Part shown: positions 1-64,000 of the stretch, one piece after another
Position numbering within the stretch: position 1 is the stretch's first letter
Layout: each line of letters begins with the position of its first letter
Sequence record: PP892526.1
DNA from: Escherichia phage vB_EcoM_I14.1
DNA: 64,000 nucleotides
Direction: 5' to 3' (one strand)
Notes under the pieces: generated by a model
Database searches by the model: none
What the model was told of the DNA's origin: nothing
What the model saw: only the letters and a program-made list of their open reading frames with translations
Program-made: the position numbers and the translations under genes

Positions 1-333
1 TTAATTACGGTAAATGGTAAAGGCGCTCACAGTATTATGCTTGAGCTTAAACAACGATTAGAGATGAGTTCAGTCAGAGATTTAATTCTTGAAGAGACAG
101 GAGCTACAGTTCTAGATACTGGAGCTATCCCAAATGACTACACTTATCTTAATACAGATTTCGAAAATTCTGCACCTCTTGTTGTAACTCTTGTAAAAAA
201 TTCAGTCCTGAAAGATGAACGTGGAGGTATTATTGAACGTGTCATTGTTGATGGTGAATTGGTTTACGAAGAAGGACAAGAGCCACCAGAATATACTATC
301 CATCTAGATGTAGACTCCAAAGGGGTAAAATAA
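1..333 (+). CDS. virion structural protein, C-terminal part (frame open to window start; ORF track starts it at Met 37)
   Basis: Frame 1 has no stop from nt 1; stop at 331-333 abuts the sheath gene start; no motif recognised. Confidence 0.3.
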   Translation, partial: LITVNGKGAHSIMLELKQRLEMSSVRDLILEETGATVLDTGAIPNDYTYLNTDFENSAPLVVTLVKNSVLKDERGGIIERVIVDGELVYEEGQEPPEYTIHLDVDSKGVK

Positions 334-1686
334 ATGTGGAATCCAATTGTTAATGTAGATATTACATTGAACACCGCAGGAACTACAAGAGAAGGTTTTG
401 GGCTACCACTATTTTTAGCTTCAACAGATAACTTTGAAGAAAGAGTCCGTGGTTACACTTCCTTAACTGAAGTTGCTGAAGATTTCGATGAAAACTCTGC
501 TGCATATAAGGCTGCTAAACAACTTTGGAGTCAGACTCCTAAAGTAACCCAGCTTTATATTGGTAGACGTGCTATGCAGTACACTGTATCAATTCCTGAT
601 GAGGTTACTGAGAGCACCGACTATTCTTTAACTGTAGCTGTTGGCGGTGGAGTTTCTCAACCATTCCAGTATACAGCACAGACATCAGATACCGCTGAGA
701 AAGTGCTACAGCAGTTCAAAACACAGATTGAAGCAGAACCTTCTGTAAAAGACCTTGTTACTGTCAATGTAACTGGTGCTGGCGGTTCAGCAACAATGGT
801 AATCACCAAAGCTGGCGACAATGACTTCGTGAAGGTTACTACTACAGCACAAACAGTGTCAATTGCAAGCACAACTGCTGACACAGCATCGACTGCTCTG
901 GCAGCTATTGAAGCTTATTCAACTGACTGGTATTTCATTGCAGCAGAAGACAGAACTCAACAGTTTGTCTTAGCAATGGCTTCTGAGATTCAAGCTCGTA
1001 AGAAGATTTTCTTTACAGCTAACTCTGATGTAGCAGCACTGCAAGGTACAGAATTAGCCAGTGCAAATGACGTTCCAGCACAACTTGCTAAGAATAAGTA
1101 CACTCGTACAGTTTGCTTGTGGCATCACACAGCAGCAGAAGATTATCCAGAAATGGCATACATCGCTTATGGTGCTCCATATGATGCAGGTTCAATTGCT
1201 TGGGGTAACGCACAGTTAACTGGTGTAGCTGCTTCTCTACAGCCATCTAATCAGAGACCTCTGACAAGTATTCAGAAGTCAGCTTTAGATGCACGTCACT
1301 GTAACTTTATTGACCTTGATGGTGGTGTTCCAGTGGTTCGTAGAGGGATTACTTCTGGTGGGGAATGGATTGATATCATCCGTGGTGTTGACTGGTTAGA
1401 ATCAGACCTGAAAACTTCTCTGAGAGACTTGCTAATTAACCAGAAGGGTGGTAAGATTACTTATGATGATACTGGTATTACCCGTATTCGTCAAGTCATT
1501 GAAACCTCTCTGCAAAGAGCAGTCAACAGAAACTTCCTGTCATCTTACACAGTTAATGTTCCTAAAGCCTCTCAAGTTGCTTTGGCAGACAAGAAAGCTC
1601 GCATCCTGAAAGATGTTACCTTCGCAGGTATCTTAGCAGGGGCTATCTTGGATGTTGACTTGAAAGGTACAGTGGCTTACGAATAA
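334..1686 (+). CDS. contractile tail sheath protein (by synteny)
   Basis: 450-aa ORF immediately upstream of tube, chaperone and tape-measure genes; size and order typical of myovirus sheath; no motif verified. Confidence 0.5.
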   Translation: MWNPIVNVDITLNTAGTTREGFGLPLFLASTDNFEERVRGYTSLTEVAEDFDENSAAYKAAKQLWSQTPKVTQLYIGRRAMQYTVSIPDEVTESTDYSLTVAVGGGVSQPFQYTAQTSDTAEKVLQQFKTQIEAEPSVKDLVTVNVTGAGGSATMVITKAGDNDFVKVTTTAQTVSIASTTADTASTALAAIEAYSTDWYFIAAEDRTQQFVLAMASEIQARKKIFFTANSDVAALQGTELASANDVPAQLAKNKYTRTVCLWHHTAAEDYPEMAYIAYGAPYDAGSIAWGNAQLTGVAASLQPSNQRPLTSIQKSALDARHCNFIDLDGGVPVVRRGITSGGEWIDIIRGVDWLESDLKTSLRDLLINQKGGKITYDDTGITRIRQVIETSLQRAVNRNFLSSYTVNVPKASQVALADKKARILKDVTFAGILAGAILDVDLKGTVAYE

Positions 1687-1701
1687 TAGAGGTAAATTGG
1701 A

Positions 1702-2148
1702 ATGGCTATGTATCAGCAATATTCCCCTAAAGACGTTGTGTGTAGCTGGAATGGTATTGCCATTGAAGGCTTTGCCCCAGACTCATTCTTACGTCTACAG
1801 AGAACATCACCACTTGTGACACCAGTTGTAGGTGCAGGTGGTCAAGTTGCTCTGACAAGAAATGCAGACAAGACAGGTACTATTGAGATTGAGCTAATGC
1901 AGACTTCTCTCTCTAATCAGATGCTTTCTGCAATTCAAGCTAAACAAGACAATATGGAACTTGAAGAAGATATCTCTTCTAACTTCGTAATCTACGACCC
2001 ATCAGGCTCTGTTCTGGCAACTGGTATTAATGCTTGGTTGCAGGAACTACCACAGATTGAACTTGGTCGTGACCAGAACTCTAAAACTTGGATTTTTGGT
2101 TGTGAGAAGCTAGACTACACTTCTACAATTCCAGCGTCAAGTGTTTAA
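1702..2148 (+). CDS. tail tube protein (by synteny)
   Basis: 148-aa ORF between sheath and chaperone genes, followed by a hairpin plus T-run. Confidence 0.5.
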   Translation: MAMYQQYSPKDVVCSWNGIAIEGFAPDSFLRLQRTSPLVTPVVGAGGQVALTRNADKTGTIEIELMQTSLSNQMLSAIQAKQDNMELEEDISSNFVIYDPSGSVLATGINAWLQELPQIELGRDQNSKTWIFGCEKLDYTSTIPASSV

Positions 2149-2159
2149 TAAATCCTATA

Positions 2160-2193
2160 AGGGGGAGACTTTAAAAGGTCTTCCCCTTTTTTG
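2160..2193 (+). terminator. intrinsic terminator candidate after tube gene
   Basis: Imperfect GC-rich hairpin gggggagac...gtcttcccc followed by TTTTTT. Confidence 0.5.
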
Positions 2194-2221
2194 TTTCTTT
2201 TAAAAGTATTAAGGAATCACA

Positions 2222-2620
2222 ATGAAAACAGAATCTAGAGTAATTAATGGTAAGAAAGTAAACATCATTCTGCTTGGGGCAAGAGATGGTATTAAGATGT
2301 CTATGAAGTTGGGTAAAATTGTTGTTCCAACATTTGCACAGATGCTGTCAAGCCTGACTGATAAAGATAAGAAAGAAGCTCCGATGGTTCCGTTTAAAGA
2401 ACTTGTTGAAGCTTGTTTTGACAGAATTGAAGAAATTAACCTTGAAGAAATGGCTACCCTGTTATTTCAAGGGGCAACTGTTGATGACTTCCCACTTAAT
2501 ATTGATACATACTTCCAAGCAAACTATGGTGAATTTATTGATTACTTAGCATTTGCGCTGGAGGCAAACTTCGGAAGTTTTTTCGAAGCAAGCATTTTCA
2601 AAAGCCTAACTTCTCAGTAA
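2222..2620 (+). CDS. tail assembly chaperone (gpG/gpE-like)
   Basis: Position between tube and tape-measure genes; canonical slippery heptamer T_TTT_TTC at 2578-2584 near its 3' end. Confidence 0.55.
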   Translation: MKTESRVINGKKVNIILLGARDGIKMSMKLGKIVVPTFAQMLSSLTDKDKKEAPMVPFKELVEACFDRIEEINLEEMATLLFQGATVDDFPLNIDTYFQANYGEFIDYLAFALEANFGSFFEASIFKSLTSQ

Positions 2621-2622
2621 AC

Positions 2623-2861
2623 ATGGGTAATACTCTACAGACACCACTGACTGATGCTGCTGTAGAGGCAACCTATGAAGAAGCAGACGAGATGAAATTT
2701 GTGCTTGCTATTTATGGTATGGAAGGGTGTAAAGAAACACTTGACCAACTCTTTGCTATGACATTCTCTGATTTATTATCATTGAGACAATTTCTTGAGA
2801 TTCAGAGGTCGTATAAAGAGGAAATTGCTTACAACGAACTTAGAAGAGCAGGAAAAATGTA

Positions 2862-2862
<1 letters not shown>
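2623..2862 (+). CDS. tail assembly chaperone frameshift extension (gpGT/E'-like)
   Basis: Lies in the -1 frame relative to 2222..2620; that frame is open from the slippery site (2581) through 2862. Confidence 0.45.
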
Positions 2863-8246
<5,384 letters not shown>

Positions 8247-8247
<1 letters not shown>

Positions 8248-9716
8248 TGGCAGGACTAACTACAACAGGATTACAAACTCTAAGATATCAGGAGATTTTT
8301 GATAATATCAAATCAAGACTTCTTAGAGATATTTCACCAAACCTTGACGTTTCTGAAGATAGTCAATTAGGACTCTTCCTAGCTTCAATTGCAAGGTCTT
8401 TAGCAGATACTCATGAGATTCTATCAGAAGTCTACGATGGGGGTACAATTGATAAGGCTGAAGGCTTTAACCTTGATGATATTACAGCTTTAAATGCGGT
8501 ATACAGATATGTTGCTCAGGCAACAAGAGGTCAAGTTGAGTTTACTGGAACGACTGGTGCTACCATTCCTTCAACAACAAGATTAAGAAGTACTGCCGGA
8601 AACATCTTTTATCCAGTTAATAATATTACCCTTACTCCATCATATTGTGTTGAAGCTGTCCTTGAAGTTAACTCTTTACGAACTGATGCAGATTATGTTA
8701 TTATTATTGATAACGTCATTTTCTCATATAAACCAACCTCATCAGACACAATCACCACGCTTCTAACAAAATTGGCAGAGGCTATTAATGGTGGTATTGT
8801 AGCAAAAGCAGAAGTCATTAATGATGGAGCCGCATTAAGAGTCTATAAAGATGAGGGCGATATCATTGCAAGAACAAACCCTATGGTTGTCACTGCAACA
8901 ACGTTTCTGACCTTTACAAAAATTACAACTATTTCAGATGTAGTAGCTGAAGAGGTGGGTGCTACCCCTGCTTTGGCTGGTACACTTATTGAGATTGAGA
9001 CAACTGTTGATGGTCTTGACAGTATTTATAACAGGTATGACTTAACAACTGGTAGAAACGAAGAAACTGACACAGAACTTAGACAGAGATATTTAGAATC
9101 TTTAGCAGTTACTGGTGTAGGGACTTTGGATGCAATTGTAGCTGCTGTTAAAAGAGTTCAAGGTGTCTCAGATGCTTCAGGTGTTGAGAATGATACTGAA
9201 GAGACAAGCTCAGAAGGTCTTCCACCAAAATCTTTTAAGATTGTTGTAGTTGGTGGTCAAAATGATAATGTTGCTCAAGCAATCTGGGATACAAAACCTG
9301 CTGGTATTAGGGCTTATGGCTCAATTTTTGGTACAGCCCATGATTTAGGTGGTTTGGCACATAATATTTATTTTAGCAGACCAACACCAAAATACGCATT
9401 TGTTAAAGTCTCTTACTCTTTATATGATGAAGAAAGCTTGACAATCCCTGAAGAGGATATCAGAGACAGCATTGTACAAGGTATTAATGCCTACGGAAGA
9501 ACTCTTAAGGTTGGTAATGATGTTATCCCTAACAGAATCTATGGACATATCTATGACGTAATTAAAGGTATTGAGATTAATGAAGTTAAAGTAGCATTAT
9601 CAAATAGCCAATCAGTTCCACCTAGTGACGGGCAGTATACTACAGCAAGAATTACTGTTGACGGTGACCAATATACTGTTTGGGAAAGCAGTCAGTATAC
9701 CATCACTAAGGAGTAA
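8247..9716 (+). CDS. baseplate wedge protein (gpJ-like, by synteny)
   Basis: 489 aa, position and size. Confidence 0.4.
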
Positions 9717-9718
9717 TA

Positions 9719-10573
9719 ATGTTTGAAAAGATTGATAGTGTTTATTACAAAACACTTGATGAAAGGACTGTAACACAGTTTAAAGATAAATTTATCTATA
9801 CAAGTATCTTGAAAGCAATCACTGATGAGTTACAAACTCTAGAGGATGTTTGCTGGCAGATGCACACAGAGAGAAATATCAGGACGTCAGTAGGACAACA
9901 ACTGGATAATATTGGCTCACTGATTAAAGTTCCTAGACCTTTAGGTGCAGATGATGAAACATATAGAGCTATGCTTTATATCCAAATCTTCCTAAGACGC
10001 TCTGACACCACCCCAACATTCTTGCAAAAAGCAATTATGACACTATATGGTGCAACTTTCTCTCAGATTTTTGAGCATATTACTCCTAAGACTGGTGGTA
10101 TCGTTATCCGTATCAACACTAGGAAAAGCGTTCTAGATGCTGCATATACACTGTCAAAGATTTCTGCAACAACTACTGGCTCCGCTGTTATCTTAAGAGA
10201 TGTTACTTTAAAAGGAACTGCTTGGACTCCTGTAGAGGTTGCTGATTCATCACTTGCTATTGTTGATGATAAAGAGAACTGGTTTGTAACTGACGCTAAC
10301 AGAGGTCTTGTCACAAATAACACTGGTGGCTCTCTGGAGTCCAACCTAGTAGGGAGCCTTGCAGATGCTGGTGTTATTGATGGTTACTTTAAGGTTGACA
10401 GAACAGCAAACTCACAGAGTGATGATTATATGACTGTAGATAGGTCTAATAACAGTGGATATTTCATCGTTGGTAAAGAAGCTATCGCAGGTGGTGCATA
10501 CGGAATCATGGCTGAGGTTGCACAAATTGTCAAAGGCAGAAAAGATAAATCACAACAAGAAGGAAATTCTTAA
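9719..10573 (+). CDS. baseplate/tail-fibre-associated protein (gpI-like, by synteny)
   Basis: 284 aa, between gpJ-like gene and fibre genes. Confidence 0.3.
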
Positions 10574-10875
10574 TGGCAGTTTTAAATTGGTCTACAAATG
10601 AAGTAGATACTGATGGTAACCAGTTAAAAGTTTTACCACCACCGGAAGTTCAAGAGACAGGTCTTTTAAAGGGTGAACCTATGGGTAGACAGTGGTTCAA
10701 CTATATTATCAACTACCTGCTTAATAAAGTAAACGGCACTGTTGGTGAAGTTCGCTCATATGCAACTGAGCAACCAGATTTAGTGGCTAATGGCTGGAAT
10801 CTGATTAAGTCTGAGACAGGGACTGCATCAACAAGTACAAGAAACCTTTACACATATGAATATGTAGGAGCTTAA
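10573..10875 (+). CDS. hypothetical tail protein
   Basis: 100-aa ORF with overlapping start, upstream of fibre genes. Confidence 0.3.
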
Positions 10876-10877
10876 TA

Positions 10878-12053
10878 ATGGCAGTAGGTGAAATTCAAAT
10901 TAGTGCCTTGCCACAAGCGGCCTTACCAGTTGATTTAAGTGATATCTTCCATCTCAAGCAAGGTGTTGAGGATAAAAGATGTACGCTTGAACAGTTGTTA
11001 GCACCTCACGCATCTCTGAGGAATAACCCTCATGGTGTAACTAAATCACAAGTTGGTCTTGATAATGTTATTAACTCTCTTCAATTAGTTGCAGCTAATA
11101 ACTTGTCAGATATTGTAAGTGTTGCTGAGGCAAGAGCAAATCTACAAATTATGTCGTCAGAGGAAGTGAATAACTTAATTCAGCAACATATTGACGACAA
11201 AAGTAACCCACACAATACAACGAAAGCACAGGTTGGTTTAAGTAATGTTCAGAACTGGACAACATCTAATCTGTACAATGAAGATGCTGATAAGTATGCT
11301 ACCGCGAAAGCAGTTAATAATTTATATAAAGCTATCCAAGCGTCATATCCAGTAGGGACTATTCATCTATCTGTTAACTCTGCTAACCCATCCACTTACT
11401 TGCTTTGTGGAGGTACTTGGGAGTTAGTTTCTAAAGGTAGAGCATTAGTTGGTTATGATACAGATTCTAGACCTGTTGGTTCAACGTTTGGTTCTCAGAC
11501 TGTAGCATTAACAAATAATAATTTACCAGCACATACTCACTCTATCTATCTAACAGGTGGTGGTCATACACACTCTGCAAGTGTATCTATCTCTAGTTTT
11601 GATTATGGTTCAAAAAGTACATCAACTTTTGATTACGGTACAAAAACGACTAATAGTGCTGGTGCTCACACTCACACGTTTAGTGGCACAACAAGTAATG
11701 CTGGTAACCACAACCATAGAGTCCCTATGAGGGGTAATGATAGGGGTGGCACAAACGCTATTACTGCATCTGCTGATGCTGGTGTTGGTAATGCTATGTA
11801 TACTGATTTAGCTGGTGCTCACACCCATAGCTTCTCAGGTACAACTGCATCATCTGGTGCTCATAGCCATACTGTCGCAATTGGTGCTCACAGCCACACT
11901 GTTAATATTGGTTCGCACAGTCATACAGGCACTGTTACTGTTTCTAGCTCTGAGCATACACACTCAGGGACATCTGGTTCTGTTGGTGGTGGTCAAGCTT
12001 TCAGTGTTGAGCAGCCATCTTTTGTAGTGTATGTGTGGCAGAGAACAGCTTAA
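10878..12053 (+). CDS. tail fibre protein with His-rich HxH repeat tip
   Basis: C-terminus carries repeated GAHTHSFSG / GAHSHTV / GSHSHTG motifs (HxH repeats as in T4-type fibre tips) and ends in WQRTA. Confidence 0.6.
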   Translation: MAVGEIQISALPQAALPVDLSDIFHLKQGVEDKRCTLEQLLAPHASLRNNPHGVTKSQVGLDNVINSLQLVAANNLSDIVSVAEARANLQIMSSEEVNNLIQQHIDDKSNPHNTTKAQVGLSNVQNWTTSNLYNEDADKYATAKAVNNLYKAIQASYPVGTIHLSVNSANPSTYLLCGGTWELVSKGRALVGYDTDSRPVGSTFGSQTVALTNNNLPAHTHSIYLTGGGHTHSASVSISSFDYGSKSTSTFDYGTKTTNSAGAHTHTFSGTTSNAGNHNHRVPMRGNDRGGTNAITASADAGVGNAMYTDLAGAHTHSFSGTTASSGAHSHTVAIGAHSHTVNIGSHSHTGTVTVSSSEHTHSGTSGSVGGGQAFSVEQPSFVVYVWQRTA

Positions 12054-12062
12054 TTTCTTTAC

Positions 12063-12086
12063 AGGGGCTATAAAGCCCCTTTTAAG
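12063..12086 (+). terminator. hairpin between the two fibre genes (attenuator or weak terminator)
   Basis: aggggct-ataa-agcccct followed by ttt. Confidence 0.35.
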
Positions 12087-12099
12087 AGGAAAATTCATA

Positions 12100-14637
12100 A
12101 TGGCAGATTACAAATTGAGTCAGTTAAACTCAATCGACACAATTCGTTCAGAAGACCTATTGCACATCAGAGTTAAGAAAAGACCTAAAATGTTGGGTGA
12201 CGAAGACCGTAGAATGACCTATCAAGACTTCTTAGCATCTTTTAAACTTGAAAGATTTGTTCAGATTGCTGGTAGTACTATGACAGGTGACTTAGGGATT
12301 GTTAAGTTACTTTATGGTGGTAAGGCAGTATTTGACCCAACAGGCTCTTCTGAGGTTACTATTGGGGATATTTTAAAGACTTTTAAAATTAATTCAAATG
12401 GGCTTAAACTCACTATTGCAGATGCCACAAGGTCGGCAACTGTTTATCATACTTTGAACAAACCAAGCCCTAATGAACTTGGCATGAGAACTAATGAAGA
12501 GAATGATGCAAGATATGCAAGGCTTGCTGTTACAAACACATTCTCTGGAACTCAGAACATTCAAGGTGATGCTAACTTACTTCGCCTTAGAAACCGAAAT
12601 GCAAACAATGCACAATACATTGAAGGTGTAAACCTAGATGGTTCAGCTAGATGGTGGGTTGGTATTGGTAGCAATGGTTCTGACGAAGTAAAACTGTACA
12701 ATAACAAATACAACTCAGTCTTGACTGTTGCAAGTAATATCTCTGTTAATAAATCTTTAGCAATCACTGGACAAGTTCAACCTTCAGATTTCTCTAACTT
12801 AGATGCTAGATACTTCACTCAGACAGTTGCTAATCAGAGATTTGCACAGTTAGCTGGCAATAATACTTTTACAGGTGCTAACACTTTCACTAGCCTTGTT
12901 GTTAAGAAGAATGCTAATGCTATTACTTTGCAGAATACTGATACAAGTACAGCACTTTACATTCTCGGTAAGAAGTCTGATGGAACAAATAAATGGTATG
13001 TTGGTACAGATTCTGACGAGACACGTCTGAACATTTATAACTACCTTACAGGTTCACAGGTTTCACTAGGTACTACTATTGGTATCAATAAGACTGTGCA
13101 AATCACTGGACAAGTTCAACCTTCGGATTGGGCTAATATCGATTCTAGATATATTCCGGCAGCAACATTAAGTACGATTGCAAGAACTAATGCTGCTAAT
13201 ACATTCTCTGCACAACAGGTTATCAACGCTGATGGTGAAGCTCTTGCGTTAAAAGCAAAAACTGCAACGTCATTATTTATTAGAGGTAAGGATGTTGATG
13301 GAACCAGCAAGTGGTATGTTGGTAATGGTGATGCCAGTGATATCTTAAACCTGTATAACTACAAGACAGGTAAAGGGCTTAACATTGGTTCAGTATTTGA
13401 AATGAATGCAACTTTAGCAATCACTGGACAAGTTCAACCTTCTGATTGGGCTAATATTGATGCAAGATACTTTACGCAAAGTGCTAGTGATGGTAGATAC
13501 CTGAGAGTCAGAAGTACTGGCTTCAATAATGGAAACGTTGAAAAGTGGGCTAAAATTGCTACTGTCGTTATGCCGCAATCCGCATCTACTGCGGTGATTG
13601 AAGTGTTTGGTGGGTCTGGTTTTAATGTTAACGCACCACACCAAGCAGGTAAGTGTGAGATTATTTTACGAACATCAAACAATAACCCAAAGGGTTTAAA
13701 TGTTGTAGCTTGGAGAACCGCAGAGAATACCATTGTCACAGATATTGGTTATGTTAACACATCTGGCGACACTTATGATATTTACTGTAGGGTCGGTACG
13801 TACCAAAATGGTACAACATCAAGAGTTCAATCTTCTAGCAATGCAAGTGTGCAGCTATTTGAAGTCCCACAAACGTTTGATGATGCCCCACAAGGTATTG
13901 TGAAGGGTACAATTGCAAAATACTACACAAGTTTGCAAAAGCCAACCCCTTCAGATATCGGTGCATATACTAAAGCTGAAACTGACCAGAAAATTGCAGA
14001 AGCAATCAGTGACTCTACAGACCTGAATAAAATCTATCCAGTCGGTATTGTGACGTGGTTTAACAGTAATGTTAACCCTAATACAGCACTTCCTGGTCTA
14101 ACTTGGACGTACCTGAACAATGGTGTTGGCAGAACTATTAGAATTGCAGCAGCAAATGGCTCAGATGTTGCTACAACTGGTGGTTCAGACTCTGTAACGT
14201 TATCTGTTGGTAACTTACCTTCACACACGCATAGTTTCTCTGCTACCACTTCATCATTTGATTATGGTACTAAGACTTCTAGCACAACTGGTAACCATAA
14301 CCACAACAGGGGGACTATGGAGATTACTGGTACAGTAGGTTACTTCAGAAGTGATTCTAGCAGCTTCTACACAGCAAGTGGTGCATTCACACTTGGTAGT
14401 TCAACTGCTTCTAAAGGTTTTACTGGTTCTAACTTCACTTATGGTATCCCTGCTAACTTCAATGCGTCAAGAACTTGGTCTGGTGTAACGAATACAACAG
14501 GTAACCACAGCCACACTGTTGGTATTGGTGCTCACAGCCACACAGTTAGCGGTAACACAGGTGGTACTGGTTCTGGTTCAGCATTTAGTGTTACTAACCA
14601 GTTCTACAAGTTAATGGCTTGGGTAAGAACTGCTTAA
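12100..14637 (+). CDS. long tail fibre protein (three internal tandem domains, HxH repeat tip)
   Basis: Start taken at ATG 12100 behind RBS aagagga (ORF track begins at 12031); three ~110-aa repeats each ending ITGQVQPSD(W/F)(A/S)N(I/L)D(A/S)RY; C-terminal GNHSHTVGIGAHSHTV and WVRTA. Confidence 0.65.
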   Translation: MADYKLSQLNSIDTIRSEDLLHIRVKKRPKMLGDEDRRMTYQDFLASFKLERFVQIAGSTMTGDLGIVKLLYGGKAVFDPTGSSEVTIGDILKTFKINSNGLKLTIADATRSATVYHTLNKPSPNELGMRTNEENDARYARLAVTNTFSGTQNIQGDANLLRLRNRNANNAQYIEGVNLDGSARWWVGIGSNGSDEVKLYNNKYNSVLTVASNISVNKSLAITGQVQPSDFSNLDARYFTQTVANQRFAQLAGNNTFTGANTFTSLVVKKNANAITLQNTDTSTALYILGKKSDGTNKWYVGTDSDETRLNIYNYLTGSQVSLGTTIGINKTVQITGQVQPSDWANIDSRYIPAATLSTIARTNAANTFSAQQVINADGEALALKAKTATSLFIRGKDVDGTSKWYVGNGDASDILNLYNYKTGKGLNIGSVFEMNATLAITGQVQPSDWANIDARYFTQSASDGRYLRVRSTGFNNGNVEKWAKIATVVMPQSASTAVIEVFGGSGFNVNAPHQAGKCEIILRTSNNNPKGLNVVAWRTAENTIVTDIGYVNTSGDTYDIYCRVGTYQNGTTSRVQSSSNASVQLFEVPQTFDDAPQGIVKGTIAKYYTSLQKPTPSDIGAYTKAETDQKIAEAISDSTDLNKIYPVGIVTWFNSNVNPNTALPGLTWTYLNNGVGRTIRIAAANGSDVATTGGSDSVTLSVGNLPSHTHSFSATTSSFDYGTKTSSTTGNHNHNRGTMEITGTVGYFRSDSSSFYTASGAFTLGSSTASKGFTGSNFTYGIPANFNASRTWSGVTNTTGNHSHTVGIGAHSHTVSGNTGGTGSGSAFSVTNQFYKLMAWVRTA

Positions 14638-14644
14638 TCACTTG

Positions 14645-14673
14645 TTGACTGATTGTTAAGATGGTGTTAATAT
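14645..14673 (+). promoter_or_regulatory. sigma70-like promoter with dyad around -10
   Basis: TTGACT-N17-TAATAT; inverted repeat agatggtg...caccatct flanks the -10. Confidence 0.45.
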
Positions 14674-14716
14674 TCTTTATGGGTATTCTCACCATCTTGG
14701 CTGATGAGGTGATTAA

Positions 14717-14914
14717 ATGCCTACAATCCTAGCAATTCTTCTAAAAAATCTAGGTAGCTTCTTCTGGAAACTCATTTTATCCCTTCTAAGTGAATACATG
14801 ATTGAGAAAGTGTTCTTTAGGCTTGCAAGATACCTTGCGAGTAAAACAGACACACCTATTGATGATGAGTTCGTAGATAACTTAGAAAAAGCTTTTAAGG
14901 GGGAAAATAAATGA
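14717..14914 (+). CDS. small membrane protein (holin-like candidate)
   Basis: 65 aa with hydrophobic N-terminal segment; own sigma70-like promoter upstream. Confidence 0.3.
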   Translation: MPTILAILLKNLGSFFWKLILSLLSEYMIEKVFFRLARYLASKTDTPIDDEFVDNLEKAFKGENK

Positions 14915-15282
14915 AGTGGCTAGAGGAAGCTTTTAAAAATAATATTGGTGCAATTGTAGTTGGTATTTTTAGTGTTATTGGGATGTATACCACCATGCAA
15001 GTTTCAAGTGGTAAACAAGAAGTGTCTGTCACAACAAAGTTACAGCAGCTAGATAACTATTCCAAAAGTAATTATTCAGCTATTCGTGATTTACAGTCTG
15101 ACATGAGATTGATTCAGCTAGGGATGGAGAACCAGAAAGTTCAGTTAGAGAATGTTAAGGGTGAGAATGCAAAACTTACCAAAACTCTTGATAAGTTCTC
15201 TGATAGTGTGAACAATCTGGCTCAGTCAGTATCAGCCTTGCAAGCTATTACTGAAAAGAACACAAAGAATACTGAAAAGTAA
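14911..15282 (+). CDS. membrane-anchored predicted coiled-coil protein
   Basis: N-terminal hydrophobic helix (IGAIVVGIFSVIGMY) then heptad-like sequence; followed by terminator. Confidence 0.3.
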   Translation: MKWLEEAFKNNIGAIVVGIFSVIGMYTTMQVSSGKQEVSVTTKLQQLDNYSKSNYSAIRDLQSDMRLIQLGMENQKVQLENVKGENAKLTKTLDKFSDSVNNLAQSVSALQAITEKNTKNTEK

Positions 15283-15287
15283 AGTTT

Positions 15288-15317
15288 AAGGCTCCTTTTT
15301 ACGGGAGCCTTTTTTGT
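15288..15317 (+). terminator. intrinsic terminator between convergent gene clusters
   Basis: ggctcc-tttttac-gggagcc followed by TTTTTT. Confidence 0.65.
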
Positions 15318-15318
15318 T

Positions 15319-16218
15319 TTATTTACCTACTGACAAAGGTGCTTCAATCTTTCCTGCATGTTGGTAGTTGTTAATTCCACCGATAAAGTCACTTGCAGTG
15401 AGATGTTTTAGGTCACTTAAAGTATTAAGTTGTAAACCAATCTCAAAAGTAGGTGCATGGAACTCTTCATTGTTCAGTAGTTCATAAACCTGTTTCATGT
15501 GGTTCTGATAAATCTGGGTATCTCCAAAGACACCTATCAAGTACCGTGGAGTGTATCCAGTCATCTTACAAAGAACTTCCAGAATAAAGCCATAAGATGC
15601 AATATTAAACGGAAGTCCTAAAAAGGTGTCTACAGAACGCTGATACCATTGTAAGTCAACTTCACCCTCGTTAGTGATATAAATCTGAAACAGAACATGA
15701 CAAGGTGCTAAAGCCATTGAGTTTGCTGCAATATCTGCTGCATTCCAAGCATTAACAAGCATGTAACGGTCTGTGATATCACCCTTCATCTTTGTTACTA
15801 AGGTCTCTAACTGGTCTACAACACAACCATTATGACCTTCAAAGTTTCTCCACTGAACCCCGTAGATTCTTCCACCTGCATCTTCTAACCAATCTTGTTC
15901 AGAAGAGTAATTAGAGCTTAACCAGCGTTTAAAATCATCTGACCAGATTGTCCAACGTTCTCCATCATTTTCACCCCAAGTACGGTAACGGAGTTCACCC
16001 AACTTATTCTCACCATTCAGGAACCATAAAGCTTCCCCAATAACTTGCCGTGTGAACACCTGTTTAGATGTTAAGAGCGGGAAACCAGTTCGCATATCAA
16101 AACGAAACTGAGGTGGAGCAAAAGCAGAGATAACATCTCCAGTTCGTGTGGTACGCAGTTCACCAACGGATAAAACATGGTTCAGGATATTTTTGTAACT
16201 TGAATCTGCTTGTGACAT
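15319..16218 (-). CDS. thyA: thymidylate synthase (ThyA family)
   Basis: Motifs TTRTGD, FPLLTSK, IYGVQWR, catalytic APCHVLFQ, QRSVDTFLGLPFNIASY, GDTQIYQNH. Confidence 0.85.
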   Translation of the reverse strand: MSQADSSYKNILNHVLSVGELRTTRTGDVISAFAPPQFRFDMRTGFPLLTSKQVFTRQVIGEALWFLNGENKLGELRYRTWGENDGERWTIWSDDFKRWLSSNYSSEQDWLEDAGGRIYGVQWRNFEGHNGCVVDQLETLVTKMKGDITDRYMLVNAWNAADIAANSMALAPCHVLFQIYITNEGEVDLQWYQRSVDTFLGLPFNIASYGFILEVLCKMTGYTPRYLIGVFGDTQIYQNHMKQVYELLNNEEFHAPTFEIGLQLNTLSDLKHLTASDFIGGINNYQHAGKIEAPLSVGK

Positions 16219-16219
16219 A

Positions 16220-16765
16220 TCAAAGGTGTCCTTTTACTTGTGGTGTATAGATATCAAAAGTTGCTTTTCCATCTGCTGATGGTCTTGACTGAATCTTAGC
16301 AAAAATTTTACGGTCATGCAACTTGTCAAAGAAGTTCTCAAAAGGTAGATACACAGTTGCCTCTTCAGTCACTTCATGGAAAACTGTATGAAACACTACA
16401 TCAGCATACGGTAAAGCACTGACAAGGATACCTGCACCACCAATTACGAAAACATCTTCTTCAATATTACTGTCAAGATACTTTAAAAATGCTCCAAAAG
16501 AGTCTTGATGAGATTTAGCAAACATAACGTCATCTTTACTAAAATCTATACCGTAATAAGGCACAGAGTTTGTTAAGATAAGGTTTTCACGTTCAGGTAA
16601 AGGATTACTTCCCAGAGTCTTGAAAGTCTCGTTACCCATTACTACTAAGTTGTCTTTAGTGAGTCTCTTAAACTCTTGCATATCCTCTTTATGTCGAGGC
16701 CACGGCATACCAGTTGGAGTACCAAACTCACCATTTCCACCACTTGCAAAGATTAATTTAATCAT
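16220..16765 (-). CDS. frd: dihydrofolate reductase
   Basis: DHFR signatures: GMPWPRHKEDMQEF, VVMGNETFKTLG, VFVIGGAGI; co-located with thyA. Confidence 0.8.
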   Translation of the reverse strand: MIKLIFASGGNGEFGTPTGMPWPRHKEDMQEFKRLTKDNLVVMGNETFKTLGSNPLPERENLILTNSVPYYGIDFSKDDVMFAKSHQDSFGAFLKYLDSNIEEDVFVIGGAGILVSALPYADVVFHTVFHEVTEEATVYLPFENFFDKLHDRKIFAKIQSRPSADGKATFDIYTPQVKGHL

Positions 16766-17022
16766 TTTGTAAATCCTTTCTTAATGAACCAGTTGATAAC
16801 AGTCTTCACAGCTTTATTGCTATGGTAGATTAAGTGCGGTGTAGGTTGGTATGAACCATAAGCCCAGAAAGCAATAATTTCACTACACCCTGTACATCTT
16901 GTACTCTCTTCAGCAATATGACCGTTGACTATTTCACTTACCTCGCCTTGTAAGTCTGTACATCCACAATGTGGACAACGAATAGGTGCTCCGTCAGACT
17001 CATAGCAGTGTTCAATTTTCAT
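16762..17022 (-). CDS. zinc-ribbon protein
   Basis: CPHCGC ... CTGC cysteine pairs. Confidence 0.35.
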   Translation of the reverse strand: MKIEHCYESDGAPIRCPHCGCTDLQGEVSEIVNGHIAEESTRCTGCSEIIAFWAYGSYQPTPHLIYHSNKAVKTVINWFIKKGFTK

Positions 17023-17538
17023 TTATTTAACCTCAAAAACTGGCTCAAGAACCAATATAAAGTCTACACAGTCATCTTCTTCATCCAGAATACCATCAAA
17101 GTTCTTAGGAACGAAGTCGAAGAGGCTCATAACAAAGCAGTCAGAAGTAACTCTAATAGTGCCTCCCATATTCTCTACAGTCAACACTGTACGGCTTTCT
17201 TTTACCTCTCTCAGAAGATTACTCACAAAGTCATCTAAGAAGTACTTCATCAGTGACTTAAAGCCTTTAGGGTAATCTGTACCAGAGTATGTTTCAATCT
17301 GAGGTACAAGCTTAACATTTATGCTAGTCTTTGTTAAGAATGTGCTAGAGAACATACTATCAGGTAACTTACAAACAGTCTTTCCAGTACCTTCATGCTC
17401 AATCTCAACAAAACCAGCTTCGTCGCCACATGTAACTATTTTAAAAGATGCTTCATTCTCATACTGTGAAGCCATAAACTTTTTAAGCATTTCCTTAAGG
17501 AAATCTGCATGAGCATCTTGTAAGTAGATATCAATCAT
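17023..17538 (-). CDS. hypothetical protein
   Basis: 171-aa ORF in leftward operon. Confidence 0.35.
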   Translation of the reverse strand: MIDIYLQDAHADFLKEMLKKFMASQYENEASFKIVTCGDEAGFVEIEHEGTGKTVCKLPDSMFSSTFLTKTSINVKLVPQIETYSGTDYPKGFKSLMKYFLDDFVSNLLREVKESRTVLTVENMGGTIRVTSDCFVMSLFDFVPKNFDGILDEEDDCVDFILVLEPVFEVK

Positions 17539-17551
17539 AGTTAATCACCTA

Positions 17552-17911
17552 TTATGGGAACAGACACTTGATGTCATCGTTTTTGAAAACGAAACTTGTG
17601 TAATTGTGACCATCAACATCCAGCCAAACAGCCTGAACATCTACACCATCAAGATTGTGGTAAAGCTCTTTGATGAAGTGGTCTTTCACAATCTGGCTGC
17701 TAGTTGTTTCCAGCTTAATATTTGAGATTGCTGAACCTACAGCCATATAACCCATGACACGTTTCTTCTCAGTATGCTTAATCTTACCATCTTTGTAAGC
17801 CATAATGAGATTGGAAAGAATCTTCACACCATAATACTTTTCAAGGTGAGTAGGTACACCATAAAAGCCTAATGCGAAGTTTTCAGAGTGGATAATGTTT
17901 TCACGTTTCAT
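17552..17911 (-). CDS. hypothetical protein
   Basis: 119-aa ORF in leftward operon. Confidence 0.35.
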   Translation of the reverse strand: MKRENIIHSENFALGFYGVPTHLEKYYGVKILSNLIMAYKDGKIKHTEKKRVMGYMAVGSAISNIKLETTSSQIVKDHFIKELYHNLDGVDVQAVWLDVDGHNYTSFVFKNDDIKCLFP

Positions 17912-17912
17912 A

Positions 17913-18212
17913 TTAATCTGCCAACCTTAAATTAAAATTAACACCAAATTTTTCACATACTTCCAACATAAACTTAAGAGAAACATTACCAGTGAGATTG
18001 ATTATGTTGGATACACGAGACTGAGAGATACCACAAATTTTAGCAACTTGCTCTTGAGAAAGGCCTCTGGATTTAATCTCTCTCTTAAAACGATGTGCAA
18101 CGAAGTCTCTCATTTCGTCTACATCCATTGGACAAATATAACTCTCCATTTCAGCCTCTCTGTCAGCCTCCCAATCATCTTGTGGAGCATAAGGGTCAAA
18201 AACCTCATTCAT
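17913..18212 (-). CDS. helix-turn-helix DNA-binding protein (Cro/C1-type)
   Basis: LSQEQVAKICGISQSRVSNIIN resembles XRE-family HTH; start taken at internal Met (ORF track 18242). Confidence 0.4.
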   Translation of the reverse strand: MNEVFDPYAPQDDWEADREAEMESYICPMDVDEMRDFVAHRFKREIKSRGLSQEQVAKICGISQSRVSNIINLTGNVSLKFMLEVCEKFGVNFNLRLAD

Positions 18213-18417
18213 CTTTCTTCTTCCGTTTGCGTGAAGTGTCAATCAATGAATCTATGTTTGTAGCTCTGACCTTTTCACGTTCATCGTTAAGATAATCATC
18301 AAGAGCCTTTTCAATCTGTGAATCATCTTGACAGATAACTGTAAAGACTGTAAAGCCGTCTATATCATCAATTATCTTACCATAACCGCTTCTGGGATGT
18401 AACTTTTTCAGAGCCAT
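18205..18417 (-). CDS. hypothetical protein
   Basis: 70-aa ORF. Confidence 0.25.
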   Translation of the reverse strand: MALKKLHPRSGYGKIIDDIDGFTVFTVICQDDSQIEKALDDYLNDEREKVRATNIDSLIDTSRKRKKKDE

Positions 18418-18418
18418 A

Positions 18419-18802
18419 TCAAATACCTGTGCAGCTTCTGTTTTCTAAGAAATACTCAACACCATACATAGCTTTTTGCATCAAATCTTCTTTAAACTGA
18501 ATACGATGATTAAGCATAGCCTGTACATCAATATCATCATGGTGCTTCTCTTTAATATTTGCAGATTGCAGGAAATACTCTGCAAGAACACGATACTGAT
18601 AGTCAGTTACCTTGTCAGTCATCTCTGTTAAAGATTCTTCAGAGATTGGTTTAAGTAACTCACCATTAGCCAAAGCAACACCTTTAACAATCTGGCAAGT
18701 ATCTTCTGGAACACCTGATAAGTCCACATTTGGAAGTTCTGTTGCATTGACTGGTAAATTCATTGCCATAACCATTGCAGCAGCTAATAAAATCTTTTTC
18801 AT
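18419..18802 (-). CDS. secreted/periplasmic protein
   Basis: N-terminal signal peptide MKKILLAAAMVMAMNLPVNA; first gene of leftward operon. Confidence 0.4.
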   Translation of the reverse strand: MKKILLAAAMVMAMNLPVNATELPNVDLSGVPEDTCQIVKGVALANGELLKPISEESLTEMTDKVTDYQYRVLAEYFLQSANIKEKHHDDIDVQAMLNHRIQFKEDLMQKAMYGVEYFLENRSCTGI

Positions 18803-18846
18803 AATGACCTCAAAGTTATATTAAATTTTGTATTACATTGAGTATA

Positions 18847-18892
18847 AAAATAAGCTATAACACCTGACTTGTCAACAGATTTTATAGCTTAT
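18847..18892 (-). promoter_or_regulatory. leftward promoter embedded in an 11-bp perfect inverted repeat (operator candidate)
   Basis: Minus strand TTGACA-N17-TATTTT; arms ataagctataa (18850-18860) and ttatagcttat (18882-18892) flank the -35. Confidence 0.4.
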
Positions 18893-18910
18893 TTGGCAGA
18901 TTTTTTATAA

Positions 18911-19450
18911 GGCTACTGCCATCCTTCCATACCTTACCACACCAAACCACACCATACCGAGCCACACCCTACCAGACCCTACCAAACCCGACCGAGCATC
19001 ACTTAAAAATCCTCTTAGAAGACTCTTAAGTGATGTAATCGAATTTTAATGTAGCTCCGATTAACTACCCATACCTCACCTTACTTAACCGTACCGCACA
19101 GAACCACACCAAACCTAACACCACTTCTCATCACCTTATTAAAAACCCTGTTTAAAGACCTTTTAAAAAGATGAGTCTCATTTTAATGTAGATGAGACTA
19201 ACTACCCGCACCGAACCTCACCTGACCTGACAGCACCCGACCTCACCGCGCCATACCATACCATACTTCACTTAAAAATCCTCTTAGAAGGCTCTTAAGT
19301 GATGTAATCGAATTTTTATGTAGCTCCGATTAACTACCCGCACTTTACCAAACCTCACCCTACCCTACCAGACCTTACCTAACCGCGCCGTACCTCATTA
19401 AAAGACCCTCTTAAAGACCTTTTAAAAAGGAGCCTCCGAAGAGGCTACCT
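18911..19450. repeat. tandem array of four ~110-160-bp composite repeats (G-poor CA-rich tract + A/T-rich palindrome + hairpin with conserved loop)
   Basis: Unit ends at 19070, 19207, 19339; units A and C share a ~70-bp near-identical block; unit B keeps loop ttttaatgtag and tail aactaccc with a different stem. Confidence 0.6.
19420..19448 (-). terminator. intrinsic terminator for leftward two-gene cassette
   Basis: Minus strand hairpin gcctc-ttcg-gaggc followed by tccttttt, just past the stop of 19458..19898. Confidence 0.5.
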
Positions 19451-19457
19451 AGTCAAC

Positions 19458-19898
19458 TTAGAAAGGTTTTCTACGTTGCTTATTAATGTTAGCTTTCATA
19501 GCAGCTAAATGGTTTTGCTGTTCAATCAGTCGTGAGCGTTCTTGATGGCTAAGTGCCATAGTGTTCACATTCTCAATCGCTTGAGTGGCTTGCTTTAAAG
19601 CTCGACCAATCTTGCCAGACATTTTACGTTTTGCAATAGTTGCTTGATGCTTAGGTTCAACCACACGATAACCAACACCCATTGAAGCAACCAGATAAAT
19701 CTTCTCTTCTTTAAGAAGCTTCTCAATAAACTTCTCAAGTCGGTTTAGACGTGTAAGCGCATAAGCCTTCATTTCATCTTCGTACTTAACAATGTCACCT
19801 TGATAAGTTGGCTTCACAATACCTAAGAATGTGTCCATCTCAGAATGTGATACAGTGTCACCGTAACTAAACTTTGCTGCTAATGCTTTTGTATTCAT
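19458..19898 (-). CDS. hypothetical protein (repeat-flanked cassette)
   Basis: 146-aa ORF followed by leftward intrinsic terminator. Confidence 0.4.
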   Translation of the reverse strand: MNTKALAAKFSYGDTVSHSEMDTFLGIVKPTYQGDIVKYEDEMKAYALTRLNRLEKFIEKLLKEEKIYLVASMGVGYRVVEPKHQATIAKRKMSGKIGRALKQATQAIENVNTMALSHQERSRLIEQQNHLAAMKANINKQRRKPF

Positions 19899-19900
19899 AA

Positions 19901-20506
<606 letters not shown>

Positions 20507-20574
20507 TTAGTTGATTGTTAAGTTGTTTGTAAAGAACCCTCAACAGAAGACTCTTTAGAAACTTGGTAGATTTT

Positions 20575-20700
20575 TAACGTGGCTACTACCATCCACCCAG
20601 ACTTTACCATACCTCACCAGACCATACCTCACCTGGCCGCGCCTTGCCTTGCCAAACATCACTTAAAAACCCTTTTAAAAGACTCTTAAGTGATGCTGGT
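20575..20700. repeat. fifth copy of the composite repeat (CA-rich tract + catcacttaaaaa...cttaagtgatg palindrome)
   Basis: Shares ggctactaccatcc, the CA-rich tract and the 10-bp-arm palindrome with units at 18911-19450. Confidence 0.55.
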
Positions 20701-20725
20701 GAGTACCCGTTGGTTTATGCTGCTC

Positions 20726-20753
20726 AGTATACTCACCAAATTTTCTATGTCAA
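20726..20753 (-). promoter_or_regulatory. leftward sigma70-like promoter for cassette 20503->19458
   Basis: Minus strand TTGACA-N16-TATACT. Confidence 0.45.
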
Positions 20754-20760
20754 CAACTTT

Positions 20761-21897
20761 TTATTCGTAGTCTCGAATAACGAGGCCAACAGGAAACTGT
20801 AAAGAACCCTTACGAGTCATCTTCTGGAACTGAACCGTTAAAGGCTTCCCAATAAACTCTTCAGGATGTTCAGCAAGATACTGTTTCTTCTCATGAGTAG
20901 TCTTCCATGAGACATCTACAAAGACGTTAGGAAGAGTCTCTACAACGAACTTGCCATGACCACGCTTATCAGTCTTTACACCAGTCACTTTAAATTCTTC
21001 AGTGTGCATCTTCTTGTGCTTAATCAAGAAGTACGAACGGTGACAACACTCATAGAAGGAGTCTTCAGAGATTGAACGGTACATTGCACCTTCAAACTTA
21101 GCTTCAACCCACTTATCATGAGCTTCATCAAACTCTTCCCAAGAATTTACACGACGAGACTTAACAGGAACAACTTTACAGCCATCTCTGAAGTCATTCA
21201 ATGGTGAAGTCTCAATGATATCTCTACGCTCAGGCCACGTCTTAGTGCTGTCACAGATGTCGTACCAGTAAAACTGGAGTAGATGTCGGTCTGGATTGTC
21301 AGCATTCTTAATCATAGACACAATATCTTCTAAGTCCCAACCATGAGCATAAATCTCACCATCAAAGTCTTCGACTTGTGGATGCAATTTAAGCAACAAA
21401 AGCAAATCTGGGATTAGTTCTGCTGGGACGTTGTAAACAGCATTCTCACGAGAATAAGCCGTGAAGCTAACTGAATCAGCATCTCTTGAAATTCTACAAC
21501 GTACACCATCAAGTTTTGGTTGAGCATCAGCAGGGAATATCAAATACTTTGCATGACTCACCTTTGCAGCATCATGAGCAAGCTGTACACCTACCTTCTC
21601 AGTATTCTGTGCAGACTCTTTTGTGTAAGCATAGCCTTTGCGGTCAATTTGCTTTTTATACTTAGCAGCAACTTCAAAGAGAGCTTGCTGTTCAGCGTTA
21701 CGCTCATTCTTTTTACCGATGTTTTTCGGTTCTGCTGTGTACTCTTCAAACATCATCTTGCCATTTTCTTTACCGTAGGTTGTAATAACTTTGTCGCCTA
21801 CAGCAACGCATGACCATACGTTGAAAGAGCCATCTTTATTTTGTTTGTACAGTATTGTCATTTTATTCCTCTGAGTGATACCAAGTGTTGCAAGCAT
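20761..21897 (-). CDS. ATP-dependent DNA ligase
   Basis: Nucleotidyltransferase motif I KLDGVR, motif III DGEIY, motif IV EGAMYR, motif V LIKHK. Confidence 0.8.
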   Translation of the reverse strand: MLATLGITQRNKMTILYKQNKDGSFNVWSCVAVGDKVITTYGKENGKMMFEEYTAEPKNIGKKNERNAEQQALFEVAAKYKKQIDRKGYAYTKESAQNTEKVGVQLAHDAAKVSHAKYLIFPADAQPKLDGVRCRISRDADSVSFTAYSRENAVYNVPAELIPDLLLLLKLHPQVEDFDGEIYAHGWDLEDIVSMIKNADNPDRHLLQFYWYDICDSTKTWPERRDIIETSPLNDFRDGCKVVPVKSRRVNSWEEFDEAHDKWVEAKFEGAMYRSISEDSFYECCHRSYFLIKHKKMHTEEFKVTGVKTDKRGHGKFVVETLPNVFVDVSWKTTHEKKQYLAEHPEEFIGKPLTVQFQKMTRKGSLQFPVGLVIRDYE

Positions 21898-22054
21898 TAC
21901 ATGCGTAAAGCTCTAAGTCATTTTTATCTGGTTTATGAAAACAGTTTGCTCCGCAGTGGCAACGAAACGGCTTTCCACCAACTGTCAGGATGAAAGATTG
22001 AACCTTTCCATCAGGAGTTCGTACAGCATTTTTATGCTTATCTTCTTTGTTCAT
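21863..22054 (-). CDS. zinc-finger protein
   Basis: CHC ... CNAC cysteine/histidine cluster. Confidence 0.3.
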   Translation of the reverse strand: MNKEDKHKNAVRTPDGKVQSFILTVGGKPFRCHCGANCFHKPDKNDLELYACNACNTWYHSEE

Positions 22055-22356
22055 TTTCTCTTACCACCAATCTCTACGTCAATAACCTGAACATCACCAG
22101 CAACATCAAACTTGTGAATGATGCTTTCCACAGTGTAAGTCCAACCATCGATGCGAACCAATTCACCTTCTCGTGGGACTATTGGGTTACGTTGAGCTAC
22201 GGTTGTAGTGGAGTGAACAACATCATAACAATAGATATAGTTTACTAGGACTTCCATCGTGAAAACCTCACTCAATAACCGTAGTATGTGATTGACCATT
22301 TTTGCCATAGCTATAAGATGTTGTTGTTTGAGAGTTTGGACATCTGACAACAACAA
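22051..22356 (-). CDS. hypothetical protein (start uncertain)
   Basis: ORF overlaps the next gene; true start probably an internal Met. Confidence 0.25.
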   Translation of the reverse strand: MLLSDVQTLKQQHLIAMAKMVNHILRLLSEVFTMEVLVNYIYCYDVVHSTTTVAQRNPIVPREGELVRIDGWTYTVESIIHKFDVAGDVQVIDVEIGGKRK

Positions 22357-22504
22357 TATCTCTGCTTATGGCATCGCCATGTAACTTGTAGACTTTGCAA
22401 TCTTGCATCTCTGGTGGGAGGCTATAAGAAGCATTTTTATCCTCGTAAGAGGGATTGCAGCCAGCTAGAAAAATAACACCAAGCACAATTACTGCTTTCC
22501 ACAT
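22268..22504 (-). CDS. lipoprotein
   Basis: Signal peptide with lipobox FLAGC. Confidence 0.35.
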   Translation of the reverse strand: MWKAVIVLGVIFLAGCNPSYEDKNASYSLPPEMQDCKVYKLHGDAISRDIVVVRCPNSQTTTSYSYGKNGQSHTTVIE

Positions 22505-22691
22505 AGCACTTCTCCTATTTACTGTTCACGATGTTCTACTTCTCTATATGTACGCCGGTAGTATATGATGAGCTGTGCTAAGTCGCTACTTTTAACATCT
22601 GAGCGTAACAGTTGCCAATCAAAACCTTTACCGACCCTTCCATATAAACTAAAGAATTTTACTTTGCGTTTCATTTTGGTGTTCCCAATAC

Positions 22692-22919
22692 TCAGAGGTC
22701 AATGCTAATACGTTCACCCTTAAGGACTCCTGTACGGTCTCTTGCAATCTTACCGTCAACAATAAGGATATGCGCAGACTTTAAAGATTCACTATTAAAA
22801 CCTTTTACGAACTTACTAGGCATCACCACAATAAGCATCTCTTGAATCAACTCTGGAGTATAGCAATTGTCGTGAAGTTGCTGAATAACATCTGCAAGTG
22901 TCATTTTTGGTGTCTCCAA
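22692..22919 (-). CDS. small protein, paralogue A (possible S4-like RNA-binding fold)
   Basis: ~45% identical to 23107..23316; shared C-terminal GKIA(R/K)D(R/K)TGxLKGER(I/V)xI. Confidence 0.35.
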   Translation of the reverse strand: METPKMTLADVIQQLHDNCYTPELIQEMLIVVMPSKFVKGFNSESLKSAHILIVDGKIARDRTGVLKGERISIDL

Positions 22920-23110
22920 TACTCAATGTCAATAAGTTCTTGTGCAATGCTTTTCAGATTACCTTTCAAGAAAACCTTCTCAGAACCTGAAAGAGATGAA
23001 TTGTCAATTAACCTGTTCATTCTCTCAAACAACTTCTGTTTACGATTCTTGATAGTTTCCTTTGAAGCACCTTTCATCATCGCTGCATGGGTTCTTCCAC
23101 GGTGGCTCAT
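22901..23110 (-). CDS. small basic protein
   Basis: 69-aa ORF between the two paralogues. Confidence 0.3.
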   Translation of the reverse strand: MSHRGRTHAAMMKGASKETIKNRKQKLFERMNRLIDNSSLSGSEKVFLKGNLKSIAQELIDIEYWRHQK

Positions 23111-23316
23111 AGTAAACTCTCAATATTTACACGCTCACCTTTTAAGTAGCCTGTCTTATCTTTTGCGATTTTACCTCCAGCAATAAAGATATCTACTCTA
23201 CGTAGAACTTCAGGGTTTACCCTAGAACTACTGCAAATGACAATAAGCATACTTTCAATCTCTTTTTGAGAATACCCAGCACATTGCAACTGTACTTCAA
23301 TCTCTGAAAGTGTCAT
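23107..23316 (-). CDS. small protein, paralogue B
   Basis: Paralogue of 22692..22919. Confidence 0.35.
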   Translation of the reverse strand: MTLSEIEVQLQCAGYSQKEIESMLIVICSSSRVNPEVLRRVDIFIAGGKIAKDKTGYLKGERVNIESLL

Positions 23317-23377
23317 GTGACCTCCTATACAAGATACAGTATAAGGTACTCTTCCATGAGCACCTTGTCAATATTAA

Positions 23378-26077
23378 TTAGTGTACTTCAAGCCAGCTTT
23401 TACCAACCTTACCAGTACCTGTTACAAGTGTTTCTTTCTTAAGACCTAAGTTCTTAGAAGCTTGCCCATAATACCAGTCAGTAACTGCTTTCACTTCTGC
23501 CGTCATACTTTCTGGACATTCCCAACTCGTTTCATCGTGATATGCGCAGAGCAAGCGAGCACCAATAGCTGGTTGACGACCATTCAACTTCATCAAACCT
23601 TCGTCAATCATACGACGACAAGCAAGGTTAATTGCCTCATTTTGAATCTGAGCCTCTGAACCCATCAAAAGATAGTTCAACAGTTTGTGTGGAGATTTAC
23701 ACCACAACCAAGCTCCAGCAACCTTTACAAAACCCCCTTTAGAGATTGCAGCAGTCTTACCAAACACCTCTTCAAGTGCTTTTTTAGTCGCTTTGTAGTC
23801 AGCTTCCAAGTCATCAAGCAGCTTCTTAATTTTAGGCAAACGAATAAAGTAAGTCTGTTTAGTCAGTGCACCTTCCTGAGTAGTTGCAGCTTTAATCGTC
23901 TTAGCAAACTTCTCATCACCTGCACCGAACAGCAGTGCATAGATACCATTCTTAGCTTTCTTACGACCCTTACTAATCTCATGAAGAAGATTCTCATCCT
24001 GAGTAGCTCGGCAAGTCAAGATATCCTGCTCATCATTCAAGCTAAAGTAAATACTGTTCAGTGTGTGTGCATCAGTCCCTGAATAGACAACGTAAAGGTC
24101 ATTCTCAGAGTCATAGCGTAGGTACTTATCAATCTCTGGATTGAGGTACTCATCAAAGTGTTTGCAGTAATAGCGTCCATCTTCTTGACGAATAAACTCA
24201 ATCTCTTCTTTACCTTGCGTTACCGCTTTGGTGAAGTCTTTGTCACCCATAAAGTTACAAAGAAGAACTAGCTGGGCTGAGTTCATGTCTACAGAGACAA
24301 CGTTAGTACCTTCTTCACAAATCCACACTGCCCTCATTGGTTCCCCATAGACAGCAGCACCAGACGGTACGTTTACAATACCATACTGTGTCATACGCCC
24401 AGTTGAAGTACCAAATACCATTGCACCAGCACTAAGGCGACCATCAGGACGAATCTGGTTCAGCCAACCTTTTTCATCATCCTTTGAGTTCTCAATAGTT
24501 CTGCGTCGGTGCATCAAAGTATAGTACTTAGCAATCTTCTGTCCAAGCTCACCTTCAATCGTATCATAAGATGATTCAGTAAGCTTTGGTGAAGTCCTAA
24601 TCAGACAAGGTTCAAGTAAATCTGTGTACTTCTTCACAGACCAGTTATGCTCAATGTACTGGACACCTTCATGTTCAACATAACTCAACCCACACCGTTC
24701 AACCATCTCCTGCCACTTAGGATGCTTTGTAATCATCTTTTTGTTGTCTTTGAAACGACAAACTTTGACAGGGCGACCGTCTGAATCTTTCTTGTAGTTC
24801 CAGTCATCTGGAATCCAACCAACTGATTTCAAATAGTCTTTAACAACTGCTACCTGAGTCATACGAGAAACTTCGAACTCAATTGGTGTATATGGTGCAT
24901 CAATCAAACCTGTGTAGCGACTTGACTCAAGCTCAAAGTGGTTAACAACATGGCTGTTATAGTACTTCACAGTTTTAACTGTTTTTACTGGCTTCCAATC
25001 TTTGCATTTCTTACCAATCTTTGCATTCAACTCATTGCAAATTGCACGAGCATCCTTCATTGCTACAAAACCTTCCTTGTACTCTTCACCAGTTACAGAG
25101 TTGGTTGGTGTATAGCAATTCCGCTTTTCAATGTTAAAAATCTTTGTAGTTGGCTTACCAAATGGCTTGATTTCATATGTCTGCATCTCACCGTTACGTA
25201 CCTGCTGACGATACTTTGTCTTAGGGTACTTGGTAATTCTCTTCAATCCATCTGCATGCCCGAATGCTTCAACATACTCATTCCAAGCTTTTGCAAACTC
25301 TTCTCCAGTGACTTTACCTTTGGTCTTAATAGTTGGTGGAAGGTGTGGTTCAACTTCTGAAGCAAGCTCATTAGTCAACTTGTCAAGTTCCTTTACATGA
25401 AACTCCATAAGTTCTTTATCAGCTTTCCAACCATTGATAGCTTGTTGACTCATCCAGAAAGATGTTTCTTTAGCTCGCATGTAGGTTTCATAAGTATCTA
25501 CGCCACACTTCTTCAGCTTGAGATATTCATTATCCAGTGCGCGTTTAGTTTTGGCGTTAATACGGATATCTTCTACAACACGAGTGAAGATTTCTGCATT
25601 CCACACACCCCAATGTTCAATCTCTGGTTTACGTACACCAACACGAGCACCCCATGCTGCCAAGCCATGAGCGCCTTTATAGCCTTTTGGAGTTGGTCTA
25701 TCCATCCACTGAACACGAGACTGGATAAGAGAATCCTGAAAGAAATTACTCCACGGCTTACACTTTGGATTATCAAAGTTCCACAAATCAGGTGCAATGT
25801 GATTGAAAACCCACCAGTCATATCCCAGACCATTATGGATGCAAAGTCGTTTTGCCTTTAACGCAAACTCAACACCTTCACGCAAGCCACCCTTAATGTA
25901 CTTGGTATACTTGTGACCGAGGATAGGTTCATCTGTAAAGACCCATACAGGCGGCTCTTCATCGTCAGATTTATAGTCTGCGAAAGCCATTACGTGCACT
26001 TTAGTGAACTCAAGGAGTAAACCATCAGTTTCTGTATCACCAACTAAATGTAAGTTTTTAAAATCTACGTTTTCCAT
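23378..26077 (-). CDS. DNA polymerase, family A, with 3'-5' exonuclease domain
   Basis: Exo motif VGDTETDGL; Pol A motif B-like KKAKNGIYALLFGAG; motif C-like LLCAYHDETSWE; start at Met behind RBS gagggag (ORF track 26107). Confidence 0.85.
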   Translation of the reverse strand: MENVDFKNLHLVGDTETDGLLLEFTKVHVMAFADYKSDDEEPPVWVFTDEPILGHKYTKYIKGGLREGVEFALKAKRLCIHNGLGYDWWVFNHIAPDLWNFDNPKCKPWSNFFQDSLIQSRVQWMDRPTPKGYKGAHGLAAWGARVGVRKPEIEHWGVWNAEIFTRVVEDIRINAKTKRALDNEYLKLKKCGVDTYETYMRAKETSFWMSQQAINGWKADKELMEFHVKELDKLTNELASEVEPHLPPTIKTKGKVTGEEFAKAWNEYVEAFGHADGLKRITKYPKTKYRQQVRNGEMQTYEIKPFGKPTTKIFNIEKRNCYTPTNSVTGEEYKEGFVAMKDARAICNELNAKIGKKCKDWKPVKTVKTVKYYNSHVVNHFELESSRYTGLIDAPYTPIEFEVSRMTQVAVVKDYLKSVGWIPDDWNYKKDSDGRPVKVCRFKDNKKMITKHPKWQEMVERCGLSYVEHEGVQYIEHNWSVKKYTDLLEPCLIRTSPKLTESSYDTIEGELGQKIAKYYTLMHRRRTIENSKDDEKGWLNQIRPDGRLSAGAMVFGTSTGRMTQYGIVNVPSGAAVYGEPMRAVWICEEGTNVVSVDMNSAQLVLLCNFMGDKDFTKAVTQGKEEIEFIRQEDGRYYCKHFDEYLNPEIDKYLRYDSENDLYVVYSGTDAHTLNSIYFSLNDEQDILTCRATQDENLLHEISKGRKKAKNGIYALLFGAGDEKFAKTIKAATTQEGALTKQTYFIRLPKIKKLLDDLEADYKATKKALEEVFGKTAAISKGGFVKVAGAWLWCKSPHKLLNYLLMGSEAQIQNEAINLACRRMIDEGLMKLNGRQPAIGARLLCAYHDETSWECPESMTAEVKAVTDWYYGQASKNLGLKKETLVTGTGKVGKSWLEVH

Positions 26078-26137
26078 TTTTACTCCCTCTAAAATCATTA
26101 ACCTCATACATTACTGCAAAAAATTATAAAAAGCAAG

Positions 26138-26334
26138 TTGACAATGTACTTGACAAGGTGTTAATCTTTGCGAAGTGGGTTTTTACTTAAAAGGTTACTT
26201 AACAGTTTAACTATACAGATACTTTAAAACTCTTAAAAGATTATTTAATAGCTTTTAAAAAGCTTTAAAGTATAACGTATAGAATACGTTAAGATAAAAG
26301 ATTAAAACTTAATAGTTACTTAAAAGAGGCTTAC
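26138..26334. promoter_or_regulatory. divergent regulatory region between DNA polymerase (leftward) and rightward cluster
   Basis: Two TTGACA hexamers 12 bp apart; AT-rich; dyad taacgtat-agaa-tacgtta near 26270-26300. Confidence 0.3.
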
Positions 26335-26757
26335 ATGCAGAAAATGTTTGTTCACCCAGACATAGCTAACTTTGTTAGGGCTTTGCAGAAGTTGGAAGAA
26401 CTTGACATTGCTGCTCAACGGGAATATGCTCACCATCACAGGAGAATGGTTGATATACAACATGAAATAGAGTTGTCTGAAAACTATGAAGATGACTTAA
26501 AATGCTCTGTATTTGAGCATATGAAAGATGTTGCTACAGCGAGACGTAAAGCTAAAGACACAGTTGCTTTACTAGATTCTCTTAAAAAGAGGTTGCAAAG
26601 TGGTACAGACCTGTGTAATCTAGCGTCACTGATTAACGATGTTGAAACTTCTTGGGATAGACATTACTATCCACGTTCTGAAAAGACACTTGACTTTTCT
26701 TCATCAGAAAACTTAAAATGTTCTAGAAAGAAACTTAACCAACTGAGAGAGAAATAA
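26335..26757 (+). CDS. hypothetical protein
   Basis: 140-aa ORF, first gene of rightward cluster. Confidence 0.35.
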   Translation: MQKMFVHPDIANFVRALQKLEELDIAAQREYAHHHRRMVDIQHEIELSENYEDDLKCSVFEHMKDVATARRKAKDTVALLDSLKKRLQSGTDLCNLASLINDVETSWDRHYYPRSEKTLDFSSSENLKCSRKKLNQLREK

Positions 26758-26758
26758 T

Positions 26759-27571
26759 ATGAATACTACTGTAGACCAGATGCTTGAAGAAAAAGGTATT
26801 GACGAAGCATTCTTAATCAATGCCGTAGAAAGCATGGCTATGATTCTTCGTGGAAACAACTACACAGAACAGTTTATGCCTGCAAGCTATAACTTGCCTA
26901 AAGACAAGTCTGATAACGGTGCTTTTGCAGAACAGGTTAATATGATGCTGTGTGACAAAACACTTGCTTTAGCATCTATCGTTGTAGGTGTTGATGCTCT
27001 TGCAGAGTTCATTTTTTATGAGATGCAGAAAAATGACTATATTGCCATGACCTCTGAAGAAAAAGACTCGCTACTGCTCTTAGGTAATAATGAGCTAGTT
27101 GACCTGTTAATTTCGTCAACGAGTGCTGTTATGGCTGCTCTTGAGAAGCGCATGGTAGAGAAGCTGTCACGATATGAAAAACTTGATTGGGGTGTAGAAG
27201 AGTTAAACCCACGAATCAAAGAGATTATCCAGCAAACTAAAGACTCTTTAGCAGAAGCTGTGAAAGATGATTCTGTAGCTGATGTAGAACCACTACAGGT
27301 GAAGGTCGCTCTGATGATTCCAGCTATCTCTACAATGATGAATATCGTTGCACTAATCCAACTTTCTCAGATGTTGGGTGTAACCATTGAGTTCGTTGAG
27401 GAGATGACTGGTGGTGTCAGTATGCAAGCAATCAATGATGTTTTGGTAAACATTGGTGCTTCAATCATTGAAGAGAAGCTACGTATTAACTTCGGTGATG
27501 ATTTTGTGAAACAAATCTCAGCTATGGCTGAAAAAGAGCAATCACAGATTACTAGTGACCAACTGCACTAA
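26759..27571 (+). CDS. hypothetical acidic protein
   Basis: 270-aa ORF, followed by hairpin terminator. Confidence 0.35.
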   Translation: MNTTVDQMLEEKGIDEAFLINAVESMAMILRGNNYTEQFMPASYNLPKDKSDNGAFAEQVNMMLCDKTLALASIVVGVDALAEFIFYEMQKNDYIAMTSEEKDSLLLLGNNELVDLLISSTSAVMAALEKRMVEKLSRYEKLDWGVEELNPRIKEIIQQTKDSLAEAVKDDSVADVEPLQVKVALMIPAISTMMNIVALIQLSQMLGVTIEFVEEMTGGVSMQAINDVLVNIGASIIEEKLRINFGDDFVKQISAMAEKEQSQITSDQLH

Positions 27572-27580
27572 GTCTTTATA

Positions 27581-27612
27581 AATCTTACAAGCCTCCTTAG
27601 TTGGGGGCTTTT
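27581..27612 (+). terminator. intrinsic terminator candidate
   Basis: aagcctcc-ttagtt-gggggctt followed by ttt. Confidence 0.4.
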
Positions 27613-27632
27613 TAGTAATTAAGGGAGACAAA

Positions 27633-28376
27633 ATGAGTAATATTATTGCATTTACTGGAAAGGCACGTTCTGGAAAAGACACCTCATGTTCGATTGTTAA
27701 GAATATCTTAGAAGATGAGTATGGCTACAATGTTGCAGTAATGGCATATGCAGACAACCTTAAGCTTTCTGCATCAAAGATATTTGACCTGACTTGGAAT
27801 GACCTATACGGTGAAACTAAAGAGACTCCACAGGTTTTTGATTTATCATACTCTGAACTGATGTTCAAAGTTACAGAAGCTATGGAGTTCACCTTCAGAG
27901 ATGAACGTTACCATATGGACTTTAAGCTTATGTCGGAGTTAACCGGACGATTAATCATGGAACTTAAGAAGGTCGCTAAACCGACTCTATTGACACGTCT
28001 GGGGTTTAGTAAAAAGTATAAATTCTCATCAAGGCAAATTCAACAGATTTGGGGCACTGAAGTTATCCGTAAAGTTATGGGTGACAAATTCTGGGCTAAA
28101 GACCTCGAAACACGGATGGTTCGCTTCTTTGAATCTTGTTCACTAAGGAATCAAGAGGGTGTTGTTTTAATCAGTGACTTAAGGTTTGACTCTGAAGCTG
28201 AGTGGCTGAGTAGATTTGCACACCAAACTATTGAAGTAAAAAGAGACAATGTGGATAAGGTTTCATCACATGTTTCAGAAAATGGGATTTCTACCAAATA
28301 TGCGCGTGACATTATCCATAATAATGGTACTCTTGAAGACCTTGAAAGCAAGCTAAGAGCTATCCTGAAAATTTAA
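27633..28376 (+). CDS. deoxynucleoside monophosphate kinase
   Basis: N-terminus IIAFTGKARSGKDT closely resembles T4 gp1 P-loop (FLSGVKRSGKDT); similar length and C-terminal NNGTLEDL. Confidence 0.65.
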   Translation: MSNIIAFTGKARSGKDTSCSIVKNILEDEYGYNVAVMAYADNLKLSASKIFDLTWNDLYGETKETPQVFDLSYSELMFKVTEAMEFTFRDERYHMDFKLMSELTGRLIMELKKVAKPTLLTRLGFSKKYKFSSRQIQQIWGTEVIRKVMGDKFWAKDLETRMVRFFESCSLRNQEGVVLISDLRFDSEAEWLSRFAHQTIEVKRDNVDKVSSHVSENGISTKYARDIIHNNGTLEDLESKLRAILKI

Positions 28377-28384
28377 AATGGAGA

Positions 28385-28585
28385 ATGAAGATGAGAGTAA
28401 AAGATAATTTCAAGGTTATTGACCATCGTTTAGTGGAACTCTCATCTCTTTCCAATGAGGTAATGATTGAACGTCTTAAGAGAGTTGAATCACGAAGGAA
28501 AGAGATTGCAGATGAAATTCATGAACTGGACAAGATTGAAAATGGATTGAAGGCAGAACTACAACGAAGAGGTGCTAATGTCTAA
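28385..28585 (+). CDS. hypothetical protein
   Basis: 66-aa charged ORF. Confidence 0.3.
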   Translation: MKMRVKDNFKVIDHRLVELSSLSNEVMIERLKRVESRRKEIADEIHELDKIENGLKAELQRRGANV

Positions 28586-30563
28586 AGGTCGTAAATTGAA
28601 AGAGGCTGGTCAGTTTATTGGTCATTGTGCATGTCCACGTTGTGGTTCATCCGATGCTGGTTCAATCTACCATCATGACGATGATTCTTATTCGATGACT
28701 TGCTTTAGCTGTAACAAAGGTTTCCCAGAGTGGGATTTTGATAAAGGACAAATCGTGAGCACTTATTCTACTGGTTCAGATAATAAAAACCGTACTTTCC
28801 GTGGAATGGATTTAGACGATGTAAAAGAAAACCTAGAAGCAATGGACTTGAAAGACAGGAAAATTCCTGCAAAAGTCCTTGAACGTTTAGGTATCAAGGT
28901 TGATATTGATAGTGACGGCGAAATTGATGCGCATTTCTATCCAACTTACAAACGTAATGAAGATGGCAAGCTAGAACATGTTGGTTATCGTGTTCGTCAC
29001 CGTTACCCAGAAGACCACCCAAAAGAACACCTACGTGGTAAGCTAAAAGACTTTTCAGGTGGTGTTGGAGATATTAAAGGCGAACTGGCAATGTTCGGTT
29101 CATGGATTGCTCCAGAAGGTGGGAACCGACTGTTCATCTGGGAAGGTGAGATGGAATGTGCGACAGCTATCTACATGACTTCTTTGGCGATTAAAGATAA
29201 GTCTCGTCGTAAGAATTACTGTCACGTATCTGTTCCATCAGGTGCAAACATTAAGTCTATTAAGGACAACTATCAGTACATCACATCATTTGATGAGATT
29301 TACTTGTGCTTTGATAATGATGAAGCAGGTGCTAAAGCTACCAAAGAGGCTGCTGGTATCCTACCTATTGAGAAGGTTCGTTTGTTCCAGTATCCAGAAG
29401 GTGTAAAAGACCTTAACGAATGGTGGACAAAGTTCTATAAAGAGAAAGACACAGTTCTGGAAGGATTTAAACAGCGTATCTACAACGCACCTCGTTACTG
29501 CCCTGCTGGTATCAAGAACTTCGCAGATGGTTTTGAGGCAATGAAGAATCGTGGTCAGATTCCATTGATTCCTTTCCCAGAATCTTTCGGGGATTTGAAT
29601 AGGTTGACTTATGGTGGTTACGGTTTAGGTGAGATTACAACTCTGGCAGCACCATCTTCAGTAGGTAAATCAGCATACACCCGTGAAATGATTTACACTG
29701 CTTGGAAGGAAACCGATTACAATATTGGTGTAATTCCAGTTGAAGATACCTATGAAGAGTTGATGGAGATGCTCTGTGCAATCCACCTGAGCAAGCAGAT
29801 TTCTGAGATTCCTTATGACGAACGTGATTGGGATGAATTAAAGGAAGCACACGCAGAACTATCTAAAGGTCGTCGTATCCACATCGTAGACCATCAAGGG
29901 GCAATTGACCAAGATAACCTGCTGGAATTTGTTGACTATCTTGTTAACAGTTTAGACTGTAAGATTATTATTCTTGACCCTATTACGTTGGCTCTGTCAC
30001 GTTCAGATACGGATGAAGAGGAAGTTTTGTCTGAACTATTGCGTCGTTGCAAACGCTACCAGTATGCACAGGTTAACGTCTGTCACGTTCGTAAGAGTGC
30101 AGGTGGTCAGAAAGCCAACTCTGAAGGTGGAGATATCTCTGAAGAGGATATTAAGGGTTCTGGTGCATACTTCCAGATTTCCATGAACAACATTCTGTTA
30201 ATGCGTAACAAGGTTGACCCAGACCCTGTTAAGAAAAACTTGACAAAAATCAAGTTAACTAAGTGTCGTCGTCATGGTAAGTCAACAGGTATTGCTGGTC
30301 ATACTTGGTACAATCCAGACACAGGACGTCTTATCAAAGCTTCTGGGTGTGGTGTTGACATTGATGGTGCAGCAGAAAATATTCGTCAACAGTTTGGTAT
30401 TGGTGAAGCTGAAGACCATTATGACGACTCTTTACCTCATTATGAAGATGAAGTGTTTGACCGTGAGACTGGTGAAGTCTATACTGAAGAACAGCGTCAA
30501 AGCTCAACGATTCCACCTGTATTAAGTGAGGATGCAGATGACTGTCCGTTTGAAACTGAGTGA
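28572..30563 (+). CDS. DNA primase-helicase (T7 gp4-like)
   Basis: N-terminal Cys4 zinc ribbon CPRCGS...CFSCNKG; Walker A LAAPSSVGKS; Walker B IIILDP. Confidence 0.8.
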   Translation: MLMSKGRKLKEAGQFIGHCACPRCGSSDAGSIYHHDDDSYSMTCFSCNKGFPEWDFDKGQIVSTYSTGSDNKNRTFRGMDLDDVKENLEAMDLKDRKIPAKVLERLGIKVDIDSDGEIDAHFYPTYKRNEDGKLEHVGYRVRHRYPEDHPKEHLRGKLKDFSGGVGDIKGELAMFGSWIAPEGGNRLFIWEGEMECATAIYMTSLAIKDKSRRKNYCHVSVPSGANIKSIKDNYQYITSFDEIYLCFDNDEAGAKATKEAAGILPIEKVRLFQYPEGVKDLNEWWTKFYKEKDTVLEGFKQRIYNAPRYCPAGIKNFADGFEAMKNRGQIPLIPFPESFGDLNRLTYGGYGLGEITTLAAPSSVGKSAYTREMIYTAWKETDYNIGVIPVEDTYEELMEMLCAIHLSKQISEIPYDERDWDELKEAHAELSKGRRIHIVDHQGAIDQDNLLEFVDYLVNSLDCKIIILDPITLALSRSDTDEEEVLSELLRRCKRYQYAQVNVCHVRKSAGGQKANSEGGDISEEDIKGSGAYFQISMNNILLMRNKVDPDPVKKNLTKIKLTKCRRHGKSTGIAGHTWYNPDTGRLIKASGCGVDIDGAAENIRQQFGIGEAEDHYDDSLPHYEDEVFDRETGEVYTEEQRQSSTIPPVLSEDADDCPFETE

Positions 30564-30819
30564 TAGTTATAAAAGAGAGGGGTTCATACCCTTCTTTGAA
30601 GAAAAAAGTTTAAATAAATTTCAGGAAGAGTGTTTGACAAAGATTGATAGGTTCTATAGAATGCTCTACATGAAATGTGATGGAGGCGTTGAGGTAGAAG
30701 AAAAGTTCCATCACAGTATGATAACAGTCACTATTACTATACCTCGACATAATATTGGTTGGTTGTTTATAATTAAAGAAAATGTGTTTGAATATCAAGT
30801 ATATCGGAGAATATCATGA
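30526..30819 (+). CDS. hypothetical protein (doubtful start)
   Basis: ORF overlaps primase 3' end. Confidence 0.2.
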   Translation: MRMQMTVRLKLSDSYKREGFIPFFEEKSLNKFQEECLTKIDRFYRMLYMKCDGGVEVEEKFHHSMITVTITIPRHNIGWLFIIKENVFEYQVYRRIS

Positions 30820-30965
30820 AACACTCTAAAGCATTTGAAAAAGTTTTTGGGGATTCCTTAAAAGCCACTGCTGGCAAACCAGCAAAATACTATGAAGAGA
30901 AGCGTGTAAGAACTGGAAAAACTGCACGTAAAGCAGCTTCTAAAGATAAGCACAACTTCCAGTAA
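30816..30965 (+). CDS. small basic protein (49 aa, below ORF-track cutoff)
   Basis: ATG at 30816 behind RBS ggaga; Lys/Arg-rich. Confidence 0.25.
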   Translation: MKHSKAFEKVFGDSLKATAGKPAKYYEEKRVRTGKTARKAASKDKHNFQ

Positions 30966-31037
30966 TTAATGTTTGACAATAGAGTATCAACAAATTAGAA
31001 TTGGTACTCTTCATAAATTGAGATAGAGGTTTAAATA

Positions 31038-31895
31038 ATGTCTAAAGTTGTTAAAATGAAAGCTCCGGTAGAGAAGTACAATGGTACTGAACGTCAAACT
31101 CTGCGTTACCTGCTGAAAGATGTCTGGTTTTATTACCTGAACACTTCACCACGTCCGGGAAAAGGTAAATCAATTGATAAGAAATTCCCAGGAAAAGACT
31201 GCAACTACAGTGTTTCAATTCTGGCAGAAGATGGTAACAAGCTGTTTAAAGAGTTCACTAAGTCTAAGAAAAACCCAGAAGGTTGGGATAAAGTTACTAC
31301 TGAAGCAGTTGATGCAGATGATTTCGAAGAGAAGTTTGGTTGCAAACCACCATTTGAAGCAGACACTTACTACATCTTGAAAGTAAGTCGTGCAGCAGCT
31401 TATAAGGATGGTGCTGTGTGGACAGCTAAACAGTCATTCCCTGTAATGCTGATTGAAGAAGTAAACGGTAAGCGTGTAGCTGTTAAGCAGCCGATGAAGA
31501 AAATCAAAGCTCAAGCATCTGATAAGCATGAAGATGACAAGAACTATGATGTAATTCATCCAGATATTGCAGTTGGTAACGGTTCTTTTGGTAGTGTGAT
31601 TCTTTCTACTCACTTCTACACCTTTGAGAACAATGTTCTGACAAAACCTATTCAGGAACAGTTTATCATTGATACTCTTGTGCCTTACACTGGTGGTAAC
31701 GGTGCTAATGGCGAACCTGAACTGGATGAAGACGAACTTGCTATGCTTGGTCTTGATGGTGTTGAAGATAACGGTGAAATCACTGAAGAAGATGCAAAAG
31801 ACCACAAACCTTCGAATGATTCTGATGATGGTGACGATGAAGACTTGCCAGACCCAGATGACGAAGAAGATGAAGACTTCGATACAGAAGACTAA
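31038..31895 (+). CDS. single-stranded DNA-binding protein candidate (acidic C-terminal tail)
   Basis: C-terminus DDGDDEDLPDPDDEEDEDFDTED resembles acidic tails of T7 gp2.5 / T4 gp32; location in replication cluster. Confidence 0.4.
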   Translation: MSKVVKMKAPVEKYNGTERQTLRYLLKDVWFYYLNTSPRPGKGKSIDKKFPGKDCNYSVSILAEDGNKLFKEFTKSKKNPEGWDKVTTEAVDADDFEEKFGCKPPFEADTYYILKVSRAAAYKDGAVWTAKQSFPVMLIEEVNGKRVAVKQPMKKIKAQASDKHEDDKNYDVIHPDIAVGNGSFGSVILSTHFYTFENNVLTKPIQEQFIIDTLVPYTGGNGANGEPELDEDELAMLGLDGVEDNGEITEEDAKDHKPSNDSDDGDDEDLPDPDDEEDEDFDTED

Positions 31896-31957
31896 TCTCT
31901 AAAAGTTACTTTAAAGCCCTGTACTTAGTATGGGGCTTTTTCATATGGAGAGTCACA

Positions 31958-32998
31958 ATGGAGAAGTATACGCTAACAAAACTTCCCGATTCAGTTACAC
32001 ATGTCTTTATCGACTCTGACAGTATTGCCTATAAAGGTGCTTGTGTAGTTGAGAAAGCAAAATATAAATATGTCAATAAACTCACAGCAGAAGAATCTGA
32101 ACCATTTGATAATGCAAAAGATGCAGCAAGATGGTTAGCAGACCAGAGAATCCTTGTAGAAGAGCTTGGCCTAGCATTTGATGAAGATGAATGGGAAAGA
32201 CAGACTTGGAAAGAAGCTAAGAGTGAAAAAGAAGCTATCATGGCTACTCAGCAGGTTCTTCAGGAATGGCTTAAGGTTGTTGGTAAAGAAAGAACTTGGG
32301 TAGGTTACTTAACAGAGAAGGGTGTACATAAACATAAAGACATTAAAGGTCTTGAGCACCAATATCAAGGTAACCGTAAAGAGGCTGTCACACCAACACA
32401 CTTAGTTGCTTGTCGTGAATATCTTTTATCCAGACCAGAGTTCAAACTCTTAAAGGGTGGCTTCGAAGCCGACTCAATCGTTATTGCTAAAGCTGAAAAG
32501 ATGGGTAAGAAAGCTGCTCTTATGAGTATTGACAAAGACCTTCGACAAGCTGAAGGGACTTATTGTATTGATATGACTTATGAAAAGTCACCACTAATTT
32601 TTATTGCTGATAATAATGTTGGTGATATCTGGGATTGCCCTATCAAATCAAAACCAAAAGCTGCAAAAACAGTTGGTGTAGGTTTTAAATTCTTGTGTTA
32701 TCAGGCTGTTGCTGGAGATAATGCAGACAACTACTTCGGCCTTAAAGGTGCTGGCAAAGTAGCTGTGATGAATGCTTTAGATGGTAAAGAGACCTATAAA
32801 GAGTGTCTTGACGCTATCTATGAACTCTATGCTAAAAAAGACTCTTATACCTATGTGTCATGGGATGGACAGACTGTCACAAAGACACCATTAGAGTTAA
32901 TGGAACAGCATTTCTGGATAGCATATCAAGAGAGAAATCCAAAAGATAATTTCTCTTTTAAGAAATATAATTGGGAGCCGTGTATGAATGAAGATTAA
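31958..32998 (+). CDS. 5'-3' exonuclease / flap endonuclease (RNase H-like)
   Basis: N-terminal acidic cluster VFIDSDSIAYKG; H3TH-like FGLKGAGKVAVMNAL. Confidence 0.45.
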   Translation: MEKYTLTKLPDSVTHVFIDSDSIAYKGACVVEKAKYKYVNKLTAEESEPFDNAKDAARWLADQRILVEELGLAFDEDEWERQTWKEAKSEKEAIMATQQVLQEWLKVVGKERTWVGYLTEKGVHKHKDIKGLEHQYQGNRKEAVTPTHLVACREYLLSRPEFKLLKGGFEADSIVIAKAEKMGKKAALMSIDKDLRQAEGTYCIDMTYEKSPLIFIADNNVGDIWDCPIKSKPKAAKTVGVGFKFLCYQAVAGDNADNYFGLKGAGKVAVMNALDGKETYKECLDAIYELYAKKDSYTYVSWDGQTVTKTPLELMEQHFWIAYQERNPKDNFSFKKYNWEPCMNED

Positions 32999-33485
32999 AG
33001 GATTTGGCAATTGTCCTACCTATGGTCATTGGGTATCTTTATGTGGGGAAGTTGACCCCACTAAACATTTTGGTTTTGTCTATTTAGTACACTGTAAGAA
33101 AACCGGACAATATTATATTGGAAAGAAACAGCTTAATAGCGTGACCAAAAGAAAAGTTGCTGGCAAGACTCGGAAGAAGGTAGTCACTAAGGAGAGTGAT
33201 TGGATGACTTACGAGACTTCTTCTGAGTATATTAAAAAAGATATTGAGAGCTTTGGAAAAGAATTTTTTGACTTTTACATTATCCAAACCTACTACACGA
33301 AAGGTGGCCTAGTTTATGGTGAAGCAAACCTCCAACATAAATTCGATGTAATGACAAAAAGGATTGACTCTAAGCTCAGACTCTTCTACAATGCCAATAT
33401 TGCAGCAATTAAGTTTATCACTAAAGAAACTTATGAAGATGCTGAAAAAAGAATCCATAAGGTAATGAAAGCAAATTGTGCTTGA
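32988..33485 (+). CDS. GIY-YIG-like endonuclease candidate
   Basis: FVYLVHCKKTGQYYIGKK resembles the GIY...YIG motif; weak. Confidence 0.3.
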   Translation: MKIKGFGNCPTYGHWVSLCGEVDPTKHFGFVYLVHCKKTGQYYIGKKQLNSVTKRKVAGKTRKKVVTKESDWMTYETSSEYIKKDIESFGKEFFDFYIIQTYYTKGGLVYGEANLQHKFDVMTKRIDSKLRLFYNANIAAIKFITKETYEDAEKRIHKVMKANCA

Positions 33486-33491
33486 TAACTA

Positions 33492-33737
33492 TTGAGAGAG
33501 AATAAAATGTTTAACAAAAGTAAAGCTGTGAGTCATGTAGCAAAGGTTGACAGCAAGATTGAAGAACTTGAGCGCATTCTTGCAAATGCCAGAGAGTCAA
33601 TAATTAAAGAAGTTGAAGCTGTTGAATCTCAAATGCAGCACCTAATGCTTAAACGTCAAGAGTTACGTGAGCATCTGGAATATATTGAAACACGAGAGCT
33701 AAAAGTTAACAGGTTTTTAAGGAGTCCAAATGTTTAA
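33492..33737 (+). CDS. hypothetical predicted coiled-coil protein
   Basis: 81-aa ORF. Confidence 0.3.
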   Translation: MRENKMFNKSKAVSHVAKVDSKIEELERILANARESIIKEVEAVESQMQHLMLKRQELREHLEYIETRELKVNRFLRSPNV

Positions 33738-34485
33738 CTCAAGAGAATCAGTAAAAAACTGGAATCTTCGTTGCGGAAACACACAAAAACAACCTTACAG
33801 TGATGAGTATTGGGAATCTTTGAAATCCCAGTCTCTGTGTATGCTTGAAGAAGCAAAAGAGCTTGTAAAAGCAATTGAAGAGAAAGACCCCATTGAGACA
33901 CTGGATGCTCAGGCAGATTTGCAATATGTTCTTGACGGTCTAATTTATCTGTCACAACATGACCACAATGGCGCTATGGAAGCTGTTTGCCATAATAATG
34001 ACCTGAAGTACACAGATGACTATGAAGAAGCTTTAAAACGTCTTGCAGATATTGAGAAGCGTACCGGTCAAGAGTGTATTATCAGAATGTCAGTGGTTGA
34101 TGGTAAAGAGTGGTATGCGATTGTCCGTGCAGCCGATGGGAAGATTATGAAGCAATCAAATCTCCCTAAAGTTCAACTTGGTGAATACATTGTAGAGCTT
34201 GAAAGCCAAGAACTTTTTGTGGTAGTATCTGAGACATGCGTTATCTGCAAAGGTATTGTAGGTAGCTTAAAGGATTTGGGTGTAGATGGTTTTGTAGAAG
34301 TTAATCCAATTACCTCTAAAGCAGACAAAGATTTCTGTAAAGAGAATGGACTATGGATTGCAGATATTGTCTACTACGATGGTGAGCAGTTCCATGTAAC
34401 CTCATACCCGAAACTGAATTATGATGCTAATAACCTGAAGTGCTGGTTGAAAGGGGTTGGTTATAATGGATTCACAGAACATTAA
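33730..34485 (+). CDS. MazG-like NTP pyrophosphohydrolase domain protein with C-terminal CxxC domain
   Basis: LEEAKELVKAIEE...DAQADLQYVLDGLIY resembles MazG/HisE helices; C-terminal CVICKG. Confidence 0.35.
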   Translation: MFNSRESVKNWNLRCGNTQKQPYSDEYWESLKSQSLCMLEEAKELVKAIEEKDPIETLDAQADLQYVLDGLIYLSQHDHNGAMEAVCHNNDLKYTDDYEEALKRLADIEKRTGQECIIRMSVVDGKEWYAIVRAADGKIMKQSNLPKVQLGEYIVELESQELFVVVSETCVICKGIVGSLKDLGVDGFVEVNPITSKADKDFCKENGLWIADIVYYDGEQFHVTSYPKLNYDANNLKCWLKGVGYNGFTEH

Positions 34486-34789
34486 TAAAGAAGGTGTGGC
34501 TCAGAAGAGCCACTTCTCAAACTACAATATCTCTATGACGGTGTTTATGAATGACCCGTTACTTGAGAAGTATGGTGAGACTCCAGATACACTTCTGGAC
34601 AATGAACAAGTTTTAAAAGCAGTCCTGTACAAATATGGGATTGATATTGAGAAAGAGTATTCCTTTGAAATCTGCCAACACAGAAATACTTTTGGTAAAG
34701 TTGTGATGGCTCCACTCTTCATGGGTGTAGAAAGAACCGACTATGGTTGGTTATATCTAAAAAGAAACTTGGAGAAGTACCGTGTCTAA
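34457..34789 (+). CDS. hypothetical protein
   Basis: 110-aa ORF. Confidence 0.3.
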   Translation: MVIMDSQNINKEGVAQKSHFSNYNISMTVFMNDPLLEKYGETPDTLLDNEQVLKAVLYKYGIDIEKEYSFEICQHRNTFGKVVMAPLFMGVERTDYGWLYLKRNLEKYRV

Positions 34790-35123
34790 AGCAAAAAAGT
34801 TATCTTATGATGACATTATCTCAGGTGCTAAGTTAGGTGTTGACAGTATCGGACAAGACGTTAAGCACGGAGACACAGTTATGTACTGTGATGACCGAAG
34901 AGGGAGAAGTGCAATCTTGTTTGGAAGAATTGTTTGCAAGATGCGAGGTAATTACGTTGTTGCAGACATGGATGTGAACGTTACACAAAAACTTGAAACA
35001 CTTATGGATGATAATACATCATCATCATGGTTCTTCCTGAATTGTATGCACACTTCTTCAGTCACAAAAGTAAGTGATAAGTTTTACGATATGTGGCAGA
35101 ATGAGCAAATTTTCAAGATTTAA
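34782..35123 (+). CDS. hypothetical protein
   Basis: 113-aa ORF followed by terminator. Confidence 0.3.
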   Translation: MSKAKKLSYDDIISGAKLGVDSIGQDVKHGDTVMYCDDRRGRSAILFGRIVCKMRGNYVVADMDVNVTQKLETLMDDNTSSSWFFLNCMHTSSVTKVSDKFYDMWQNEQIFKI

Positions 35124-35125
35124 AC

Positions 35126-35153
35126 TAGGGAGCCTCTTCGGAGGCTCTTTTCA
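35126..35153 (+). terminator. intrinsic terminator upstream of nrdA
   Basis: gggagcctc-ttcg-gaggctc followed by ttttcat. Confidence 0.55.
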
Positions 35154-35169
35154 TCTGTAGGATTTAAAA

Positions 35170-37404
35170 ATGATTAAGACAATTAAAAAATCAAACGGTA
35201 CAGTAGTAAACTTTGACCCAGAAAGACTGAATAAGTGGGCATCATGGGCAGATAAGCGTGGTATTATCTGGTCAGAAGTCACTATGGAAGCTATGAAACG
35301 TGTCTATGAAGGTTGCACTACAAAAGAGATGCACCAAGCCATGATTGATGTTTGTGTTGATAAACAAACTCAAGAGTACTCAGATATGGCTGGACGGCTA
35401 CTGCTGGGAATTATCTACAAAGAAGCCTTTGGAGGCTTTACTAAGGTTCCTACGCTGATTACCTTCGTTAAAAATATGGAGAGAGCAGGACTTTGGGAGA
35501 AGATGGACTATTCTCAGGAAGAGCTTGAATATCTGCAAGGGTACATTGTGCACTCAAAAGATATCTCTTACGGTTATGCAGTCCTGAAACAGTTTAGAGA
35601 TAAGTATGGTATCCGTGATATTAAAACGGGAAGACTTTTTGAGTCACCACAGTTTATGTTTATGGGTATGGCTATGAAAGCCTTTGAGAAGCAACCAAAG
35701 CACCGTAGACTGCAAGATGTTATCAAGCTGTACACTTACCTATCTGACCTGAAGATTAATGCTCCTACGCCTTATCTGAATGGTTTAAGAGCTACTAAAT
35801 CAGGTTATGCGTCATGCTGTTTGATTAAGGCGAATGATACCGCTGAATCACTTGGTATTGCTGCAAAGGTTGCTTATGATATGACTACAAAGCAAGCTGG
35901 TATTGGGATGCTGATGGAGACTCGTACTATTGGTGATGGTATCCGTCAAAATACTATTGAGCACATGGGTAAGCTGCCTTATTACAAGCTTGTACGTTCA
36001 TCTGTAGAGGCAAATAAACAGAAGAGTCGTGGTGGTTCAGCTAACAACTTCTACACTGCTCTAGACCCGCAGATTGAAGATTTACTACGCTTGAAGCACC
36101 CTACAACGGTTCCTTCTAAACGTATTAACGAGATGGACTACTCATTTGGTACAAATGATTATTTCTGGCAGTGTGTTCAGTATGATACAGATTGGTTACT
36201 ATTCTCTTACAAGGATGCACCAAAACTTTATGATATGTTCTACACCGCATCTGCTGATGAGTTTGCTATGGCAGTTGGTCACGCAGTACATTCTGGTGTT
36301 AAGCACAGACGAGTAAAGGCTCGTGAAATTGCTAAACTGTTTATCCAGCAGCGTTATGCAACAGGTCGTGTGTATCCATTCTTCACAAATAATGCAAACA
36401 CACATACACCATTTAAAGAACCTTTGAAGATGTCAAATCTTTGTATGGAAATTGTGTTGCCAGTGTACGGTTTTGAGAAAGAGACAGACCTTTACAGAGA
36501 TGATGCTGTGAAAGAGGATGGTGAGGTAGCTCTTTGCTTCCTAGCTAGTTTGGTTGCAGGGAGAATTTCAGAAGATGAATACGCTGACGTTGCTTATTAT
36601 GCTCTTGCAATGGTTGACTCCGTTATTGACCTTATGGATTATCCGTATCCGTCGATGCGCAACCATGTTCAGAAGCGTCGTTCTGTTGGGATTGGCCTTA
36701 CAAATGTGGCTCATTACCTTGCGAAAAACTACGTGAACTATTCTTCAAGAGCAGGTAAGACGAAGCTTCATGAGCTTGCTGAAATGCACTCTTACTACTT
36801 ACATGAAGCTTCTTTAAGACTTGCTAAAGAACGTGGTGTACCTGAGTATATGCAGTTCACTAAGTATCCTGAAGGTTGGGTTCCTCCGAAGACAGCTAAC
36901 AAGAAGATTGATGAGAAGCATGATGCAAAACTAAGATATGATTGGGATGACTTAGCACAACGTATTAAAGAAAATGGTGGAATCCGCAACTCCGTATTAG
37001 AAGCTTACATGCCTAATGAGAGTTCTTCACTGGCAACTAATACGACAAATGGCTTGTATCCAATTCGTGACTTTATTTTAACTAAAAAGTCTGCAACTGG
37101 TAACGTACTGTTTATTGTTCCAGATTACGAAGAGTTGAAGTATGTCTATGAAATTGCTTGGGATATTGACACCTTTGACCTGATTGATTGTTATGCAATT
37201 GTTCAAAAGTTCACTGGTCAAGCTATCTCTTCAGATTTCTATGTTGACTACGCAAAAGCTAAGAAGGTATCATTAGCTCAAGCTTTGAAGTACATGATTT
37301 ATGCCAACTCAGTAGGTATGAAAACCATGTACTACCTTAACAGTCGCATTGGTGTAGGTAAATCTGCACTGCAAGATGCTTATTGCGAGGGTTGTGGTGT
37401 TTAG
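35170..37404 (+). CDS. nrdA: ribonucleotide reductase class Ia, alpha subunit
   Basis: 744 aa; ATP-cone-like N-terminus; active-site SNLCMEI; C-terminal CEGCG. Confidence 0.9.
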   Translation: MIKTIKKSNGTVVNFDPERLNKWASWADKRGIIWSEVTMEAMKRVYEGCTTKEMHQAMIDVCVDKQTQEYSDMAGRLLLGIIYKEAFGGFTKVPTLITFVKNMERAGLWEKMDYSQEELEYLQGYIVHSKDISYGYAVLKQFRDKYGIRDIKTGRLFESPQFMFMGMAMKAFEKQPKHRRLQDVIKLYTYLSDLKINAPTPYLNGLRATKSGYASCCLIKANDTAESLGIAAKVAYDMTTKQAGIGMLMETRTIGDGIRQNTIEHMGKLPYYKLVRSSVEANKQKSRGGSANNFYTALDPQIEDLLRLKHPTTVPSKRINEMDYSFGTNDYFWQCVQYDTDWLLFSYKDAPKLYDMFYTASADEFAMAVGHAVHSGVKHRRVKAREIAKLFIQQRYATGRVYPFFTNNANTHTPFKEPLKMSNLCMEIVLPVYGFEKETDLYRDDAVKEDGEVALCFLASLVAGRISEDEYADVAYYALAMVDSVIDLMDYPYPSMRNHVQKRRSVGIGLTNVAHYLAKNYVNYSSRAGKTKLHELAEMHSYYLHEASLRLAKERGVPEYMQFTKYPEGWVPPKTANKKIDEKHDAKLRYDWDDLAQRIKENGGIRNSVLEAYMPNESSSLATNTTNGLYPIRDFILTKKSATGNVLFIVPDYEELKYVYEIAWDIDTFDLIDCYAIVQKFTGQAISSDFYVDYAKAKKVSLAQALKYMIYANSVGMKTMYYLNSRIGVGKSALQDAYCEGCGV

Positions 37405-37456
37405 TTTTAATAACTATGAGGGTCGTAAAAGACCCTCTAAAATTAACTTTGGAGGA

Positions 37457-37717
37457 ACTATGAAAGACCTAATAGAAAAACATGAGAGACCCATATACTT
37501 GCTCCACAAACCTCGGAAAACGCTGTACTATGTAAGTAGCACAGATATGATGATAAAACAAAATGATGACTCATGGGTCGATGGTGTCTCTTACATCTCT
37601 ACAGCAGATGGTAAAATCTATGCAAGACCTTATGACATGTTTAACAAAGAAAATTGGGAAGTTTTAGACAGAAAACAAGCCTTAGAGATGATAAAGAAAG
37701 GAGAAATCACGCTATGA
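37457..37717 (+). CDS. small ORF between nrdA and nrdB
   Basis: ATG behind RBS ggagg; stop overlaps nrdB start (ATGA). Confidence 0.3.
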   Translation, partial: TMKDLIEKHERPIYLLHKPRKTLYYVSSTDMMIKQNDDSWVDGVSYISTADGKIYARPYDMFNKENWEVLDRKQALEMIKKGEITL

Positions 37718-38787
37718 TTAACCAACACCCAATCTTTTTAGGTGGTGAGAGAAAAACATTCGACTCACTTAATAAGCACTACCCAAAAATCTTTGAGCTA
37801 TATAAACAACAAAAAGCACAAGACTGGTCAGAAGATGAGTTCCCTTTTGAACAATCACGTCTTGATTTTGAGAGTGTACCAGCATCAATGTCAGGTGTAA
37901 TGCTTGAGATTCTTAAGTGGCAGTGGGAAGCAGATACCCAAGTTGCTAAGAGTTTAGCATTTTCCTTTGCACCATTCATCTCTGATGACATTTATGCAAC
38001 TGCAATTGTGAAGCAGACTGAGATTGAAAACCTACACGCTCTCACTTACTCGGAGATTGTAAGACAATGTATTAAAAATCCTGAAACAATCTTAGATGAG
38101 ATTAACCAGAACATTGCTGTACAAGACCGATTAAAAACTGTGAACCGTGTTCTTGAAGAATTGCTGGACGAAGGTATAAACTATCGGCTGAGTTATGTCC
38201 GTGACTCACTTCTGGATAAAGACCCTTTACACTTCCATAAAGTGATTCTAAAAGGTCTATTTGCAGTTACTGCACTTGAAGGTATTTCTTTTATGGCATC
38301 CTTTGCATGTACTTTTGCACTTGATGCTCAAGATAAATTTCAAGGTATTGCTCAAGCTGTCCAGAAAATTATGCTTGACGAAATCCTTCACACTAAAATT
38401 GATATTGAAGTTTTAAAAGAAACTTTAAGAGATGATGAGTGGCAAAAAGCTTTCCAACAAATTCTTCCAGAGATTAAAGTAATCTTAGATGAAGTAGTTG
38501 AAAGTGAAGAGAAATGGTCGTATTATATCTTCTCCGAAGGACGTGCTGTAGTTGGGTTAAATACAAAGCTTCTTCATGAGTGGGTTTACTATAATGCTGC
38601 CCCACTGTATGATATGTTTGGCATTCCCAGAGATTTTGTAGCTCCTAAAGAACCACCTTTGAAGTATATGATTAAGAAGATGGAAATTGATAAAGAGCAG
38701 AATGCTAATCAGGAGCAACAGAACGGTGCGTATTTATTAAATACTGTTGTAGACGATTTGAATAGTGGATTTTTAGAGGTTCCTTAA
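37714..38787 (+). CDS. nrdB: ribonucleotide reductase class Ia, beta subunit
   Basis: Follows nrdA; ~357 aa; start at Met behind RBS ggag (ORF track 37654). Confidence 0.85.
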   Translation: MINQHPIFLGGERKTFDSLNKHYPKIFELYKQQKAQDWSEDEFPFEQSRLDFESVPASMSGVMLEILKWQWEADTQVAKSLAFSFAPFISDDIYATAIVKQTEIENLHALTYSEIVRQCIKNPETILDEINQNIAVQDRLKTVNRVLEELLDEGINYRLSYVRDSLLDKDPLHFHKVILKGLFAVTALEGISFMASFACTFALDAQDKFQGIAQAVQKIMLDEILHTKIDIEVLKETLRDDEWQKAFQQILPEIKVILDEVVESEEKWSYYIFSEGRAVVGLNTKLLHEWVYYNAAPLYDMFGIPRDFVAPKEPPLKYMIKKMEIDKEQNANQEQQNGAYLLNTVVDDLNSGFLEVP

Positions 38788-39029
38788 TGACTTATGTAAT
38801 TTACTCCAAAACTGGATGCCCTCAGTGTGAGACTGCAAAGAATTTTGCGAAAGCTCGTGGTATTGACCATGTTGTGAGAATGTTAGGGCAGGATTATGAA
38901 CTGTCAGACCTGATGGATATTGCACAGATGCCAGTTCGTCAGATGCCATTCATCATGAAAACTGATGGTCAAAATCTAAAACCTGTTGGAACGCTACAGA
39001 ATTTTATGGCAGAGGTGAATAATGCTTAA
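38787..39029 (+). CDS. glutaredoxin-like protein (NrdH/thioredoxin-like)
   Basis: N-terminal CPQC redox motif; between nrdB and nrdD. Confidence 0.65.
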   Translation: MTYVIYSKTGCPQCETAKNFAKARGIDHVVRMLGQDYELSDLMDIAQMPVRQMPFIMKTDGQNLKPVGTLQNFMAEVNNA

Positions 39030-39228
39030 ACGCCTTTGGGAAGGTTTGGTTGTTGATGCACCAGCCATTGTGATTGGTATGCTTGTTGTTAACCTATTTA
39101 CTGATTTTGAACAAGGTTCATTGTTTGGAGCCATGTTACTATGGGTTATCTTTGAAATATTAGAGATACAGTTAGGCATCACGGAAAAACTAAGAAAACT
39201 CGTTTCGAAGTTTTCTAAAAAGATTTAA
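39022..39228 (+). CDS. small membrane protein
   Basis: 68 aa, two hydrophobic segments. Confidence 0.3.
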   Translation: MLKRLWEGLVVDAPAIVIGMLVVNLFTDFEQGSLFGAMLLWVIFEILEIQLGITEKLRKLVSKFSKKI

Positions 39229-39233
39229 AATGA

Positions 39234-39259
39234 AAGGGTCTCTTCGGAGACCTTTTTAG
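39234..39259 (+). terminator. intrinsic terminator or attenuator upstream of nrdD
   Basis: gggtctc-ttcg-gagacc followed by ttttt. Confidence 0.55.
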
Positions 39260-39276
39260 CATGTAAAGGGGTAATA

Positions 39277-41421
39277 ATGAACAAAGTACAGATTATTAAA
39301 AAGAATGGCTCACTTGAAGAACCTGATATCAAAAAAGTTTTAGCAGCAGTAACTAAGTCAGCTAACAGGGTTGGGTATAAAGAACTTCCACCAGATGTTA
39401 CCCAAGCTCTTGAGTCAGCATTTATGAGGATTCTGGTAAAGTCCACTAAGCAGAATAATTTGCTCATCTCGGTAAATGACATTCACAGTATTGTTGAGGG
39501 TGCTTTGGCAGAAGTCAATCACGAGATTTATGAGTCTTACTCAACATACAGAAATTACCGTAAAGAGGTTGCTCAAAATTGGGATGAGCTTTACCAAAAG
39601 ACTAAAGACACACTCTTCTTAGGTGACCGTGAAAATGCTAACTTTGACAGCAGTTTAATTTCTACAAAAGGTTCAATTATTCGTGGCTATCTGACTAAAG
39701 AAATCTTTAAACAATACCATTTAACACCAGAGGAACTCGAAGCCATTGAAAAAGGGTTTATCTACATCCATGACTTAAGAGACCTAATTTTTGGTGGTAT
39801 CAACTGTTGCCTGTTTGACATCGGTAAAGTACTGAAAGGTGGCTTTGAAATGTCTGGCATCGAATACTGTGAACCGAAGTCTGTACTGTCAGCCTTACAA
39901 GTTATCGGTGATGTAGTTCTTTCAGCAACTGCACAGCAATTTGGTGGATTTACTTTAGCAGAGATTGATAAGGTACTTGTACCATATGCTAAGAAGTCTC
40001 TACGCTATCATGCTGAGAAAGCAGCATCTTACGGTATTCCTAAAGAACATTACCATAACTATGTCATGGAGCAGTTACAGATTGAATTAACTCAAGGCTT
40101 CCAGTCACTAGAGATGAAGCTAAATACTGTACCTTGTAGCCGTGGTGATTTCGCATTCACAACTTTAACATTTGGTTTACTTGACTCAGACATGTCTAAT
40201 GAAGACAACCGACTACAATACATGATTGCAAACACTATTCTTGATGTTCGCATGAATGGACAAGGTAAGAGCAAGAAGCCTGTTGTATTCCCTAAACTGG
40301 TTTATATTCATGACCAGAAGAGACACGATGAGAATATCTGTCAAGGTCAACTGTACAGTAAAGCTATTGAGTGTTGCTCTAAAGCTATGTATCCAGATTT
40401 CTTAAGTGTATCTGGTCATGGTGCTGTAGCAGAGGCTTTTGAGCGTTCTGGCAAGGTAATTTCACCGATGGGTTGCAGAGCTTTCTTATCCCCATATCTT
40501 AACGAGAATGGAGAAGAGTTCTACGTTGGTCGTGCTAACATTGGTGCTGTATCTTTGAACTTACCAATGCTTTACCAGTATTCTAAAGAGAACGGTTTAG
40601 ATTTCTGGAAAGAGCTTGATAAGTACCTAGAGATGATTCGCAGCTTCCACAAGAAACGCTACGAAATGATTGCTAATATGCCAGCAAGTTCTAACCCTCT
40701 TGCATTCACACAAGGTGGTCTGTACAAAGGGACTAAGAAACCTACTGACAAGGTTGGTTGGGATATCGTGAAGTCTTTCACAGCTTCTTTTGGGGTTACT
40801 GCTCTTGATGAGCTGTCTGTTCTTGCTGAAGGTAAACGACTTCATGAAGTTGGAAGCTATAGTTTTGCATATGATGTTCTGGCATACATCAACATGAAAA
40901 CTGAAGAGTTTAAAAATGAAGATGGCTTCTTATATGCCGTCTATGGGACTCCAGCAGAATCACTTTGTGGAACTCAACTAAAACAGTTCAGAGATATGTT
41001 TGGCGTTATCAAAGGTGTTTCTGACAAGGAATACTTTACAAACAGCTTCCACATGAATGTTGCAGCAGACATCTCACCATTTGAGAAGCAGGACTTAGAA
41101 GAGCCATTCTTCCATATCTGTAGAGGCGGTAGAATCCAGTATGTTAGAGTAGCTAACCCAGAAAACTTACCAGCACTTAAAAGTTGTATTACAAGAGGGA
41201 TGTTGAAAGGTTTTTATCAGGGACTTAACTTTGACTTAGCAATCTGTGAACATTGTGGCAACAGGCCAAAGGCTGATGTTGAAGAATGTGAGGTTTGCCA
41301 TTCACATGACATCTCTGTGATTAACAGAGTGTGTGGGTATCTTGGGTGGACTAAGATTAAAGGCGAATCCCGAATGAATGATGCAAAAATTGCTGAGATT
41401 CGTGACAGGGTTTCTATGTAA
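39277..41421 (+). CDS. nrdD: anaerobic ribonucleotide reductase, class III
   Basis: 714 aa; C-terminal zinc site CEHCG...CEVCHSHD and glycyl-radical motif RVCGYLG. Confidence 0.9.
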   Translation: MNKVQIIKKNGSLEEPDIKKVLAAVTKSANRVGYKELPPDVTQALESAFMRILVKSTKQNNLLISVNDIHSIVEGALAEVNHEIYESYSTYRNYRKEVAQNWDELYQKTKDTLFLGDRENANFDSSLISTKGSIIRGYLTKEIFKQYHLTPEELEAIEKGFIYIHDLRDLIFGGINCCLFDIGKVLKGGFEMSGIEYCEPKSVLSALQVIGDVVLSATAQQFGGFTLAEIDKVLVPYAKKSLRYHAEKAASYGIPKEHYHNYVMEQLQIELTQGFQSLEMKLNTVPCSRGDFAFTTLTFGLLDSDMSNEDNRLQYMIANTILDVRMNGQGKSKKPVVFPKLVYIHDQKRHDENICQGQLYSKAIECCSKAMYPDFLSVSGHGAVAEAFERSGKVISPMGCRAFLSPYLNENGEEFYVGRANIGAVSLNLPMLYQYSKENGLDFWKELDKYLEMIRSFHKKRYEMIANMPASSNPLAFTQGGLYKGTKKPTDKVGWDIVKSFTASFGVTALDELSVLAEGKRLHEVGSYSFAYDVLAYINMKTEEFKNEDGFLYAVYGTPAESLCGTQLKQFRDMFGVIKGVSDKEYFTNSFHMNVAADISPFEKQDLEEPFFHICRGGRIQYVRVANPENLPALKSCITRGMLKGFYQGLNFDLAICEHCGNRPKADVEECEVCHSHDISVINRVCGYLGWTKIKGESRMNDAKIAEIRDRVSM

Positions 41422-41575
41422 AACTTGACAAGGTGGTGTGAGTCTTGATAGGCTTACATCACCTTTTTTATTGGATGTTAGACATGGCAGAGAGTATTAT
41501 TGGGTTGTTCATAGGTTCTGTCTTACTAGGGTTCTTTTTAGGACTTTCTTATTGTGAATTAAGAGGCAAGTTAAA

Positions 41576-41767
41576 ATGCTTAAAACATTGATACCCATAC
41601 TCCACATACTAGTCTTCTTCTTTGGGGTTAGCGTCATGGTATGGGGTTTTTCAGACCCACAATGGAGTTTCGCATATCATGGTCAGATGGATTTATGGTC
41701 ATGCTTCAAACCATTTTTAGGGTTAGCTATAGCATTCAGTGCATTACCAACTAAGGTGAAATTATGA
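41576..41767 (+). CDS. small membrane protein
   Basis: 63 aa, hydrophobic. Confidence 0.3.
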   Translation: MLKTLIPILHILVFFFGVSVMVWGFSDPQWSFAYHGQMDLWSCFKPFLGLAIAFSALPTKVKL

Positions 41768-42159
41768 TTAAGTTGAACAAAAAACAGTTAGAGTGGATTA
41801 AAGATTACGCCTCAGAGTGTGGCTCTTGCGAAAAGAATCACGTAAGATACTCAACATTTCATACGGTCTTCACATTGTATGTTGGCGACAACGTTCTAAG
41901 TGATTCCGTAGAAGACGGTGTAGCGTTACCTAATGAGTTACTTGATAAACTAGCTGTAGTCACTGGAACTTGGTCTGAAGAAGACGGTCATGAATTATCT
42001 GATGATGTTGTCTTCTACACTCTTGAAAACATCATGAATCCAGAGTACATTATGCTAATGACTTGTGCACAAGACTGTGTGCCATTACAAAACTTCATTA
42101 AAGAACACTGTGAAGAATTTATTACTAAACAGGTTCCTTGTCAGGTAGTGTTTGAATAA
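41764..42159 (+). CDS. hypothetical protein
   Basis: 131-aa ORF between nrdD and nrdG. Confidence 0.3.
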   Translation: MIKLNKKQLEWIKDYASECGSCEKNHVRYSTFHTVFTLYVGDNVLSDSVEDGVALPNELLDKLAVVTGTWSEEDGHELSDDVVFYTLENIMNPEYIMLMTCAQDCVPLQNFIKEHCEEFITKQVPCQVVFE

Positions 42160-42194
42160 GTAAAACAATTAAATAATATTGGTGAGGTAACTAG

Positions 42195-42680
42195 ATGAAT
42201 TACATGGAGATTCGACCATTTGACACAGCTAATGGTGAAGGGGTTCGTGTGAGCCTCTTCGTAGCTGGCTGCAAACATCACTGTGAAGGCTGCTTTAACA
42301 GGGAGTCTTGGAAATTTAATGCTGGTAAAGAGTTTACTTATGCAAACCTCTACGGCATCATTAAGTTAATGGATGATAATGCTATCAGTGGGCTGTCAAT
42401 ACTTGGTGGGGAGCCTCTGGATGACAGAAACATTCAAGAAGTCACCAACATATGCAAGCGTATTAAAACTGTTTATCCAGAAAAGTCTATATGGCTTTGG
42501 ACAGGTTTTCAGTTACACGAAAAAATTCACCTAGATGTGATGAAATATGTTGATGTGGTGATTGATGGTAAGTATGATTCTTCTAAACCAACAGTTAAAC
42601 CATATCGTGGTTCTGATAACCAAAACCTCTGGAGAAAAGAGTATGGATGGCAAGGCGATTGTCAATGGCGAGCAGAATGA
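42195..42680 (+). CDS. nrdG: anaerobic RNR activating enzyme (radical SAM)
   Basis: CKHHCEGC cysteine cluster; 161 aa; downstream of nrdD. Confidence 0.8.
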   Translation: MNYMEIRPFDTANGEGVRVSLFVAGCKHHCEGCFNRESWKFNAGKEFTYANLYGIIKLMDDNAISGLSILGGEPLDDRNIQEVTNICKRIKTVYPEKSIWLWTGFQLHEKIHLDVMKYVDVVIDGKYDSSKPTVKPYRGSDNQNLWRKEYGWQGDCQWRAE

Positions 42681-42918
42681 TTATTCTGGTAAGTGGACTT
42701 ACGACATTAACAAGTTAGATGCTTGGATGATTTATACGAGAGAAAAATTTGGTTCACGTTCATTATGCGCTCTTGCAACGATTGTAAAGAATGTCACGTT
42801 TGTCATTCATGAATCAGATAAGTTTGGAGACTTCTACAGGGTTCAAAATATCAGAGAAGGTATCACTCCAATAGGTATCACTGAAGAAGAACTTCATAAG
42901 TTCTGTATTAAACTTTAA
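42643..42918 (+). CDS. hypothetical protein
   Basis: Start at Met behind RBS ggag, overlaps nrdG 3' end (ORF track 42562). Confidence 0.3.
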   Translation: MDGKAIVNGEQNDYSGKWTYDINKLDAWMIYTREKFGSRSLCALATIVKNVTFVIHESDKFGDFYRVQNIREGITPIGITEEELHKFCIKL

Positions 42919-42933
42919 TGAGAGAGACTAAAA

Positions 42934-43200
42934 ATGGGAATTTTAGGTAATATGAAAGCTGGCTTCTTGAAGGCACTGGCAAAAGCAGCAGCAATCATTT
43001 CTATGACTGGAAAGCAGGTTGGTGTAGATGCTTCAGCAGTTGCACAAGTTCTTGCAAGCCAAATTGAACAGCAGCCTTACATCCACGTCGGACGTGGTAA
43101 AGGTGGTAAAAAACAAGCACATCGACCAACTGGTGCAGCAGCAATTAAACGTGCAGCTAAGAAAGCTCGTAACCGTAAACGTAACAAGAAGGCTAAATAA
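42934..43200 (+). CDS. small protein with highly basic C-terminus
   Basis: C-terminal KRAAKKARNRKRNKKAK. Confidence 0.3.
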   Translation: MGILGNMKAGFLKALAKAAAIISMTGKQVGVDASAVAQVLASQIEQQPYIHVGRGKGGKKQAHRPTGAAAIKRAAKKARNRKRNKKAK

Positions 43201-43202
43201 TC

Positions 43203-43523
43203 ATGAGTAAAGTTTATAACACTCATAAATTACAGATTTTCGTACTGTGCCAGTTTATGGCTAAAGAGTATAACTACTACTATTGTGGTACAGGGTTCAT
43301 CAGTGATAATGACGGCTCATATCTACCATTCAAAGAGGCTGTAAAACTCTTCAATGAAGAGAAAAGCTCTAAGAAAGATATTGAAAAGGTTAAGCTAACC
43401 TACAGCAAGAAAGATAAGAAGATTATCTGCCTAGATAACTTTGTAAAAGTTACTGGAGAAGCAAAAGAGTTTATGGATGAGAGTGAAATCTCATTCACAA
43501 GCATCTTGAAAGTAGCTCAGTAA
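43203..43523 (+). CDS. hypothetical protein
   Basis: 106-aa ORF, terminator downstream. Confidence 0.3.
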   Translation: MSKVYNTHKLQIFVLCQFMAKEYNYYYCGTGFISDNDGSYLPFKEAVKLFNEEKSSKKDIEKVKLTYSKKDKKIICLDNFVKVTGEAKEFMDESEISFTSILKVAQ

Positions 43524-43533
43524 AAAGATACTA

Positions 43534-43570
43534 TAAGGGGACTGTAAAGGTTCCCTTTTTATTTTTTGTG
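43534..43570 (+). terminator. intrinsic terminator candidate
   Basis: ggggac-tgtaaag-gttccc followed by tttttatttttt. Confidence 0.5.
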
Positions 43571-43578
43571 GAGATACT

Positions 43579-44094
43579 ATGTACCTGTCAAACCTGAAAC
43601 GTTCTGCTGCAATGTCTGTTCTGAGACTAAGCTTTGAAGAGCGTCAAGAGTTCATTGATTCCCACCAATATGACCCTTCCAATTCCAATCACATGATTCT
43701 CTGGAACCGTGATAACTTCCGTGAAAGAGCACTTGTCCGTTATTACCCACACTACACAATAGATAACCTGTATGAATGGTGTGTTGTGAAGAACACTATT
43801 GCAACACTTAACAATCTTTGCAGGTATACAGGCAAGCAAACATTTACACTAGGTCACCACAAGCCTGTTACAAAAGGTGGTGAACATCACTGTGCAAACT
43901 GGTTTATTCAAACTAAAGCTGATAACCAGAGGCAAGGCGATAACCTTCTAAGTACTCCTAAGATGACCTATGAAGAGCAAGAGAAATATATCAAAAATAA
44001 TATGCCAGATGTGCTTGACAACAACTATACAGATTTGGCAATATCTCTCCTGTTGAAGTTCGAGACAGTTTATAGGGCAACTTACAATGGCTAA
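43579..44094 (+). CDS. HNH endonuclease
   Basis: GHHKPVTKGGEHHCANW...NQRQG resembles the HNH core. Confidence 0.5.
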   Translation: MYLSNLKRSAAMSVLRLSFEERQEFIDSHQYDPSNSNHMILWNRDNFRERALVRYYPHYTIDNLYEWCVVKNTIATLNNLCRYTGKQTFTLGHHKPVTKGGEHHCANWFIQTKADNQRQGDNLLSTPKMTYEEQEKYIKNNMPDVLDNNYTDLAISLLLKFETVYRATYNG

Positions 44095-44365
44095 AGAGAA
44101 GTGGGAAATTTTACCATTAGTGAGTGAAGGCGGTAACGGTTGTGAGATGTACATGATACGTGGTCATGTCCCAGAACCAATTGCACTTGAGATGGTAAAC
44201 AACTTTACAGATGGCTCTTACAAAGACTTAGGAGAACCAACTGTCAAGCAACAATGGGTTAAACCTGTACCAGACAGCACAGGTAACTGTAGTGTACTTT
44301 ATCACGTTGTAGACCCTGCAAAATGCAAATCTGCAATGGCAGTAACAAACGTAACTTTTGACTGA
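44087..44365 (+). CDS. hypothetical protein
   Basis: 92-aa ORF. Confidence 0.3.
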   Translation: MAKEKWEILPLVSEGGNGCEMYMIRGHVPEPIALEMVNNFTDGSYKDLGEPTVKQQWVKPVPDSTGNCSVLYHVVDPAKCKSAMAVTNVTFD

Positions 44366-45257
44366 GAGAGAAACTATGAAAACATCTATCCGTGTTACAG
44401 TTCATTCACCGACTAAAGGGACTCATGAAGAAGAGTTTAACATCATTCAATTCCCTTCTGGTGAGATTGGTGGACACTTTTCACAAGAGCTTGTTGATTT
44501 TACTGCTTATGCAGCATCATCTATCAACAATGTGATTATGATTGTGAAAGGTTATGATAAGGACACATTGTTTGCTGTGGCACTTGCTAAAGAAGCAATT
44601 GATGATTTAGTCCCTCATGACTATGCCTTAAAGACTGTCATTTTTTACTACTTACCAAATGCACGATATGACCGTCACATGTTTAAAGGTGATGCAGCAG
44701 CTTTAAAGGTTTTTGCTAAACAGGTCAATGCAATGGGGTTTGGTGCAGTCTGTGCAGTTGACCCTCACAGTTATGTACCAGATAACCTGTTTAACTGCTT
44801 CCAGAGTATTCCTCAAAAGGAAATTGCAGTCCACTATGCAAATGACCCACTGGTTGATTACTTAGTAGCCCCAGATGCAGGTGCTGCTAAGAAGATTGCA
44901 GAGACTGCTAAAGAGGTGGATAAGCCATACATCACAATGTCTAAAGTGCGTAACCTTAAAACTGGTGAAATTACTGGTATGCGAATCCTTGATGATGTTG
45001 ATTTGACAGATAAAACCGTCATGATTCTGGATGATATTTGTGATGGAGGACGAACCTTCATAGAAGCAGCTAAACATCTTCGTGAAGCAGGTGCAAAACG
45101 TGTGGAACTCTATGTAACACATGGTATCTTCTCTAAAGGTGTTGAAAACTTACTTGACAATGGTATTGACCACATCTACACTACAAACTCTTTAGGGGAA
45201 GCTAAAGACCGTGGCTTAACACATTATGGTCAAGTTACTGTAGCAAATTTGGATTAG
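44358..45257 (+). CDS. prs: ribose-phosphate pyrophosphokinase (PRPP synthetase)
   Basis: PRPP-binding loop VMILDDICDGGRTF; ~300 aa. Confidence 0.8.
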   Translation: MTERETMKTSIRVTVHSPTKGTHEEEFNIIQFPSGEIGGHFSQELVDFTAYAASSINNVIMIVKGYDKDTLFAVALAKEAIDDLVPHDYALKTVIFYYLPNARYDRHMFKGDAAALKVFAKQVNAMGFGAVCAVDPHSYVPDNLFNCFQSIPQKEIAVHYANDPLVDYLVAPDAGAAKKIAETAKEVDKPYITMSKVRNLKTGEITGMRILDDVDLTDKTVMILDDICDGGRTFIEAAKHLREAGAKRVELYVTHGIFSKGVENLLDNGIDHIYTTNSLGEAKDRGLTHYGQVTVANLD

Positions 45258-45265
45258 GTATTAAA

Positions 45266-45757
45266 ATGGATAAGGGTTACTTCGAAAAATACCTAATATA
45301 CGAACCGGAGACAGGTTTACTAATTTGGAAAGTAACCCTTTGCAATACCGCTATTGCTGGTAATGTTGCTGGCACAAGGTCTAAGAAGGGTTATATCCAA
45401 GTCCAGATAAATAAGAAGAGGTACTATGCACATAATATTGCATGGATTATGTCTGGAGGTGAGATACCAAGTGGATATGAGATAGACCACATAGACCTTG
45501 ATAAATCTAATAATAAGTTGGAGAATTTAAGACTTAGCACAAAGTCACAAAATCAGAGGAATAGGGGTATATACAAGAATAATAAAACTGGTGTGAAGGG
45601 TGTAAGTTTTTGTAAACAAACAGGTCTTTACAAAGCAAGAGTCATGCTTTACCATAAAGAATACTTTTGTGGAAGATTTAAAACGGTAGAAGAAGCAAAA
45701 GAAGCTGTAATTAAAAAGCGAATAGAACTTCATGGTGAGTTTGCAAGACATAACTAA
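45266..45757 (+). CDS. HNH homing endonuclease with AP2 DNA-binding domain
   Basis: HNH_3-type YEIDHIDLDKSNNKLENLRL; AP2-like GVKGVSF...YKARV...GRFKTVEEAKEA. Confidence 0.7.
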   Translation: MDKGYFEKYLIYEPETGLLIWKVTLCNTAIAGNVAGTRSKKGYIQVQINKKRYYAHNIAWIMSGGEIPSGYEIDHIDLDKSNNKLENLRLSTKSQNQRNRGIYKNNKTGVKGVSFCKQTGLYKARVMLYHKEYFCGRFKTVEEAKEAVIKKRIELHGEFARHN

Positions 45758-45771
45758 GAGAGAGATAAAAT

Positions 45772-47553
45772 ATGAGTAAGTCACTTTACGCAGTACCAGC
45801 AGGTCTTAATGCAGATGCTTACAAGGCATCACATATATATCAGTATCCAGATGCTACGCAATATCTTATGTTGAACCTGACACCACGTAGTGACAAATGG
45901 TTTAACAGCCCCTTAGCAATTGATGGTGTAGTTGCTTTTGGTATTCAACGTTTCGTTAAAGATTACTTGATAGACCATTGGAATGCCACCTTCTTTGAAC
46001 GTGATAAAAAAGAAGCAATTGACGAAATCTTAGAAGTCATGAACGGTGTTCTGGGTAAAGATGCTATTGGTCGAGAACATTGGGAAGCACTCCACGATTT
46101 AGGTTATCTACCAGTTGAAGTATACGCTGTAGAAGAAGGCACAGTTGTTCCTATGCGTGTACCAATGATTGTCTTCCAGAACACTGTTTCAGGTTTCCAT
46201 TGGGTAGCTGGGTATCTGGAAGATGCTTTCTCTGCTGAGATTTGGAAGGCTTGTACCATTGCAACTATTGCATTGCACTATAAACGTATCTGTAAGAAGT
46301 GGTCTGACCTTACTTGTGATAACGACTTACATTTGCCTTATCAGTGCCATGACTTTGCTATGCGTGGTATGTCTGGCTTTACTGATGACGCATTTAACGC
46401 TGTAGGTCACTTAACCAGCTTTAAAGGAACTGACAGCTTCCCTGCTGTGTATACAGCTAAACGCATCTATGGACAGTCCTACCCAATCTCTGATATTGGT
46501 AGTTCTGTACCAGCCACTGAACACTCTGTAATGTGTGCAAACATTGCTTGGGAAGGTGGTAATGAGTTGATTGAAGAAGAAAGACGCTTTAAAGGTGAGT
46601 TACAAACCTTCCGTCGTTTCTTAACAGAAACTTACCCAACTGGCATTGCAAGTGTTGTTTCAGATACTTATAACTTCTGGAGAACTGTATCAGTTATATT
46701 ACCAGAACTTCGTAAAGAGATTATGGAACGTGATGGCAAACTGGTAATTCGTCCTGACTCTGGAGACCCTGTACATATTGTCACAGGCTATAAAGCAATC
46801 CACTTAGAGTGTGCTAAAAAGGCTTATTACGAACACCTAAGCAAGCTGGAAGCCAGCGACACAATGTTGAATGCTGTTCTGAACATGAAGCTTGAAAACA
46901 TCAATTATGGTATTGCTGGATGGCTATTGTCAGAAGGCTACGAAATGGTTGTTGACAGAGAAGACTTTGAAGTTGCTGATACAGTGCTGTTGAAAAATGC
47001 TTATATGGTTGGTTCTGCAAACGTTGTAACACGTCCTGTAGCGGAGATTGATGGAGCTATCAAGACACTGTATAACATCTTTGGAGGAACTATCAACTCT
47101 AAAGGTTTTAAAGTACTGGATGAGCATATCGGACTGATTTATGGCGACTCTATCACGTTGGAACGTGCAAACGAAATACTGAAGCGTTTGTATGAAATGG
47201 GTTTTGCAAGCTCTAACGTAGTGTTTGGTGTAGGTTCTTATACTTACCAGTACATGACTCGTGATACCTTTGCATTTGCTGTCAAAGCAACTCTTGCAAG
47301 CATTGGTGGTAAAGAGATTATGCTTGCAAAAGACCCTAAAACAGATAGCGGTGTTAAGAAGTCTGCTTTTGGTGGTGTAGCACCTATGTGGGATGGTGAT
47401 AATCTGAAAGCTGTAGATGGCTATGGATTCCAGAGCTTTGCAGATGTGCTAGAGCATCCAGCTTGTGCTTTACGTTTAGTCTTTAGCGACTCTGAGCAGT
47501 TCGGTTACACAACTCTTGGTGATATTCGAAATAATATTGACAAGCAGCTTTAA
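45772..47553 (+). CDS. nadV: nicotinamide phosphoribosyltransferase
   Basis: Alignable to NAMPT: DAYKASHIYQYP, CHDFAMRG, FKGTD, PATEHS, VVSDTYN. Confidence 0.85.
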   Translation: MSKSLYAVPAGLNADAYKASHIYQYPDATQYLMLNLTPRSDKWFNSPLAIDGVVAFGIQRFVKDYLIDHWNATFFERDKKEAIDEILEVMNGVLGKDAIGREHWEALHDLGYLPVEVYAVEEGTVVPMRVPMIVFQNTVSGFHWVAGYLEDAFSAEIWKACTIATIALHYKRICKKWSDLTCDNDLHLPYQCHDFAMRGMSGFTDDAFNAVGHLTSFKGTDSFPAVYTAKRIYGQSYPISDIGSSVPATEHSVMCANIAWEGGNELIEEERRFKGELQTFRRFLTETYPTGIASVVSDTYNFWRTVSVILPELRKEIMERDGKLVIRPDSGDPVHIVTGYKAIHLECAKKAYYEHLSKLEASDTMLNAVLNMKLENINYGIAGWLLSEGYEMVVDREDFEVADTVLLKNAYMVGSANVVTRPVAEIDGAIKTLYNIFGGTINSKGFKVLDEHIGLIYGDSITLERANEILKRLYEMGFASSNVVFGVGSYTYQYMTRDTFAFAVKATLASIGGKEIMLAKDPKTDSGVKKSAFGGVAPMWDGDNLKAVDGYGFQSFADVLEHPACALRLVFSDSEQFGYTTLGDIRNNIDKQL

Positions 47554-47574
47554 AAGTATATGATAAGAGGCTCC

Positions 47575-47600
47575 TACGGGAGCCTTTTTAATTTCTGGAG
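47575..47600 (+). terminator. intrinsic terminator after nadV
   Basis: gaggctcc-tacg-ggagcc followed by ttttta. Confidence 0.55.
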
Positions 47601-47606
47601 AATGCT

Positions 47607-47951
47607 ATGGACAACCTTTCCATATGGTTTAACAAGAAACCTGTACAACCGAAATACTTACAAGTTGCCTATACAGACATCCTTGAAGTTCTCGGTAAAG
47701 AAAAGTTTGAAAAGTTTTGTGAAGGTATCTACAATCACCACTGCCAATTTGCTACAAAAGAAGGTATGTTTGTCATAGAACAGTTCTTTGGCAGAGACCC
47801 AGATGATTATGAAGAGATTAGTTTTGTAATGAAATACATGATAGAGTATATTGAAAATCGTGGATTCGAAGTTAATCCTGAATTTTATGAGCATGAGGGT
47901 GTACCTTTAGCAAAAGGTTTTGATGGTATACTCGTTAACTGGACTTGGTGA
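47607..47951 (+). CDS. hypothetical protein
   Basis: 114-aa ORF. Confidence 0.3.
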   Translation: MDNLSIWFNKKPVQPKYLQVAYTDILEVLGKEKFEKFCEGIYNHHCQFATKEGMFVIEQFFGRDPDDYEEISFVMKYMIEYIENRGFEVNPEFYEHEGVPLAKGFDGILVNWTW

Positions 47952-48292
47952 AAATTATGAAAATCAAAGAAATGAACATCAACATTGTCTTAGAAGAACG
48001 CTGGGAGAACATCAAGAAGCCTGAAAATGGTCATAAGTTCCTCAACAAAATCTTAGTAGCAGCTAAAGAAGAACTGACTGGCAAGGTTGCAGCAGCAATC
48101 ACAATAAAGGTGTGTGTAAAAGGTCTTCCAGACAATCACCAATTTGCACTTGACGAGTTTAAAGAGAGCTTCTACAATCCAAACAAACAGATGCTTGAAA
48201 GTAACTTTGCAGTGTCTACAAGTATCGTCCATGACAGAAGCTTTATCCTTTACAAGAATATGAGAGGTGAGTCATGCAAGCATATTGGATAG
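47945..48292 (+). CDS. hypothetical protein
   Basis: 115-aa ORF. Confidence 0.3.
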   Translation: MVKIMKIKEMNINIVLEERWENIKKPENGHKFLNKILVAAKEELTGKVAAAITIKVCVKGLPDNHQFALDEFKESFYNPNKQMLESNFAVSTSIVHDRSFILYKNMRGESCKHIG

Positions 48293-48450
48293 AAATTTTA
48301 CTGTCACTTGGTAGTGTAGCAGTATTTGTTTACCTTCTTTGCAAGTACTATGCAGAGCACAAAAAATGTGACTTCTGTGACGGAGAAGGCTATACAAGAG
48401 CAGGTTGTTGCCCTATGTGTGGTGGTTCTGGTAAAATGTTTAATAAGTAA
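48274..48450 (+). CDS. small membrane-anchored zinc-finger protein (58 aa, below ORF-track cutoff)
   Basis: ATG behind RBS gaggtga; hydrophobic N-terminus then CDFCDGEG...CCPMCGGSG (DnaJ-like CxxCxGxG). Confidence 0.3.
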   Translation: MQAYWIEILLSLGSVAVFVYLLCKYYAEHKKCDFCDGEGYTRAGCCPMCGGSGKMFNK

Positions 48451-48478
48451 TTTAACAGTAAACTAAGAGGAAAGTATT

Positions 48479-50845
48479 ATGCGCATGGTAAATGACCACG
48501 CAGAAGTGATTAAGAGTTCAACTTCTTTGGAGACGTCTCAAGCACAGATTACGATGACACCTGAAATGTTCAGCCTTTTGAGTTCTGGTGTATATACCTT
48601 TAAAGAAAGGGCAGTGATTCGTGAACTGTCATGTAACGCAGTAGATGCTCAGAAAGAAGCTGGAAAAGAGAACATCCCATTCCATGTGCATTTACCTACT
48701 CGTTTTGAGCCTTATTTTGAAGTTCGTGATTTTGGAACTGGATTGACTCATGATAAAGTTATGAGTTTGTATCTAAATTACGGGGCTTCTACGAAGAATG
48801 ACTCTAATGATTACATTGGTGCAATGGGTATCGGTTCAAAATCTCCATTTGCAATCGCTCAGTCATTCACAGTATCTAGCTATGTTGATGGTGTTGTTAA
48901 TAAGTACTCTGTTTACCTTGAGAATGGTATCCCTCAAGTAACTAAGCTGACCACCAACCCAACAAAAGAACCTAATGGTTTAGCTGTACGTGTAGCAGTT
49001 GCTGACCATCGTATTTCAAAGTTCTTTGAAGAAGCTGGTCATGTATACTCATACTTTGCTGTAAAACCAGAAAGTAACATCGAGTATGACGATGTATTAG
49101 TAGATATGAATGTCATTGCCCGTGAAGAAGGTGTTTATGATGCCATGATTCACAAACAAAGCTGGCGTTCTAGTGGTAACAGGACAGAGTTTAATGTAGT
49201 GATGGGTAACATTGCCTACCCTGTTAATATGGAAGCATTACTTGGTGATGATTTCTTCAAAGTATTGCCAGAATTTTTCCGTAGGAGCGTAGACCTTGTA
49301 AACATCTACATGCCTATTGGTTCAGTTGCTATTGCAGCTTCTCGTGAAGCATTGCAGATGAATGACACGACAAAAAATGTTATCATCGAAGCTACTAAAA
49401 AGATAACTGAAGCAATTACAAAGGATGTTATCAAGAAAGTTAATAGCCAACCTACACTCATGGATGCTGCACAGGCTTATGCTGAGTTGCGTTTGAACTC
49501 ACGAGAGATGTTTAATGCTGTGTGTCCAAAGCTAGAGTGGGGAGGCGTTAAGCTTGATTCTCTGGAAGAAGAATTACTAAACATTCGTCGTGGAATTATC
49601 TACGCAGAAGATGGCTCAGTCATCTATGAACGTGATGGTAAAGGTAATATTAAAGTTGATAGGAATGGAAACAACATCCCTAAAGTAGATTATCTTTATA
49701 ATCCTGTTGCTTATGTTAAGTTCAACTCTTTAGAGAGTAAGATTCGTGCAACATCGCTTTCCTACACTCAAGAGGCAAGTATGTTCAATATCTTTGGCGC
49801 AATGCGTAAAAGCCAAATTGAACAGTTTTTGTTTGTTATCAATGACCGTCGCAATAAAAACGGTACTGAGAAAACTGTAGGACGCAACCAGATTCTGCGT
49901 GGTGCATGTCGAGACTATGCCAGCGAGTCAAGTCTGTTTCACAGATACAATGGTATTGTCTTTGTATTCTCTACTGAGAAAGAGCTAGATGATTTAATCA
50001 ATCTGCACAAACTTGATAAAAGCTTGTTAAAGATTGTGAAGATGTCTGATAAGGAACATCATTATCAGCGTAAAGAAGCTGTGAGAGGTGTTGTAAAACT
50101 CTGGAAAGCTGTTCCAGCAGAAGGTGTAGCTTCATACAAAGAGGTGTCAGAAGACTTTGATACAATTGAAGAGCCTCAGCTTTACATTAAGGCAGTCGGT
50201 GACACAGTTGATGGTGAATGTTTTTGCTCATCTCCAGAAGATGTAGCTAAGTCAGTTGCTAATGTTACAGGTAAGACAATCTATGTTTTCCGAAAAGCAA
50301 ATTGGAAAAAGATACCAGAAGACTGGATTGAAGTAGATGAGAAGCTCTTGAACGACAGCTTAACTGATGTTCACTGGATTAATTACAACAGGTATATGAC
50401 ACGTATCTATATGAATGGTGTCCTTGACCTTACAAGCAGTTGGATTATTGCCAGAAACTTTACGTTCAATAACAGGAAGATTTCTCGTGGTTATTGCTAT
50501 TCACGAGACACAAATAAAACTATCTTCTTAGAAGGCAATGAAGATGCTGTTGAGGCAATGTTTGGTAAAATCCAATACGTTGCTGCACCGTTTGCATACA
50601 CTTACACCGTTAGTCGGTTGCAAACTTTGAAAGAATGCCTTGACAACGATACAAAGCTGTACAAGAAAATTAAGAAAGCTGGTGACCGTATGGTTATTAA
50701 GGTGACAAACTATCTTTTAAAAAGAAAACAAGAAAACTTCTTGCTTTCTCATTTAGATTGGAATAAAGTGTCACCTATCGAAGTGAGTAAGTTCTTAGGC
50801 TTTGATGTGAAGTGTGTTCCAGAAGGGACTACAATTTACGATTAA
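48479..50845 (+). CDS. rIIA: rIIA protector protein
   Basis: N-terminal ATPase-like region matches T4 rIIA as recalled: AVIRELSCNAVDA, FEVRDFGTGL, NDYIGAMGIGSKSPF. Confidence 0.85.
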   Translation: MRMVNDHAEVIKSSTSLETSQAQITMTPEMFSLLSSGVYTFKERAVIRELSCNAVDAQKEAGKENIPFHVHLPTRFEPYFEVRDFGTGLTHDKVMSLYLNYGASTKNDSNDYIGAMGIGSKSPFAIAQSFTVSSYVDGVVNKYSVYLENGIPQVTKLTTNPTKEPNGLAVRVAVADHRISKFFEEAGHVYSYFAVKPESNIEYDDVLVDMNVIAREEGVYDAMIHKQSWRSSGNRTEFNVVMGNIAYPVNMEALLGDDFFKVLPEFFRRSVDLVNIYMPIGSVAIAASREALQMNDTTKNVIIEATKKITEAITKDVIKKVNSQPTLMDAAQAYAELRLNSREMFNAVCPKLEWGGVKLDSLEEELLNIRRGIIYAEDGSVIYERDGKGNIKVDRNGNNIPKVDYLYNPVAYVKFNSLESKIRATSLSYTQEASMFNIFGAMRKSQIEQFLFVINDRRNKNGTEKTVGRNQILRGACRDYASESSLFHRYNGIVFVFSTEKELDDLINLHKLDKSLLKIVKMSDKEHHYQRKEAVRGVVKLWKAVPAEGVASYKEVSEDFDTIEEPQLYIKAVGDTVDGECFCSSPEDVAKSVANVTGKTIYVFRKANWKKIPEDWIEVDEKLLNDSLTDVHWINYNRYMTRIYMNGVLDLTSSWIIARNFTFNNRKISRGYCYSRDTNKTIFLEGNEDAVEAMFGKIQYVAAPFAYTYTVSRLQTLKECLDNDTKLYKKIKKAGDRMVIKVTNYLLKRKQENFLLSHLDWNKVSPIEVSKFLGFDVKCVPEGTTIYD

Positions 50846-50925
50846 AGTGTTTGACAAGGGGCTTCAAAGCCCCTTAGAATAACCTCACAAAAATGATTTA
50901 TTAACTAACAAGAGAGAGCAATAAG

Positions 50926-52035
50926 ATGACTACTAAAACTAAAGCACAGATTGACGCAGAAATCTACAAACTGGTTAAAGAAGGTAAGCTGACTAAAACA
51001 GCTATTGCACAGAAGTTCAATACTTCAACCCGTTCAGTTGGTCGTGCTGTAGAGCGTCATGAAGCAACCTTAAAAGGGAAGAAAAAGGCAGCTTCGACAC
51101 CAGCCAAGAAGACTTTGAAGCAAGTTGCTAAGTCAGTTAAAAAGAAAGCTGGAAAACCAGTTGAAAAGGTTGTTAAAGACACTGTACAGAAAGTTCCAGT
51201 AAATAAACTGCACGAAGCTATGCAGAAAGATGACAAGATTGAGTACATGATTACTGGTGACTCTGTAATTATGACTTATGGTTCAGAATCTGAAATTGTT
51301 GAGTCTACTCATCCGAACTATCAAGAAATTGTAGTTCATGTTGTGAAAGGTGAGTTCAAGAAAGCATTTGAACTGATGAACATTCGTAAGTCTATCGAAA
51401 ACTTCACTCAGGGTGCTATCACAATCAAAGGTGACAAGTTATTCTACGGTGCTGTTGAGATGCGTTCTACTCTGGTTGACCGTATTCTTCACATGATGAA
51501 GACTGGTGATAAAGGTTTTGAACGACTTGTAATGTTCTTCGAAAAACTGATGGAAAACCCATCTAAAGATTCTGTAGAACAACTTTGGGGATTCGTATCT
51601 CACCTTGATGTTGAAATTGATGAAGAAGGTTACATCATTGGTTGGAAGAAAGTCTCTACTCGTGAAGGCAAGTTGGTTGACTCCCACACCTACAAAGTAC
51701 CTAATGATTTGGGTAACATTGTAGAAATGCCACGTTGGATGGTTGATAACAACCGTAACGTAACTTGCTCTCAGGGTCTTCATGTTGGTGCTTGGGATTA
51801 TGTTCGTTACTTCTCAGGTGATACAATCCTGAAGGTTCGTGTCCATCCACGAGATGTTGTATCTGTTCCGACTGATTACAACGATATGAAGATGCGTTCA
51901 TCCCGTTATGAAGTTGCAGCAATAGTTGATAATCAACGTAAAGTGTTGAAAGCATGGGACGGTAAGACTGAAGCTTTGCATGTCATCGTTGGCACTGCTG
52001 GTGAACTCATCTCCCAACGTAAACGTGAAATCTAA
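50926..52035 (+). CDS. rIIB: rIIB protector protein
   Basis: Downstream of rIIA; C-terminal RVHPRDVVSVPTDYNDMKMR and LVDRIL motifs match recalled T4 rIIB. Confidence 0.7.
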   Translation: MTTKTKAQIDAEIYKLVKEGKLTKTAIAQKFNTSTRSVGRAVERHEATLKGKKKAASTPAKKTLKQVAKSVKKKAGKPVEKVVKDTVQKVPVNKLHEAMQKDDKIEYMITGDSVIMTYGSESEIVESTHPNYQEIVVHVVKGEFKKAFELMNIRKSIENFTQGAITIKGDKLFYGAVEMRSTLVDRILHMMKTGDKGFERLVMFFEKLMENPSKDSVEQLWGFVSHLDVEIDEEGYIIGWKKVSTREGKLVDSHTYKVPNDLGNIVEMPRWMVDNNRNVTCSQGLHVGAWDYVRYFSGDTILKVRVHPRDVVSVPTDYNDMKMRSSRYEVAAIVDNQRKVLKAWDGKTEALHVIVGTAGELISQRKREI

Positions 52036-52047
52036 TAAGTAATTTCT

Positions 52048-52078
52048 TAAAAGGCTGCTTCGGCGGCCTTTTTTATTT
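52048..52078 (+). terminator. intrinsic terminator after rIIB
   Basis: aggctgc-ttcg-gcggcct followed by tttttt. Confidence 0.55.
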
Positions 52079-52135
52079 GTATTTTGTGCAGAGTGCTGTA
52101 TAATTGTTGTCACGATAAACTAAACAGGAGAACCA

Positions 52136-52684
52136 ATGAAGAAGTTGATTCTAGGTTTGTGCTTAATGTTTACAGCACACTTATCTTATGCAGTTGACTG
52201 CCCAGAGCTATCAATTAGCCAAAAAGTTAACATGTTAAAAGCTTACCAGTATGGTGAGAATAATATGGGGAAGGGCTGGGGTATTACTCTAGCAGCTATA
52301 GCCTTACAAGAGTCAGAGTTAGGTCTGAAGGTAGAGAATAAAAAGACCCATGACTATGGTATTTTCCAGAATCACTTGAAGACTGTTGTAAAGCGTAACA
52401 AAATTAGTCCTAATGTGGCTAAAAAGAAACTCTTAAAAGATTTTGACTATGCAGCAAAAGAGACGCATAAAGAGCTTGAGTTTTGGACGAAGGTACATGG
52501 TCAACCAAAGTCAAAGAAGACTTTACAAAAAGTTTTAGCATCATATAATGCTGGGTATTCGTACAAAATTCCTAAAGCTAAGAAATACTCTCAAGATGTC
52601 TACAACAATATGAAAGTTATTGCTCAATGTGAATTTGCAACAAACATTTCTAAGGTAAATCATGAAAAAATTAAGAAAGTCTGA
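52136..52684 (+). CDS. lytic transglycosylase (SLT domain) with signal peptide; endolysin candidate
   Basis: Signal peptide MKKLILGLCLMFTAHLSYA; SLT motifs ALQESELG, DYGIFQ, SYNAGYSY. Confidence 0.55.
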   Translation: MKKLILGLCLMFTAHLSYAVDCPELSISQKVNMLKAYQYGENNMGKGWGITLAAIALQESELGLKVENKKTHDYGIFQNHLKTVVKRNKISPNVAKKKLLKDFDYAAKETHKELEFWTKVHGQPKSKKTLQKVLASYNAGYSYKIPKAKKYSQDVYNNMKVIAQCEFATNISKVNHEKIKKV

Positions 52685-53357
52685 TGAAGTCCTGTGCCAT
52701 GCTTACGACCTACATCCTCATGAGTTAGGTCTTGATTCCTGTGTATGGACCTCAGAACAGTGCAGAGATTTTGAAGATACTGCAAGAGAAGTTGTATGTT
52801 CACTTGAAGAGTTCCACACATCAGAATCAATTGTGAACGTTGTGGACAAAGAGACTGGACAGCCTATAGGTGTAAGACGTGACAGTTTAGTCATAGTCAA
52901 TAAAGACCTTGTAGAAAAAGGTAACCTCATCTTAGCAGATATTGATGGTGTTCTTACAAATTTTAATCACGAAGATTGCTCAACGGAACTGACTGATGGG
53001 TCATTCTCACAGTACACTAATCTTCTTGACTCTGTAAGAGCAAAACCAACGTATGTTTTTAGTATTATTGATGCAATCGCTAATCATGCTGCCATTGGAC
53101 TCTTGACAGCAAGAGGTGAATCTCAGAGAATACCTACTGAGATGTTTTTAAGGCATAACATAGAGCATGATTACATGCTTTTTATGCGTGGTTTTGGAAC
53201 TAACTCTATAAGTGCAGAAAGTTTAAAAGCTAGGATGATTCAGTCTTGCATTCTGCCTTACTTTAATATAGTATGTTTTATAGAAGATACAGAGAAGAAT
53301 GTTCAGAAGGTAAACAGAATCCTTCCACACATTAAAACCATGTTAGTTAAACATTGA
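52662..53357 (+). CDS. HAD-superfamily phosphatase candidate (start uncertain)
   Basis: Motif I-like LADIDGVLTNF; weak. Confidence 0.35.
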   Translation: MKKLRKSDEVLCHAYDLHPHELGLDSCVWTSEQCRDFEDTAREVVCSLEEFHTSESIVNVVDKETGQPIGVRRDSLVIVNKDLVEKGNLILADIDGVLTNFNHEDCSTELTDGSFSQYTNLLDSVRAKPTYVFSIIDAIANHAAIGLLTARGESQRIPTEMFLRHNIEHDYMLFMRGFGTNSISAESLKARMIQSCILPYFNIVCFIEDTEKNVQKVNRILPHIKTMLVKH

Positions 53358-53833
53358 GAGAAAAACTTATGAACAATATCATTACGGTAGCACTGGACGA
53401 TACGACAAACAAATCTGTAGTAGTTCGTAAATTGATTCAAGGTAACTTTGAAGGTAAAATTTTTCGTGCTGTCAATGTAAAAACTGATGGCAGCATTCGT
53501 GAATATCGTGCATTGTTGAACGTTAAGAAGCACGTAAAAGGTGTTGGTTCAACGACTGCACACAAAGAAAACCTGATGACTATCTATGATATGGGTAAGG
53601 CTTCAGAGTTAGGTGCTGAAGGTATCGTTAAAGAAGGTGCTCCGTATCGCTCTTTCAATCTGGAAACTACTCTTATGCTTTCCTTTACAAGTGGTTCTAA
53701 AACAATCACTTACCTCTTTACTGATGCTGCAACGGTATCTGCTATTAAGGATGGCACTGTCAAAGCTGGCGTAGTTGCTGCTGCAAAAGCTTCTTCGATG
53801 GCTGCGAATATCCTTGCTAAAGTCCTCAGTTAA
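53354..53833 (+). CDS. hypothetical protein
   Basis: 159-aa ORF followed by terminator. Confidence 0.3.
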   Translation: MREKLMNNIITVALDDTTNKSVVVRKLIQGNFEGKIFRAVNVKTDGSIREYRALLNVKKHVKGVGSTTAHKENLMTIYDMGKASELGAEGIVKEGAPYRSFNLETTLMLSFTSGSKTITYLFTDAATVSAIKDGTVKAGVVAAAKASSMAANILAKVLS

Positions 53834-53843
53834 GGTTAAGATA

Positions 53844-53870
53844 CAGGCTCCTTCGGGAGCCTTTTTCATT
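53844..53870 (+). terminator. intrinsic terminator candidate
   Basis: caggctcc-ttcg-ggagcc followed by tttttc. Confidence 0.55.
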
Positions 53871-53885
53871 TCAGGAGATTGTTAA

Positions 53886-54233
53886 ATGACATTTAAAGAG
53901 TTCTGTCAAGCTACTTTCATAATTGTTTTCTTAGTTGGGGCAGGTGTCTGGGGAGGATACTCTTACAGAGACTACCAAGTTGCTGAAGCTGAGTTAAGCA
54001 ATGAGAAACTAATAAGTGTTGCTAAAGATGCTTATCAGGAAGGTTTAGCCACACTCAGCACCAATTACAAAAATGATTTGAAAGATGTGCTTGCTAAGAA
54101 TAAGCACACAAAAGAGGTACTAACATATGAAAAGACTAAGCCAGAGTTTTATAATGTTTGTGTTACTGATAATTATGTCAGGGTGTTCAACGAACAAAGT
54201 GAACAGTACATTCAAAAACTCCCAAGTAAGTGA
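53886..54233 (+). CDS. inner-membrane spanin (Rz-like) candidate
   Basis: N-terminal TM helix FIIVFLVGAGVWGGY then predicted helical periplasmic domain; overlapped by lipoprotein ORF. Confidence 0.4.
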   Translation: MTFKEFCQATFIIVFLVGAGVWGGYSYRDYQVAEAELSNEKLISVAKDAYQEGLATLSTNYKNDLKDVLAKNKHTKEVLTYEKTKPEFYNVCVTDNYVRVFNEQSEQYIQKLPSK

Positions 54234-54396
54234 GAGTGACAAGTACACTCAAGAAGAGTCAAGATTCACTGTCAAAGGTAATACTGGTAGTGATGTGGCA
54301 GCAGCCCTTGAGTTTTATCGTGATGGTTTTTACCAGTGCACAATCAAAGCTAATAACCTTATTGATATGATTTTATTAGGGAATAAACAGCAATGA
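54127..54396 (+). CDS. outer-membrane lipoprotein spanin (Rz1-like) candidate
   Basis: Starts in an alternate frame inside 53886..54233; lipobox IIMSGC. Confidence 0.4.
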   Translation: MKRLSQSFIMFVLLIIMSGCSTNKVNSTFKNSQVSESDKYTQEESRFTVKGNTGSDVAAALEFYRDGFYQCTIKANNLIDMILLGNKQQ

Positions 54397-54662
54397 CAGA
54401 GAATGAAGATACTTTTTACGTAGAAGGTTACTTACTGTTACCACGACCAAAAGAAACTTATATGCGGATTGATTTCTCACCAACCATTATGGATAATGTG
54501 ATGTGTCATATCTTTATGCAAGGTGTCACAGCACAGCTTAAGCACGTTGGTAAAGAGTGCAAAATAAAGGTTGACACTCATCCAGAAATCAAAGAGAATC
54601 ACTACACATGGTTCTTACCGGACTCTAAAGAAATCTTAGCAGTTCTTAAAACGAGGAAATGA
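54393..54662 (+). CDS. hypothetical protein
   Basis: 89-aa ORF. Confidence 0.3.
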   Translation: MTENEDTFYVEGYLLLPRPKETYMRIDFSPTIMDNVMCHIFMQGVTAQLKHVGKECKIKVDTHPEIKENHYTWFLPDSKEILAVLKTRK

Positions 54663-54973
54663 TTATGCAATTCCAGCCAACAAATCGTGGATTTTCTTAT
54701 GCAGAATTTAAAGATGCTAAAGGAGAGATTTGTACTTTACAAGAAAGTTCATCATATGAACCATGTATCTGGTTAGGTGCTAAAGAGGTCTCTGTTCAGT
54801 ACCTAGATGGTGGCTGGAAAACACTTGATATCCCAGCATTAGTAGGCAAAGATTTTGTAGGTAACCAAAGAATGAAGCTCAACCAAGAACAGGTGAAAGA
54901 GTTATTACCATACCTTCAGTACTTTGCTGAAAATGGTGAATTACCAACAGAGGAACTTACAAATGCAGATTAA
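54659..54973 (+). CDS. hypothetical protein
   Basis: 104-aa ORF. Confidence 0.3.
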   Translation: MIMQFQPTNRGFSYAEFKDAKGEICTLQESSSYEPCIWLGAKEVSVQYLDGGWKTLDIPALVGKDFVGNQRMKLNQEQVKELLPYLQYFAENGELPTEELTNAD

Positions 54974-55289
54974 TGGAAGAGACTTTGTAGCCGTTTACTA
55001 CGAGAAAGATAAAGAAGTTGGCGTAGCACAAGTATCTTATGGTAATGGTAAGTGGTTGTATGGGACAATCGCAGTAGTCGGAACAAGAAGTGATACAAAA
55101 ACTTTTAAAGACTGTGTTGACCTTCTTGAAGAATCCATCCATAATCATTGGTGTCTGATATGGATGACTGACAACGAAGTGATAGAACGCTTCAAAAAGA
55201 TTGGTATCAACATTGATAGCATTGAGCATGTTGACTTGTATGAGCTAACTGAGAAGGTAAACTATGAAAGTAATACTAGCCAGAGATAA
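54963..55289 (+). CDS. hypothetical protein
   Basis: Start at internal Met (ORF track 54924). Confidence 0.3.
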   Translation: MQINGRDFVAVYYEKDKEVGVAQVSYGNGKWLYGTIAVVGTRSDTKTFKDCVDLLEESIHNHWCLIWMTDNEVIERFKKIGINIDSIEHVDLYELTEKVNYESNTSQR

Positions 55290-55497
55290 AAAGACCCGTA
55301 AGATTGTACGTTCAGCAGTATTCAAAGGGAGACATGAAGTCGTCCCGTTTGCAGGAGAAGATGTGTTAACTTACAAGAAGGTGATGAAACGTGAGTCCAG
55401 TAACCATTTCCGTGACTTCTTCTCTGAACCATTAGAAGATTTTAAAAGTCGTTGTGGTAAAGGTATCATCACTCAAGAGGTAATTATTCATGGCTGA
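55264..55497 (+). CDS. hypothetical protein
   Basis: 77-aa ORF. Confidence 0.3.
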   Translation: MKVILARDKKTRKIVRSAVFKGRHEVVPFAGEDVLTYKKVMKRESSNHFRDFFSEPLEDFKSRCGKGIITQEVIIHG

Positions 55498-55690
55498 CTT
55501 CTGCAAAGACTGCTCTATCGAAATGTTCGGACGTGATACAGGTGACTTAAAAGGTCTTATCACTGAAGATGACTTTAAAGCTGGCTATGCAATGCCAGTA
55601 ATATGTGAAGGTTGTGGATGTATCTGGGTAGACCATGAAGGACAACGTGTAAAACCTTCAGAAGATAAAGAATCTTGGGAGAGATGCTAA
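55490..55690 (+). CDS. zinc-ribbon protein
   Basis: CKDC ... CEGCGC. Confidence 0.3.
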   Translation: MADFCKDCSIEMFGRDTGDLKGLITEDDFKAGYAMPVICEGCGCIWVDHEGQRVKPSEDKESWERC

Positions 55691-56476
55691 ATGGGTATTG
55701 TAAAAATCATCAATGGGGATATCTTCTCCGCATTTGATAAAGGTAAGTTTGATATCATTGGTCACGGTTGCAACTGTATGAACTTAATGGGTGCAGGTAT
55801 CGCTGCCAAGATTTCTAAACTTTACCCAAAAGCATATGAGACCGATACAGAAGTTTATCTGTATGCAGGTGGTATAGGCCACAAACCCTGTGAAAATTTA
55901 CTAGGTAATTTCTCTGTAGCACGTTTAGAACAAGGCCGTATAGCTAACCTTTACACTCAGCTTAAGACTGGTAAAGATGCCCGATACAGTGCTTTAGAGT
56001 CATCTTTGAAACAGCTTAACAGATACTGTGAAGTCAATCAGTTGAAGAAAGTTGGGTTACCTATGATTGGTGCAGGTATCGGTGGACTAGACCCTCAAGC
56101 CGTCGCAGTTATCATTAATCAGGTGATGAAGAGTGTAGATGTGTATCTGTATGTCTACGAAGGCGAGATGTACCACAAGTTACGCTCAGGTTGGAAGAAC
56201 TACTGTGAACCAGAATACTTTGCAGGTGTAGTAATGTTCACAGATGATACAGTTACCCTCTTCAGACGAAGAAAAGGTAAGATACATCAAAGTAACCCTC
56301 CGGTTGAGAAGATGTCTCTAAGTAACGCTCTAGTTACCCACCTGTCGAAGAGCAATCACAGAATTGCAGTAACATTTGGCAGTGATGCAGATACATATAT
56401 CTATGCAAGAACTGATGAGGATGTTGAGGAAATTTTCTCTTCACCGGAAGTTACCTTCTTAGACGCAAAGAACTAA
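55691..56476 (+). CDS. macrodomain protein (TARG1/DarG-like ADP-ribose hydrolase candidate)
   Basis: N-terminus VKIINGDIFSAF...FDIIGHGCNCMNLMGAGIAAKI resembles recalled TARG1/OARD1 signature (CISEDCRMGAGIA). Confidence 0.5.
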   Translation: MGIVKIINGDIFSAFDKGKFDIIGHGCNCMNLMGAGIAAKISKLYPKAYETDTEVYLYAGGIGHKPCENLLGNFSVARLEQGRIANLYTQLKTGKDARYSALESSLKQLNRYCEVNQLKKVGLPMIGAGIGGLDPQAVAVIINQVMKSVDVYLYVYEGEMYHKLRSGWKNYCEPEYFAGVVMFTDDTVTLFRRRKGKIHQSNPPVEKMSLSNALVTHLSKSNHRIAVTFGSDADTYIYARTDEDVEEIFSSPEVTFLDAKN

Positions 56477-56539
56477 GAAACTCTGTAGAATATTCACAAT
56501 AGACTAAGCCTTTCTTATCTGGTAAATTTTTCAGGTAAG

Positions 56540-56760
56540 GAGGGCTTTTTCATTTCAGGATTGTGCAGGCAGAGTTCTGTAGAGAAATCTGTAGAGAAAA
56601 TTTTGAACTCCAAAGAGAAAATTCATTTTCAAACTGTGCAGGTAATCTCCAAAGAGCTTTTTCATTTTCAAAACGTGCAGACCCCGCTCAGGTCGGGCAA
56701 GAAAAATCATTTTAGAATTGTGCAGGTAGGTGGGTGCAGGTGGGGATGTCGCCATTTCTC
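56540..56760. repeat. cluster of 4-5 direct repeats with core (t)TCATTTtCA(a)a(a)TGTGCAGG
   Basis: Copies near 56548, 56620, 56662, 56705, plus gtgcagg again at 56735; ORF-free, upstream of first early promoter. Confidence 0.5.
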
Positions 56761-56904
56761 ACAAGGCTACCACATCTGGAAATAAAAGTCAACAGAAAAA
56801 TTTGTAGCGGATTGAAAAATAATTCTTGATTATAGTTCTGTTTTGTGGTAGTCGCGTGCGCCCGTTTCATTACAGTTTTTGCAAAAATATTTTTAAAATT
56901 TTTC

Positions 56905-56993
56905 TTGACTCTCTGACTATGGTTATTTAATATTTGCATCAACGGGGGGCGATGACCTCCCAGCTAACTAACCTTAAACTAGGAGATTCAAAA
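56905..56993 (+). promoter_or_regulatory. early promoter plus conserved leader hairpin and RBS (cassette 1)
   Basis: TTGACT-N17-TAATAT, then aacggggggcgatgacctccc hairpin, then ccttaaactaggagattcaaaaATG. Confidence 0.55.
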
Positions 56994-57374
56994 ATGGCTT
57001 ATCGTGCACCTAAATTCATCAACAAAGACAACTTTCGCAACGTACTGGAGAAGGCACTTGATGAAAAATTTAACGGTAAAATAATTGTTGTTCATGCGTT
57101 CAATTTCAAGTATGATATCAACGGGAATAAAATCAACCATTACACGGCAACCATGTTAGATGGTACGCTATCAAGTGAAAAAGCCGTACTGAATGCACTG
57201 GCAGGACGTGGTAAAAACCTGATAAAATGCGATAAGAGACGTTATCAGGGCGGCGCATATGGTTACGATGATGCTGTTTACCATCTTGAAAATATGGGCT
57301 ATTCAGTGGAAAAAGCTGGAATATCTCAAATAATCGGCAGTGACGGCTATGTGACAATTTTCAAAATTAACTGA
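56994..57374 (+). CDS. early small protein, hypothetical
   Basis: ATG behind conserved ccttaaactaggagattcaaaaATG; promoter 56905-56933 upstream (ORF track 56934). Confidence 0.45.
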   Translation: MAYRAPKFINKDNFRNVLEKALDEKFNGKIIVVHAFNFKYDINGNKINHYTATMLDGTLSSEKAVLNALAGRGKNLIKCDKRRYQGGAYGYDDAVYHLENMGYSVEKAGISQIIGSDGYVTIFKIN

Positions 57375-57376
57375 TA

Positions 57377-57462
57377 AAGTACTTTACAAGGGGCTTATAG
57401 TTCGATAAAGTAAGCCCCAGATAAAGAGCTTTACCACTAAATCCTAAATTGGAGATTCTAAA
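57377..57462 (+). promoter_or_regulatory. intergenic stem-loop + RBS cassette (hairpin type)
   Basis: gtactttacaaggggcttatagttcgataaagtaagccccagataaagagcttta ... ggagattctaaaATG. Confidence 0.5.
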
Positions 57463-57720
57463 ATGGCTATTATCAAAAACGTTGTAATTACTGCAAAAAC
57501 TCGTGATGACGCTCGCATTATGGCTAAAAAGTTATGCGGGAAAGTGATTGACAACGGAAAAAAATCTGCTGTAAGATGGGGCGTGAAAGCTGATAAGCAA
57601 CTAACCTTAAAACGTAATTCAAGCAACCTTTTTAAAGGTGTGGAAACACTTGGTAAAGTGAACGTATTCACTAAGCAAGGTTATAAAATGCACTTATCAT
57701 TAACTGGTAAATTAATCTGA
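57463..57720 (+). CDS. early small basic protein, hypothetical
   Basis: Conserved hairpin-RBS cassette upstream; Lys/Arg-rich 85 aa. Confidence 0.45.
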   Translation: MAIIKNVVITAKTRDDARIMAKKLCGKVIDNGKKSAVRWGVKADKQLTLKRNSSNLFKGVETLGKVNVFTKQGYKMHLSLTGKLI

Positions 57721-57810
57721 TAAAGTACTTTACAAGGGGCTTAAAAGCTGATATCTTAAGCCCCAGATAAAGAGCTTTACTACATTAACCTTAAACTAGG
57801 AGATTCAAAA
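57721..57810 (+). promoter_or_regulatory. intergenic stem-loop + RBS cassette (hairpin type)
   Basis: Same framework; stem ggggcttaa...ttaagcccc with different loop. Confidence 0.5.
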
Positions 57811-58323
57811 ATGAAAACTGTAGACGCTACCTTTGAAGTTGTAAAAGAAAAATTTTCCATCATTTACGAAGCTGTTAACTGCTACGAAGCAAGCCATAGC
57901 CTTGATAATTGGAAATTTACAGATAATCATCAAGGTGGCGTGACTATTAAAAACCCCAACTATCGTTATAATGCTTTTAAATATGCAATCCCTTTACATT
58001 ACAGCCTTAAACAGCTTTCGAGTGACTATGCAAAACAAGGCCGGGAAAACCCTTCAAAAGAGGCTTATATCAGCTTACAAAGAGAACTAGAAAGGGATTT
58101 AGAGGCTTCAGCATATAATATTGCCGCGAAAGTTGTGGATGCAAACGGTAAAACGGTTTTAGAAAGTTTTTATACTGGTTACGCTTTTGATTGGGCATAC
58201 AGTGACGGCGAAGATTTAGAGGATAGACTAAAAGAGGAGGTGAGCAATTCAGGCGCAGAATCTGAAGTATTAGAACGCTTGGAAGCATTAAAAGATTCAG
58301 TGATGAATATCTTTAAGAACTAA
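57811..58323 (+). CDS. early protein, hypothetical
   Basis: Conserved hairpin-RBS cassette upstream. Confidence 0.45.
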   Translation: MKTVDATFEVVKEKFSIIYEAVNCYEASHSLDNWKFTDNHQGGVTIKNPNYRYNAFKYAIPLHYSLKQLSSDYAKQGRENPSKEAYISLQRELERDLEASAYNIAAKVVDANGKTVLESFYTGYAFDWAYSDGEDLEDRLKEEVSNSGAESEVLERLEALKDSVMNIFKN

Positions 58324-58412
58324 ATAGATTTCTTTACACGGGGCTATCAAGCTGATAAGATAGCCCCAGATAAAGAGCTTTATTAACTAACCTTAAACTA
58401 GGAGACTCAAAA
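58324..58412 (+). promoter_or_regulatory. intergenic stem-loop + RBS cassette (hairpin type)
   Basis: Stem ggggctatc...gatagcccc (compensatory change), then agataaagagcttta and RBS. Confidence 0.5.
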
Positions 58413-58709
58413 ATGAAATTATCAAATAAAGTTAGGGAAAATCTAAGCAAGTTACTCAACAAAATTGATTTTATCGAGACATCAAGGAATAGTCATGATG
58501 TTATGGAATGGTTACACGGAAAAATCAAAGGCCGTCGTGTAGTGATTTGCTTATGGAATAGTTGCAGGGAATATAAAAAACCTGTATTACAAGTCAATAT
58601 CTATGATGATACTTTTAAAAGCCATGTAAAGTCTAAAAGTGATTTATTAGAATCCTATGAGATAACTGTAAATGGCAAAGTATCACGTAAAGAGGAAACA
58701 CCATGTTAA
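58413..58709 (+). CDS. early small protein, hypothetical
   Basis: Conserved hairpin-RBS cassette upstream. Confidence 0.45.
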   Translation: MKLSNKVRENLSKLLNKIDFIETSRNSHDVMEWLHGKIKGRRVVICLWNSCREYKKPVLQVNIYDDTFKSHVKSKSDLLESYEITVNGKVSRKEETPC

Positions 58710-59035
58710 TGACTGGTATCACTGCAATCATTGCCATTTTCGCGCTATATAAGGCATATAAAGCCTATAATCTAGCAAATAAGGCAATCACACAGCAGGT
58801 TAGCAATAGCCTTGTAGAAAGCTTTCTAGGGCGTCTCAGTGATGAGCAAATAAAGCGGTTAGAAATGAGCTTCAGATTTCAATCGAGAACTTATCAAATC
58901 AGCGACATTTTCAAAGATGATTTTCAGCTTGTCGATGATTATAACTCCCTGATAAATGCTTTAAATATCAGTGACTTAAAAGACTATTACGCTGTAATTG
59001 TCCAAGAATTGAGCAAACGAAAAAATTTATCTTGA
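58703..59035 (+). CDS. early membrane-anchored protein, hypothetical
   Basis: N-terminal hydrophobic helix ITAIIAIFALY; overlaps previous stop. Confidence 0.4.
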   Translation: MLMTGITAIIAIFALYKAYKAYNLANKAITQQVSNSLVESFLGRLSDEQIKRLEMSFRFQSRTYQISDIFKDDFQLVDDYNSLINALNISDLKDYYAVIVQELSKRKNLS

Positions 59036-59126
59036 TTTTGGTTTTTAAAACAAGTAAATTACTAATCAACGGGGAGGGAATGACCTTCCCCCACTAAATA
59101 AAGTCCTTAAACTAGGAGATTCAAAA
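59032..59126 (+). promoter_or_regulatory. early promoter plus conserved leader hairpin and RBS
   Basis: TTGATT-N17-TAAATT, aatcaacggggagggaatgaccttccccc, ccttaaactaggagattcaaaaATG. Confidence 0.55.
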
Positions 59127-59399
59127 ATGTATACTACTAACAATGGTCGCACTTTAAACGTAACCCTGCGCCACTATGTGAACGGTGTAATGCACTTCGA
59201 GGATTTACAAGCTGAACAACATATACTAGATTGGCAACTTGCAGGACTCCAAAAAACTGCTACCGGATACGGGAAAAAGATTCCAACTAGCTGGAAAGTA
59301 TACTACGAAGGACGTTTGCGCAGAATTTATCAAGATGTATGCAGCAATAGCGCATCAAGTTACATCATGGTAAAAGGTGAAAAATTACACTTAGCATAA
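59127..59399 (+). CDS. early small protein, hypothetical
   Basis: Promoter-leader cassette upstream (59032-59126). Confidence 0.45.
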   Translation: MYTTNNGRTLNVTLRHYVNGVMHFEDLQAEQHILDWQLAGLQKTATGYGKKIPTSWKVYYEGRLRRIYQDVCSNSASSYIMVKGEKLHLA

Positions 59400-59484
59400 A
59401 GTACTTTACAAGGGGCTTATAGTTCGATAAAGTAAGCCCCAGATAAAGAGCTTTATCACTCAATCCTAAATTGGAGATTCTAAA
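59400..59484 (+). promoter_or_regulatory. intergenic stem-loop + RBS cassette (hairpin type)
   Basis: Near-identical to 57377-57462. Confidence 0.5.
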
Positions 59485-59889
59485 ATGGCTATTAATAATC
59501 GTGAGTTATCAATCTTAAAAGCACGTTTGACCGTTAACCGGATTAATGTTATTACATCATCAGCACCTGATGAGACATTGCACAACATTATCGGGAAGAT
59601 TCAAAGTGTTATCTTAGACGTTGAAAGCGTAAAAAACTCACTGGCTGACGTTGCAGCAGGTATCACGCTAGACGGTGCACAATATGAAATGGCTGACATG
59701 TTAGGCAAATCTAAGGTAATGAATAAAGAGCTTGATTTAAAAATGTTCCGCTTTGCCGTGAAAGTGTGGCTATCTGTCGAGTATGACGCAAATTTTGCAA
59801 TCGCTGACTTTTTCGCAACATGGTTGCAACGTAATTTAACAAATCATGATTTTCGTGATATCTGCGACGTAATTTACGCAGAACTTTAA
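59485..59889 (+). CDS. early protein, hypothetical
   Basis: Hairpin-RBS cassette upstream. Confidence 0.45.
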   Translation: MAINNRELSILKARLTVNRINVITSSAPDETLHNIIGKIQSVILDVESVKNSLADVAAGITLDGAQYEMADMLGKSKVMNKELDLKMFRFAVKVWLSVEYDANFAIADFFATWLQRNLTNHDFRDICDVIYAEL

Positions 59890-59898
59890 AAATTTCTC

Positions 59899-59992
59899 TT
59901 GATTTTGGTTTTTAAAACAAGTAAATTATTAATCAACGGGGAGGGAATGACCTTCCCCACTAAGTAAAGTCCTTAAACTAGGAGATTCAAAA
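59899..59992 (+). promoter_or_regulatory. early promoter plus conserved leader hairpin and RBS
   Basis: TTGATT-N17-TAAATT plus leader; ~95% identical to 59032-59126. Confidence 0.55.
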
Positions 59993-60196
59993 ATGGCTAT
60001 TATTAACGGCTTAAACATTGAAACTACTCACATCAAAGATATCAAAGTTGGTGATATAGTCCTTTTTCACGGCGTAGAAAAAACCGTCACTGAAAAGGAT
60101 ATCAAGGAGGATTCATTCATGGGCCGGACTCTCTTCGGTGATTCCTATTGCTTAGGTTACCTTGCAGTTTTAAAAGTTGTCAAAAATAACCGTTAA
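59993..60196 (+). CDS. early small protein, hypothetical
   Basis: Promoter-leader cassette upstream (59899-59992). Confidence 0.45.
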   Translation: MAIINGLNIETTHIKDIKVGDIVLFHGVEKTVTEKDIKEDSFMGRTLFGDSYCLGYLAVLKVVKNNR

Positions 60197-60282
60197 AGTA
60201 CTTTACAAGGGGCTTATAGTTCGATAAAGTAAGCCCCAGATAAAGAGCTTTACCACATTAATCCTAAACTGGAGATTCAAAA
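60197..60282 (+). promoter_or_regulatory. intergenic stem-loop + RBS cassette (hairpin type)
   Basis: Near-identical to 57377-57462. Confidence 0.5.
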
Positions 60283-60825
60283 ATGAAATGCTTTCACGGT
60301 ACTACTCAAGAAAACTTCGTCAACCTGATTAATAACGGTGATAAACCATCAGGCGCATGGAATTGTTCGGATATGGATGGCAATTTTTACGTTTATCCAG
60401 AAAATAAAATCTATGGCGACGATGAGGAAGAAATAATCTCTGAAGGCATTCAACAAGCTTTAGGTAATGCCACTATAACGGCAGCTTTTCAGATGAAAAC
60501 TCAAAACATTGTTATCTTGGAACTTGATATTCCAGAAGATGAGTTGAATGATGATTATTCTTGTGATAATATGTCGAGTGTGGCAAGTTTTACAGAGTAT
60601 TTTGATATAAGCTGGATTAAAAAGGTTTATATCACTGAATTTAATGCTATGTTTTCACCTTTTTGTCTTCCTTCACTGGATAACCCGAACTTAAACTATC
60701 TTGATGAGTCTCTGGAACTTCTCGCTAAAAGTGTTCAGCAATCGGACAGTATTCAGGTTTTTTGTGACATCATGGATACACTAACAGGAAACATTGCAGA
60801 AGAGGATTTGAAGAGTTTTTTCTAA
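60283..60825 (+). CDS. early acidic protein, hypothetical (N-terminal FHGT motif)
   Basis: Hairpin-RBS cassette upstream; FHGT at residues 4-7; acidic. Confidence 0.4.
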   Translation: MKCFHGTTQENFVNLINNGDKPSGAWNCSDMDGNFYVYPENKIYGDDEEEIISEGIQQALGNATITAAFQMKTQNIVILELDIPEDELNDDYSCDNMSSVASFTEYFDISWIKKVYITEFNAMFSPFCLPSLDNPNLNYLDESLELLAKSVQQSDSIQVFCDIMDTLTGNIAEEDLKSFF

Positions 60826-60851
60826 AAACCTATGCAATCACCTTATAAACA

Positions 60852-60878
60852 CTGATTAGCCCCTCACAGGGGCTTTTA
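60852..60878 (+). terminator. hairpin terminator candidate inside early array
   Basis: agcccctc-aca-ggggct followed by ttta. Confidence 0.4.
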
Positions 60879-60891
60879 GGAGGCTTTAATC

Positions 60892-61125
60892 ATGCTTACA
60901 ACCATTTACCTCATCCTTTCTATCTGTAATGGTCATTCGTGTGACTTTAAAGGGCTTGAAGAGTTTACAGGAAGTAAAGAAAATGCTATTCAAGTGTGCC
61001 AGATAGCAAGGCAAGACTATCCCGCCAGTGATGATATACAATGTTACTTTAAGACAGAAGATGAAGACGGTGTCTATTTTGACAGCGTAGACGGTCAATA
61101 TGAAATTATCATTGAAAAAGACTAG
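60892..61125 (+). CDS. early small protein with hydrophobic N-terminus
   Basis: RBS aggagg; terminator-like hairpin upstream. Confidence 0.35.
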   Translation: MLTTIYLILSICNGHSCDFKGLEEFTGSKENAIQVCQIARQDYPASDDIQCYFKTEDEDGVYFDSVDGQYEIIIEKD

Positions 61126-61214
61126 ACAAGCCTGATAAAAGTCTGTAAATTGTCAATCAACGGGAGGTAATAACCTCCCCACTAAGTAAAGTCCTTAAAC
61201 TAGGAGATTCAAAA
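61124..61214 (+). promoter_or_regulatory. early promoter (weaker -35) plus conserved leader hairpin and RBS
   Basis: TAGACA-N17-TAAATT, gtcaatcaacgggaggtaataacctcccc leader. Confidence 0.45.
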
Positions 61215-61556
61215 ATGGCTTATGTAACCGTAATTACCGACAAAGCTGGCTCATCTTGGTCAACTCAAGTAAGCGATAAGATGTCACCTATGAAGTGCCT
61301 AAAATACTTTGAGCAATGGAACAAAGGCGAGGATGTCAGCCCCTTTCAAGTGATGCAGATTATCCATACAGATAACGAAGGGAATAAAACTGTTTTGAAT
61401 AGTGAGTACTACGCAACCCGATTTGAAACGAGATGTAAAGCAATGAAGCTTTTGCGTGAGTCTGGTTATTCTCATATTGCCTCACTAATCTGGGATGACC
61501 TGCTAAAAAATCAGCGTATCAGCTATGTAAAACCTGAAAAAATATTCATCAGTTAA
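61215..61556 (+). CDS. early small protein, hypothetical
   Basis: Promoter-leader cassette upstream. Confidence 0.45.
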   Translation: MAYVTVITDKAGSSWSTQVSDKMSPMKCLKYFEQWNKGEDVSPFQVMQIIHTDNEGNKTVLNSEYYATRFETRCKAMKLLRESGYSHIASLIWDDLLKNQRISYVKPEKIFIS

Positions 61557-61685
61557 TCAACAACTTACAAAAAACTTTTAAAAAGATGTTGACAATCCCT
61601 CTTGACATTGGTAACTTTGTTCGAGGGGGTTTATCTAAAAGGGATTAACTTAAAAGATTCTTTATAGATAAACTTAAAAAATTGC

Positions 61686-61780
61686 TTGCAATCAACTATC
61701 AAAACAAGTAAATTACTAATCAACGGGAGGGATAACCCCCCCCCCACTAAATAAAGTCCTTAAACTAGGAGATTCAAAAA
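61686..61780 (+). promoter_or_regulatory. early promoter plus leader containing a C10 homopolymer
   Basis: TTGCAA-N17-TAAATT; leader gggagggataacccccccccc with C-run at 61736-61745. Confidence 0.5.
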
Positions 61781-62311
61781 ATGAACAAGTTCAAAGCTAT
61801 CAACTTCATTCGTTCAAATAGTGTTATGTCAAAGCCTGTTAAAGATACCTATGAATTTCGTTGCAATGGGGTGCATTTTGCAACCATTACCAAATCAGAA
61901 AACGGAGCTTATTACATCCATCGCCGTAATGTTGCAACCGTTGTTGTCTCTCACTTTATGCAAGCTGTCGCGGAACTTCTCCCGATGTTTTTAGGGCTTT
62001 ACTTGGATGAGTGTAAAAACGTTCACAATCACGTTAAAAACCTTTTAAACAGTTATAAAATGGCTTATGAACGTTCTATCAAGTCCTTAAACAAGTTTTA
62101 CAACGCACCTAAAAATACTGTATCAATGGCCTACGATGTAAATGGTGAGGCGGTGAGTCTCTTTGAAGTGGAAGAAATCAAGCTGCATGATTTACGCCCT
62201 AGCGGTGACTCTAAGACTCTCGGTGAAGGTTTAACGTTCAATATCAAGAACTTAGAGAAAACTTTAAAAGATATTGAAAAAGATATTGACGAGACAACCA
62301 AAAATCTGTAA
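61781..62311 (+). CDS. early protein, hypothetical
   Basis: Promoter-leader cassette upstream (61686-61780). Confidence 0.45.
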   Translation: MNKFKAINFIRSNSVMSKPVKDTYEFRCNGVHFATITKSENGAYYIHRRNVATVVVSHFMQAVAELLPMFLGLYLDECKNVHNHVKNLLNSYKMAYERSIKSLNKFYNAPKNTVSMAYDVNGEAVSLFEVEEIKLHDLRPSGDSKTLGEGLTFNIKNLEKTLKDIEKDIDETTKNL

Positions 62312-62376
62312 ATTGTCAATCAACGGGAGGGAATGACCTTCCCCACTAAGTAAAGTCCTAAACTGGAGTTATCAAG
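62296..62376 (+). promoter_or_regulatory. early promoter plus conserved leader hairpin and RBS
   Basis: TTGACG-N17-TAAATT, gtcaatcaacgggagggaatgaccttcccc. Confidence 0.5.
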
Positions 62377-62640
62377 ATGGAAAACGTAGAATTAACCGCA
62401 CTATTGCAGATTGCAACTGATAAAGAGGATGTAGCACTGTTCCACCGCATTGAAAGCGATTTGTTCAATGGTGAAATCATTAAAGAATCTTACGAAGTTG
62501 TCGGATTCAAAGATGGTAAATCATTTGGATTCTTTGACCTCGACAAAGGCAAAGCGGTTACAAAATATGATGTTTTATCTTGTGAGATTCTGACAAAATA
62601 CAACGAAAAAAGGCTTGCAACATACGACAACATGCAGTAA
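62377..62640 (+). CDS. early small protein, hypothetical
   Basis: Promoter-leader cassette upstream (variant RBS ctggagttatcaag). Confidence 0.4.
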   Translation: MENVELTALLQIATDKEDVALFHRIESDLFNGEIIKESYEVVGFKDGKSFGFFDLDKGKAVTKYDVLSCEILTKYNEKRLATYDNMQ

Positions 62641-62706
62641 ATTACTAATCAACGGGGAGGGATAACCTCCCCACTAAGTAAAGTCCTTAAACTAGGAGAT
62701 TCAAAA
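62641..62706 (+). promoter_or_regulatory. conserved leader hairpin and RBS (promoter -35 weak)
   Basis: taaattactaatcaacggggagggataacctcccc ... ccttaaactaggagattcaaaaATG. Confidence 0.45.
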
Positions 62707-62955
62707 ATGGCAACTATCCGCGCAACTGTCAATGCTTATGGCTGTTATACTCTGGACGTTAAATTTGATATTGGTGGAACTGATGAGTGTTTTTCATTAG
62801 TGAAGACAGTTATCAAGCAAGTTATCCCAGATTATAACCCTACTGATGACTTCTGGAAAGATGCTGTAAAAGAGGCATTAAACGACGAGCATCACTATCA
62901 TTACTGGGGTGACTTGATTATCTCACTGTACTACAATAAACAAGGTTACAACTAA
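62707..62955 (+). CDS. early small protein, hypothetical
   Basis: Leader cassette upstream; last ORF before strong terminator. Confidence 0.45.
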   Translation: MATIRATVNAYGCYTLDVKFDIGGTDECFSLVKTVIKQVIPDYNPTDDFWKDAVKEALNDEHHYHYWGDLIISLYYNKQGYN

Positions 62956-62961
62956 TCGCCG

Positions 62962-63017
62962 CAACGGGGCTAAATAGCCCCAGATACCTTCACAGCCCCA
63001 TTTAAGGGGCTTTTTTA
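62962..63017 (+). terminator. tandem hairpins with T-run; strong intrinsic terminator closing the early array
   Basis: ggggct-aaat-agcccc, then agcccc-attta-aggggct followed by TTTTTT. Confidence 0.65.
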
Positions 63018-63019
63018 CG

Positions 63020-64000
63020 TCTATGTAATAGCCTCTATACAATCCCTTTCCTTTCCTTTCCAGAATCTTACTAGACCTTAAAAGCAATAACTCTATAGTC
63101 TACTCTATAATCTCTTATCAAATCAACTTAAATAAAAGCCCATAACCCGAAAGGGAAGGGTAACCGTTTAAACGCTCTATAAAGCTCTATAACAGCCTTA
63201 TCAACCTAACTTAAGGGATTGCATTAACTCACCCTAAAAAGCCCTTTATAAAGCTTCCTAGAGCCTTAAAAGAATCTTATAAGGGTGTAAGCTTTATTAT
63301 CTCGTTAGTTCCTTGTGAATAACTAGAAAGGGCTTGTTAGTGTCTTAAAAGTATGTTATAGGGGCTATAAAGTTACTTCAAAGTTACGTAAAAGTGGTTT
63401 AAAAGTTACGTAAATGCTAGCCCCCTTAACATTTTCTTAACAATTTCTTAACAACCCCTACATAGTTATGCTTGTTAGCAACTTGTTAGCCCCTTGTTAA
63501 ATCTCTGTTAAAACCACGTAAAAGCCTTGTAAGAGTCTTTAGCATAGCCTTTAAAGCCCCTGTAAAGCCCTATAAATAGCTTTCTGTATAGTTGGGGTGT
63601 AATTACTAGGGAGAGACTAAAAAGAGCTTATAAGGAGCTATAGAAAGCTTTTAAGAGGGCTATTTAAAAGGTCACTAAGAAAGGAAAGGGAACGATAAGA
63701 AAAGAGATAGTGACCATGTTAATAGCTTGTTAAAAAGATTAAACACTTGTTAGGAACTTGTTAATTATCTTAACAAAATAACTCTTTAAAATTAACTTGT
63801 TAGCTCTTGTTAGTCATCTGTTAAGATTCTATAAAGACCATGTAGCAACTGTTAAGAAACTGTTACACCCTTGTTAGTTCTGTTAAGAATCTGTTAAGAC
63901 CTCTGAAGAGATGTTAAGAGGTTGTAAGAACTGTTAAGAGATTGTTAAGGATATTTTAAAATTCTGCAAAGGGGATGTTACAGGGATGTTAAGGGCTACC
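63020..64000. repeat. ORF-free, repeat-dense non-coding region (ctctata, acgtaaa and TGTTA word families)
   Basis: No ORF of 60 aa or more on either strand; ctctata x5, aaagttacgtaaa x2, 21 copies of TGTTA. Confidence 0.6.
63850..63995. repeat. helically phased TGTTA(A/G) iteron array
   Basis: TGTTA starts at 63850, 63861, 63872, 63881, 63892, 63912, 63932, 63943, 63976, 63987 (spacings 11, 11, 9, 11, 20, 20, 11, 33, 11), plus a tgtaag variant at 63923. Confidence 0.6.

What the first reader, a model, noticed from the sequence alone, without database searches (positions are those of the whole stretch)
55691..56476. TARG1/DarG-like macrodomain protein: candidate ADP-ribose-removing counter-defence enzyme
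The N-terminus (GDIFSAF...DIIGHGCNCMNLMGAGIAAKI) matches what I recall of the TARG1/OARD1-type macrodomain, the same type as the DarG antitoxin that removes DarT ADP-ribosylation from DNA. A phage copy, encoded 8 kb from prs and nadV, could reverse ADP-ribosylation of phage DNA or protein, or degrade ADP-ribose-derived immune signals. A ~110-aa C-terminal domain is of unknown function. Family assignment is from memory of motifs, not a search.
Basis: partly seen in the sequence, partly recalled or inferred. Interest (0 to 1): 0.65.

Follow-up and report, generated by a model that had tools for sequence, protein, structure and literature searches.

The report
Phage macrodomain enzyme with orphan tail
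This Felix-O1-like coliphage gene encodes a real ADP-ribose-processing macrodomain enzyme, related to two recently described phage counter-defence enzymes, fused to a small domain of unknown fold; it is an untested variant of a known kind rather than something new in kind.

Summary
The ORF (55691..56476, +, 261 aa) is real. The window is Escherichia phage vB_EcoM_D4, a Felixounavirus, and the gene is the orthologue of Bas63 bas63_0095 (96% identity).

Residues 1-157 are a confident macrodomain of the TARG1/DarG/SCO6735/Poa1p clade: Pfam is above threshold and the AF2 model has pLDDT 92 and TM 0.86 to TARG1. The TARG1/DarG catalytic Lys is absent. An invariant Gln (Q90, NLYTQ) takes its place, together with H25, N28 and G127/G129. 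This is the constellation of SCO6735, which cleaves thymidine-linked ADP-ribose from DNA.

The family contains two tested phage enzymes:
- T4 Tk.4/AdfM, which counters DarTG2.
- Vibrio phage Gary Adpp, an ADPR-1''-phosphate phosphatase that feeds NARP1 against aRES.

Our protein is about equally distant from both, and the tree is a star. It does share with Tk.4 a short post-Gln loop and a GxGI motif. None of the NARP1-adjacent macros has these (0/28 versus 11/58 clusters). The prs/nadV pair 8 kb upstream is NARP1 itself.

Residues 158-261 are an orphan domain with no structural or sequence relatives outside this family.

Best guess: an AdfM-like DNA de-ADP-ribosylase (about 0.45). Main rival: Adpp (about 0.27). 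Interest is moderate.

The parts
55691..56476 (+). CDS, 261 aa: macrodomain plus an orphan C-terminal domain. GenBank XDC03053.1 'phosphatase'; orthologue of Bas63 bas63_0095.
   Evidence: ORF list. 100% match to PP886228.1 81054-81839. 96.2% identical to bas63_0095. PHROG 335, E=4.5e-113.
55691..56161 (+). Macrodomain (residues 1-157) of the TARG1/DarG/SCO6735/Poa1p-like clade.
   Evidence: Pfam PF01661 above its gathering score. Profile against PDB: TARG1 2e-17, Mtb DarG 3e-16, SCO6735 5e-16, Poa1p 2e-14. Foldseek TM 0.86 to TARG1 and 0.84 to Taq DarG. PADLOC DarG 1.8e-13.
55763..55777 (+). Motif 1, H25-G-C-N28-C. His and Asn correspond to SCO6735 His24/Asn27 and to PhiKZ AdfM Asn23.
   Evidence: Invariant in 32 homologues. 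Alignment with gp104 and TARG1. Mutant data come from the literature.
55946..55960 (+). Motif 2, N86-L-Y-T-Q90. Gln90 occupies the position of the catalytic Lys84 of TARG1 and Lys80 of DarG, as Gln85 does in SCO6735. It is followed by a short 7-residue loop (LKTGKDA).
   Evidence: N86, L87, T89 and Q90 are invariant (Y88 nearly so). HMMER and MAFFT alignments to TARG1 'LITK' and gp104 'FPTK'. Loop-length analysis.
56060..56092 (+). Motif 3, P124-M-I-G-A-G-I-G-G-L-D134 (phosphate-binding loop). Gly131 stands where TARG1 has Asp125.
   Evidence: P124, G127 and G129 are invariant. TARG1 alignment PRIGCGLDRLQW. The GxGI versus GxGL class split.
56162..56473 (+). Linker helix (residues 158-167) plus a beta-rich C-terminal domain (about residues 175-255) of unknown fold and function. 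It is found only fused to this macrodomain.
55676..55682 (+). Shine-Dalgarno-like GGGAGAG upstream of the start codon.
   Evidence: Read directly from the sequence.
56506..56547 (+). Terminator-like hairpin (17 pairs, followed by a T-run) 30 nt after the stop codon. The gene probably ends a transcription unit.
   Evidence: Consensus scan and sequence. This is a pattern match only.
44376..45257 (+). Context: Adps (Prs-like ADP-ribose pyrophosphokinase), the first enzyme of NARP1 and a possible functional partner.
   Evidence: Pfam Pribosyltran/Pribosyl_synth. 79% identical to bas63_0079. NARP1 was defined on Bas63.
45772..47553 (+). Context: Namat (Nampt-like nicotinamide ADP-ribose transferase), the second enzyme of NARP1. 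It is separated from Adps by an HNH endonuclease gene.
   Evidence: Pfam NAPRTase/NAMPT_N. 97% identical to bas63_0080. Annotation.

Best explanation
The gene encodes a catalytically competent ADP-ribose-1''-bond hydrolase of the phage Tk.4/AdfM-Adpp macrodomain family. It is probably made from an early/middle accessory-gene block and acts in counter-defence.

Most likely mechanism (inferred). It works like T4 AdfM (Tk.4) and SCO6735.
1. The macrodomain binds the ADP-ribose that a DarT2-type toxin attaches to thymidine in single-stranded phage DNA.
2. Gln90 is held by Asn28, and together with His25 and the Gly-rich loop it positions the distal ribose and a water molecule.
3. The N-glycosidic link is cut, giving intact DNA and free ADP-ribose, so replication can continue.

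The fused C-terminal domain is an accessory module of unknown role. It may recognise the substrate or a partner. Free ADP-ribose is also the substrate of the phage's own NARP1.

What is shown and what is inferred:
- Shown here: fold, family, motif constellation, architecture, conservation and gene context.
- Taken from the literature on homologues: hydrolysis of dT-ADP-ribose, and resistance to DarTG2.
- Inferred only: that this protein does the same, and everything about the C-terminal domain.
For: - Fold and family.
- DarG profiles match the macro part more strongly for this protein than for T4 Tk.4 or Gary Adpp. PADLOC gives 1.8e-13 against 5.7e-10 for Tk.4. NCBIfam gives 48.8 bits against 31.4 for Tk.4 and 34.9 for Gary Adpp.
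- The invariant residues H25, N28, Q90 and G127/G129 reproduce the set shown by mutagenesis to be needed for dT-ADP-ribose cleavage in SCO6735: His24, Asn27, Gln85, Gly128. They also include the Asn mutated in PhiKZ AdfM.
- T4 Tk.4/AdfM carries the same motifs. It is 34% identical (82 bits). Knocking it out sensitises T4 to DarTG2.
- Class test on 86 sequence clusters from 164 loci. This protein and all other Ounavirinae copies fall with Tk.4 in the class with a 7-residue loop after the Gln and a GxGI[GA]G motif. In that class 0 of 28 clusters have Adps or Namat within 3 kb.
- Every NARP1-adjacent macro, including Gary Adpp, belongs to the other class (loop of 9 or more residues, GxGL[AG]GG). 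There 11 of 58 clusters have NARP1 within 3 kb (Fisher p=0.014).
- The gene is not in the NARP1 operon. It lies 8.1 kb and about 17 genes downstream, beyond rIIA/rIIB, and has its own terminator-like hairpin.
Against: - No Ounavirinae macro protein has been tested.
- The phylogeny is unresolved. The Ounavirinae clade (bootstrap 64-70%) has no supported sister.
- The protein is as similar to a macro inside an Adps-macro-Namat operon (L072, 35%, 86 bits) as it is to Tk.4. Tk.4 and Gary Adpp are themselves 35% identical.
- The loop/motif classifier is a correlation. It rests on two seeded samples, relatedness is only partly removed, and most long-loop proteins are not near NARP1 either.
- The evidence for T4 AdfM is genetic only. 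The biochemically proven AdfM, PhiKZ gp104, is a Lys-type enzyme only 24-25% identical to this one.
- NARP1 and this gene have stayed in the same genomes and the same gene order down to 33-36% protein identity. That would also suit a metabolic partnership.
Confidence: 0.45

Rival explanations
1. Adpp-type function. The macrodomain dephosphorylates ADP-ribose-1''-phosphate, the product of RES-domain (aRES) NAD+ phosphorolysis, to ADP-ribose. The phage's own NARP1 (Adps + Namat, 8 kb upstream) then rebuilds NAD+. This would be a dispersed NARP1-AP pathway.
For: - The protein is in the same family as Vibrio phage Gary Adpp, a proven ADPR-1''P phosphatase.
- It is 35% identical to the macro inside the L072 Adps-macro-Namat operon.
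- Poa1p is among the best structural matches.
- The genome carries a bona fide NARP1, orthologous to Bas63 g79/g80.
- NARP1 alone cannot beat aRES, so a NARP1 phage gains from having an Adpp.
- NARP1 and the macro gene are retained together in the same gene order across deep divergence.
- The published screen looked only within two genes of NARP1. A copy 8 kb away would have been missed.
Against: - The gene is not operonic with NARP1. It is about 17 genes away, with rIIA/rIIB in between.
- It lacks the long post-Gln loop and the GxGL[AG]GG motif shared by every NARP1-adjacent macro sampled (0/28 versus 11/58 clusters).
- Its similarity to Gary Adpp itself is the weakest of the comparisons within this family (27%, 53 bits).
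- The extra C-terminal domain has no counterpart in any operon-type Adpp.
Confidence: 0.27
2. Promiscuous enzyme doing both jobs. The same active site removes ADP-ribose from DarT-modified DNA and also dephosphorylates ADPR-1''P. Both reactions yield free ADP-ribose, which NARP1 recycles to NAD+.
For: - Tk.4/AdfM and Gary Adpp are 35% identical and share all catalytic motifs.
- SCO6735 acts on both DNA and protein substrates.
- Viral macrodomains are reported to dephosphorylate ADPR-1''P in vitro besides their other activities (discussion).
- The star-like tree shows no clean functional split.
Against: - No family member has been shown to have both activities.
- The two sequence classes suggest some specialisation.
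Confidence: 0.12
3. Another ADP-ribose substrate. Candidates are reversal of protein or RNA ADP-ribosylation by host defence ARTs, hydrolysis of O-acetyl-ADP-ribose or of ADP-ribose-derived immune signals, or clearance of Appr-1''-p from an RNA-repair route linked to the conserved PNK-like gene 2.3 kb upstream.
For: - TARG1 and SCO6735 de-modify proteins.
- Sources name cluster members 'O-acetyl-ADP-ribose deacetylase'.
- One family member is fused to a cyclic-phosphate-processing receiver domain, PF20274.
- A PNK-like gene is kept 2-3 kb upstream in all relatives examined.
Against: - There is no specific evidence for any of these substrates.
- No phage-encoded ART or Tpt1 is annotated in the window.
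- The source names are automatic annotations.
- The TARG1 Lys/Asp dyad used for Glu/Asp-linked protein ADP-ribose is missing.
Confidence: 0.11
4. Non-catalytic ADP-ribose binder (reader or sponge). The macrodomain only sequesters ADP-ribose-containing molecules, or binds and blocks an ART such as DarT.
For: - Some cluster members are named 'high-affinity ADP-ribose binding module'.
- Catalytically dead SCO6735, DarG and TARG1 still inhibit DarT by binding it.
- The classical Lys is absent.
Against: All residues needed for catalysis in the Gln-type enzyme SCO6735 are invariant here. Such strict conservation of H, N, Q and G across 32 homologues down to 29% identity points to an active enzyme.
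Confidence: 0.05

Closest known systems
T4 Tk.4 = AdfM (anti-DarT factor Macrodomain), bioRxiv 10.1101/2025.11.20.689424
   Same: - Same phage macrodomain family (PHROG 335-type 'phosphatase').
- 34% identity, 82 bits.
- Same HGCNC / NLYTQ / PxIGAGIG motifs.
- Same short 7-residue loop after the catalytic Gln, and not adjacent to NARP1.
- A non-essential accessory gene in a virulent coliphage.
   Different: - Tk.4 is a single domain of 155 aa. This protein has an extra orphan domain of about 100 aa.
- The two form separate clades (Tk.4 bootstrap 97%, Ounavirinae 64-70%) with no supported sister relation.
- T4 has no NARP1.
- Tk.4 has a genetic phenotype against DarTG2. This protein has none on record.
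Adpp of Vibrio phage Gary (KNV71_gp137), NARP1-AP pathway, bioRxiv 10.64898/2026.01.28.702374
   Same: - Same family and catalytic motifs (H-x-C-N-C, N-x-Y-x-Q, Gly-rich loop).
- Poa1p-like fold.
- The phage also carries Adps and Namat.
   Different: - Only 27% identity, 53 bits.
- Adpp sits between Adps and Namat. This gene is 8.1 kb away.
- Adpp has a 14-residue loop after the Gln and GCGLAGGD. This protein has 7 residues and GAGIGGLD.
- Adpp has no C-terminal domain.
SCO6735 of Streptomyces coelicolor (PDB 5e3b), PMC9411070
   Same: - TARG1/DarG (ALC1-like) class macrodomain in which Gln replaces the catalytic Lys.
- His, Asn, Gln and Gly are required.
- It cleaves thymidine-linked ADP-ribose from DNA.
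- Profile E=4.7e-16.
   Different: - A bacterial housekeeping or stress protein, single domain.
- Distant in sequence.
- The equivalence of residues was inferred through TARG1, not from a direct alignment shown here.
DarG antitoxin (DarTG2), PDB 5m31/5m3e/5m3i; and PhiKZ gp104 AdfM, PMC13309987
   Same: - Macrodomain of the same clade (TM 0.81-0.84).
- DarG HMMs hit the macro part.
- Two-module layout: macro plus a C-terminal domain.
- The conserved Asn (N28 here, N23 in gp104) is present.
   Different: - DarG and gp104 use a catalytic Lys (FPTK in gp104). Here it is Gln.
- NCBIfam DarG score is 48.8 against a cut-off of 250, and only positions 4-153 of 338 are matched.
- The C-terminal domain shows no similarity to any solved structure.
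- There is no adjacent darT.
Human TARG1/OARD1 (PDB 4j5r) and yeast Poa1p (PDB 6lfq)
   Same: Best sequence and structure matches among solved structures.
   Different: - The TARG1 Lys84/Asp125 dyad is replaced by Gln90/Gly131.
- Both are eukaryotic single-domain proteins with other physiological roles.

Membership tests
Macro domain (Pfam PF01661) | Profile match above the curated gathering score | tested here: met
   33.6 bits against a cut-off of 22, residues 25-141.
Macro domain (Pfam PF01661) | Three-layer alpha/beta/alpha macro fold | tested here: met
   AF2 pLDDT 91.8. Foldseek TM 0.86 to TARG1, 0.84 to Taq DarG and 0.77 to Poa1p.
TARG1/DarG/SCO6735/Poa1p-like (ALC1-like) macrodomain class | Closer to this class than to MacroD, viral Mac1 or PARG types | tested here: met
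   Profile against PDB: TARG1 2e-17, DarG 3e-16, SCO6735 5e-16, Poa1p 2e-14. Alphavirus macrodomains (nsP3) score only about 3e-3.
TARG1 | Catalytic Lys84/Asp125 dyad | tested here: not met
   Lys84 aligns with the invariant Gln90, and Asp125 aligns with Gly131.
DarG antitoxin | Catalytic Lys (Lys80) in the macrodomain | tested here: not met
   Gln90 occupies the equivalent position. The equivalence Lys80 = TARG1 Lys84 = SCO6735 Gln85 is taken from PMC9411070. gp104 FPTK aligns with NLYTQ.
DarG antitoxin | C-terminal DarT-binding domain / full-length equivalog score | tested here: not met
DarG antitoxin | Encoded next to a darT toxin gene | tested here: not met
   The neighbours are small phage ORFs. 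No toxin is annotated or detected.
Gln-type DNA ADP-ribosyl hydrolase (SCO6735-like) | Gln in place of the Lys, plus conserved His, Asn and loop Gly | tested here: met
   H25, N28, Q90, G127 and G129 are invariant in 32 homologues. The correspondence was made through TARG1, not by a direct SCO6735 alignment.
Gln-type DNA ADP-ribosyl hydrolase (SCO6735-like) | Hydrolysis of thymidine-linked ADP-ribose on ssDNA | not testable with these tools
   This needs a biochemical assay.
AdfM (T4 Tk.4 type) | Sequence homology with shared motifs and loop class | tested here: met
   34% identity, 82 bits. Same short-loop / GxGI class. It is not a supported sister clade.
AdfM (T4 Tk.4 type) | Required for phage resistance to DarTG2 | not testable with these tools
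   Shown only for T4. There are no data for any Felixounavirus.
Adpp / NARP1-AP | Macro gene within the Adps-Namat operon (within two genes) | tested here: not met
   8.1 kb and about 17 genes downstream of Namat. The same spacing of 7.5-10 kb is seen in all Ounavirinae loci.
Adpp / NARP1-AP | NARP1 (Adps + Namat) present in the same genome | tested here: met
   Window 44376-45257 and 45772-47553. 79% and 97% identical to Bas63 g79 and g80. NARP1 was defined on Bas63.
Adpp / NARP1-AP | Sequence class of the NARP1-adjacent macros (loop of 9 or more residues after the Gln, GxGL[AG]GG). This feature was derived here, not published. | tested here: not met
   Loop of 7 residues and GAGIGGLD. All 11 clusters with NARP1 within 3 kb are long-loop.
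Adpp / NARP1-AP | ADPR-1''-phosphate phosphatase activity | not testable with these tools
   This needs an LC-MS assay, as.

The most novel reading that the evidence does not exclude
The C-terminal domain is a new, exchangeable targeting module that makes this protein an independently evolved, phage-borne analogue of two-module DarG. The macrodomain erases the ADP-ribose mark, while the C-terminal domain binds the offending ADP-ribosyltransferase or the ssDNA substrate.

Different Ounavirinae lineages carry unrelated C-terminal modules. The D4 type and the Erwinia phiEa104 type show no detectable homology. On this reading they track different toxins.

The ADP-ribose released would feed the phage's own NARP1, closing an NAD+ recycling loop around DarT-type defence.
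Probability: 0.13. Interest if true: 0.65.

Novelty: new variant of a known kind. Interest (0 to 1): 0.4.

Why it matters
Phage macrodomains have only just (2025-2026) been tied to two different counter-defence roles: erasing DarT2 marks on DNA, and repairing the NAD+ breakdown product made by aRES. This protein sits between the two.

- Its sequence class is that of the DNA eraser, but its genome carries the founding NARP1 pathway. Finding out which reaction it catalyses would show how substrate specificity is encoded in this very widespread family (2803 phage records with a tblastn match).
- It would also show whether NARP1 phages such as Felix O1 relatives are protected from aRES.
- The orthologue bas63_0095 lies in a genetically tractable BASEL phage. 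The experiments are therefore simple and the answer would transfer to about 250 sequenced Ounavirinae, several of which are used for O157:H7 and Salmonella biocontrol.
- The orphan C-terminal domain is a small extra unknown.
- At present the gene is annotated only as 'phosphatase' or 'hypothetical protein', which hides all of this.

Tried and rejected
1. Phylogeny to assign the protein to AdfM or Adpp. A neighbour-joining tree with 500 bootstraps on 51 macro domains gave a star with no supported sister for the Ounavirinae clade. An earlier Biopython run timed out and a first bootstrap had a distance bug. No maximum-likelihood program was available.
2. Simple similarity does not discriminate: Tk.4 82 bits, operon macro L072 86 bits, Gary Adpp 53 bits. 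The DarG HMMs also hit Gary Adpp.
3. Net charge and pI of the macro and C-terminal domains, as a hint of DNA binding, are not conserved among homologues.
4. Identity of the C-terminal domain:
   - Pfam at E up to 10 found nothing.
   - BFVD returned only its own family.
   - The AFDB50 library was unavailable.
   - The exhaustive HMM search found only its own family, a 114-aa fragment and a 54-aa fragment, plus weak hits to long repeat proteins that I regard as noise.
   - hhalign against the Erwinia-phage C-terminal half gave probability 0.07%.
5. Direct experimental data on a Felixounavirus copy were not found. PhageMaP on Bas63 used a defence panel whose text mentions neither DarTG nor aRES (the latter was described only later), and it does not mention g95. 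The aRES and HIDEN-SEQ papers do not mention Bas63. The NARP3 paper is irrelevant to macrodomains.
6. The record's 'NAD synthetase' was considered as a further NAD-pathway gene and rejected. It is a SegE-type GIY-YIG endonuclease.
7. tRNA and Rfam searches of the neighbourhood found nothing.
8. I could not print a direct residue-by-residue alignment to DarG or SCO6735, because the PDB tool shows only the five best matches and all five were TARG1. Those equivalences are therefore transitive.
Full report
**1. The observation**

A GGGAGAG Shine-Dalgarno-like element lies 9-15 nt upstream. The stop codon of a 66-aa CxxC...CxxC ORF abuts the ATG. A 17-bp hairpin followed by a T-run lies 30 nt after the stop.

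The window is 100% identical to Escherichia phage vB_EcoM_D4 (PP886228.1; window coordinate = record coordinate minus 25363). This is a Felix-O1-like myovirus. The gene is annotated there as 'phosphatase'. Its orthologue in the BASEL model phage Bas63 (JohannRWettstein) is bas63_0095, 96.2% identical.

**2. The macrodomain**

- Pfam Macro is matched above the gathering score (33.6 against 22 bits). PHROG 335 'phosphatase' covers the whole protein at E=4.5e-113.
- With a profile of 32 homologues the ranking is TARG1 2e-17, Mtb DarG 3e-16, SCO6735 5e-16, Poa1p 2e-14 and Taq DarG 1e-13. Alphavirus macrodomains (nsP3) score only about 3e-3.
- An AlphaFold2 model built on that alignment is confident (pLDDT 91.8, pTM 0.89). 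Its best structural matches are the same proteins: TM 0.86 to TARG1, 0.84 to Taq DarG, 0.81 to Mtb DarG and 0.77 to Poa1p.
- The DarG models of PADLOC (1.8e-13) and NCBIfam (6e-13) hit the macro part only.

The fold and the clade are settled.

**3. The catalytic residues**

TARG1 Lys84 (LITK) and the Lys of PhiKZ gp104 (FPTK) align with an invariant Gln, Q90, in the motif NLYTQ. TARG1 Asp125 aligns with Gly131.

This does not make the protein inactive. In Streptomyces SCO6735, a member of the same class, Gln85 stands at the position of TARG1 Lys84 and DarG Lys80, and its mutation abolishes activity. His24, Asn27 and Gly128 also matter, and the enzyme removes ADP-ribose from thymidine in DNA (PMC9411070).

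The invariant residues of our family are H25, G26, N28, C29, M33, G36, A38, P46, G72, N86, L87, T89, Q90, P124, G127 and G129. That is the same constellation. T4-type Tk.4 has the same motifs. The Asn mutated in PhiKZ AdfM (N23A) corresponds to N28. The correspondence with SCO6735 and DarG is transitive through TARG1, because I could not print direct alignments.

**4. What is known about relatives**

tblastn finds relatives in 2803 phage records. Two members of the family have been tested.

- (a) T4 tk.4. A transposon screen and a clean knock-out showed it is needed for resistance to DarTG2, and it was named adfM (bioRxiv 10.1101/2025.11.20.689424). A more distant Lys-type macrodomain, PhiKZ gp104, also named AdfM, removes DarT2 ADP-ribose from DNA in vitro (PMC13309987).
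- (b) Adpp of Vibrio phage Gary. This Poa1p-like macrodomain is encoded between Adps and Namat. It dephosphorylates ADPR-1''-phosphate, the product of the RES-domain defence aRES, so that NARP1 can rebuild NAD+ (bioRxiv 10.64898/2026.01.28.702374).

No paper deals with an Ounavirinae copy. The Bas63 knock-out atlas places the region in a non-essential block. The text of that paper mentions neither DarTG nor aRES (which was described only later), and it does not mention g95.

**5. The neighbourhood**

NARP1 was discovered in Bas63. The window's genes are 79% (Adps, 44376-45257) and 97% (Namat, 45772-47553) identical to bas63_0079 and bas63_0080. Deleting those two Bas63 genes sensitises the phage to Sir2-HerA.

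The macro gene lies 8.1 kb and about 17 genes further downstream, beyond rIIA, rIIB, a PNK-like gene and the spanins. This spacing of 7.5-10 kb recurs in every Ounavirinae locus that reached far enough. It also recurs in metagenomic relatives whose two-domain macro protein is only 33-36% identical. The two have therefore been co-inherited for a long time, but never as an operon.

**6. AdfM or Adpp?**

Similarity does not decide. The scores are Tk.4 82 bits (34%), Gary Adpp 53 bits (27%) and the macro of an Adps-macro-Namat operon (L072) 86 bits (35%). Tk.4 and Gary Adpp are 35% identical to each other.

A neighbour-joining tree of 51 domains is a star. The Ounavirinae clade has 64-70% bootstrap support and the Tk.4 clade 97%. 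The NARP1-linked macros are scattered, and no sister relation is supported.

A sequence feature does separate them. I took 164 loci from two independently seeded scans of IMG/VR and clustered them at 70% identity into 86 clusters.
- 28 clusters have a 7-residue loop after the catalytic Gln and the motif GxGI[GA]G. They include Tk.4 and all Ounavirinae proteins.
- 58 clusters have a loop of 9-17 residues and mostly GxGL[AG]GG. They include Gary Adpp, K460 and L072.
- Adps or Namat lies within 3 kb in 0/28 of the first class and 11/58 of the second (Fisher p=0.014). Within 500 bp the counts are 0/28 and 9/58 (p=0.028).

The loop directly follows the catalytic residue, so a role in substrate choice is plausible. 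That role is an inference. The association is moderate, and relatedness among the sequences was only partly removed.

On this evidence I put the AdfM-like reading first (0.45), Adpp second (0.27), a dual enzyme third (0.12), other ADP-ribose substrates at 0.11 and a non-catalytic binder at 0.05. A general statement, an active ADP-ribose-1''-bond hydrolase used in counter-defence, I hold at about 0.85.

**7. The C-terminal domain**

Residues 158-261 form a helix and then a beta-rich domain, both in the full model and in a separate model (pLDDT 80.8).

- A profile search of all 1.84 billion representative proteins found only the same macro-fused family, two fragments and some weak repeat-protein hits.
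- In the phage collection it occurs in 242 records, all Ounavirinae-type, and always as the tail of this gene.
- It is poorly conserved. Only P and G of an FPxxFxG-like stretch and one Tyr are conserved.
- The Erwinia members of the subfamily carry a different, non-homologous C-terminal half (hhalign probability 0.07%) and have Gln instead of His25. Another relative is fused to a cREC_REC domain.

So the macrodomain is a stable core and the C-terminal module varies. The function of the module is unknown. By analogy with DarG it could bind a toxin or the substrate, but no fold similarity supports this.

**8. Comparison, novelty and verdict**

The protein works like, and is homologous to, known phage counter-defence macrodomains. 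It is not TARG1 (the dyad is missing). It is not DarG (no Lys, no DarT-binding domain, no toxin neighbour, and a score far below the equivalog cut-off). It is not an operonic Adpp.

It is best described as a distinct, two-domain Ounavirinae branch of the Tk.4/AdfM-Adpp family, that is, a new variant of a known kind.

Interest is moderate (0.4). A specialist would not be surprised by a phage macrodomain in 2026. Three points are open and easy to test in Bas63: the unresolved choice between two documented activities in a phage that carries the founding NARP1, the possible sequence rule for specificity, and the orphan variable C-terminal module.

Noticed in passing
window 56541-56725: Three to four direct repeats of 28-34 nt (approximately CTCCAAAGAG-N5-TTCATTTTCAAAACGTGCAG, spaced 39-73 nt). 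They lie just after the macro gene's terminator-like hairpin, inside a stretch of about 450 nt (56477-56993) where the GenBank record annotates only three tiny ORFs. No Rfam or tRNA match. This may be a repeated promoter or operator, or a non-coding RNA region.
   Followed up: partly
window 55490-55690: A 66-aa ORF with CxxC...CxxC (CKDC...CEGC), zinc-ribbon-like, whose stop codon abuts the macro gene's ATG. It has no Pfam match and is 98.5% identical to bas63_0094. It may be translationally coupled to the macro gene, or a partner of it.
   Followed up: partly
window 32988-33485: The gene annotated 'NAD synthetase' in the GenBank record is a SegE-type GIY-YIG homing endonuclease (Pfam PF19835, E=9e-28). 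It is not an NAD-pathway enzyme.
   Followed up: yes
window 45266-45757: An HNH endonuclease gene is inserted between the two NARP1 genes, Adps and Namat. Bas63 lacks it, and there the two genes are 45 nt apart. Adps is only 79% identical to Bas63 Adps while Namat is 97% identical, which suggests homing-associated exchange at this spot.
   Followed up: partly
L032:8483-9262 and L033:9998-10777 (Erwinia phage phiEa104-like Ounavirinae): A 260-aa macro protein with QGCNC instead of HGCNC (His25 to Gln). Its C-terminal half is not homologous to the D4-type C-terminal domain. The C-terminal module therefore appears to have been exchanged within the subfamily.
   Followed up: partly
protein P0025 (339 aa, metagenomic): A family member in which the macrodomain is fused to a cREC_REC domain ('cyclic-phosphate processing receiver', PF20274). 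This hints at a link between some members and ADP-ribose cyclic-phosphate or RNA-repair chemistry.
   Followed up: no
164 loci L001-L165, macro proteins: The phage Tk.4/Adpp macro family splits into two classes. One has a short loop (7 residues after the catalytic Gln, GxGI[GA]G). The other has a long loop (9-17 residues, GxGL[AG]GG). Only the long-loop class is found next to NARP1 genes. This is a candidate specificity determinant that I did not find described in the papers consulted here.
   Followed up: yes
window 52662-53357, and L085:7565-8227, L086:7675-8361: A PNK-like (HAD_PNKP) gene is kept 2-3 kb upstream of the macro gene in all relatives examined, down to 33% macro identity. The window copy itself has no Pfam hit at E up to 0.01, although it is annotated 'polynucleotide kinase'.
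   Followed up: no
L003:3169-6122 (Vibrio phage K460) and L072:9332-11425: Further three-gene Adps-macro-Namat (NARP1-AP-like) operons. The K460 macro has a divergent Gly-rich loop (PFKMGCDRAGGS) and NLHAQ in place of NxYxQ.
   Followed up: partly

Follow-up and report, generated by a model that had tools for sequence, protein, structure and literature searches.

A conserved direct-repeat array, putatively protein-binding, in the control region of Felix O1-type phages

What does a cluster of direct repeats do when it lies between the end of a long transcription unit and the first early promoters of a phage of the Felix O1 type? The initial annotation of this locus offered two candidate roles, an iteron-type origin of replication and an array of binding sites for a regulator. 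Phages of this type are classic tools for typing Salmonella, and cocktails for biocontrol and therapy make wide use of them. According to the Felix O1 genome paper, the temporal regulation of their transcription is not known; direct repeats of 24 bp or more are given there together with several promoters and terminators, and the array considered here is not in that list. Our literature searches on iterons and origins in Felix O1 or the Ounavirinae did not turn up any account of the array, the 8-mer at the end of the repeat was matched by primer sequences only, and no replication-origin mapping for Felix O1-type phages was found in the literature searched. Of the non-coding motifs that we found where the host-takeover gene block begins, the array is conserved most sharply, and it offers a concrete experimental handle on early-gene control, replication start or DNA entry.

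The window, that is, the whole stretch of 64,000 nucleotides that was analysed, is 100% identical to Escherichia phage vB_EcoM_D4 (PP886228.1, Felixounavirus; hereafter D4), and window positions, which are used throughout unless the record is named, equal D4 record positions minus 25,363. The D4 genome of 89,439 bp has a direct terminal repeat of 581 bp (record positions 1–581 and 88859–89439). The direct terminal repeats obtained for D4 with PhageTerm (PMC11737134) match this repeat at the record ends, and repeats of 608 bp were determined in the relative UAB_Phi87 by Bal31 digestion and run-off sequencing (PMC4837284). The array occupies record positions 81908–82089, at a distance from the right end of 7.3–7.5 kb or some 8% of the genome. 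It is thus neither a genome terminus nor a packaging (pac/cos) site, being separated from the 581-bp terminal repeat by about 7 kb.

The repeats are located in a 517-nt non-coding gap inside a 37-kb block of plus-strand transcription. Few conserved non-coding gaps of the genome are larger, and none in the long plus-strand unit is. Upstream of it are the genes of the primase/helicase, an exonuclease, ribonucleotide reductases, NAD salvage, rIIA and rIIB, and then a macrodomain gene (55691–56476, plus strand, annotated as "phosphatase"), which is the last gene of the unit and directly precedes the array. Its product of 261 aa consists of a Macro domain and a C-terminal domain of about 100 aa, the latter found in the closest homologues only. 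On the downstream side, the genome continues to its end with small genes that have no known function, and every annotated gene between the array and the end encodes fewer than 190 aa.

Reading of the sequence from 56541 to 56760 confirmed the repeats claimed for this interval as four full copies and one partial copy. The full copies, all on the plus strand, are at positions 56545–56569 (CTTTTTCATTTCAGGATTGTGCAGG, 33.7 bits), 56618–56642 (AAAATTCATTTTCAAACTGTGCAGG, 33.4 bits), 56657–56681 (CTTTTTCATTTTCAAAACGTGCAGA, 33.8 bits) and 56702–56726 (AAAAATCATTTTAGAATTGTGCAGG, 30.4 bits); the first of them is present in all genera. The partial fifth copy, GTGCAGG (56734–56740, plus strand), has no TCATTTT half. 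The four copies between positions 56545 and 56726 have one orientation and the consensus WWWWW-TCATTTTCAA-nnT-GTGCA-GG, and their 25-nt core is bipartite and asymmetric, with an A/T run followed by TCATTTTCA and then by GTGCA. The common end TGTGCAGG that had been given for the repeats does not extend to copy 3, which ends in CGTGCAGA. This bare 8-mer has no statistical significance by itself. A 20-mer with at most 3 mismatches has 3 matches against 0.03 expected, all of them within the array.

We described the anatomy of the unit from 72 instances in 18 phages of four genera (Felixounavirus, Suspvirus, Mooglevirus and Kolesnikvirus). The unit consists of an A/T pentamer, T-CATTT(T/C), six variable bases, GTGCA and then GG. 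GTGCA is invariant in all 72 instances, and the register from the C of CATTT to the G of GTGCA is exactly 12 nt in 71 of them. The Erwinia phages have TA instead of GG after GTGCA. A weight matrix built from 29 instances, none from D4, was scanned over both strands of the whole 89,439-bp genome; the four D4 copies scored 30.4–33.8 bits and the best other genomic site 16.4 bits, a value that we estimate to be near the chance expectation over 179,000 positions. This weak look-alike (52040–52105) follows rIIB, is made up of a terminator (GGCTGCTTCGGCGGCC and T6) and then ATTTGTATTTTGTGCAGAGTGCTGTATAAT, and overlaps a TATAAT promoter-like element.

The spacing from GTGCA to GTGCA is 73, 39 and 45 nt in D4. 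The corresponding values are 73–77, 39–41 and 45 nt in the phages of E. coli, Salmonella, Shigella and Citrobacter, 37, 37 and 39 nt in the Erwinia phages, and 75 and 45 nt in the Si3-like phages, which have three copies. The double-length interval of 73 nt between copies 1 and 2 contains a tandem TCTGTAGAGAAA x2 (56576–56599, plus strand; TRF), and the Erwinia phages have a full copy at 37-nt spacing in its place. By inference, the tandem may be the remnant of a lost or decayed repeat copy.

Absence from relatives, which the initial annotation named as a finding that would speak against its reading of the repeats, was not observed. The array was detected in 291 phage records, as compared with 302 Ounavirinae records, some of them partial genomes, in which the DNA polymerase has at least 60% amino-acid identity. 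The motif, the 12-nt register and the copy number are kept in Felixounavirus, Suspvirus, Mooglevirus and Kolesnikvirus, with four copies conserved and three in the Si3-like phages. Between genera, identity is 85–89% in the motif cores, 56–77% in the spacers between copies and 60–71% in the adjacent 3' end of the macrodomain gene; where D4 is set against phages of other genera, the respective values are 85–87%, 60–77% and 62–64%. The cores are better conserved than either the spacers or the coding DNA next to them, a sign that the motif is under purifying selection and not in neutral decay. The spacers change in sequence at fixed lengths; for example, the spacer between copies 3 and 4 may have CCCCGC or AAAAAT. 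When D4 is compared with the Erwinia phages, the array is the only intergenic part that BLAST aligns. Judged from these data and the searches described next, the array is a specific, selected feature of the Ounavirinae subfamily.

In IMG/VR, a single-copy pattern gave mostly chance matches, and a two-copy pattern gave Ounavirinae-like contigs and unrelated coding repeats, and nothing else. In bacterial genomes the two-copy pattern found only unrelated interspersed repeats of 21/42 bp, located between housekeeping genes in MAGs of Ignavibacteriales and Prevotellaceae. The Pakpunavirus MAG1, a distant relative with the macrodomain gene, has no comparable gap after that gene. In Si3, finno, EcoM2 and phiWec172 the switch from unrelated to near-identical sequence falls inside the array, which indicates recombination joints there.

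The gap had initially been described as free of ORFs. This does not hold for the GenBank annotation, which places three tiny CDS here in the D4 record (56563–56715, 56734–56829 and 56826–56930), but it does hold in that the ORFs spanning the repeats have no coding signature. Similar small CDS are called over the gap in the records of Felix O1, Mordin and Bas63. The earlier explanation of the six-frame ORFs as products of the repeats proved correct: the motif has no stop codons in five of the six frames and creates ORFs mechanically. We rejected a coding reading of the repeat-spanning ORFs, since the open frame shifts with the spacings of 37/39/41 nt and none is kept across genera. At would-be wobble positions the motif is no more variable than elsewhere, and GTGCA is invariant there; the two downstream CDS lie within the promoter block. 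The small CDS annotated across the gap are probably annotation artefacts, and the analysis of the gap thereby also flags small CDS in many GenBank records as probably spurious. A structured RNA was rejected as well, with fold z-scores of −0.14 and −0.42 and an alignment consensus of −2.19 kcal/mol; an Rfam search of the array gave only matches far below the gathering scores.

An intrinsic terminator found by the terminator scan (56506–56550, plus strand) has a 17-bp stem, an 8-nt loop and a T-run; its RNA fold has an energy of −25.8 kcal/mol (z = −6.54), and the 5' portion of repeat copy 1 consists of this T-run. After copy 4, a variable segment of 59 nt (56725–56783) precedes a conserved AT-rich block (56784–56864, plus strand), which is 78–82% identical between genera and 94% identical between D4 and Felix O1. 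The variable segment of the D4 type is G-rich and includes the partial fifth GTGCAGG, and that of the Felix O1 type has a 30-nt C-rich polypyrimidine tract. C-rich tracts are also found in Suspviruses, Moogleviruses and Kolesnikviruses, and a shorter C-rich stretch in the Erwinia phages; the D4-type segment has 36–42% identity to the others. The two Felixounavirus versions of the segment are unalignable yet identical in length (59 nt).

Within the AT-rich block we distinguish a candidate promoter, P1 (56826–56854, plus strand), predicted from TTGATT (56826–56831) as the −35 element, a 17-nt spacer ending in TGn and TAGTCG (56849–56854) as the −10 element, followed by a GC-rich discriminator, cgtgcgcccg (56855–56864). 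It should be noted that the promoter scan did not list P1, whose −10 element is weak, and that P1 was read directly from the sequence and the alignment. The discriminator would account for the GC-rich segment that had been noted after the repeats; the segment is real (gtcgcgtgcgcccg, 56851–56864) but is situated 125 nt past the last repeat, in a separate conserved promoter-like block. On the minus strand, a −35-like TTGACT (56792–56787) is followed 17 nt on by TAGCCT (TAAGAG in other clades), and this site could, speculatively, drive transcription back into the array.

The promoter scan gave a strong sigma-70-type promoter, P2 (TTGACT-17-TAATAT, 56905–56933, plus strand), with an AT-rich upstream region, and according to the alignment its −35 and −10 elements are kept across genera. 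To call it the first early promoter is reasonable, since the leader behind P2 is found again in front of the small genes downstream. The first small early gene (56994–57374, plus strand; 126 aa, PHROG 4495, unknown function) is preceded by this leader and ribosome-binding-site cassette. From the last GTGCA of the array (56720) the distance is 106 nt to the −35 element of P1 and 185 nt to that of P2. The distance to P1 is 106 nt in all 12 Felixounavirus sequences compared, even over the non-homologous 59-nt segments; the distance from repeat to promoter is 100–102 nt in four Susp-/Moogle-type sequences and 210 nt in the Erwinia phages, where it was taken to the only obvious promoter.

Invariant words, a fixed register, a conserved number and spacing of copies and free spacer sequence point to recognition sites for a protein, and we put the probability that this is a protein-binding DNA array, a conserved direct-repeat array in the control region of the phage, at about three in four. 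The idea of a cis-acting array contained in the initial annotation is therefore well supported, through core conservation, the 12-nt register, copy number, spacing and presence in about 291 records. As for its role, our tentative preference is that the array controls or insulates the first early promoters, since it is situated between the terminator and the promoters in every genus and since the 106 nt to P1 are held across non-homologous segments within Felixounavirus.

Under this model, the four sites of the same orientation would all be recognised by one and the same sequence-specific DNA-binding protein, and the two conserved words, 12 nt apart and hence about one helical turn, would fall into consecutive major grooves. 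Spread over about 190 bp, four protomers would make up a nucleoprotein block beginning at the terminator that closes the long replication and nucleotide-metabolism transcription unit and ending 100–180 bp upstream of the tandem promoters P1 and P2, which would open the block of small "host-takeover" genes reaching the genome end. Such a block would control P1 and P2, by activation on entry and/or by later shut-off, and would shield them from upstream read-through. We infer that the binder would belong either to the core proteins of the phage or to the host proteins conserved in the Enterobacterales and that the output would be transcriptional.

The position upstream of promoters thus fits the regulator array initially proposed, but no consensus of a known factor matches it. 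Consensus patterns for Fis, IHF, CRP, OmpR, LexA and DnaA showed no enrichment in the array, nor did scans of the array for the oriC 13-mer, Chi and GATC, the last of which is absent. Sites for sigma-54, sigma-E and EcoKI, the marbox, the ARG box and ops were dismissed by eye. Neither of two candidate binders that we tried was successful. The only annotated helix-turn-helix regulator, an HTH_3 gene (17916–18212), was rejected as the binder because no counterpart was detected in the Erwinia phages, although these have the array. Several further observations count against regulation of the promoters. The motif is absent from many other early promoters, and so it is not a general early-gene operator; the spacings of 37–45 bp do not correspond to whole helical turns; the promoters lie at distances that vary by genus, as given above; and the −10 element predicted for P1 is weak. 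Arrays of sites upstream of promoters are known from Fis at rrnB P1 and from p4 of phi29 between early and late promoters. The present array resembles them in having several sites 100–300 bp upstream of a strong sigma-70 promoter at a transcription-unit boundary, with one promoter combining a GC-rich discriminator and an A/T-rich upstream region; it differs from them in the lack of a known consensus, in the absence of helical phasing and in being missing at other early promoters.

The other readings were weighed against this one, and the most substantial of them is an iteron-type or other initiator-dependent origin, in which the four repeats would be the sites of an initiator, with opening or transcriptional priming in the nearby AT-rich promoter DNA. 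Iterons are found in lambda-type phage origins and in plasmid origins (P1, F, R6K, pSC101), where they are bound by Rep- or O-type initiators. At least three direct repeats of about 17–25 bp are expected there, and D4 has four bipartite, asymmetric 25-nt cores, all on the plus strand, unique in the genome and conserved in copy number; like iterons, they are direct sites of one orientation over two major grooves, close to AT-rich DNA and promoters. The large conserved non-coding gap near AT-rich DNA with tandem promoters would also suit an origin, as would the duplex stability of the AT-rich block, whose best 40–60-bp windows are within the least stable 0.25–0.45% of the genome, and repeats in an intergenic region between modules characterise many phage origins (lambda ori, T4 oriE, lactococcal phage ori). 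The T4 oriE iterons and the lactococcal origin repeats, with a proposed role in initiation in virulent phages, are, compared by description, similar intergenic clusters next to promoters; those, in contrast to the present array, have been linked, firmly or by proposal, to a protein or a priming transcript. The iteron proposal thus keeps its direct repeats of one orientation, but it fails on spacing, DnaA boxes and initiator. The copies are 37–45 (and 73) bp apart and not about 22 bp; the G/C-rich segment of 59 nt parts them from the AT-rich block; DnaA-box matches are at chance level, with no DnaA boxes in the array and no GATC; and no Rep-, O- or DnaA-like domain was found in the macrodomain gene and the eight genes downstream (the check covered these nine flanking genes and the one helix-turn-helix gene directly, and the remaining genome through its annotation only). 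The replisome annotated here has a fused primase/helicase and a family A polymerase, a type that usually starts from transcripts and not from iterons. GC skew tracks the direction of transcription and is uninformative on the array, and better compositional candidates for an origin exist at positions 26099–26335 and 18802–19458. Indirect evidence against an origin comes from Bas63, where the array, annotated as bas63_0096/0097 (64,142–64,457), is within the 46–66-kb segment that a knockout preprint calls uniformly non-essential in a text that does not name these two genes individually. Overall, we regard an origin at the array as somewhat less probable than control of the promoters, and as the main alternative to it.

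Much lower still we rate the remaining readings. In one of them the repeats would act in a transcript, made by read-through from the macrodomain gene or leftward, as protein sites, a Rho-loading region or a sponge. The region is unstructured on both strands, as expected for linear protein-binding or rut-like RNA, the conserved minus-strand −35-like hexamer, with a hexamer starting in TA 17 nt on, points into the array, and a C-rich tract follows the array on the plus strand in most genera; yet a very strong plus-strand terminator precedes the array, the minus-strand −10 (TAGCCT/TAAGAG) is weak and the promoter-like site is absent from the Erwinia phages, the D4-type phages have G-rich sequence in place of the C-rich tract, and no Rfam family matches, all of which makes an RNA-level element quite improbable. 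A stop or pause of DNA injection as in T5, with the array as the inner boundary of the first 7.3 kb or so (8%) to enter, so that the host-takeover genes would be expressed ahead of entry of the remaining DNA, is a very improbable reading. The distance of about 7.3–7.5 kb (~8%) from the end with the 581-bp repeat would suit it, as would the run of small genes, functionally uncharacterised and equipped with promoters of their own, from the array to that end. The annotated iss of T5 is likewise a conserved non-coding region after a terminator, filled with families of direct repeats, about 8% of the genome from the end and conserved above its flanking genes. T5 iss (NC_005859; 10.1101/866236) has direct-repeat families of 4–9 copies, including families of 4–6 copies at 23–81-bp spacing, one with a TGTGCAAATCCGAC core; the region of about 1.2–1.7 kb is placed in a 10-kb terminal repeat and contains large inverted repeats, palindromes and paired DnaA boxes (10.1101/866236). 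The D4 array, by contrast, is 190 bp of direct repeats only, outside any long terminal repeat, with no paired DnaA boxes and no large inverted repeats overlapping the repeats; the D4 matrix scored at best 1.7 bits on the T5 iss region, and the shared TGTGCA, beyond which there is no likeness of motif, is just a 6-mer. None of the annotated genes from the array to the end, all under 190 aa, is as large as T5 A1. We know of no report of two-step DNA entry in Felix O1-like phages, and none was found in the literature searched. Least probable of all, in our estimate, is that the array has no function of its own and consists of leftovers of tandem duplication of terminator-proximal sequence, serving as a homology "linker" for module recombination. 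The overlap of copy 1 with the terminator T-run and the recombination joints inside the array in Si3, finno, EcoM2 and phiWec172 agree with such an origin of the repeats, but the motif cores are more conserved than neighbouring coding DNA in four genera, the register is nearly fixed (71/72) with an invariant GTGCA, and the spacers turn over in sequence at fixed lengths.

A more far-reaching possibility, and a very remote one, is that the array is a T5-like staged-entry stop in a contractile-tailed phage, or the assembly site of a new Ounavirinae-specific DNA-binding protein that defines an initiator-independent origin or boundary. If either were true, the terminal block of about 7.3 kb would be a physically or temporally separate "pre-early" compartment.

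The two regions with better origin-like composition have the following features. Window positions 26099–26335 are a divergent intergenic region between the DNA polymerase gene (minus strand) and the long plus-strand unit (primase side). This region has the least stable 100-bp duplex of the genome, at about position 26219, and also the minimum of the cumulative GC skew, and it is filled with CTTAAAAG, TTACTTAAAAG and TTTAAAG words; by composition it is a candidate for an origin and/or divergent promoters. Positions 18802–19458 form a repeat-rich, unannotated gap of 656 nt inside the minus-strand block of replication genes. Three units of about 79–186 nt are present there, each with a run of ACC-containing heptamers (e.g., CCTACCAGACCCTACCAAACCCGACC) and then a palindrome of about 40 nt (CATCACTTAAAAATCCTCTTAGAAGACTCTTAAGTGATG). 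The edge of this gap is among the five least stable 40–60-bp duplex windows of the genome, and the gap could be an origin or a packaging-type element.

Short repeated words are also dense around the genome ends. The 581-bp terminal repeat and about 1 kb around it (window 63000–64000, record 88,440–89,439; also record 1–1,030) are non-coding and contain CTTGTTAG, CTGTTAAG, TATAAAG and CTTAAAAG, and some of these words are common to the polymerase/primase intergenic region.

Downstream of the array, the leader and ribosome-binding-site cassette of about 60 nt (56938–56995, ...CCTTAAACTAGGAGATTCAAAAATG) recurs at no fewer than seven sites before the small early genes, its further sites being at L001 7487, 8085, 8766, 9633, 10857, 11420 and 12425. 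Promoter-plus-hairpin cassettes (TTTACA...GGGGCTTA/TAAGCCCC) are located between the recurring leader cassettes. Mobile promoter–stem-loop cassettes are known from T4-type phages, and the early-gene cassettes observed here resemble them.

What the first reader, a model, noticed from the sequence alone, without database searches (positions are those of the whole stretch)
56905..62960. Six-kb array of small orphan genes, each behind a near-identical promoter/leader-hairpin/RBS cassette
Fourteen ORFs of 67-180 aa with no family I recognise are each preceded by one of two module types. Promoter type (seven copies): TTGAnn-N17-TAAATT, then the leader aatcaacggg(g)agg...cctcccc hairpin, then ccttaaactaggagattcaaaaATG. 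Hairpin type (five copies): gtactttacaaggggctta...taagccccagataaagagcttta, then the same RBS context. Regulatory modules are far more conserved than the genes they drive, which suggests modular cassette shuffling as described for promoter-early-stem-loop elements in T4-type phages. In phages such arrays commonly hold host-takeover and anti-defence genes, so this is the most likely place for undescribed functions.
Basis: partly seen in the sequence, partly recalled or inferred. Interest (0 to 1): 0.75.

Follow-up and report, generated by a model that had tools for sequence, protein, structure and literature searches.

The report
Promoter-hairpin gene cassettes in Felix-O1-like phage
A 6-kb stretch of a Felix O1-type phage genome holds 14 small genes of unknown function, 12 of them preceded by one of two repeated promoter-plus-hairpin units at which related phages gain, lose or swap these genes; T4-type phages have the same design ('PeSL' cassettes), so this is a new example of a known principle.

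Summary
The window is a Felixounavirus, about 100% identical to phage vB_EcoM_D4. Positions 56905-62960 hold 14 ORFs of 67-180 aa, 7 'promoter-type' modules and 5 'hairpin-type' modules. These motifs occur nowhere else in the window or in a complete related genome.

The main correction concerns the hairpin-type module, which very probably is also a sigma-70 promoter. It has an invariant TTTACA, a 17-nt spacer and a TAnnnT hexamer in 147 of 148 distinct copies from three genera, and in all four copies of a fourth genus. The T and A of that hexamer lie in the hairpin loop, and the three middle bases vary almost freely. Both module types therefore fit the PeSL design described for T4-type phages: promoter, G-run/C-run stem-loop and ribosome-binding site, filling the gap from stop codon to ATG.

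Sixteen arrays from three genera are collinear but differ by whole cassettes. Every gain or loss junction retains exactly one intact module. Only 35 of 258 relatives cover at least 80% of the array, against 210-244 of about 275 for control segments.

All 14 proteins are function-unknown PHROGs. One (60283-60825) has an ADP-ribosyltransferase fold.

Verdict: a PeSL-like hyperplastic early region, a new member of a known kind. Promoter and hairpin activities are inferred, not measured.

The parts
56506..56556 (+). Intrinsic terminator ending the upstream unit (Felix O1 't13'). Left boundary of the array region.
   Evidence: 17-pair stem followed by a T run. The same sequence is listed as t13 in PMC3185647.
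56905..56993 (+). P-type module 1. -35 TTGACT 56905-10, -10 TAATAT 56928-33, ATCAAC 56938-43, leader hairpin 56944-61, ribosome-binding site, then the g1 ATG.
56994..57374 (+). g1, 126 aa, phrog_4495, function unknown.
57372..57462 (+). H-type module 1. Three-part hairpin 57372-57436 containing the g1 stop codon. Embedded -35 TTTACA 57383-88 and -10 TAAAGT 57406-11. Predicted +1 at A57419. Ribosome-binding site.
57463..57720 (+). g2, 85 aa, phrog_5089, function unknown. Two alleles exist among relatives (85 and 97 aa).
57721..57810 (+). H-type module 2. Hairpin 57721-57779, -35 57729-34, -10 TATCTT 57752-57 preceded by TG.
57811..58323 (+). g3, 170 aa, phrog_4190, function unknown. Absent from VpaE1.
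58323..58412 (+). H-type module 3, a variant with compensating changes in both stems. Hairpin 58323-58384, -35 58333-38, -10 TAAGAT 58356-61 preceded by TG.
58413..58709 (+). g4, 98 aa, phrog_4401, function unknown.
58703..59035 (+). g5, 110 aa, phrog_4375. Overlaps g4 by 7 nt and has no module of its own. Hydrophobic N-terminus.
   Evidence: The g4-g5 overlap of -7 is seen in all 36 adjacencies.
59032..59126 (+). P-type module 2. -35 TTGATT (contains the g5 stop codon), -10 TAAATT 59055-60, ATCAAC 59065-70, hairpin 59071-91.
59127..59399 (+). g6, 90 aa, phrog_3436, function unknown.
59396..59484 (+). H-type module 4. 98% identical over 99 nt to module H1. -35 59405-10, -10 TAAAGT 59428-33.
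59485..59889 (+). g7, 134 aa, phrog_4327, function unknown.
59899..59992 (+). P-type module 3. -35 TTGATT, -10 TAAATT 59922-27, ATCAAC 59932-37, hairpin 59938-58.
59993..60196 (+). g8, 67 aa, phrog_3623, function unknown.
60192..60282 (+). H-type module 5. Hairpin 60192-60254, -35 60202-07, -10 TAAAGT 60225-30.
60283..60825 (+). g9, 180 aa, phrog_3303. ADP-ribosyltransferase-fold protein, homologue of Bas63 gp107. Conserved positions H5-G6-T7, W26, S29, Y36, D91, S93, N96, M97.
60858..60891 (+). Terminator-like hairpin AGCCCCT-CAC-AGGGGCT followed by TTTT, then the SD AGGAGG of g10. This is neither a P nor an H module.
   Evidence: The g9->g10 junction is 61-67 nt and carries no module in all 35 adjacencies.
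60892..61125 (+). g10, 77 aa, phrog_4640. N-terminal hydrophobic segment followed by Cys.
61123..61214 (+). P-type module 4. -35 TAGACA (its TAG is the g10 stop codon), -10 TAAATT 61146-51, ATCAAC 61156-61, hairpin 61162-79.
61215..61556 (+). g11, 113 aa, phrog_4318, function unknown.
61589..61617 (+). Extra promoter-like site TTGACA-N17-TAACTT in the 224-nt g11-g12 spacer. Some relatives have a small ORF of 41-46 aa here.
61686..61780 (+). P-type module 5. -35 TTGCAA, -10 TAAATT 61709-14, ATCAAC 61719-24, hairpin 61725-45 whose 3' arm is a poly-C run.
61781..62311 (+). g12, 176 aa, phrog_4725, function unknown.
62286..62376 (+). P-type module 6. The -35 TTGACG and the spacer lie inside the 3' end of g12. 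The -10 TAAATT 62309-14 begins with the g12 stop codon. Hairpin 62325-43. Variant ribosome-binding site.
62377..62640 (+). g13, 87 aa, phrog_7022. Absent from many relatives (Bas63, Felix O1, UAB_Phi87 and others).
62615..62706 (+). P-type module 7. The -35 TTGCAA lies inside g13. The -10 TAAATT 62638-43 begins with the g13 stop codon. Hairpin 62654-72.
62707..62955 (+). g14, 82 aa, phrog_4559. Two alleles about 70% identical in nucleotides circulate among relatives.
62994..63017 (+). Intrinsic terminator (Felix O1 't23'). Right boundary of the array.

Best explanation
The region is the single hyperplastic early-gene region of a Felix O1-like phage (subfamily Ounavirinae). Twelve of its 14 small genes sit behind a composite regulatory cassette that fills the whole gap from the upstream stop codon to the ATG. 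Each cassette combines a host-type (sigma-70) promoter, a G-run/C-run stem-loop and a near-identical strong ribosome-binding site.

There are two sequence families.
- P type: the stem-loop follows the -10 and the invariant ATCAAC. It would therefore sit at the very 5' end of the module's own transcript, as a likely stabilising 5' hairpin, and inside any read-through RNA.
- H type: the promoter (TTTACA-N17-TAnnnT) is embedded in a 60-nt three-part hairpin that includes the upstream stop codon. Transcripts started there, predicted at the A of CCCC-AGATAAAG, lack the 5' arm and would be unstructured. Read-through RNA from upstream would fold the hairpin, which would then attenuate, terminate, process or 3'-protect that RNA.

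Each gene is thus insulated and expressed on its own by host RNA polymerase soon after infection.

The cassettes offer about 60-100 nt of shared sequence. Homologous recombination between them deletes, inserts or replaces whole genes in register, always leaving one working cassette. This explains the cassette-wise differences between related phages.

Shown here: the anatomy, its conservation across genera, the hairpin pairing pattern, the junction pattern and the plasticity. Inferred: promoter activity, start sites, what the hairpins do, early timing and the recombination mechanism.
For: Anatomy and more than chance.

P-type promoter (155 distinct copies):
- -10 positions are T100 A100 A92 A87 T79 T100 (%).
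- -35 positions are T98 T85 G97 (%).
- The spacer is 17 nt in about 150 of the 155 copies, across about 11 unrelated spacer families.
- An A-tract lies upstream, and ATCAAC is 98-100% invariant.

H-type promoter:
- 147 of 148 distinct copies have TAnnnT 16-18 nt after TTTACA (138 at exactly 17).
- Columns 24, 25 and 29 are 95% T, A, T. Columns 26-28 are only 52%, 32% and 33% conserved.
- G at the extended -10 position is present in 86% of copies.
- The generic scan found these sites independently.
- The signature persists in all four H copies of Erwinia phage phiEa104, whose loops differ.

Hairpins:
- Folding z-scores are -3.6 to -5.6.
- 94.3% of cells are paired, against 31-56% when the partner is slid. 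The covariation score is 0.139 against 0.073, reached by 0 of 500 shuffles. Four pairs have compensatory changes, including GGGG/CCCC to GGTG/CACC in phiEa104.
- G-U wobbles occur on the + strand.
- The stem-loop position relative to the promoter differs between genera, as among the PeSL subclasses.

Cassette dynamics:
- The arrays are collinear with whole-cassette gaps.
- At least 12 distinct non-canonical junction types each carry exactly one complete module of normal length.
- Sub-variants of the ribosome-binding site, the -10 and the leader hairpin segregate at almost every slot.
- One gene family occupies two different slots.

Plasticity: 35 of 258 relatives cover at least 80% of the array, against 244 of 275 and 210 of 276 for control segments.

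Confinement: the motifs occur only in the array of a complete 85.8-kb genome, only on contigs of 51-94 kb (most of them 84-94 kb, the size of an Ounavirinae genome) in IMG/VR, and at chance level in 185,579 bacterial genomes.

Literature:
- PeSL definition and mechanism: PMC2839356.
- Felix O1 has no RNA polymerase of its own, and genes 16, 20, 21 and 22 of this array peak at 5 min (PMC3185647).
Against: - No start-site, termination or reporter data exist for any Ounavirinae phage (searches found none).
- Neither hairpin type is followed by a U-tract, and the terminator scan flags none of them. Termination is therefore not supported by sequence.
- TTTACA and the last T of the H-type -10 also belong to the stems, so part of the promoter signature is confounded with the hairpin.
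- Exchange among copies can keep sequences alike without selection on each base.
- The Felix O1 RT-PCR is semi-quantitative and mixed: genes 14, 17, 19 and 23 of the array peak at 25 min.
- Gene order is fixed across genera. True relocation of cassettes, and the mini-circles proposed for PeSLs, are barely evidenced.
- One allele swap examined at base level had one breakpoint at a module and the other inside the gene.
Confidence: 0.7

Rival explanations
1. Only the seven P-type modules are promoters. The H-type element is a promoterless intercistronic RNA hairpin inside polycistronic early mRNAs. It would act as an RNase III-type processing site or a 3'-end protective hairpin, like the sites that separate the early cistrons of phage T7.
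For: - The hairpin is long and irregular: stems of 6, 5 and 9 bp, a 1x1 and a 3x3 internal loop, about -25 kcal/mol. From general knowledge, this resembles the shape of T7 RNase III sites.
- Its pairing is supported by covariation and by + strand G-U wobbles.
- It lies exactly between cistrons and includes the upstream stop codon.
- This reading can coexist with promoter function.
Against: - It does not explain the 95% conserved T and A in the loop next to three freely varying bases.
- It does not explain the constant 17-nt distance from TTTACA while hairpin length changes.
- It does not explain the frequent TG of an extended -10.
- All of these persist in a phage whose flanking protein is only 35% identical.
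- In Felix O1, gene 20 (behind an H module) peaks at 5 min while gene 19, directly upstream and behind a P module, peaks at 25 min. One shared transcript fits this poorly (weak evidence).
- No Rfam family matches.
Confidence: 0.2
2. The inverted repeats act at the DNA level as operators for a dimeric phage or host repressor that switches the early promoters off. No RNA structure is involved.
For: In the H type, two nested inverted repeats overlap the predicted -35 and -10. This geometry is typical of operators. The 3' arm and the following bases (AGATAAAGAGCTTT) are invariant over four genera, which is more than pairing requires.
Against: - About a third to a half of the copies have U-G where others have C-G, and further G-U pairs occur. 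These keep RNA pairing on the + strand but break DNA dyad symmetry.
- Both arms change together in different ways (GC to UA). A protein site would not easily tolerate this.
- P-type stems vary from 5 to 9 bp with different sequences.
- No candidate DNA-binding protein was found among the array proteins.
Confidence: 0.05
3. The repeats are relics of tandem gene duplication, or copies of a small mobile element of the MITE type, and have no regulatory role.
For: Many near-identical copies lie within a small region. Three H copies are 98-100% identical over 99 nt.
Against: - The genes between the copies are unrelated to one another.
- Every copy has the same orientation and sits in exact register from stop codon to ATG.
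- The copies carry promoter hexamers and a ribosome-binding site at working distances.
- They are conserved in four genera.
- They occur nowhere else in the phage genome and only at chance level in bacterial genomes.
Confidence: 0.03

Closest known systems
PeSL (promoter-early stem-loop) cassettes of T4-type phages (Arbiol et al. 2010, PMC2839356; Comeau et al. 2014, PMC4122927)
   Same: - A composite motif of about 100 nt runs from the upstream stop codon through an AT-rich stretch, a sigma-70-like -35 and -10 and a polyG/polyC stem-loop to the SD and ATG.
- The stem-loop lies between -35 and -10 or overlaps the -10 (as in the H type, and in the phiEa104 P type), or lies downstream of the -10 (as in the Felixounavirus P type).
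- The motifs are concentrated in front of ORFans in a hyperplastic region.
- Indels between relatives leave a single chimeric motif.
   Different: - The phage lineage is different (Ounavirinae, about 88 kb, with no T4-like transcription factors reported).
- No exact match of two module cores was found outside contigs of 51-94 kb; the T4-type motif sequences themselves were not compared.
- There are two discrete, highly uniform sequence families rather than a loose consensus.
- All copies lie in one 4-7-kb array rather than in many regions.
- Gene order is collinear across genera.
- The stem-loops have no U-tract.
- No experimental proof exists of promoter or terminator activity, or of mini-circles.
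RNase III processing sites between the early cistrons of phage T7 (general knowledge, not tested here)
   Same: Irregular hairpins of about 20 bp with an internal loop lie between small early genes transcribed by host RNA polymerase. If such a hairpin is cleaved, the upstream mRNA keeps a 3' hairpin.
   Different: The T7 sites carry no promoter and follow three clustered promoters at the genome end. Here the hairpin encloses a promoter signature. Cleavage is untested and no Rfam model matches.
Host-takeover module of Bacillus phage SPO1 (general knowledge)
   Same: A compact block of many small early genes of unknown function, each or nearly each behind a very similar strong host-type promoter and strong ribosome-binding site.
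   Different: The SPO1 module lies in the terminal redundancy. It is not described as having repeated stem-loops or as a site of cassette exchange.
5'-terminal stem-loop stabilisers of E. coli mRNAs such as the ompA leader (general knowledge)
   Same: In the P type the hairpin starts about 3-6 nt after the predicted start site. That is the geometry known to protect an mRNA from 5'-end-dependent decay.
   Different: The start site is only predicted. In phiEa104 the equivalent stem-loop lies upstream of ATCAAC, so 5' stabilisation cannot be the function common to all genera.
Phage ADP-ribosyltransferases (T4 Alt, ModA, ModB) and the RNA 2'-phosphotransferase Tpt1/KptA, compared with g9 only
   Different: There is no detectable sequence similarity to any Pfam ADP-ribosyltransferase family. 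The catalytic residues are not assigned. Activity and target are unknown.

Membership tests
PeSL-type regulatory cassette | Sigma-70-like -35 and -10 at a working spacing, with an AT-rich stretch upstream | tested here: met
   P type: T-A-n-n-n-T at 100/100/100%, TTG at 85-98%, a 17-nt spacer in about 150 of 155 copies, and an upstream A-tract. H type: TTTACA-N17-TAnnnT in 147 of 148 copies. This rests on sequence only.
PeSL-type regulatory cassette | A stable stem-loop with G and C tracts joined to the promoter, at a position that varies between subclasses | tested here: met
   The stem-loop lies downstream of the -10 (Felixounavirus P type), across the -35 to -10 region (H type), or around the -10 (phiEa104 P type).
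PeSL-type regulatory cassette | The motif spans from the upstream stop codon to the SD and ATG of an ORFan | tested here: met
   Stop codons lie in the lower stem (H type), or inside the -35 or -10 hexamers (four of the seven P-type modules). Every module ends at a shared ribosome-binding site and ATG.
PeSL-type regulatory cassette | Concentrated in hyperplastic regions, with indels between relatives bounded by the motifs and leaving one motif | tested here: met
   (at least 12 junction types, each with one module). (35 of 258 against 210-244 of about 275 records with at least 80% coverage).
PeSL-type regulatory cassette | Promoter strength and terminator or attenuator activity demonstrated experimentally | not testable with these tools
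   No transcript-end or reporter data were found for any Ounavirinae phage. The hairpins have no U-tract.
PeSL-type regulatory cassette | Excised mini-circles formed by recombination between flanking motifs | not testable with these tools
   This needs outward-facing PCR or read-level data.
PeSL-type regulatory cassette | Belongs to T4-type phages, or is homologous in sequence to their motifs | tested here: not met
   The host genome is a Felixounavirus. Exact matches to the two module cores that were scanned occur only on contigs of 51-94 kb, most of them 84-94 kb. PeSL is a functional class, so this weakens the claim of common descent, not the claim of a common design.
Intrinsic (Rho-independent) terminator | A GC-rich stem directly followed by a U-tract | tested here: not met
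   The scan flags only 56506-56547 and 62994-63011, which flank the array, among + strand intergenic sites. No P or H hairpin is flagged. The 60858-60877 hairpin before g10 has only four T.
Known RNA families (Rfam 15) | A match to any covariance model | tested here: not met
   The only match is a chance-level miRNA hit, E 0.37, below its gathering score.
RNase III processing site (T7-type) | An irregular hairpin of about 20 bp with an internal loop between cistrons, cleaved by RNase III | tested here: inconclusive
   The shape is met. Cleavage cannot be tested.
ADP-ribosyltransferase superfamily (g9 only) | The ADP-ribosyltransferase fold | tested here: met
ADP-ribosyltransferase superfamily (g9 only) | A catalytic motif (H-Y-E or R-S-E) and NAD+-dependent activity | tested here: inconclusive
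   H5-G6-T7, S29 and Y36 are invariant or nearly so in 74 diverse homologues. The acidic catalytic residue is not assigned. There is no Pfam match and no biochemistry.

The most novel reading that the evidence does not exclude
The H-type element is one sequence with two roles. As DNA it is a promoter. As read-through RNA it is a 60-nt hairpin. Its 3' arm and start region (CCAGATAAAGAGCTTT) are invariant across four genera that have diverged to about 35% protein identity. That invariance would mean a dedicated phage or host factor reads this sequence and co-ordinately shuts off or processes all early cassettes. This would be a regulatory layer not described for PeSLs.
Probability: 0.15. Interest if true: 0.65.

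Novelty: new member of a known kind. Interest (0 to 1): 0.42.

Why it matters
- It extends the PeSL principle beyond T4-type phages to the Felix O1 group, which is widely used for Salmonella and E. coli typing and biocontrol. In that principle, repeated promoter/stem-loop cassettes both express accessory genes and serve as in-register recombination points. The design therefore looks like a general solution for keeping an exchangeable accessory 'toolbox'.
- It gives about 250 sequenced genomes a map of their most variable region, and a testable list of 12 predicted start sites per genome.
- The Felix O1 genome paper noted direct repeats here and left them unexplained. This reading accounts for them.
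- It points to a natural plug-in site for engineering, with ready-made promoter and ribosome-binding units.
- It flags one cassette as an ADP-ribosyltransferase-fold protein, from a family of several hundred sequence clusters that has no Pfam family.

Tried and rejected
- Rfam search of the region: nothing above chance.
- Intrinsic terminators: no module hairpin qualifies.
- Pfam on all 14 proteins: nothing reaches its threshold. PHROGs: all function unknown.
- 'Modules evolve more slowly than genes': rejected. Orthologous intergenic identity is about the same as gene identity.
- g6 and g8 as paralogues, suggested by loose clustering: rejected. There is no alignment between them.
- A bacterial or MITE-like origin: 4 single 20-mer hits in 596 Gb, with no similarity to the window. 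That is chance level.
- T4 MotA-box reading of the H module: GTGCTTTACA in Mooglevirus, Suspvirus and phiEa104 contains TGCTTTA, but it lies 19 nt from the -10, not about 12 as I recall for T4 middle promoters. The Felix O1 paper also reports no polymerase-modifying factors. Treated as coincidence.
- The first structure model of g9, from 14 close homologues, was poor (pLDDT 60.5). It was replaced by a model from 74 diverse homologues.
- Profile search of g9 against PDB sequences: no significant hit.
- Literature searches for Ounavirinae transcriptomics or start-site maps: none found.
- Base-level breakpoint mapping was done for one allele swap only. A genome-wide breakpoint test was not attempted.

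Full report
**Identity and context.** The 6.3-kb region matches 258 phage records, nearly all Felixounavirus (Felix O1-like myoviruses of Escherichia, Salmonella, Shigella and Citrobacter). It is 100% identical to Escherichia phage vB_EcoM_D4 except for a 76-bp duplication at a poly-C run in that record. It corresponds to Felix O1 genes 14-23, between the terminators that the Felix O1 paper calls t13 and t23 (PMC3185647). Here these lie at 56506-56556 and 62994-63017. A Macro-domain 'phosphatase' gene lies directly upstream.

**Checking the observation.**
- Fourteen + strand ORFs of 67-180 aa are present at the stated places.
- Seven modules have a -35 hexamer, a 17-nt spacer, TAAATT (TAATAT once), four variable bases, ATCAAC, a G-run/C-run hairpin and the ribosome-binding site.
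- Five modules have the long hairpin GGGGCTTA...TAAGCCCCAGATAAAGAGCTTTA followed by the same ribosome-binding context.
- The motif cores are far beyond chance, with 8 and 5 copies against 0.00 and 0.01 expected. They occur only here in the 64-kb window, all on one strand.
- In a complete 85.8-kb relative they likewise occur only in this array.
- Exact-match scans of IMG/VR found them only on contigs of 51-94 kb, most of them 84-94 kb.
- A scan of 185,579 bacterial and archaeal genomes gave four single hits with no other similarity to the window. That is about what chance predicts.
- Two genes lack a module. g5 overlaps g4 by 7 nt. g10 follows a terminator-like hairpin at 60858-60877.

**The promoter-type module.** In 155 distinct copies from three genera, the -10 is T100 A100 A92 A87 T79 T100 (%) and the -35 is T98 T85 G97 (%).
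- The spacer is 17 nt in about 150 of 155 copies, although the spacers fall into about 11 unrelated sequence families.
- An A-tract lies upstream, and ATCAAC is 98-100% invariant.
- Conserved hexamers and spacing without a conserved spacer is the signature of a working sigma-70 promoter.
- In four of the seven copies here, the stop codon of the upstream gene lies inside the -35 or the -10. In two of those (the modules before g13 and g14), the -35 and spacer also lie within the 3' end of the upstream coding sequence.
- By the usual rule of a start 7-8 nt after the -10 at a pyrimidine-purine step, the start is predicted at the CA of ATCAAC. That would put the hairpin 3-6 nt from the 5' end, a geometry known to protect E. 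coli mRNAs. This step is inference.
- The hairpin keeps its structure while its sequence and length vary, with 5-9 bp stems such as GGGGAGG/CCTCCCC and GGGGC/GCCCC.

**The hairpin-type module, re-read.** The RNA folds into a 60-nt three-part hairpin. It has stems of 6, 5 and 9 bp, a 1x1 and a 3x3 internal loop, about -25 kcal/mol, and z-scores of -3.6 to -5.6. The upstream stop codon lies in its lower stem.
- The pairing is supported by moderate covariation. On 24 diverse copies, 94.3% of cells pair, against 31-56% when the partner is slid. The covariation score is 0.139 against 0.073, reached by 0 of 500 shuffles.
- Four pairs show compensatory change, including GGGG/CCCC to GGTG/CACC in all four copies of Erwinia phage phiEa104.
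- Frequent G-U pairs point to + strand RNA rather than to a symmetrical protein site.
- No U-tract follows the hairpin.

The generic promoter scan flagged TTTACA-N17-TAAAGT, TATCTT or TAAGAT inside every copy.
- Across 148 distinct copies, 147 have TAnnnT 16-18 nt after the invariant TTTACA, and 138 have it at exactly 17.
- Counting from the -35, positions 24, 25 and 29 are 95% T, A, T. Positions 26-28 are only 52%, 32% and 33% conserved. G at the extended -10 position is 86% conserved.
- The T and A lie in the hairpin loop, so the hairpin cannot explain them. The 17-nt spacing holds even where the hairpin is one base shorter.
- The pattern persists in phiEa104, whose loops differ and whose g9 homologue is only about 35% identical.

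I conclude that the H module is a promoter overlaid by a stem-loop, and I put this at about 70%. Its own transcripts would start at the A of CCCC-AGATAAAG and would lack the 5' arm.

**Comparison with PeSLs.** Arbiol et al. defined PeSLs in the T4-type phages phi1 and RB49 as motifs of about 100 nt. They run from the upstream stop codon through an AT-rich stretch, a sigma-70 promoter and a polyG/polyC stem-loop to the SD and ATG. The stem-loop lies between or over the hexamers, upstream of the -35 or downstream of the -10. The motifs are concentrated before ORFans in hyperplastic regions, and recombination between them deletes or inserts genes.
- Both module types here fit that description.
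- In phiEa104 the P-type stem-loop (GAGGGG-ttaaaat-CCCCTC) wraps the -10 and precedes ATCAAC.
- The stem-loop therefore moves relative to the promoter between genera, as among the PeSL subclasses. Its common role is more likely on read-through RNA than as a 5' stabiliser.

**Cassette dynamics.** I mapped 16 arrays: 12 Felixounavirus including the window, two Suspvirus and two Mooglevirus.
- Gene order is collinear, and the module type in front of each gene is conserved.
- Genomes differ by whole cassettes: g3 is missing in VpaE1; g1, g2, g8-g10 and g13 in Felix O1; g1-g8 in LF82P3; g11 and g12 in KhF3.
- With the IMG/VR loci added, at least 12 distinct non-canonical junctions each carry exactly one complete module of normal length.
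- Where unlike types meet, the module of the first deleted gene remains. This fits a crossover in the shared ribosome-binding segment.
- Sub-variants (CCTTAAACTAGGAG against CCTAAACTGGAG, the -10 variants, the leader-hairpin variants) segregate at nearly every slot. That requires exchange among paralogous copies.
- Divergent alleles about 70% identical (g2, g14 and others) sit in backgrounds that are otherwise 90-95% identical.
- In the one swap read at base level, one breakpoint lay at the module and the other inside the gene.
- One family, with members 40% identical, occupies two different slots in different genomes.
- The array is hyperplastic. Only 35 of 258 relatives cover at least 80% of it and 2 reach 95% identity. 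Two control segments of equal length give 244 of 275 and 210 of 276 for coverage, and 134 and 98 for identity.
- Orthologous intergenic regions are no better conserved than the genes (86.7% against 88.3%; 70% against 70%).

**The proteins.** None reaches a Pfam threshold. All 14 are function-unknown PHROGs.
- g9 (60283-60825) belongs to a large family: 324 clusters at 50% identity, also present in Erwinia, Pseudomonas PAK_P1-like, Vibrio and Pectobacterium phages.
- With a 74-sequence alignment its model reaches pLDDT 95.9.
- H5-G6-T7, W26, S29, Y36, D91 and S93 are conserved.
- This agrees with the PhageMaP preprint. It found the Bas63 homologue gp107 more important in strain S17-1 and noted a slight likeness to Tpt1 (PMC11482910).

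**Timing.** Felix O1 encodes no RNA polymerase. Its RT-PCR placed array genes 16, 20, 21 and 22 at 5 min and genes 14, 17, 19 and 23 at 25 min. This is consistent with host-polymerase transcription but is not decisive.

**Prior knowledge.** The Felix O1 paper recorded the 57-bp and 39-bp direct repeats without interpreting them. One GenBank record (ASO1B) annotates P modules as a promoter followed by a terminator. I found no paper that describes the system.

**Verdict.** This is a PeSL-like cassette array in a new phage lineage. It is real, well delimited and mechanistically readable. It belongs to a known kind, and its activities are still to be measured.

Noticed in passing
window 63010-64000 (runs off the window end): The non-coding stretch after the array terminator carries more than 20 copies of [CT]TGTTA[AG] / CTTAACA in both orientations, spaced 11, 20 and 31 nt (helical phase). 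In relatives this gap before the convergent genes is about 1.0-1.9 kb. The garuso and pinkbiff records mark repeat_regions here, and phiEa104 has 'TTCTAAAC' repeats at the same place. It looks like an iteron array (an origin or a protein-binding array).
   Followed up: partly
window 56549-56730: Four direct repeats of about TTTTCATTTTCA-N3-4-GTGCAGG, spaced 74, 38 and 45 nt, lie between the upstream terminator and the first array promoter. The same motif occurs four times, spaced 37-39 nt, at the same place in Erwinia phage phiEa104 (L068 2051-2195). Function unknown.
   Followed up: partly
window 61725-61745; L001 7940-8060: The leader hairpin before g12 has a 10-C run in place of CCTCCCC. 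The GenBank record of vB_EcoM_D4 carries a 76-bp tandem duplication exactly there. A sequencing or assembly artefact at a homopolymer is likely.
   Followed up: partly
window 55691-56476: The gene annotated 'phosphatase' directly upstream of the array is a Macro-domain protein (PF01661, E 4e-8). The array contains an ADP-ribosyltransferase-fold protein (g9), so the two may form a writer/eraser pair.
   Followed up: no
window 58703-59035 and 60892-61125: g5 starts with a hydrophobic helix (MLMTGITAIIAIFALY...). g10 starts with a hydrophobic segment followed by Cys (MLTTIYLILSIC...). They may be a membrane protein and a secreted protein or lipoprotein. Not analysed further.
   Followed up: no
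window g1, g2, g7, g8, g11, g14 start codons: Six of the 14 ORFs begin Met-Ala (MAY, MAI, MAT). In g2, g7 and g8 the identity of the module runs through the first 3-4 codons (ATGGCTATTA). The repeat unit therefore extends slightly into the coding sequence.
   Followed up: no
L016 about 1088-1150 (IMG/VR contig 2706796742): A ribosome-binding site and ATG run straight into the spacer of a P-type promoter (ATGTTTGGTTTTAAAAGCAAGTAAATT...), leaving a 4-codon mini-ORF. This looks like the scar of a cassette deletion with an off-register crossover.
   Followed up: no
L059 (Citrobacter phage Michonne) 7091-7778: The g2 cassette is present twice in tandem, separated by a 172-nt spacer that contains an H module. 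This is a cassette duplication.
   Followed up: no
H modules of Mooglevirus, Suspvirus and phiEa104 (e.g. L068 3514-3530): The sequence GTGCTTTACA contains TGCTTTA, the consensus of the T4 MotA box. It lies 19 nt from the -10 rather than about 12. Treated as coincidence.
   Followed up: partly

What the first reader, a model, noticed from the sequence alone, without database searches (positions are those of the whole stretch)
57377..60282. Intergenic stem-loop with compensatory stem changes and no U-tract
Five copies of ggggctta(8-9 bp stem)...taagcccc follow early-gene stops. Copies differ in loop and inner stem (cttat/ataag, cttaa/ttaag, ctatc/gatag) yet keep pairing, the signature of selection on structure. 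The hairpin is followed by agataaagagcttta rather than a T-run, so it is probably not a simple intrinsic terminator; candidate roles are an RNase processing site, a protein recognition element or a recombination junction.
Basis: seen in the sequence. Interest (0 to 1): 0.5.

Follow-up and report, generated by a model that had tools for sequence, protein, structure and literature searches.

The report
Early promoter–stem-loop cassettes in phage
The repeated hairpin is the core of a ~90-bp intergenic cassette of a Felix O1-like phage, in which a host-type early promoter lies inside a conserved ~20-base-pair RNA stem-loop; these cassettes separate small accessory genes and mark where such genes are gained and lost, much like the 'PeSL' cassettes of T4-like phages.

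Summary
There are five copies (0.01 expected by chance), each with a 9-bp G+C-rich stem and no T-run. Compensatory stem changes hold up across 62 distinct copies from four genera of Felix O1-like phages (Ounavirinae).

(1) The hairpin sits inside a sigma-70-type promoter. TTTACA abuts the 5' arm, and 17 nt later a TAnnnT hexamer lies in the loop and 3' arm. This spacing is kept even when the loop length changes.

(2) The flanks (TAAAGnnCTTTA on each side) pair with each other. Read-through RNA therefore folds into a three-helix stem-loop of about 20-22 bp (-22 to -25 kcal/mol). This longer fold has its own covariation and many G·U pairs that fit only the sense strand. It is the size of T7 RNase III sites.

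Two sister cassette types have a simple hairpin downstream of the start site or inside the spacer. All cassettes flank genes of unknown function. At least ten precise gene-sized indels between relatives are bounded by them.

This matches the architecture of PeSL cassettes of T4-like phages, which have not been described for this phage group. The Felix O1 genome paper listed the sequence only as a direct repeat. Whether the RNA element attenuates transcription, is processed or stabilises mRNA remains untested.

The parts
57375..57462 (+). A-type cassette 1, running from the stop of the 126-aa ORF to the ATG of the 85-aa ORF. -35 TTTACA 57383-57388; -10 TAAAGT 57406-57411; inner hairpin 57390-57418; extended stem-loop 57375-57433; predicted start A57419; GGAG 57451-57454.
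57721..57810 (+). A-type cassette 2. -35 57729-57734; -10 TATCTT 57752-57757; inner hairpin 57736-57764; extended stem-loop about 57721-57779.
58324..58412 (+). A-type cassette 3, with a loop one base shorter and a different left flank. -35 58333-58338; -10 TAAGAT 58356-58361; inner hairpin 58340-58367; extended stem-loop 58323-58384, with a 7-bp middle helix.
59400..59484 (+). A-type cassette 4. -35 59405-59410; -10 TAAAGT 59428-59433; inner hairpin 59412-59440; extended stem-loop 59396-59456.
60197..60282 (+). A-type cassette 5. -35 60202-60207; -10 TAAAGT 60225-60230; inner hairpin 60209-60237; extended stem-loop 60194-60252.
56905..56996 (+). B-type cassette 0, the first promoter of the rightward gene cluster. 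TTGACT-17-TAATAT, then hairpin GGGGGGcgatgaCCTCCC at 56944-56961, then the shared RBS.
59032..59126 (+). B-type cassette 1. TTGATT 59032-59037; TAAATT 59055-59060; hairpin 59071-59091, at about +5..+25 of its own transcript.
59899..59992 (+). B-type cassette 2. TTGATT 59899-59904; TAAATT 59922-59927; hairpin 59938-59958.
61123..61214 (+). B-type cassette 3. TAGACA 61123-61128; TAAATT 61146-61151; hairpin 61162-61179.
61686..61780 (+). B-type cassette 4. TTGCAA 61686-61691; TAAATT 61709-61714; degenerate hairpin GGGAGGGataaC(10) at 61725-61745.
62286..62376 (+). B-type cassette 5. TTGACG 62286-62291; TAAATT 62309-62314, overlapping the upstream stop codon; hairpin 62325-62343.
62615..62706 (+). 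B-type cassette 6. TTGCAA 62615-62620; TAAATT 62638-62643; hairpin 62654-62672.
50851..50880 (+). C-type promoter. TTGACA-a-GGGGCTtcaaAGCCCC-t-TAGAAT, with the hairpin entirely inside the 18-nt spacer. It starts 6 nt after the upstream stop codon (the hairpin 13 nt after it) and lies upstream of the rIIA-like gene. It is conserved in all genera sampled.
62966..63017 (+). End of the cluster. An A-like hairpin remnant, GGGGCTaaatAGCCCC followed by AGATACC, is followed by a canonical terminator, AGCCCCatttaaGGGGC plus TTTTTT.

Best explanation
The window comes from a Felix O1-like myovirus (Felixounavirus). The five hairpins are the cores of a repeated intergenic regulatory cassette that carries two overlapping signals.

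On the DNA it is a host sigma-70 early promoter: A-rich upstream region, -35 TTTACA, 17-nt spacer, -10 TAnnnT, and a start at the A of AGATAAAG. This is followed by a shared GGAG ribosome-binding site and the ATG of the next small gene.

On RNA that reads in from upstream, the same ~60 nt fold into an irregular stem-loop of about 20-22 bp. The outer helix is UAAAGU/GCUUUA. The middle helix is CUUUA/UAAAG, pairing the -35 region with +4..+8.

I infer that this RNA structure marks the boundary of the upstream cistron. It would act either as a processing site of the T7 RNase III type, whose cut in the AGA side of the internal loop would coincide with the promoter's own start, or as a 3'-exonuclease barrier. 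At most it would weakly attenuate transcription. I do not think it is an efficient terminator.

Because the cassettes are repeated between nearly every gene of this accessory early cluster, they also act as portable homology. Recombination between two cassettes deletes, inserts or swaps whole promoter-gene modules.

Shown here: repetition, promoter geometry, RNA-strand-specific covariation, the extended fold, and cassette-bounded indels. Inferred: promoter activity, with indirect support from published RT-PCR, and the biochemical fate of the RNA structure.
For: Identity. The region is 99.7% identical to Escherichia phage vB_EcoM_D4 and about 90% identical to many Felixounavirus genomes. The cassette is found in Felixounavirus, Mooglevirus, Suspvirus and Kolesnikvirus.

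Promoter.
- A hairpin-only scan finds cTTTACA directly 5' of every A-type stem.
- Nearly all of the roughly 45 unique A-type cores have TAnnnT 17 nt downstream; a few have 18 nt and one lacks the final T.
- In an unconstrained MAFFT alignment, the T and A of that hexamer are invariant loop positions and the last T is at least 90% conserved, while neighbouring positions vary.
- A 1-nt loop deletion class keeps the 17-nt spacing and shifts the stem register instead.
- B-type cassettes show six different TTGnnn-like -35 hexamers, always 17 nt from TAAATT. The C-type is TTGACA-18-TAGAAT.
- Felix O1 ORF16 and ORF20, directly downstream of its two A repeats, peak at 5 min after infection.

Structure.
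- Inner-helix covariation is strong.
- The full intergenic RNA folds into the three-helix structure in all window copies and in Sf13, Felix O1 and Erwinia M7, with z from -3.5 to -5.9.
- RNAalifold on 29 diverse copies predicts the same three helices.
- In the outer helix, G-C (77) changes to U-A (10), with few intermediates (Fisher 2e-9). Pairing is 93.9% against 89.9% in shuffles (0/1000).

Sense strand.
- In the inner stem there are 45 G·U cells against 1 A·C cell.
- There is a U·G at L(-3)-R8 in 87 of 96 flank combinations.
- The + strand RNA is more stable than its complement in 45 of 62 cores (p 4e-6).

Size class. T7 RNase III sites folded with the same tool show a 9-13-bp upper stem, an internal loop and a 5-7-bp A+U-rich lower stem.

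Not a strong terminator.
- There is no T-run.
- B-type hairpins lie at +5..+25 of their own transcripts.
- The cluster ends with an A-like hairpin followed by a separate canonical terminator.

Modularity.
- The flanked ORFs have no Pfam match and only unknown-function PHROG families.
- 45% of 80 distinct breakpoint ends fall in cassette intervals that make up 17% of the region (p 1e-8).
- At least 10 indels have one cassette in one genome aligning to both flanking cassettes in the other.
Against: - No transcription start, 3'-end or cleavage data exist for any Felix O1-like phage in the searchable literature.
- The -10 hexamers match the consensus at only 4 of 6 positions.
- TTTACA and the middle helix never vary. 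Their conservation therefore cannot be assigned to the promoter or to the RNA helix separately.
- The shuffle controls ignore phylogeny and gene conversion between copies, so the p-values are optimistic.
- The 10-11-nt apical loop is larger than in T7 RNase III sites.
- B and C cassettes have only a simple hairpin, so the extended helix is not needed for every cassette.
- The PeSL authors report that one U-tract-less stem-loop (RB49 211/210, read) lowered reporter expression as much as rrnB T1. That would favour real termination.
- Breakpoints at gene boundaries are also expected from selection for intact genes.
Confidence: 0.68

Rival explanations
1. The element is purely an RNA processing site. 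It would be an intercistronic RNase III-type (or other endonuclease) signal in a long early transcript driven by the B-type promoters. Its resemblance to a promoter would be a by-product of the helix sequence.
For: The extended helix is about 20-22 bp with an internal loop, the same size class as T7 R-sites folded with the same tool. TTTACA is itself one strand of the middle helix. The -10 hexamers are only 4 of 6 matches. A-type cassettes always lie downstream of a B-type promoter in the cluster.
Against: An RNA helix does not explain two invariant loop bases (T, A) and a stem T forming TAnnnT exactly 17 nt from TTTACA. It also does not explain why that spacing is kept when the loop loses a base. 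Sister cassettes B and C, and the RB49 PeSLs with the same layout, are clear promoters.
Confidence: 0.12
2. The element is an efficient factor-independent terminator, as claimed for PeSL stem-loops. It would make each small gene a closed transcription unit that its own promoter restarts.
For: It lies 13-16 nt after stop codons. The RB49 PeSL211/210 stem-loop, which also lacks a U-tract, was reported to reduce lacZ expression like rrnB T1. At window 41425 the same layout (-35, hairpin, -10 in the loop) does carry a T-run.
Against: There is one T in the 8 nt after the stem, while the same genome uses canonical hairpin-plus-T-run terminators. TransTerm did not list these hairpins in Felix O1. Equivalent U-less hairpins sit inside the 5' leaders of B-type transcripts. 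The cluster needs a separate canonical terminator after its last A-like hairpin. The conserved lower helices are not a feature of intrinsic terminators.
Confidence: 0.12
3. The element acts at the DNA level. The two TAAAGnnCTTTA palindromes would be operators for a dimeric phage regulator that shuts off early promoters, or the inverted repeat would extrude as a cruciform.
For: Palindromes are centred at about -38 and +8, and some copies have perfect 16-18-bp palindromes.
Against: When G(-4) or C(+9) change, their partners within the same palindrome stay invariant, and it is the base in the other flank that co-varies. G·T is common and A·C almost absent, so the complementary strand could not form the same structure. 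Loops of 10-11 nt disfavour cruciform extrusion (established knowledge).
Confidence: 0.05
4. The element is a site-specific recombination or mobile-element end. The cassette would be recognised by a dedicated recombinase or nuclease rather than serving as passive homology.
For: Gene-sized indels are bounded by cassettes. Mini-circles were reported for PeSLs.
Against: Crossover overlaps vary from 22 to 101 nt and fall in different parts of the cassettes, including A/B chimeras joined in the shared RBS. This is typical of homologous exchange. No recombinase is evident among the flanked ORFs.
Confidence: 0.03

Closest known systems
PeSL (promoter-early stem-loop) cassettes of T4-like phages RB49, phi1, PST and nt-1 (Arbiol et al. 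2010, PMC2839356; Comeau et al. 2014, PMC4122927)
   Same: The order of parts is the same: stop codon, A+T-rich stretch, sigma-70 -35, polyG/polyC stem-loop in the spacer or overlapping the -10, then SD and ATG. G·T pairs occur in the stems. There are several subclasses defined by stem-loop position. The cassettes cluster among unknown-function genes, and gene-sized indels are bounded by them. RB49 copies read directly show my C-type layout (211/210) and A-type layout (228/227), and an almost identical RBS, GGAGAATCAAAAATG.
   Different: The phage lineage is different (Ounavirinae, not Straboviridae). BLAST finds no similarity outside Ounavirinae, and profile similarity to RB49 PeSLs is only marginal (E 7e-4 to 0.02). 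The A-type here has an additional conserved lower helix pair that makes a structure of about 20-22 bp, which the PeSL papers do not describe. Promoter, terminator and mini-circle activities have not been tested here.
RNase III processing signals of the phage T7 early region (R0.3, R0.5, R1, R1.1, R1.3)
   Same: Both are intercistronic elements in early mRNA made by the host polymerase. Both have a G+C-rich upper stem of 9-13 bp, an internal loop and an A+U-rich lower stem, and neither has a U-tract. Free energies are comparable when folded with the same tool.
   Different: There is no sequence similarity. The apical loop is 10-11 nt here against 4-5 nt in T7. This element overlaps a promoter. 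Cleavage is untested. The T7 site positions were taken from memory, because the record does not annotate them.
Intrinsic (Rho-independent) terminators
   Same: A G+C-rich hairpin shortly after a stop codon.
   Different: There is no U-tract, and there are conserved lower helices.
Intercistronic stabiliser hairpins (REP elements; selective RNA processing and stabilisation)
   Same: A stable U-less hairpin after a cistron, which could block 3' exonucleases.
   Different: This element is embedded in a promoter, is phage-specific, and includes an extended helix. The comparison is by analogy only.
Hairpin promoters of phage N4 virion RNA polymerase
   Same: A hairpin within a phage early promoter.
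   Different: N4 hairpins have a 5-7-bp stem and a 3-nt loop and are read by a phage-encoded virion polymerase. The Felix O1 paper reports no phage RNA polymerase, and the layout here fits sigma-70.

Membership tests
PeSL-type composite promoter/stem-loop cassette | Sigma-70-like -35 and -10 hexamers with 16-18-nt spacing | tested here: met
   TTTACA-17-TAnnnT in all five window copies and in nearly all of the roughly 45 unique A-type cores (a few at 18 nt, one without the final T). The T, A and final T are conserved in the unconstrained alignment.
PeSL-type composite promoter/stem-loop cassette | Stable polyG/polyC stem-loop between -35 and -10, overlapping the -10, or just downstream | tested here: met
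   A-type overlaps the spacer, -10 and discriminator. C-type lies within the spacer. B-type lies downstream of the -10.
PeSL-type composite promoter/stem-loop cassette | Upstream stop codon in an A+T-rich stretch, and a downstream SD plus ATG | tested here: met
PeSL-type composite promoter/stem-loop cassette | Many copies clustered among small genes of unknown function | tested here: met
   12 cassettes lie between 56.9 and 62.7 kb. The ORFs have no Pfam match and only unknown-function PHROG families. No A-type copy occurs elsewhere in the window or in the remaining 25 kb of the near-identical D4 genome.
PeSL-type composite promoter/stem-loop cassette | Insertions, deletions and replacements between related genomes are bounded by cassettes | tested here: met
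PeSL-type composite promoter/stem-loop cassette | Demonstrated promoter and terminator/attenuator activity, and mini-circle formation | not testable with these tools
   The only indirect evidence is early RT-PCR signal for Felix O1 ORF16 and ORF20.
PeSL-type composite promoter/stem-loop cassette | Sequence homology to RB49/phi1 PeSLs | tested here: inconclusive
   BLAST finds none. The best nhmmer hits all fall on RB49 PeSLs, but with E values of only 7e-4 to 0.02, and the matching parts are shared functional motifs.
Intrinsic terminator | Hairpin immediately followed by a U-rich tract | tested here: not met
   AGATAAAG follows the stem, and the copies are absent from the terminator scan that finds the genome's canonical terminators.
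RNase III processing signal (T7 type) | About two turns of mostly double-stranded RNA, often interrupted by an internal loop | tested here: met
   The 9-bp hairpin alone is too short. The conserved extended fold is 20-22 bp with 3x3 and 1x1 loops, comparable to T7 sites.
RNase III processing signal (T7 type) | Cleavage by RNase III at a defined position; absence of antideterminant base pairs | not testable with these tools
   No cleavage data exist, and the antideterminant rules were not evaluated.
Rfam RNA families | Match to any curated covariance model | tested here: not met
   No relevant hit at E<=1 in 50-64 kb.

The most novel reading that the evidence does not exclude
A sigma-70 promoter and an RNase III-type processing site are deliberately superimposed. 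Read-through transcripts would be cut in the AGA side of the internal loop, at the very nucleotides where promoter-initiated transcripts begin. Every gene would then get the same 5' leader whichever way its mRNA arises, and the upstream mRNA would keep a protective 3' hairpin. Such self-insulating 'plug-and-play' expression cassettes would explain why unrelated accessory genes can be swapped freely, and perhaps between phage families, given the PeSL-like layout and the near-identical RBS in RB49.
Probability: 0.2. Interest if true: 0.7.

Novelty: new variant of a known kind. Interest (0 to 1): 0.48.

Why it matters
Felix O1-like phages are widely used for Salmonella and E. coli typing, biocontrol and therapy. 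The Felix O1 genome paper states that their temporal regulation is unknown, and it did not call these promoters.

Recognising the cassettes has three consequences.
- It provides a transcription map of the accessory early region: one promoter per small gene.
- It explains how this region gains and loses genes. That matters for predicting anti-defence content and for engineering insertion sites.
- It extends the PeSL principle beyond T4-like phages.

The extended, covarying RNA helix wrapped around a promoter gives a concrete, testable case of one sequence under simultaneous DNA-level and RNA-level selection.

Tried and rejected
- Canonical terminator: rejected because there is no T-run.
- Known RNA family: none in Rfam.
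- Structure in the promoter's own 5' leader (AGAUAAAG... to AUG): no better than shuffles, z from -0.4 to +0.4.
- Two palindromic operators: rejected by which positions co-vary.
- Cruciform or antisense-strand structure: disfavoured by the G·U against A·C asymmetry and by the strand energy comparison.
- 'RNase III impossible because the stem is only 9 bp': I first held this view and dropped it after folding the whole intergenic RNA.
- Extended helix in B and C cassettes: not found.
- The MAFFT alignment of whole cores (A3) could not be used for pair counting, because it aligns the -10 and so shifts the stem register of the short-loop class. I used a loop-excised, end-anchored alignment instead (A4).
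- Homology to RB49 PeSLs: not demonstrable.
- Published transcript maps or any PeSL mention for Felix O1-like phages: none found.
- Right-flank invariance measured is partly circular, because the search pattern required GATAAAGA. The hairpin-only scans are the unbiased evidence.


Full report
**What the window is.** The stretch 57000-60600 is 99.7% identical to Escherichia phage vB_EcoM_D4. It is about 90% identical to more than a hundred Felix O1-like myoviruses (Felixounavirus). The finding lies in a rightward cluster of fourteen small ORFs (56.9-63.0 kb) that follows the rIIA/rIIB, spanin and macro-domain genes. Ten of these ORFs were scanned. All match only PHROG families of unknown function and no Pfam family.

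**Check of the observation.** GGGGCT...AGCCCC occurs at 57390, 57736, 58340, 59412 and 60209 on the + strand, and a short relative occurs at 62966. That is 6 matches against 0.01 expected.
- All five copies are followed by AGATAAAGAGCTTTA.
- Each folds into a 9-bp stem with a 10-11-nt loop, at -13.9 to -16.7 kcal/mol.
- None passes a hairpin-plus-T-run scan that does find the genome's canonical terminators.
- Copies 1, 4 and 5 have identical hairpins, so the window offers only three variants.
- The commonest variant ends in a U·G wobble (cttat/gtaag), not a Watson-Crick pair.

**The hairpin sits inside a promoter.**
- In every copy, TTTACA lies one base before the stem, and 17 nt later comes TAAAGT, TATCTT or TAAGAT.
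- I fetched the homologous region from Sf13 (Mooglevirus), SUSP1 (Suspvirus), Erwinia M7 and Salmonella SE5 (Kolesnikvirus), Felix O1 and UAB_Phi87, plus 28 IMG/VR contigs.
- A scan for hairpins alone finds cTTTACA before every A-type stem.
- About 45 unique cores carry TAnnnT at 17 nt, or occasionally 18 nt. The hexamers include TAAAGT, TAAGAT, TATCTT, TAGTAT, TATGAT, TAGGAT, TACCAT and TAATCT.
- In an unconstrained alignment of 62 unique cores, the T and A are invariant loop positions and the final T is at least 90% conserved, while their neighbours vary.
- A class whose loop is one base shorter keeps the 17-nt spacing and shifts the stem register instead.
- The three positions conserved here are the ones most conserved in sigma-70 -10 hexamers (established knowledge).
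- The predicted start is the A of AGATAAAG, directly after the stem.

**Sister cassettes.**
- A second family (B, seven copies in the window) has six different TTGnnn-like -35 hexamers, always 17 nt before TAAATT. A hairpin GGGGAGGG...CCTTCCCC then lies at about +5..+25, followed by the same ribosome-binding site.
- A third type (C, 50851) is TTGACA-a-GGGGCTtcaaAGCCCC-t-TAGAAT, with the hairpin inside the spacer.
- At 41425, the same layout as the A-type carries a true T-run.

**Covariation of the inner stem.** I defined copies by their flanks only (TTTACA ... GATAAAGA). This gives 153 copies, all on the gene strand, with 62 unique cores. Counted from fixed anchors, pairs 1-9 are almost always paired.
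- Pair 3 is G-C (53) or U-A (8).
- Pair 7 is U-A (50) or A-U (11).
- Pair 8 is A-U (47) or U-A (9).
- Pair 9 has five pair types.
- Pair 5 runs C-G (27), U·G (32), U-A (1).

On a loop-excised alignment, 96.7% of cells pair against 81.5% in shuffles (0/500). There are 42 double-change cells against 9.5 (0/500). Slid registers give 22-55% pairing.

**The structure is larger than reported.**
- Folding the whole intergenic RNA pairs the left flank with the right flank. The outer helix is UAAAGU/GCUUUA (6 bp), followed by a 1x1 loop. The middle helix is CUUUA/UAAAG (5 bp), which pairs the -35 region with +4..+8. Then come a 3x3 loop (CAA/AGA) and the inner helix.
- All window copies fold this way, as do copies from Sf13, Felix O1 and Erwinia M7, at -22 to -25 kcal/mol and z from -3.5 to -5.9.
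- Copy 3 has a different left flank but reaches the same fold in the same register.
- Across 96 unique flank combinations the register is constant. The outer-helix pair L(-4)/R9 is G-C in 77 and U-A in 10, with 5 single-sided intermediates and 4 other non-pairs (Fisher 2e-9). Outer-helix pairing is 93.9% against 89.9% in shuffles (0/1000), and slid registers give 22-55%.
- RNAalifold on 29 diverse copies predicts the same three helices independently.
- When G(-4) or C(+9) change, the partner within the same local palindrome stays fixed and the base in the other flank changes. This supports a long-range helix rather than two operator palindromes. It also explains why AGATAAAGAG is invariant: it pairs with the promoter's -35 region, which cannot change.
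- B and C cassettes show only the simple hairpin.

**Which strand.** Single-sided changes give G·U on the + strand almost exclusively.
- There are 45 G·U cells against 1 A·C cell in the inner stem.
- There is a U·G at L(-3)/R8 in 87 of 96 combinations.
- The dominant B stem also carries a G·U.
- The + strand RNA is more stable than its complement in 45 of 62 cores, -13.5 against -11.5 kcal/mol, p 4e-6.
- Mooglevirus and Suspvirus B loops are GAGA or GAAA, and the genome's terminators use UUCG loops.

The structure is therefore selected on the sense strand, most simply as RNA. Transcripts that start at the cassette's own promoter contain only the 3' half, and their leader has no significant structure. 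The fold can therefore exist only in RNA that reads through from upstream.

**What the RNA element does (inferred).** A strong terminator is unlikely, for three reasons.
- There is no U-tract.
- Similar hairpins sit in the leaders of B transcripts.
- The cluster ends with an A-like hairpin followed by a separate canonical terminator.

The 9-bp stem alone is too short for RNase III, but the conserved 20-22-bp interrupted helix is not. The five T7 early RNase III regions, folded with the same tool, show a 9-13-bp upper stem, an internal loop and a 5-7-bp A+U-rich lower stem. The T7 site positions are from my own knowledge, because the record does not annotate them. A T7-like cut on the 3' side of the internal loop would fall at AGA, which is +1..+3 of the promoter. 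The alternatives are a 3'-exonuclease barrier or weak attenuation. The PeSL authors report that one U-less stem-loop of RB49 lowered reporter expression as much as rrnB T1. I read that sequence directly. Termination therefore cannot be dismissed.

**Gene shuffling.**
- Alignment blocks between the window and relatives break at the cassettes.
- 36 of 80 distinct breakpoint ends lie within strict cassette intervals that make up 17% of the region (p 1e-8). Most of the rest lie within 15 nt of one.
- At least ten indels have a single cassette in one genome aligning to both flanking cassettes of the other, with 22-101 nt of overlap.
- Felix O1 lacks 59998-61146 (B2 to B3) and 62368-62637 (B5 to B6).
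- Other contigs lack the ORF between A1 and A2, A2 and A3, B2 and A5, or B4 and B5, or carry extra modules.
- This is the signature of exchange between repeated cassettes. Selection for intact genes would also bias breakpoints toward gene boundaries.

**Comparison with what is known.**
- PeSL cassettes of RB49 and phi1 are defined as a stop codon, an A+T-rich stretch, a sigma-70 promoter, a polyG/polyC stem-loop in one of five positions relative to the promoter, then SD and ATG. They cluster among ORFans, bound indels and form mini-circles.
- Every architectural criterion is met here. The activity criteria cannot be tested.
- RB49 cassettes read directly show my C-type and A-type layouts, and the RBS GGAGAATCAAAAATG against GGAGATTCAAAAATG here.
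- BLAST finds the A cassette only in Ounavirinae-sized genomes. Profile hits on RB49 PeSLs are marginal. Homology as opposed to convergence remains open.
- The PeSL papers concern T4-like phages only and do not mention Felix O1-like phages. No paper combines Felixounavirus with PeSL.
- The Felix O1 genome paper lists the 57-bp A repeat and the 39-bp B repeat only as direct repeats. It did not call them promoters or terminators, and it states that temporal regulation is unknown.
- Its RT-PCR table places ORF16 and ORF20, directly downstream of the two A repeats, among the genes maximal at 5 min.
- There is no Rfam match.

**Verdict.** The element is a new variant of a known kind: PeSL-type cassettes in a new phage lineage, with an extra conserved RNA helix. 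Interest is moderate. It would rise if the superimposed promoter and processing-site reading is confirmed.

Noticed in passing
window 41419-41470: A stop codon is followed by TTGACA-18-TAGGCT, with a 14-bp hairpin (AGGTGGTGTGAGTCttgataGGCTTACATCACCT) that starts right after the -35 and is followed by TTTTTTATT. This is a canonical terminator overlapping a promoter-like site, with the same layout as the A-type cassette but with a U-tract.
   Followed up: partly
window 56550-56730: Between the terminator at 56506-56547 and cassette B0 there are three or four ~40-nt direct repeats, each ending in (A/T)TGTGCAGG (for example CTCCAAAGAGAAAATTCATTTTCAAACTGTGCAG). The same TGTGCAG word follows terminators near 52080 and in Sf13. 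These could be iterons or regulator sites. Some relatives annotate small minus-strand ORFs here.
   Followed up: no
window 18912-20695: Three or four copies of a 79-186-nt repeat are made of ACCnnACC-like pentamer/hexamer periodicity, followed by CACTTAAAAATCCTCTTAGAAGACTCTTAA (repeat families D3, D5 and D7). Their nature is unknown.
   Followed up: no
window 60826-60891: The one gene junction in the cluster without a promoter cassette has a canonical-looking terminator, GCCCCTcacaGGGGC plus TTTTAGG, directly before the SD of the 77-aa ORF. It is also a recurrent alignment breakpoint (60858).
   Followed up: partly
L036 (RB49 118000-140000), e.g. 4245-4301 and 13660-13726 on the minus strand: RB49 PeSLs share with these cassettes an almost identical RBS-to-ATG string. 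One copy also shares a CAATCAnnGGGAGG...CTCCCAC core resembling the B-type. The Kolesnikvirus second cassette type shares CCCC(A/G)TCGAAAC with RB49 leaders. nhmmer gives E values from 7e-4 to 0.02.
   Followed up: partly
L003 8596-8640, 11093-11140; L006 7651-7700: Kolesnikvirus (Erwinia and Salmonella SE5) phages have a second promoter-hairpin type, TTGCAA/TTTACA followed by GGGGTTAcggttatgagactaTAACCCC. It lacks the AGATAAAG flank and has a weak -10 (GACTAT).
   Followed up: no
window 11649-14558: Repeated GGTGCTCACAGCCACACTGTT-type units (His-x-His motifs) occur within large ORFs, probably the repeats shared between two genes (gp76 and gp77) that the Felix O1 paper noted.
   Followed up: no
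window 61557-61700: An unusually long spacer (about 140 nt) before cassette B4 contains two tandem TTGACA hexamers (61569-61591) and no ORF.
   Followed up: no
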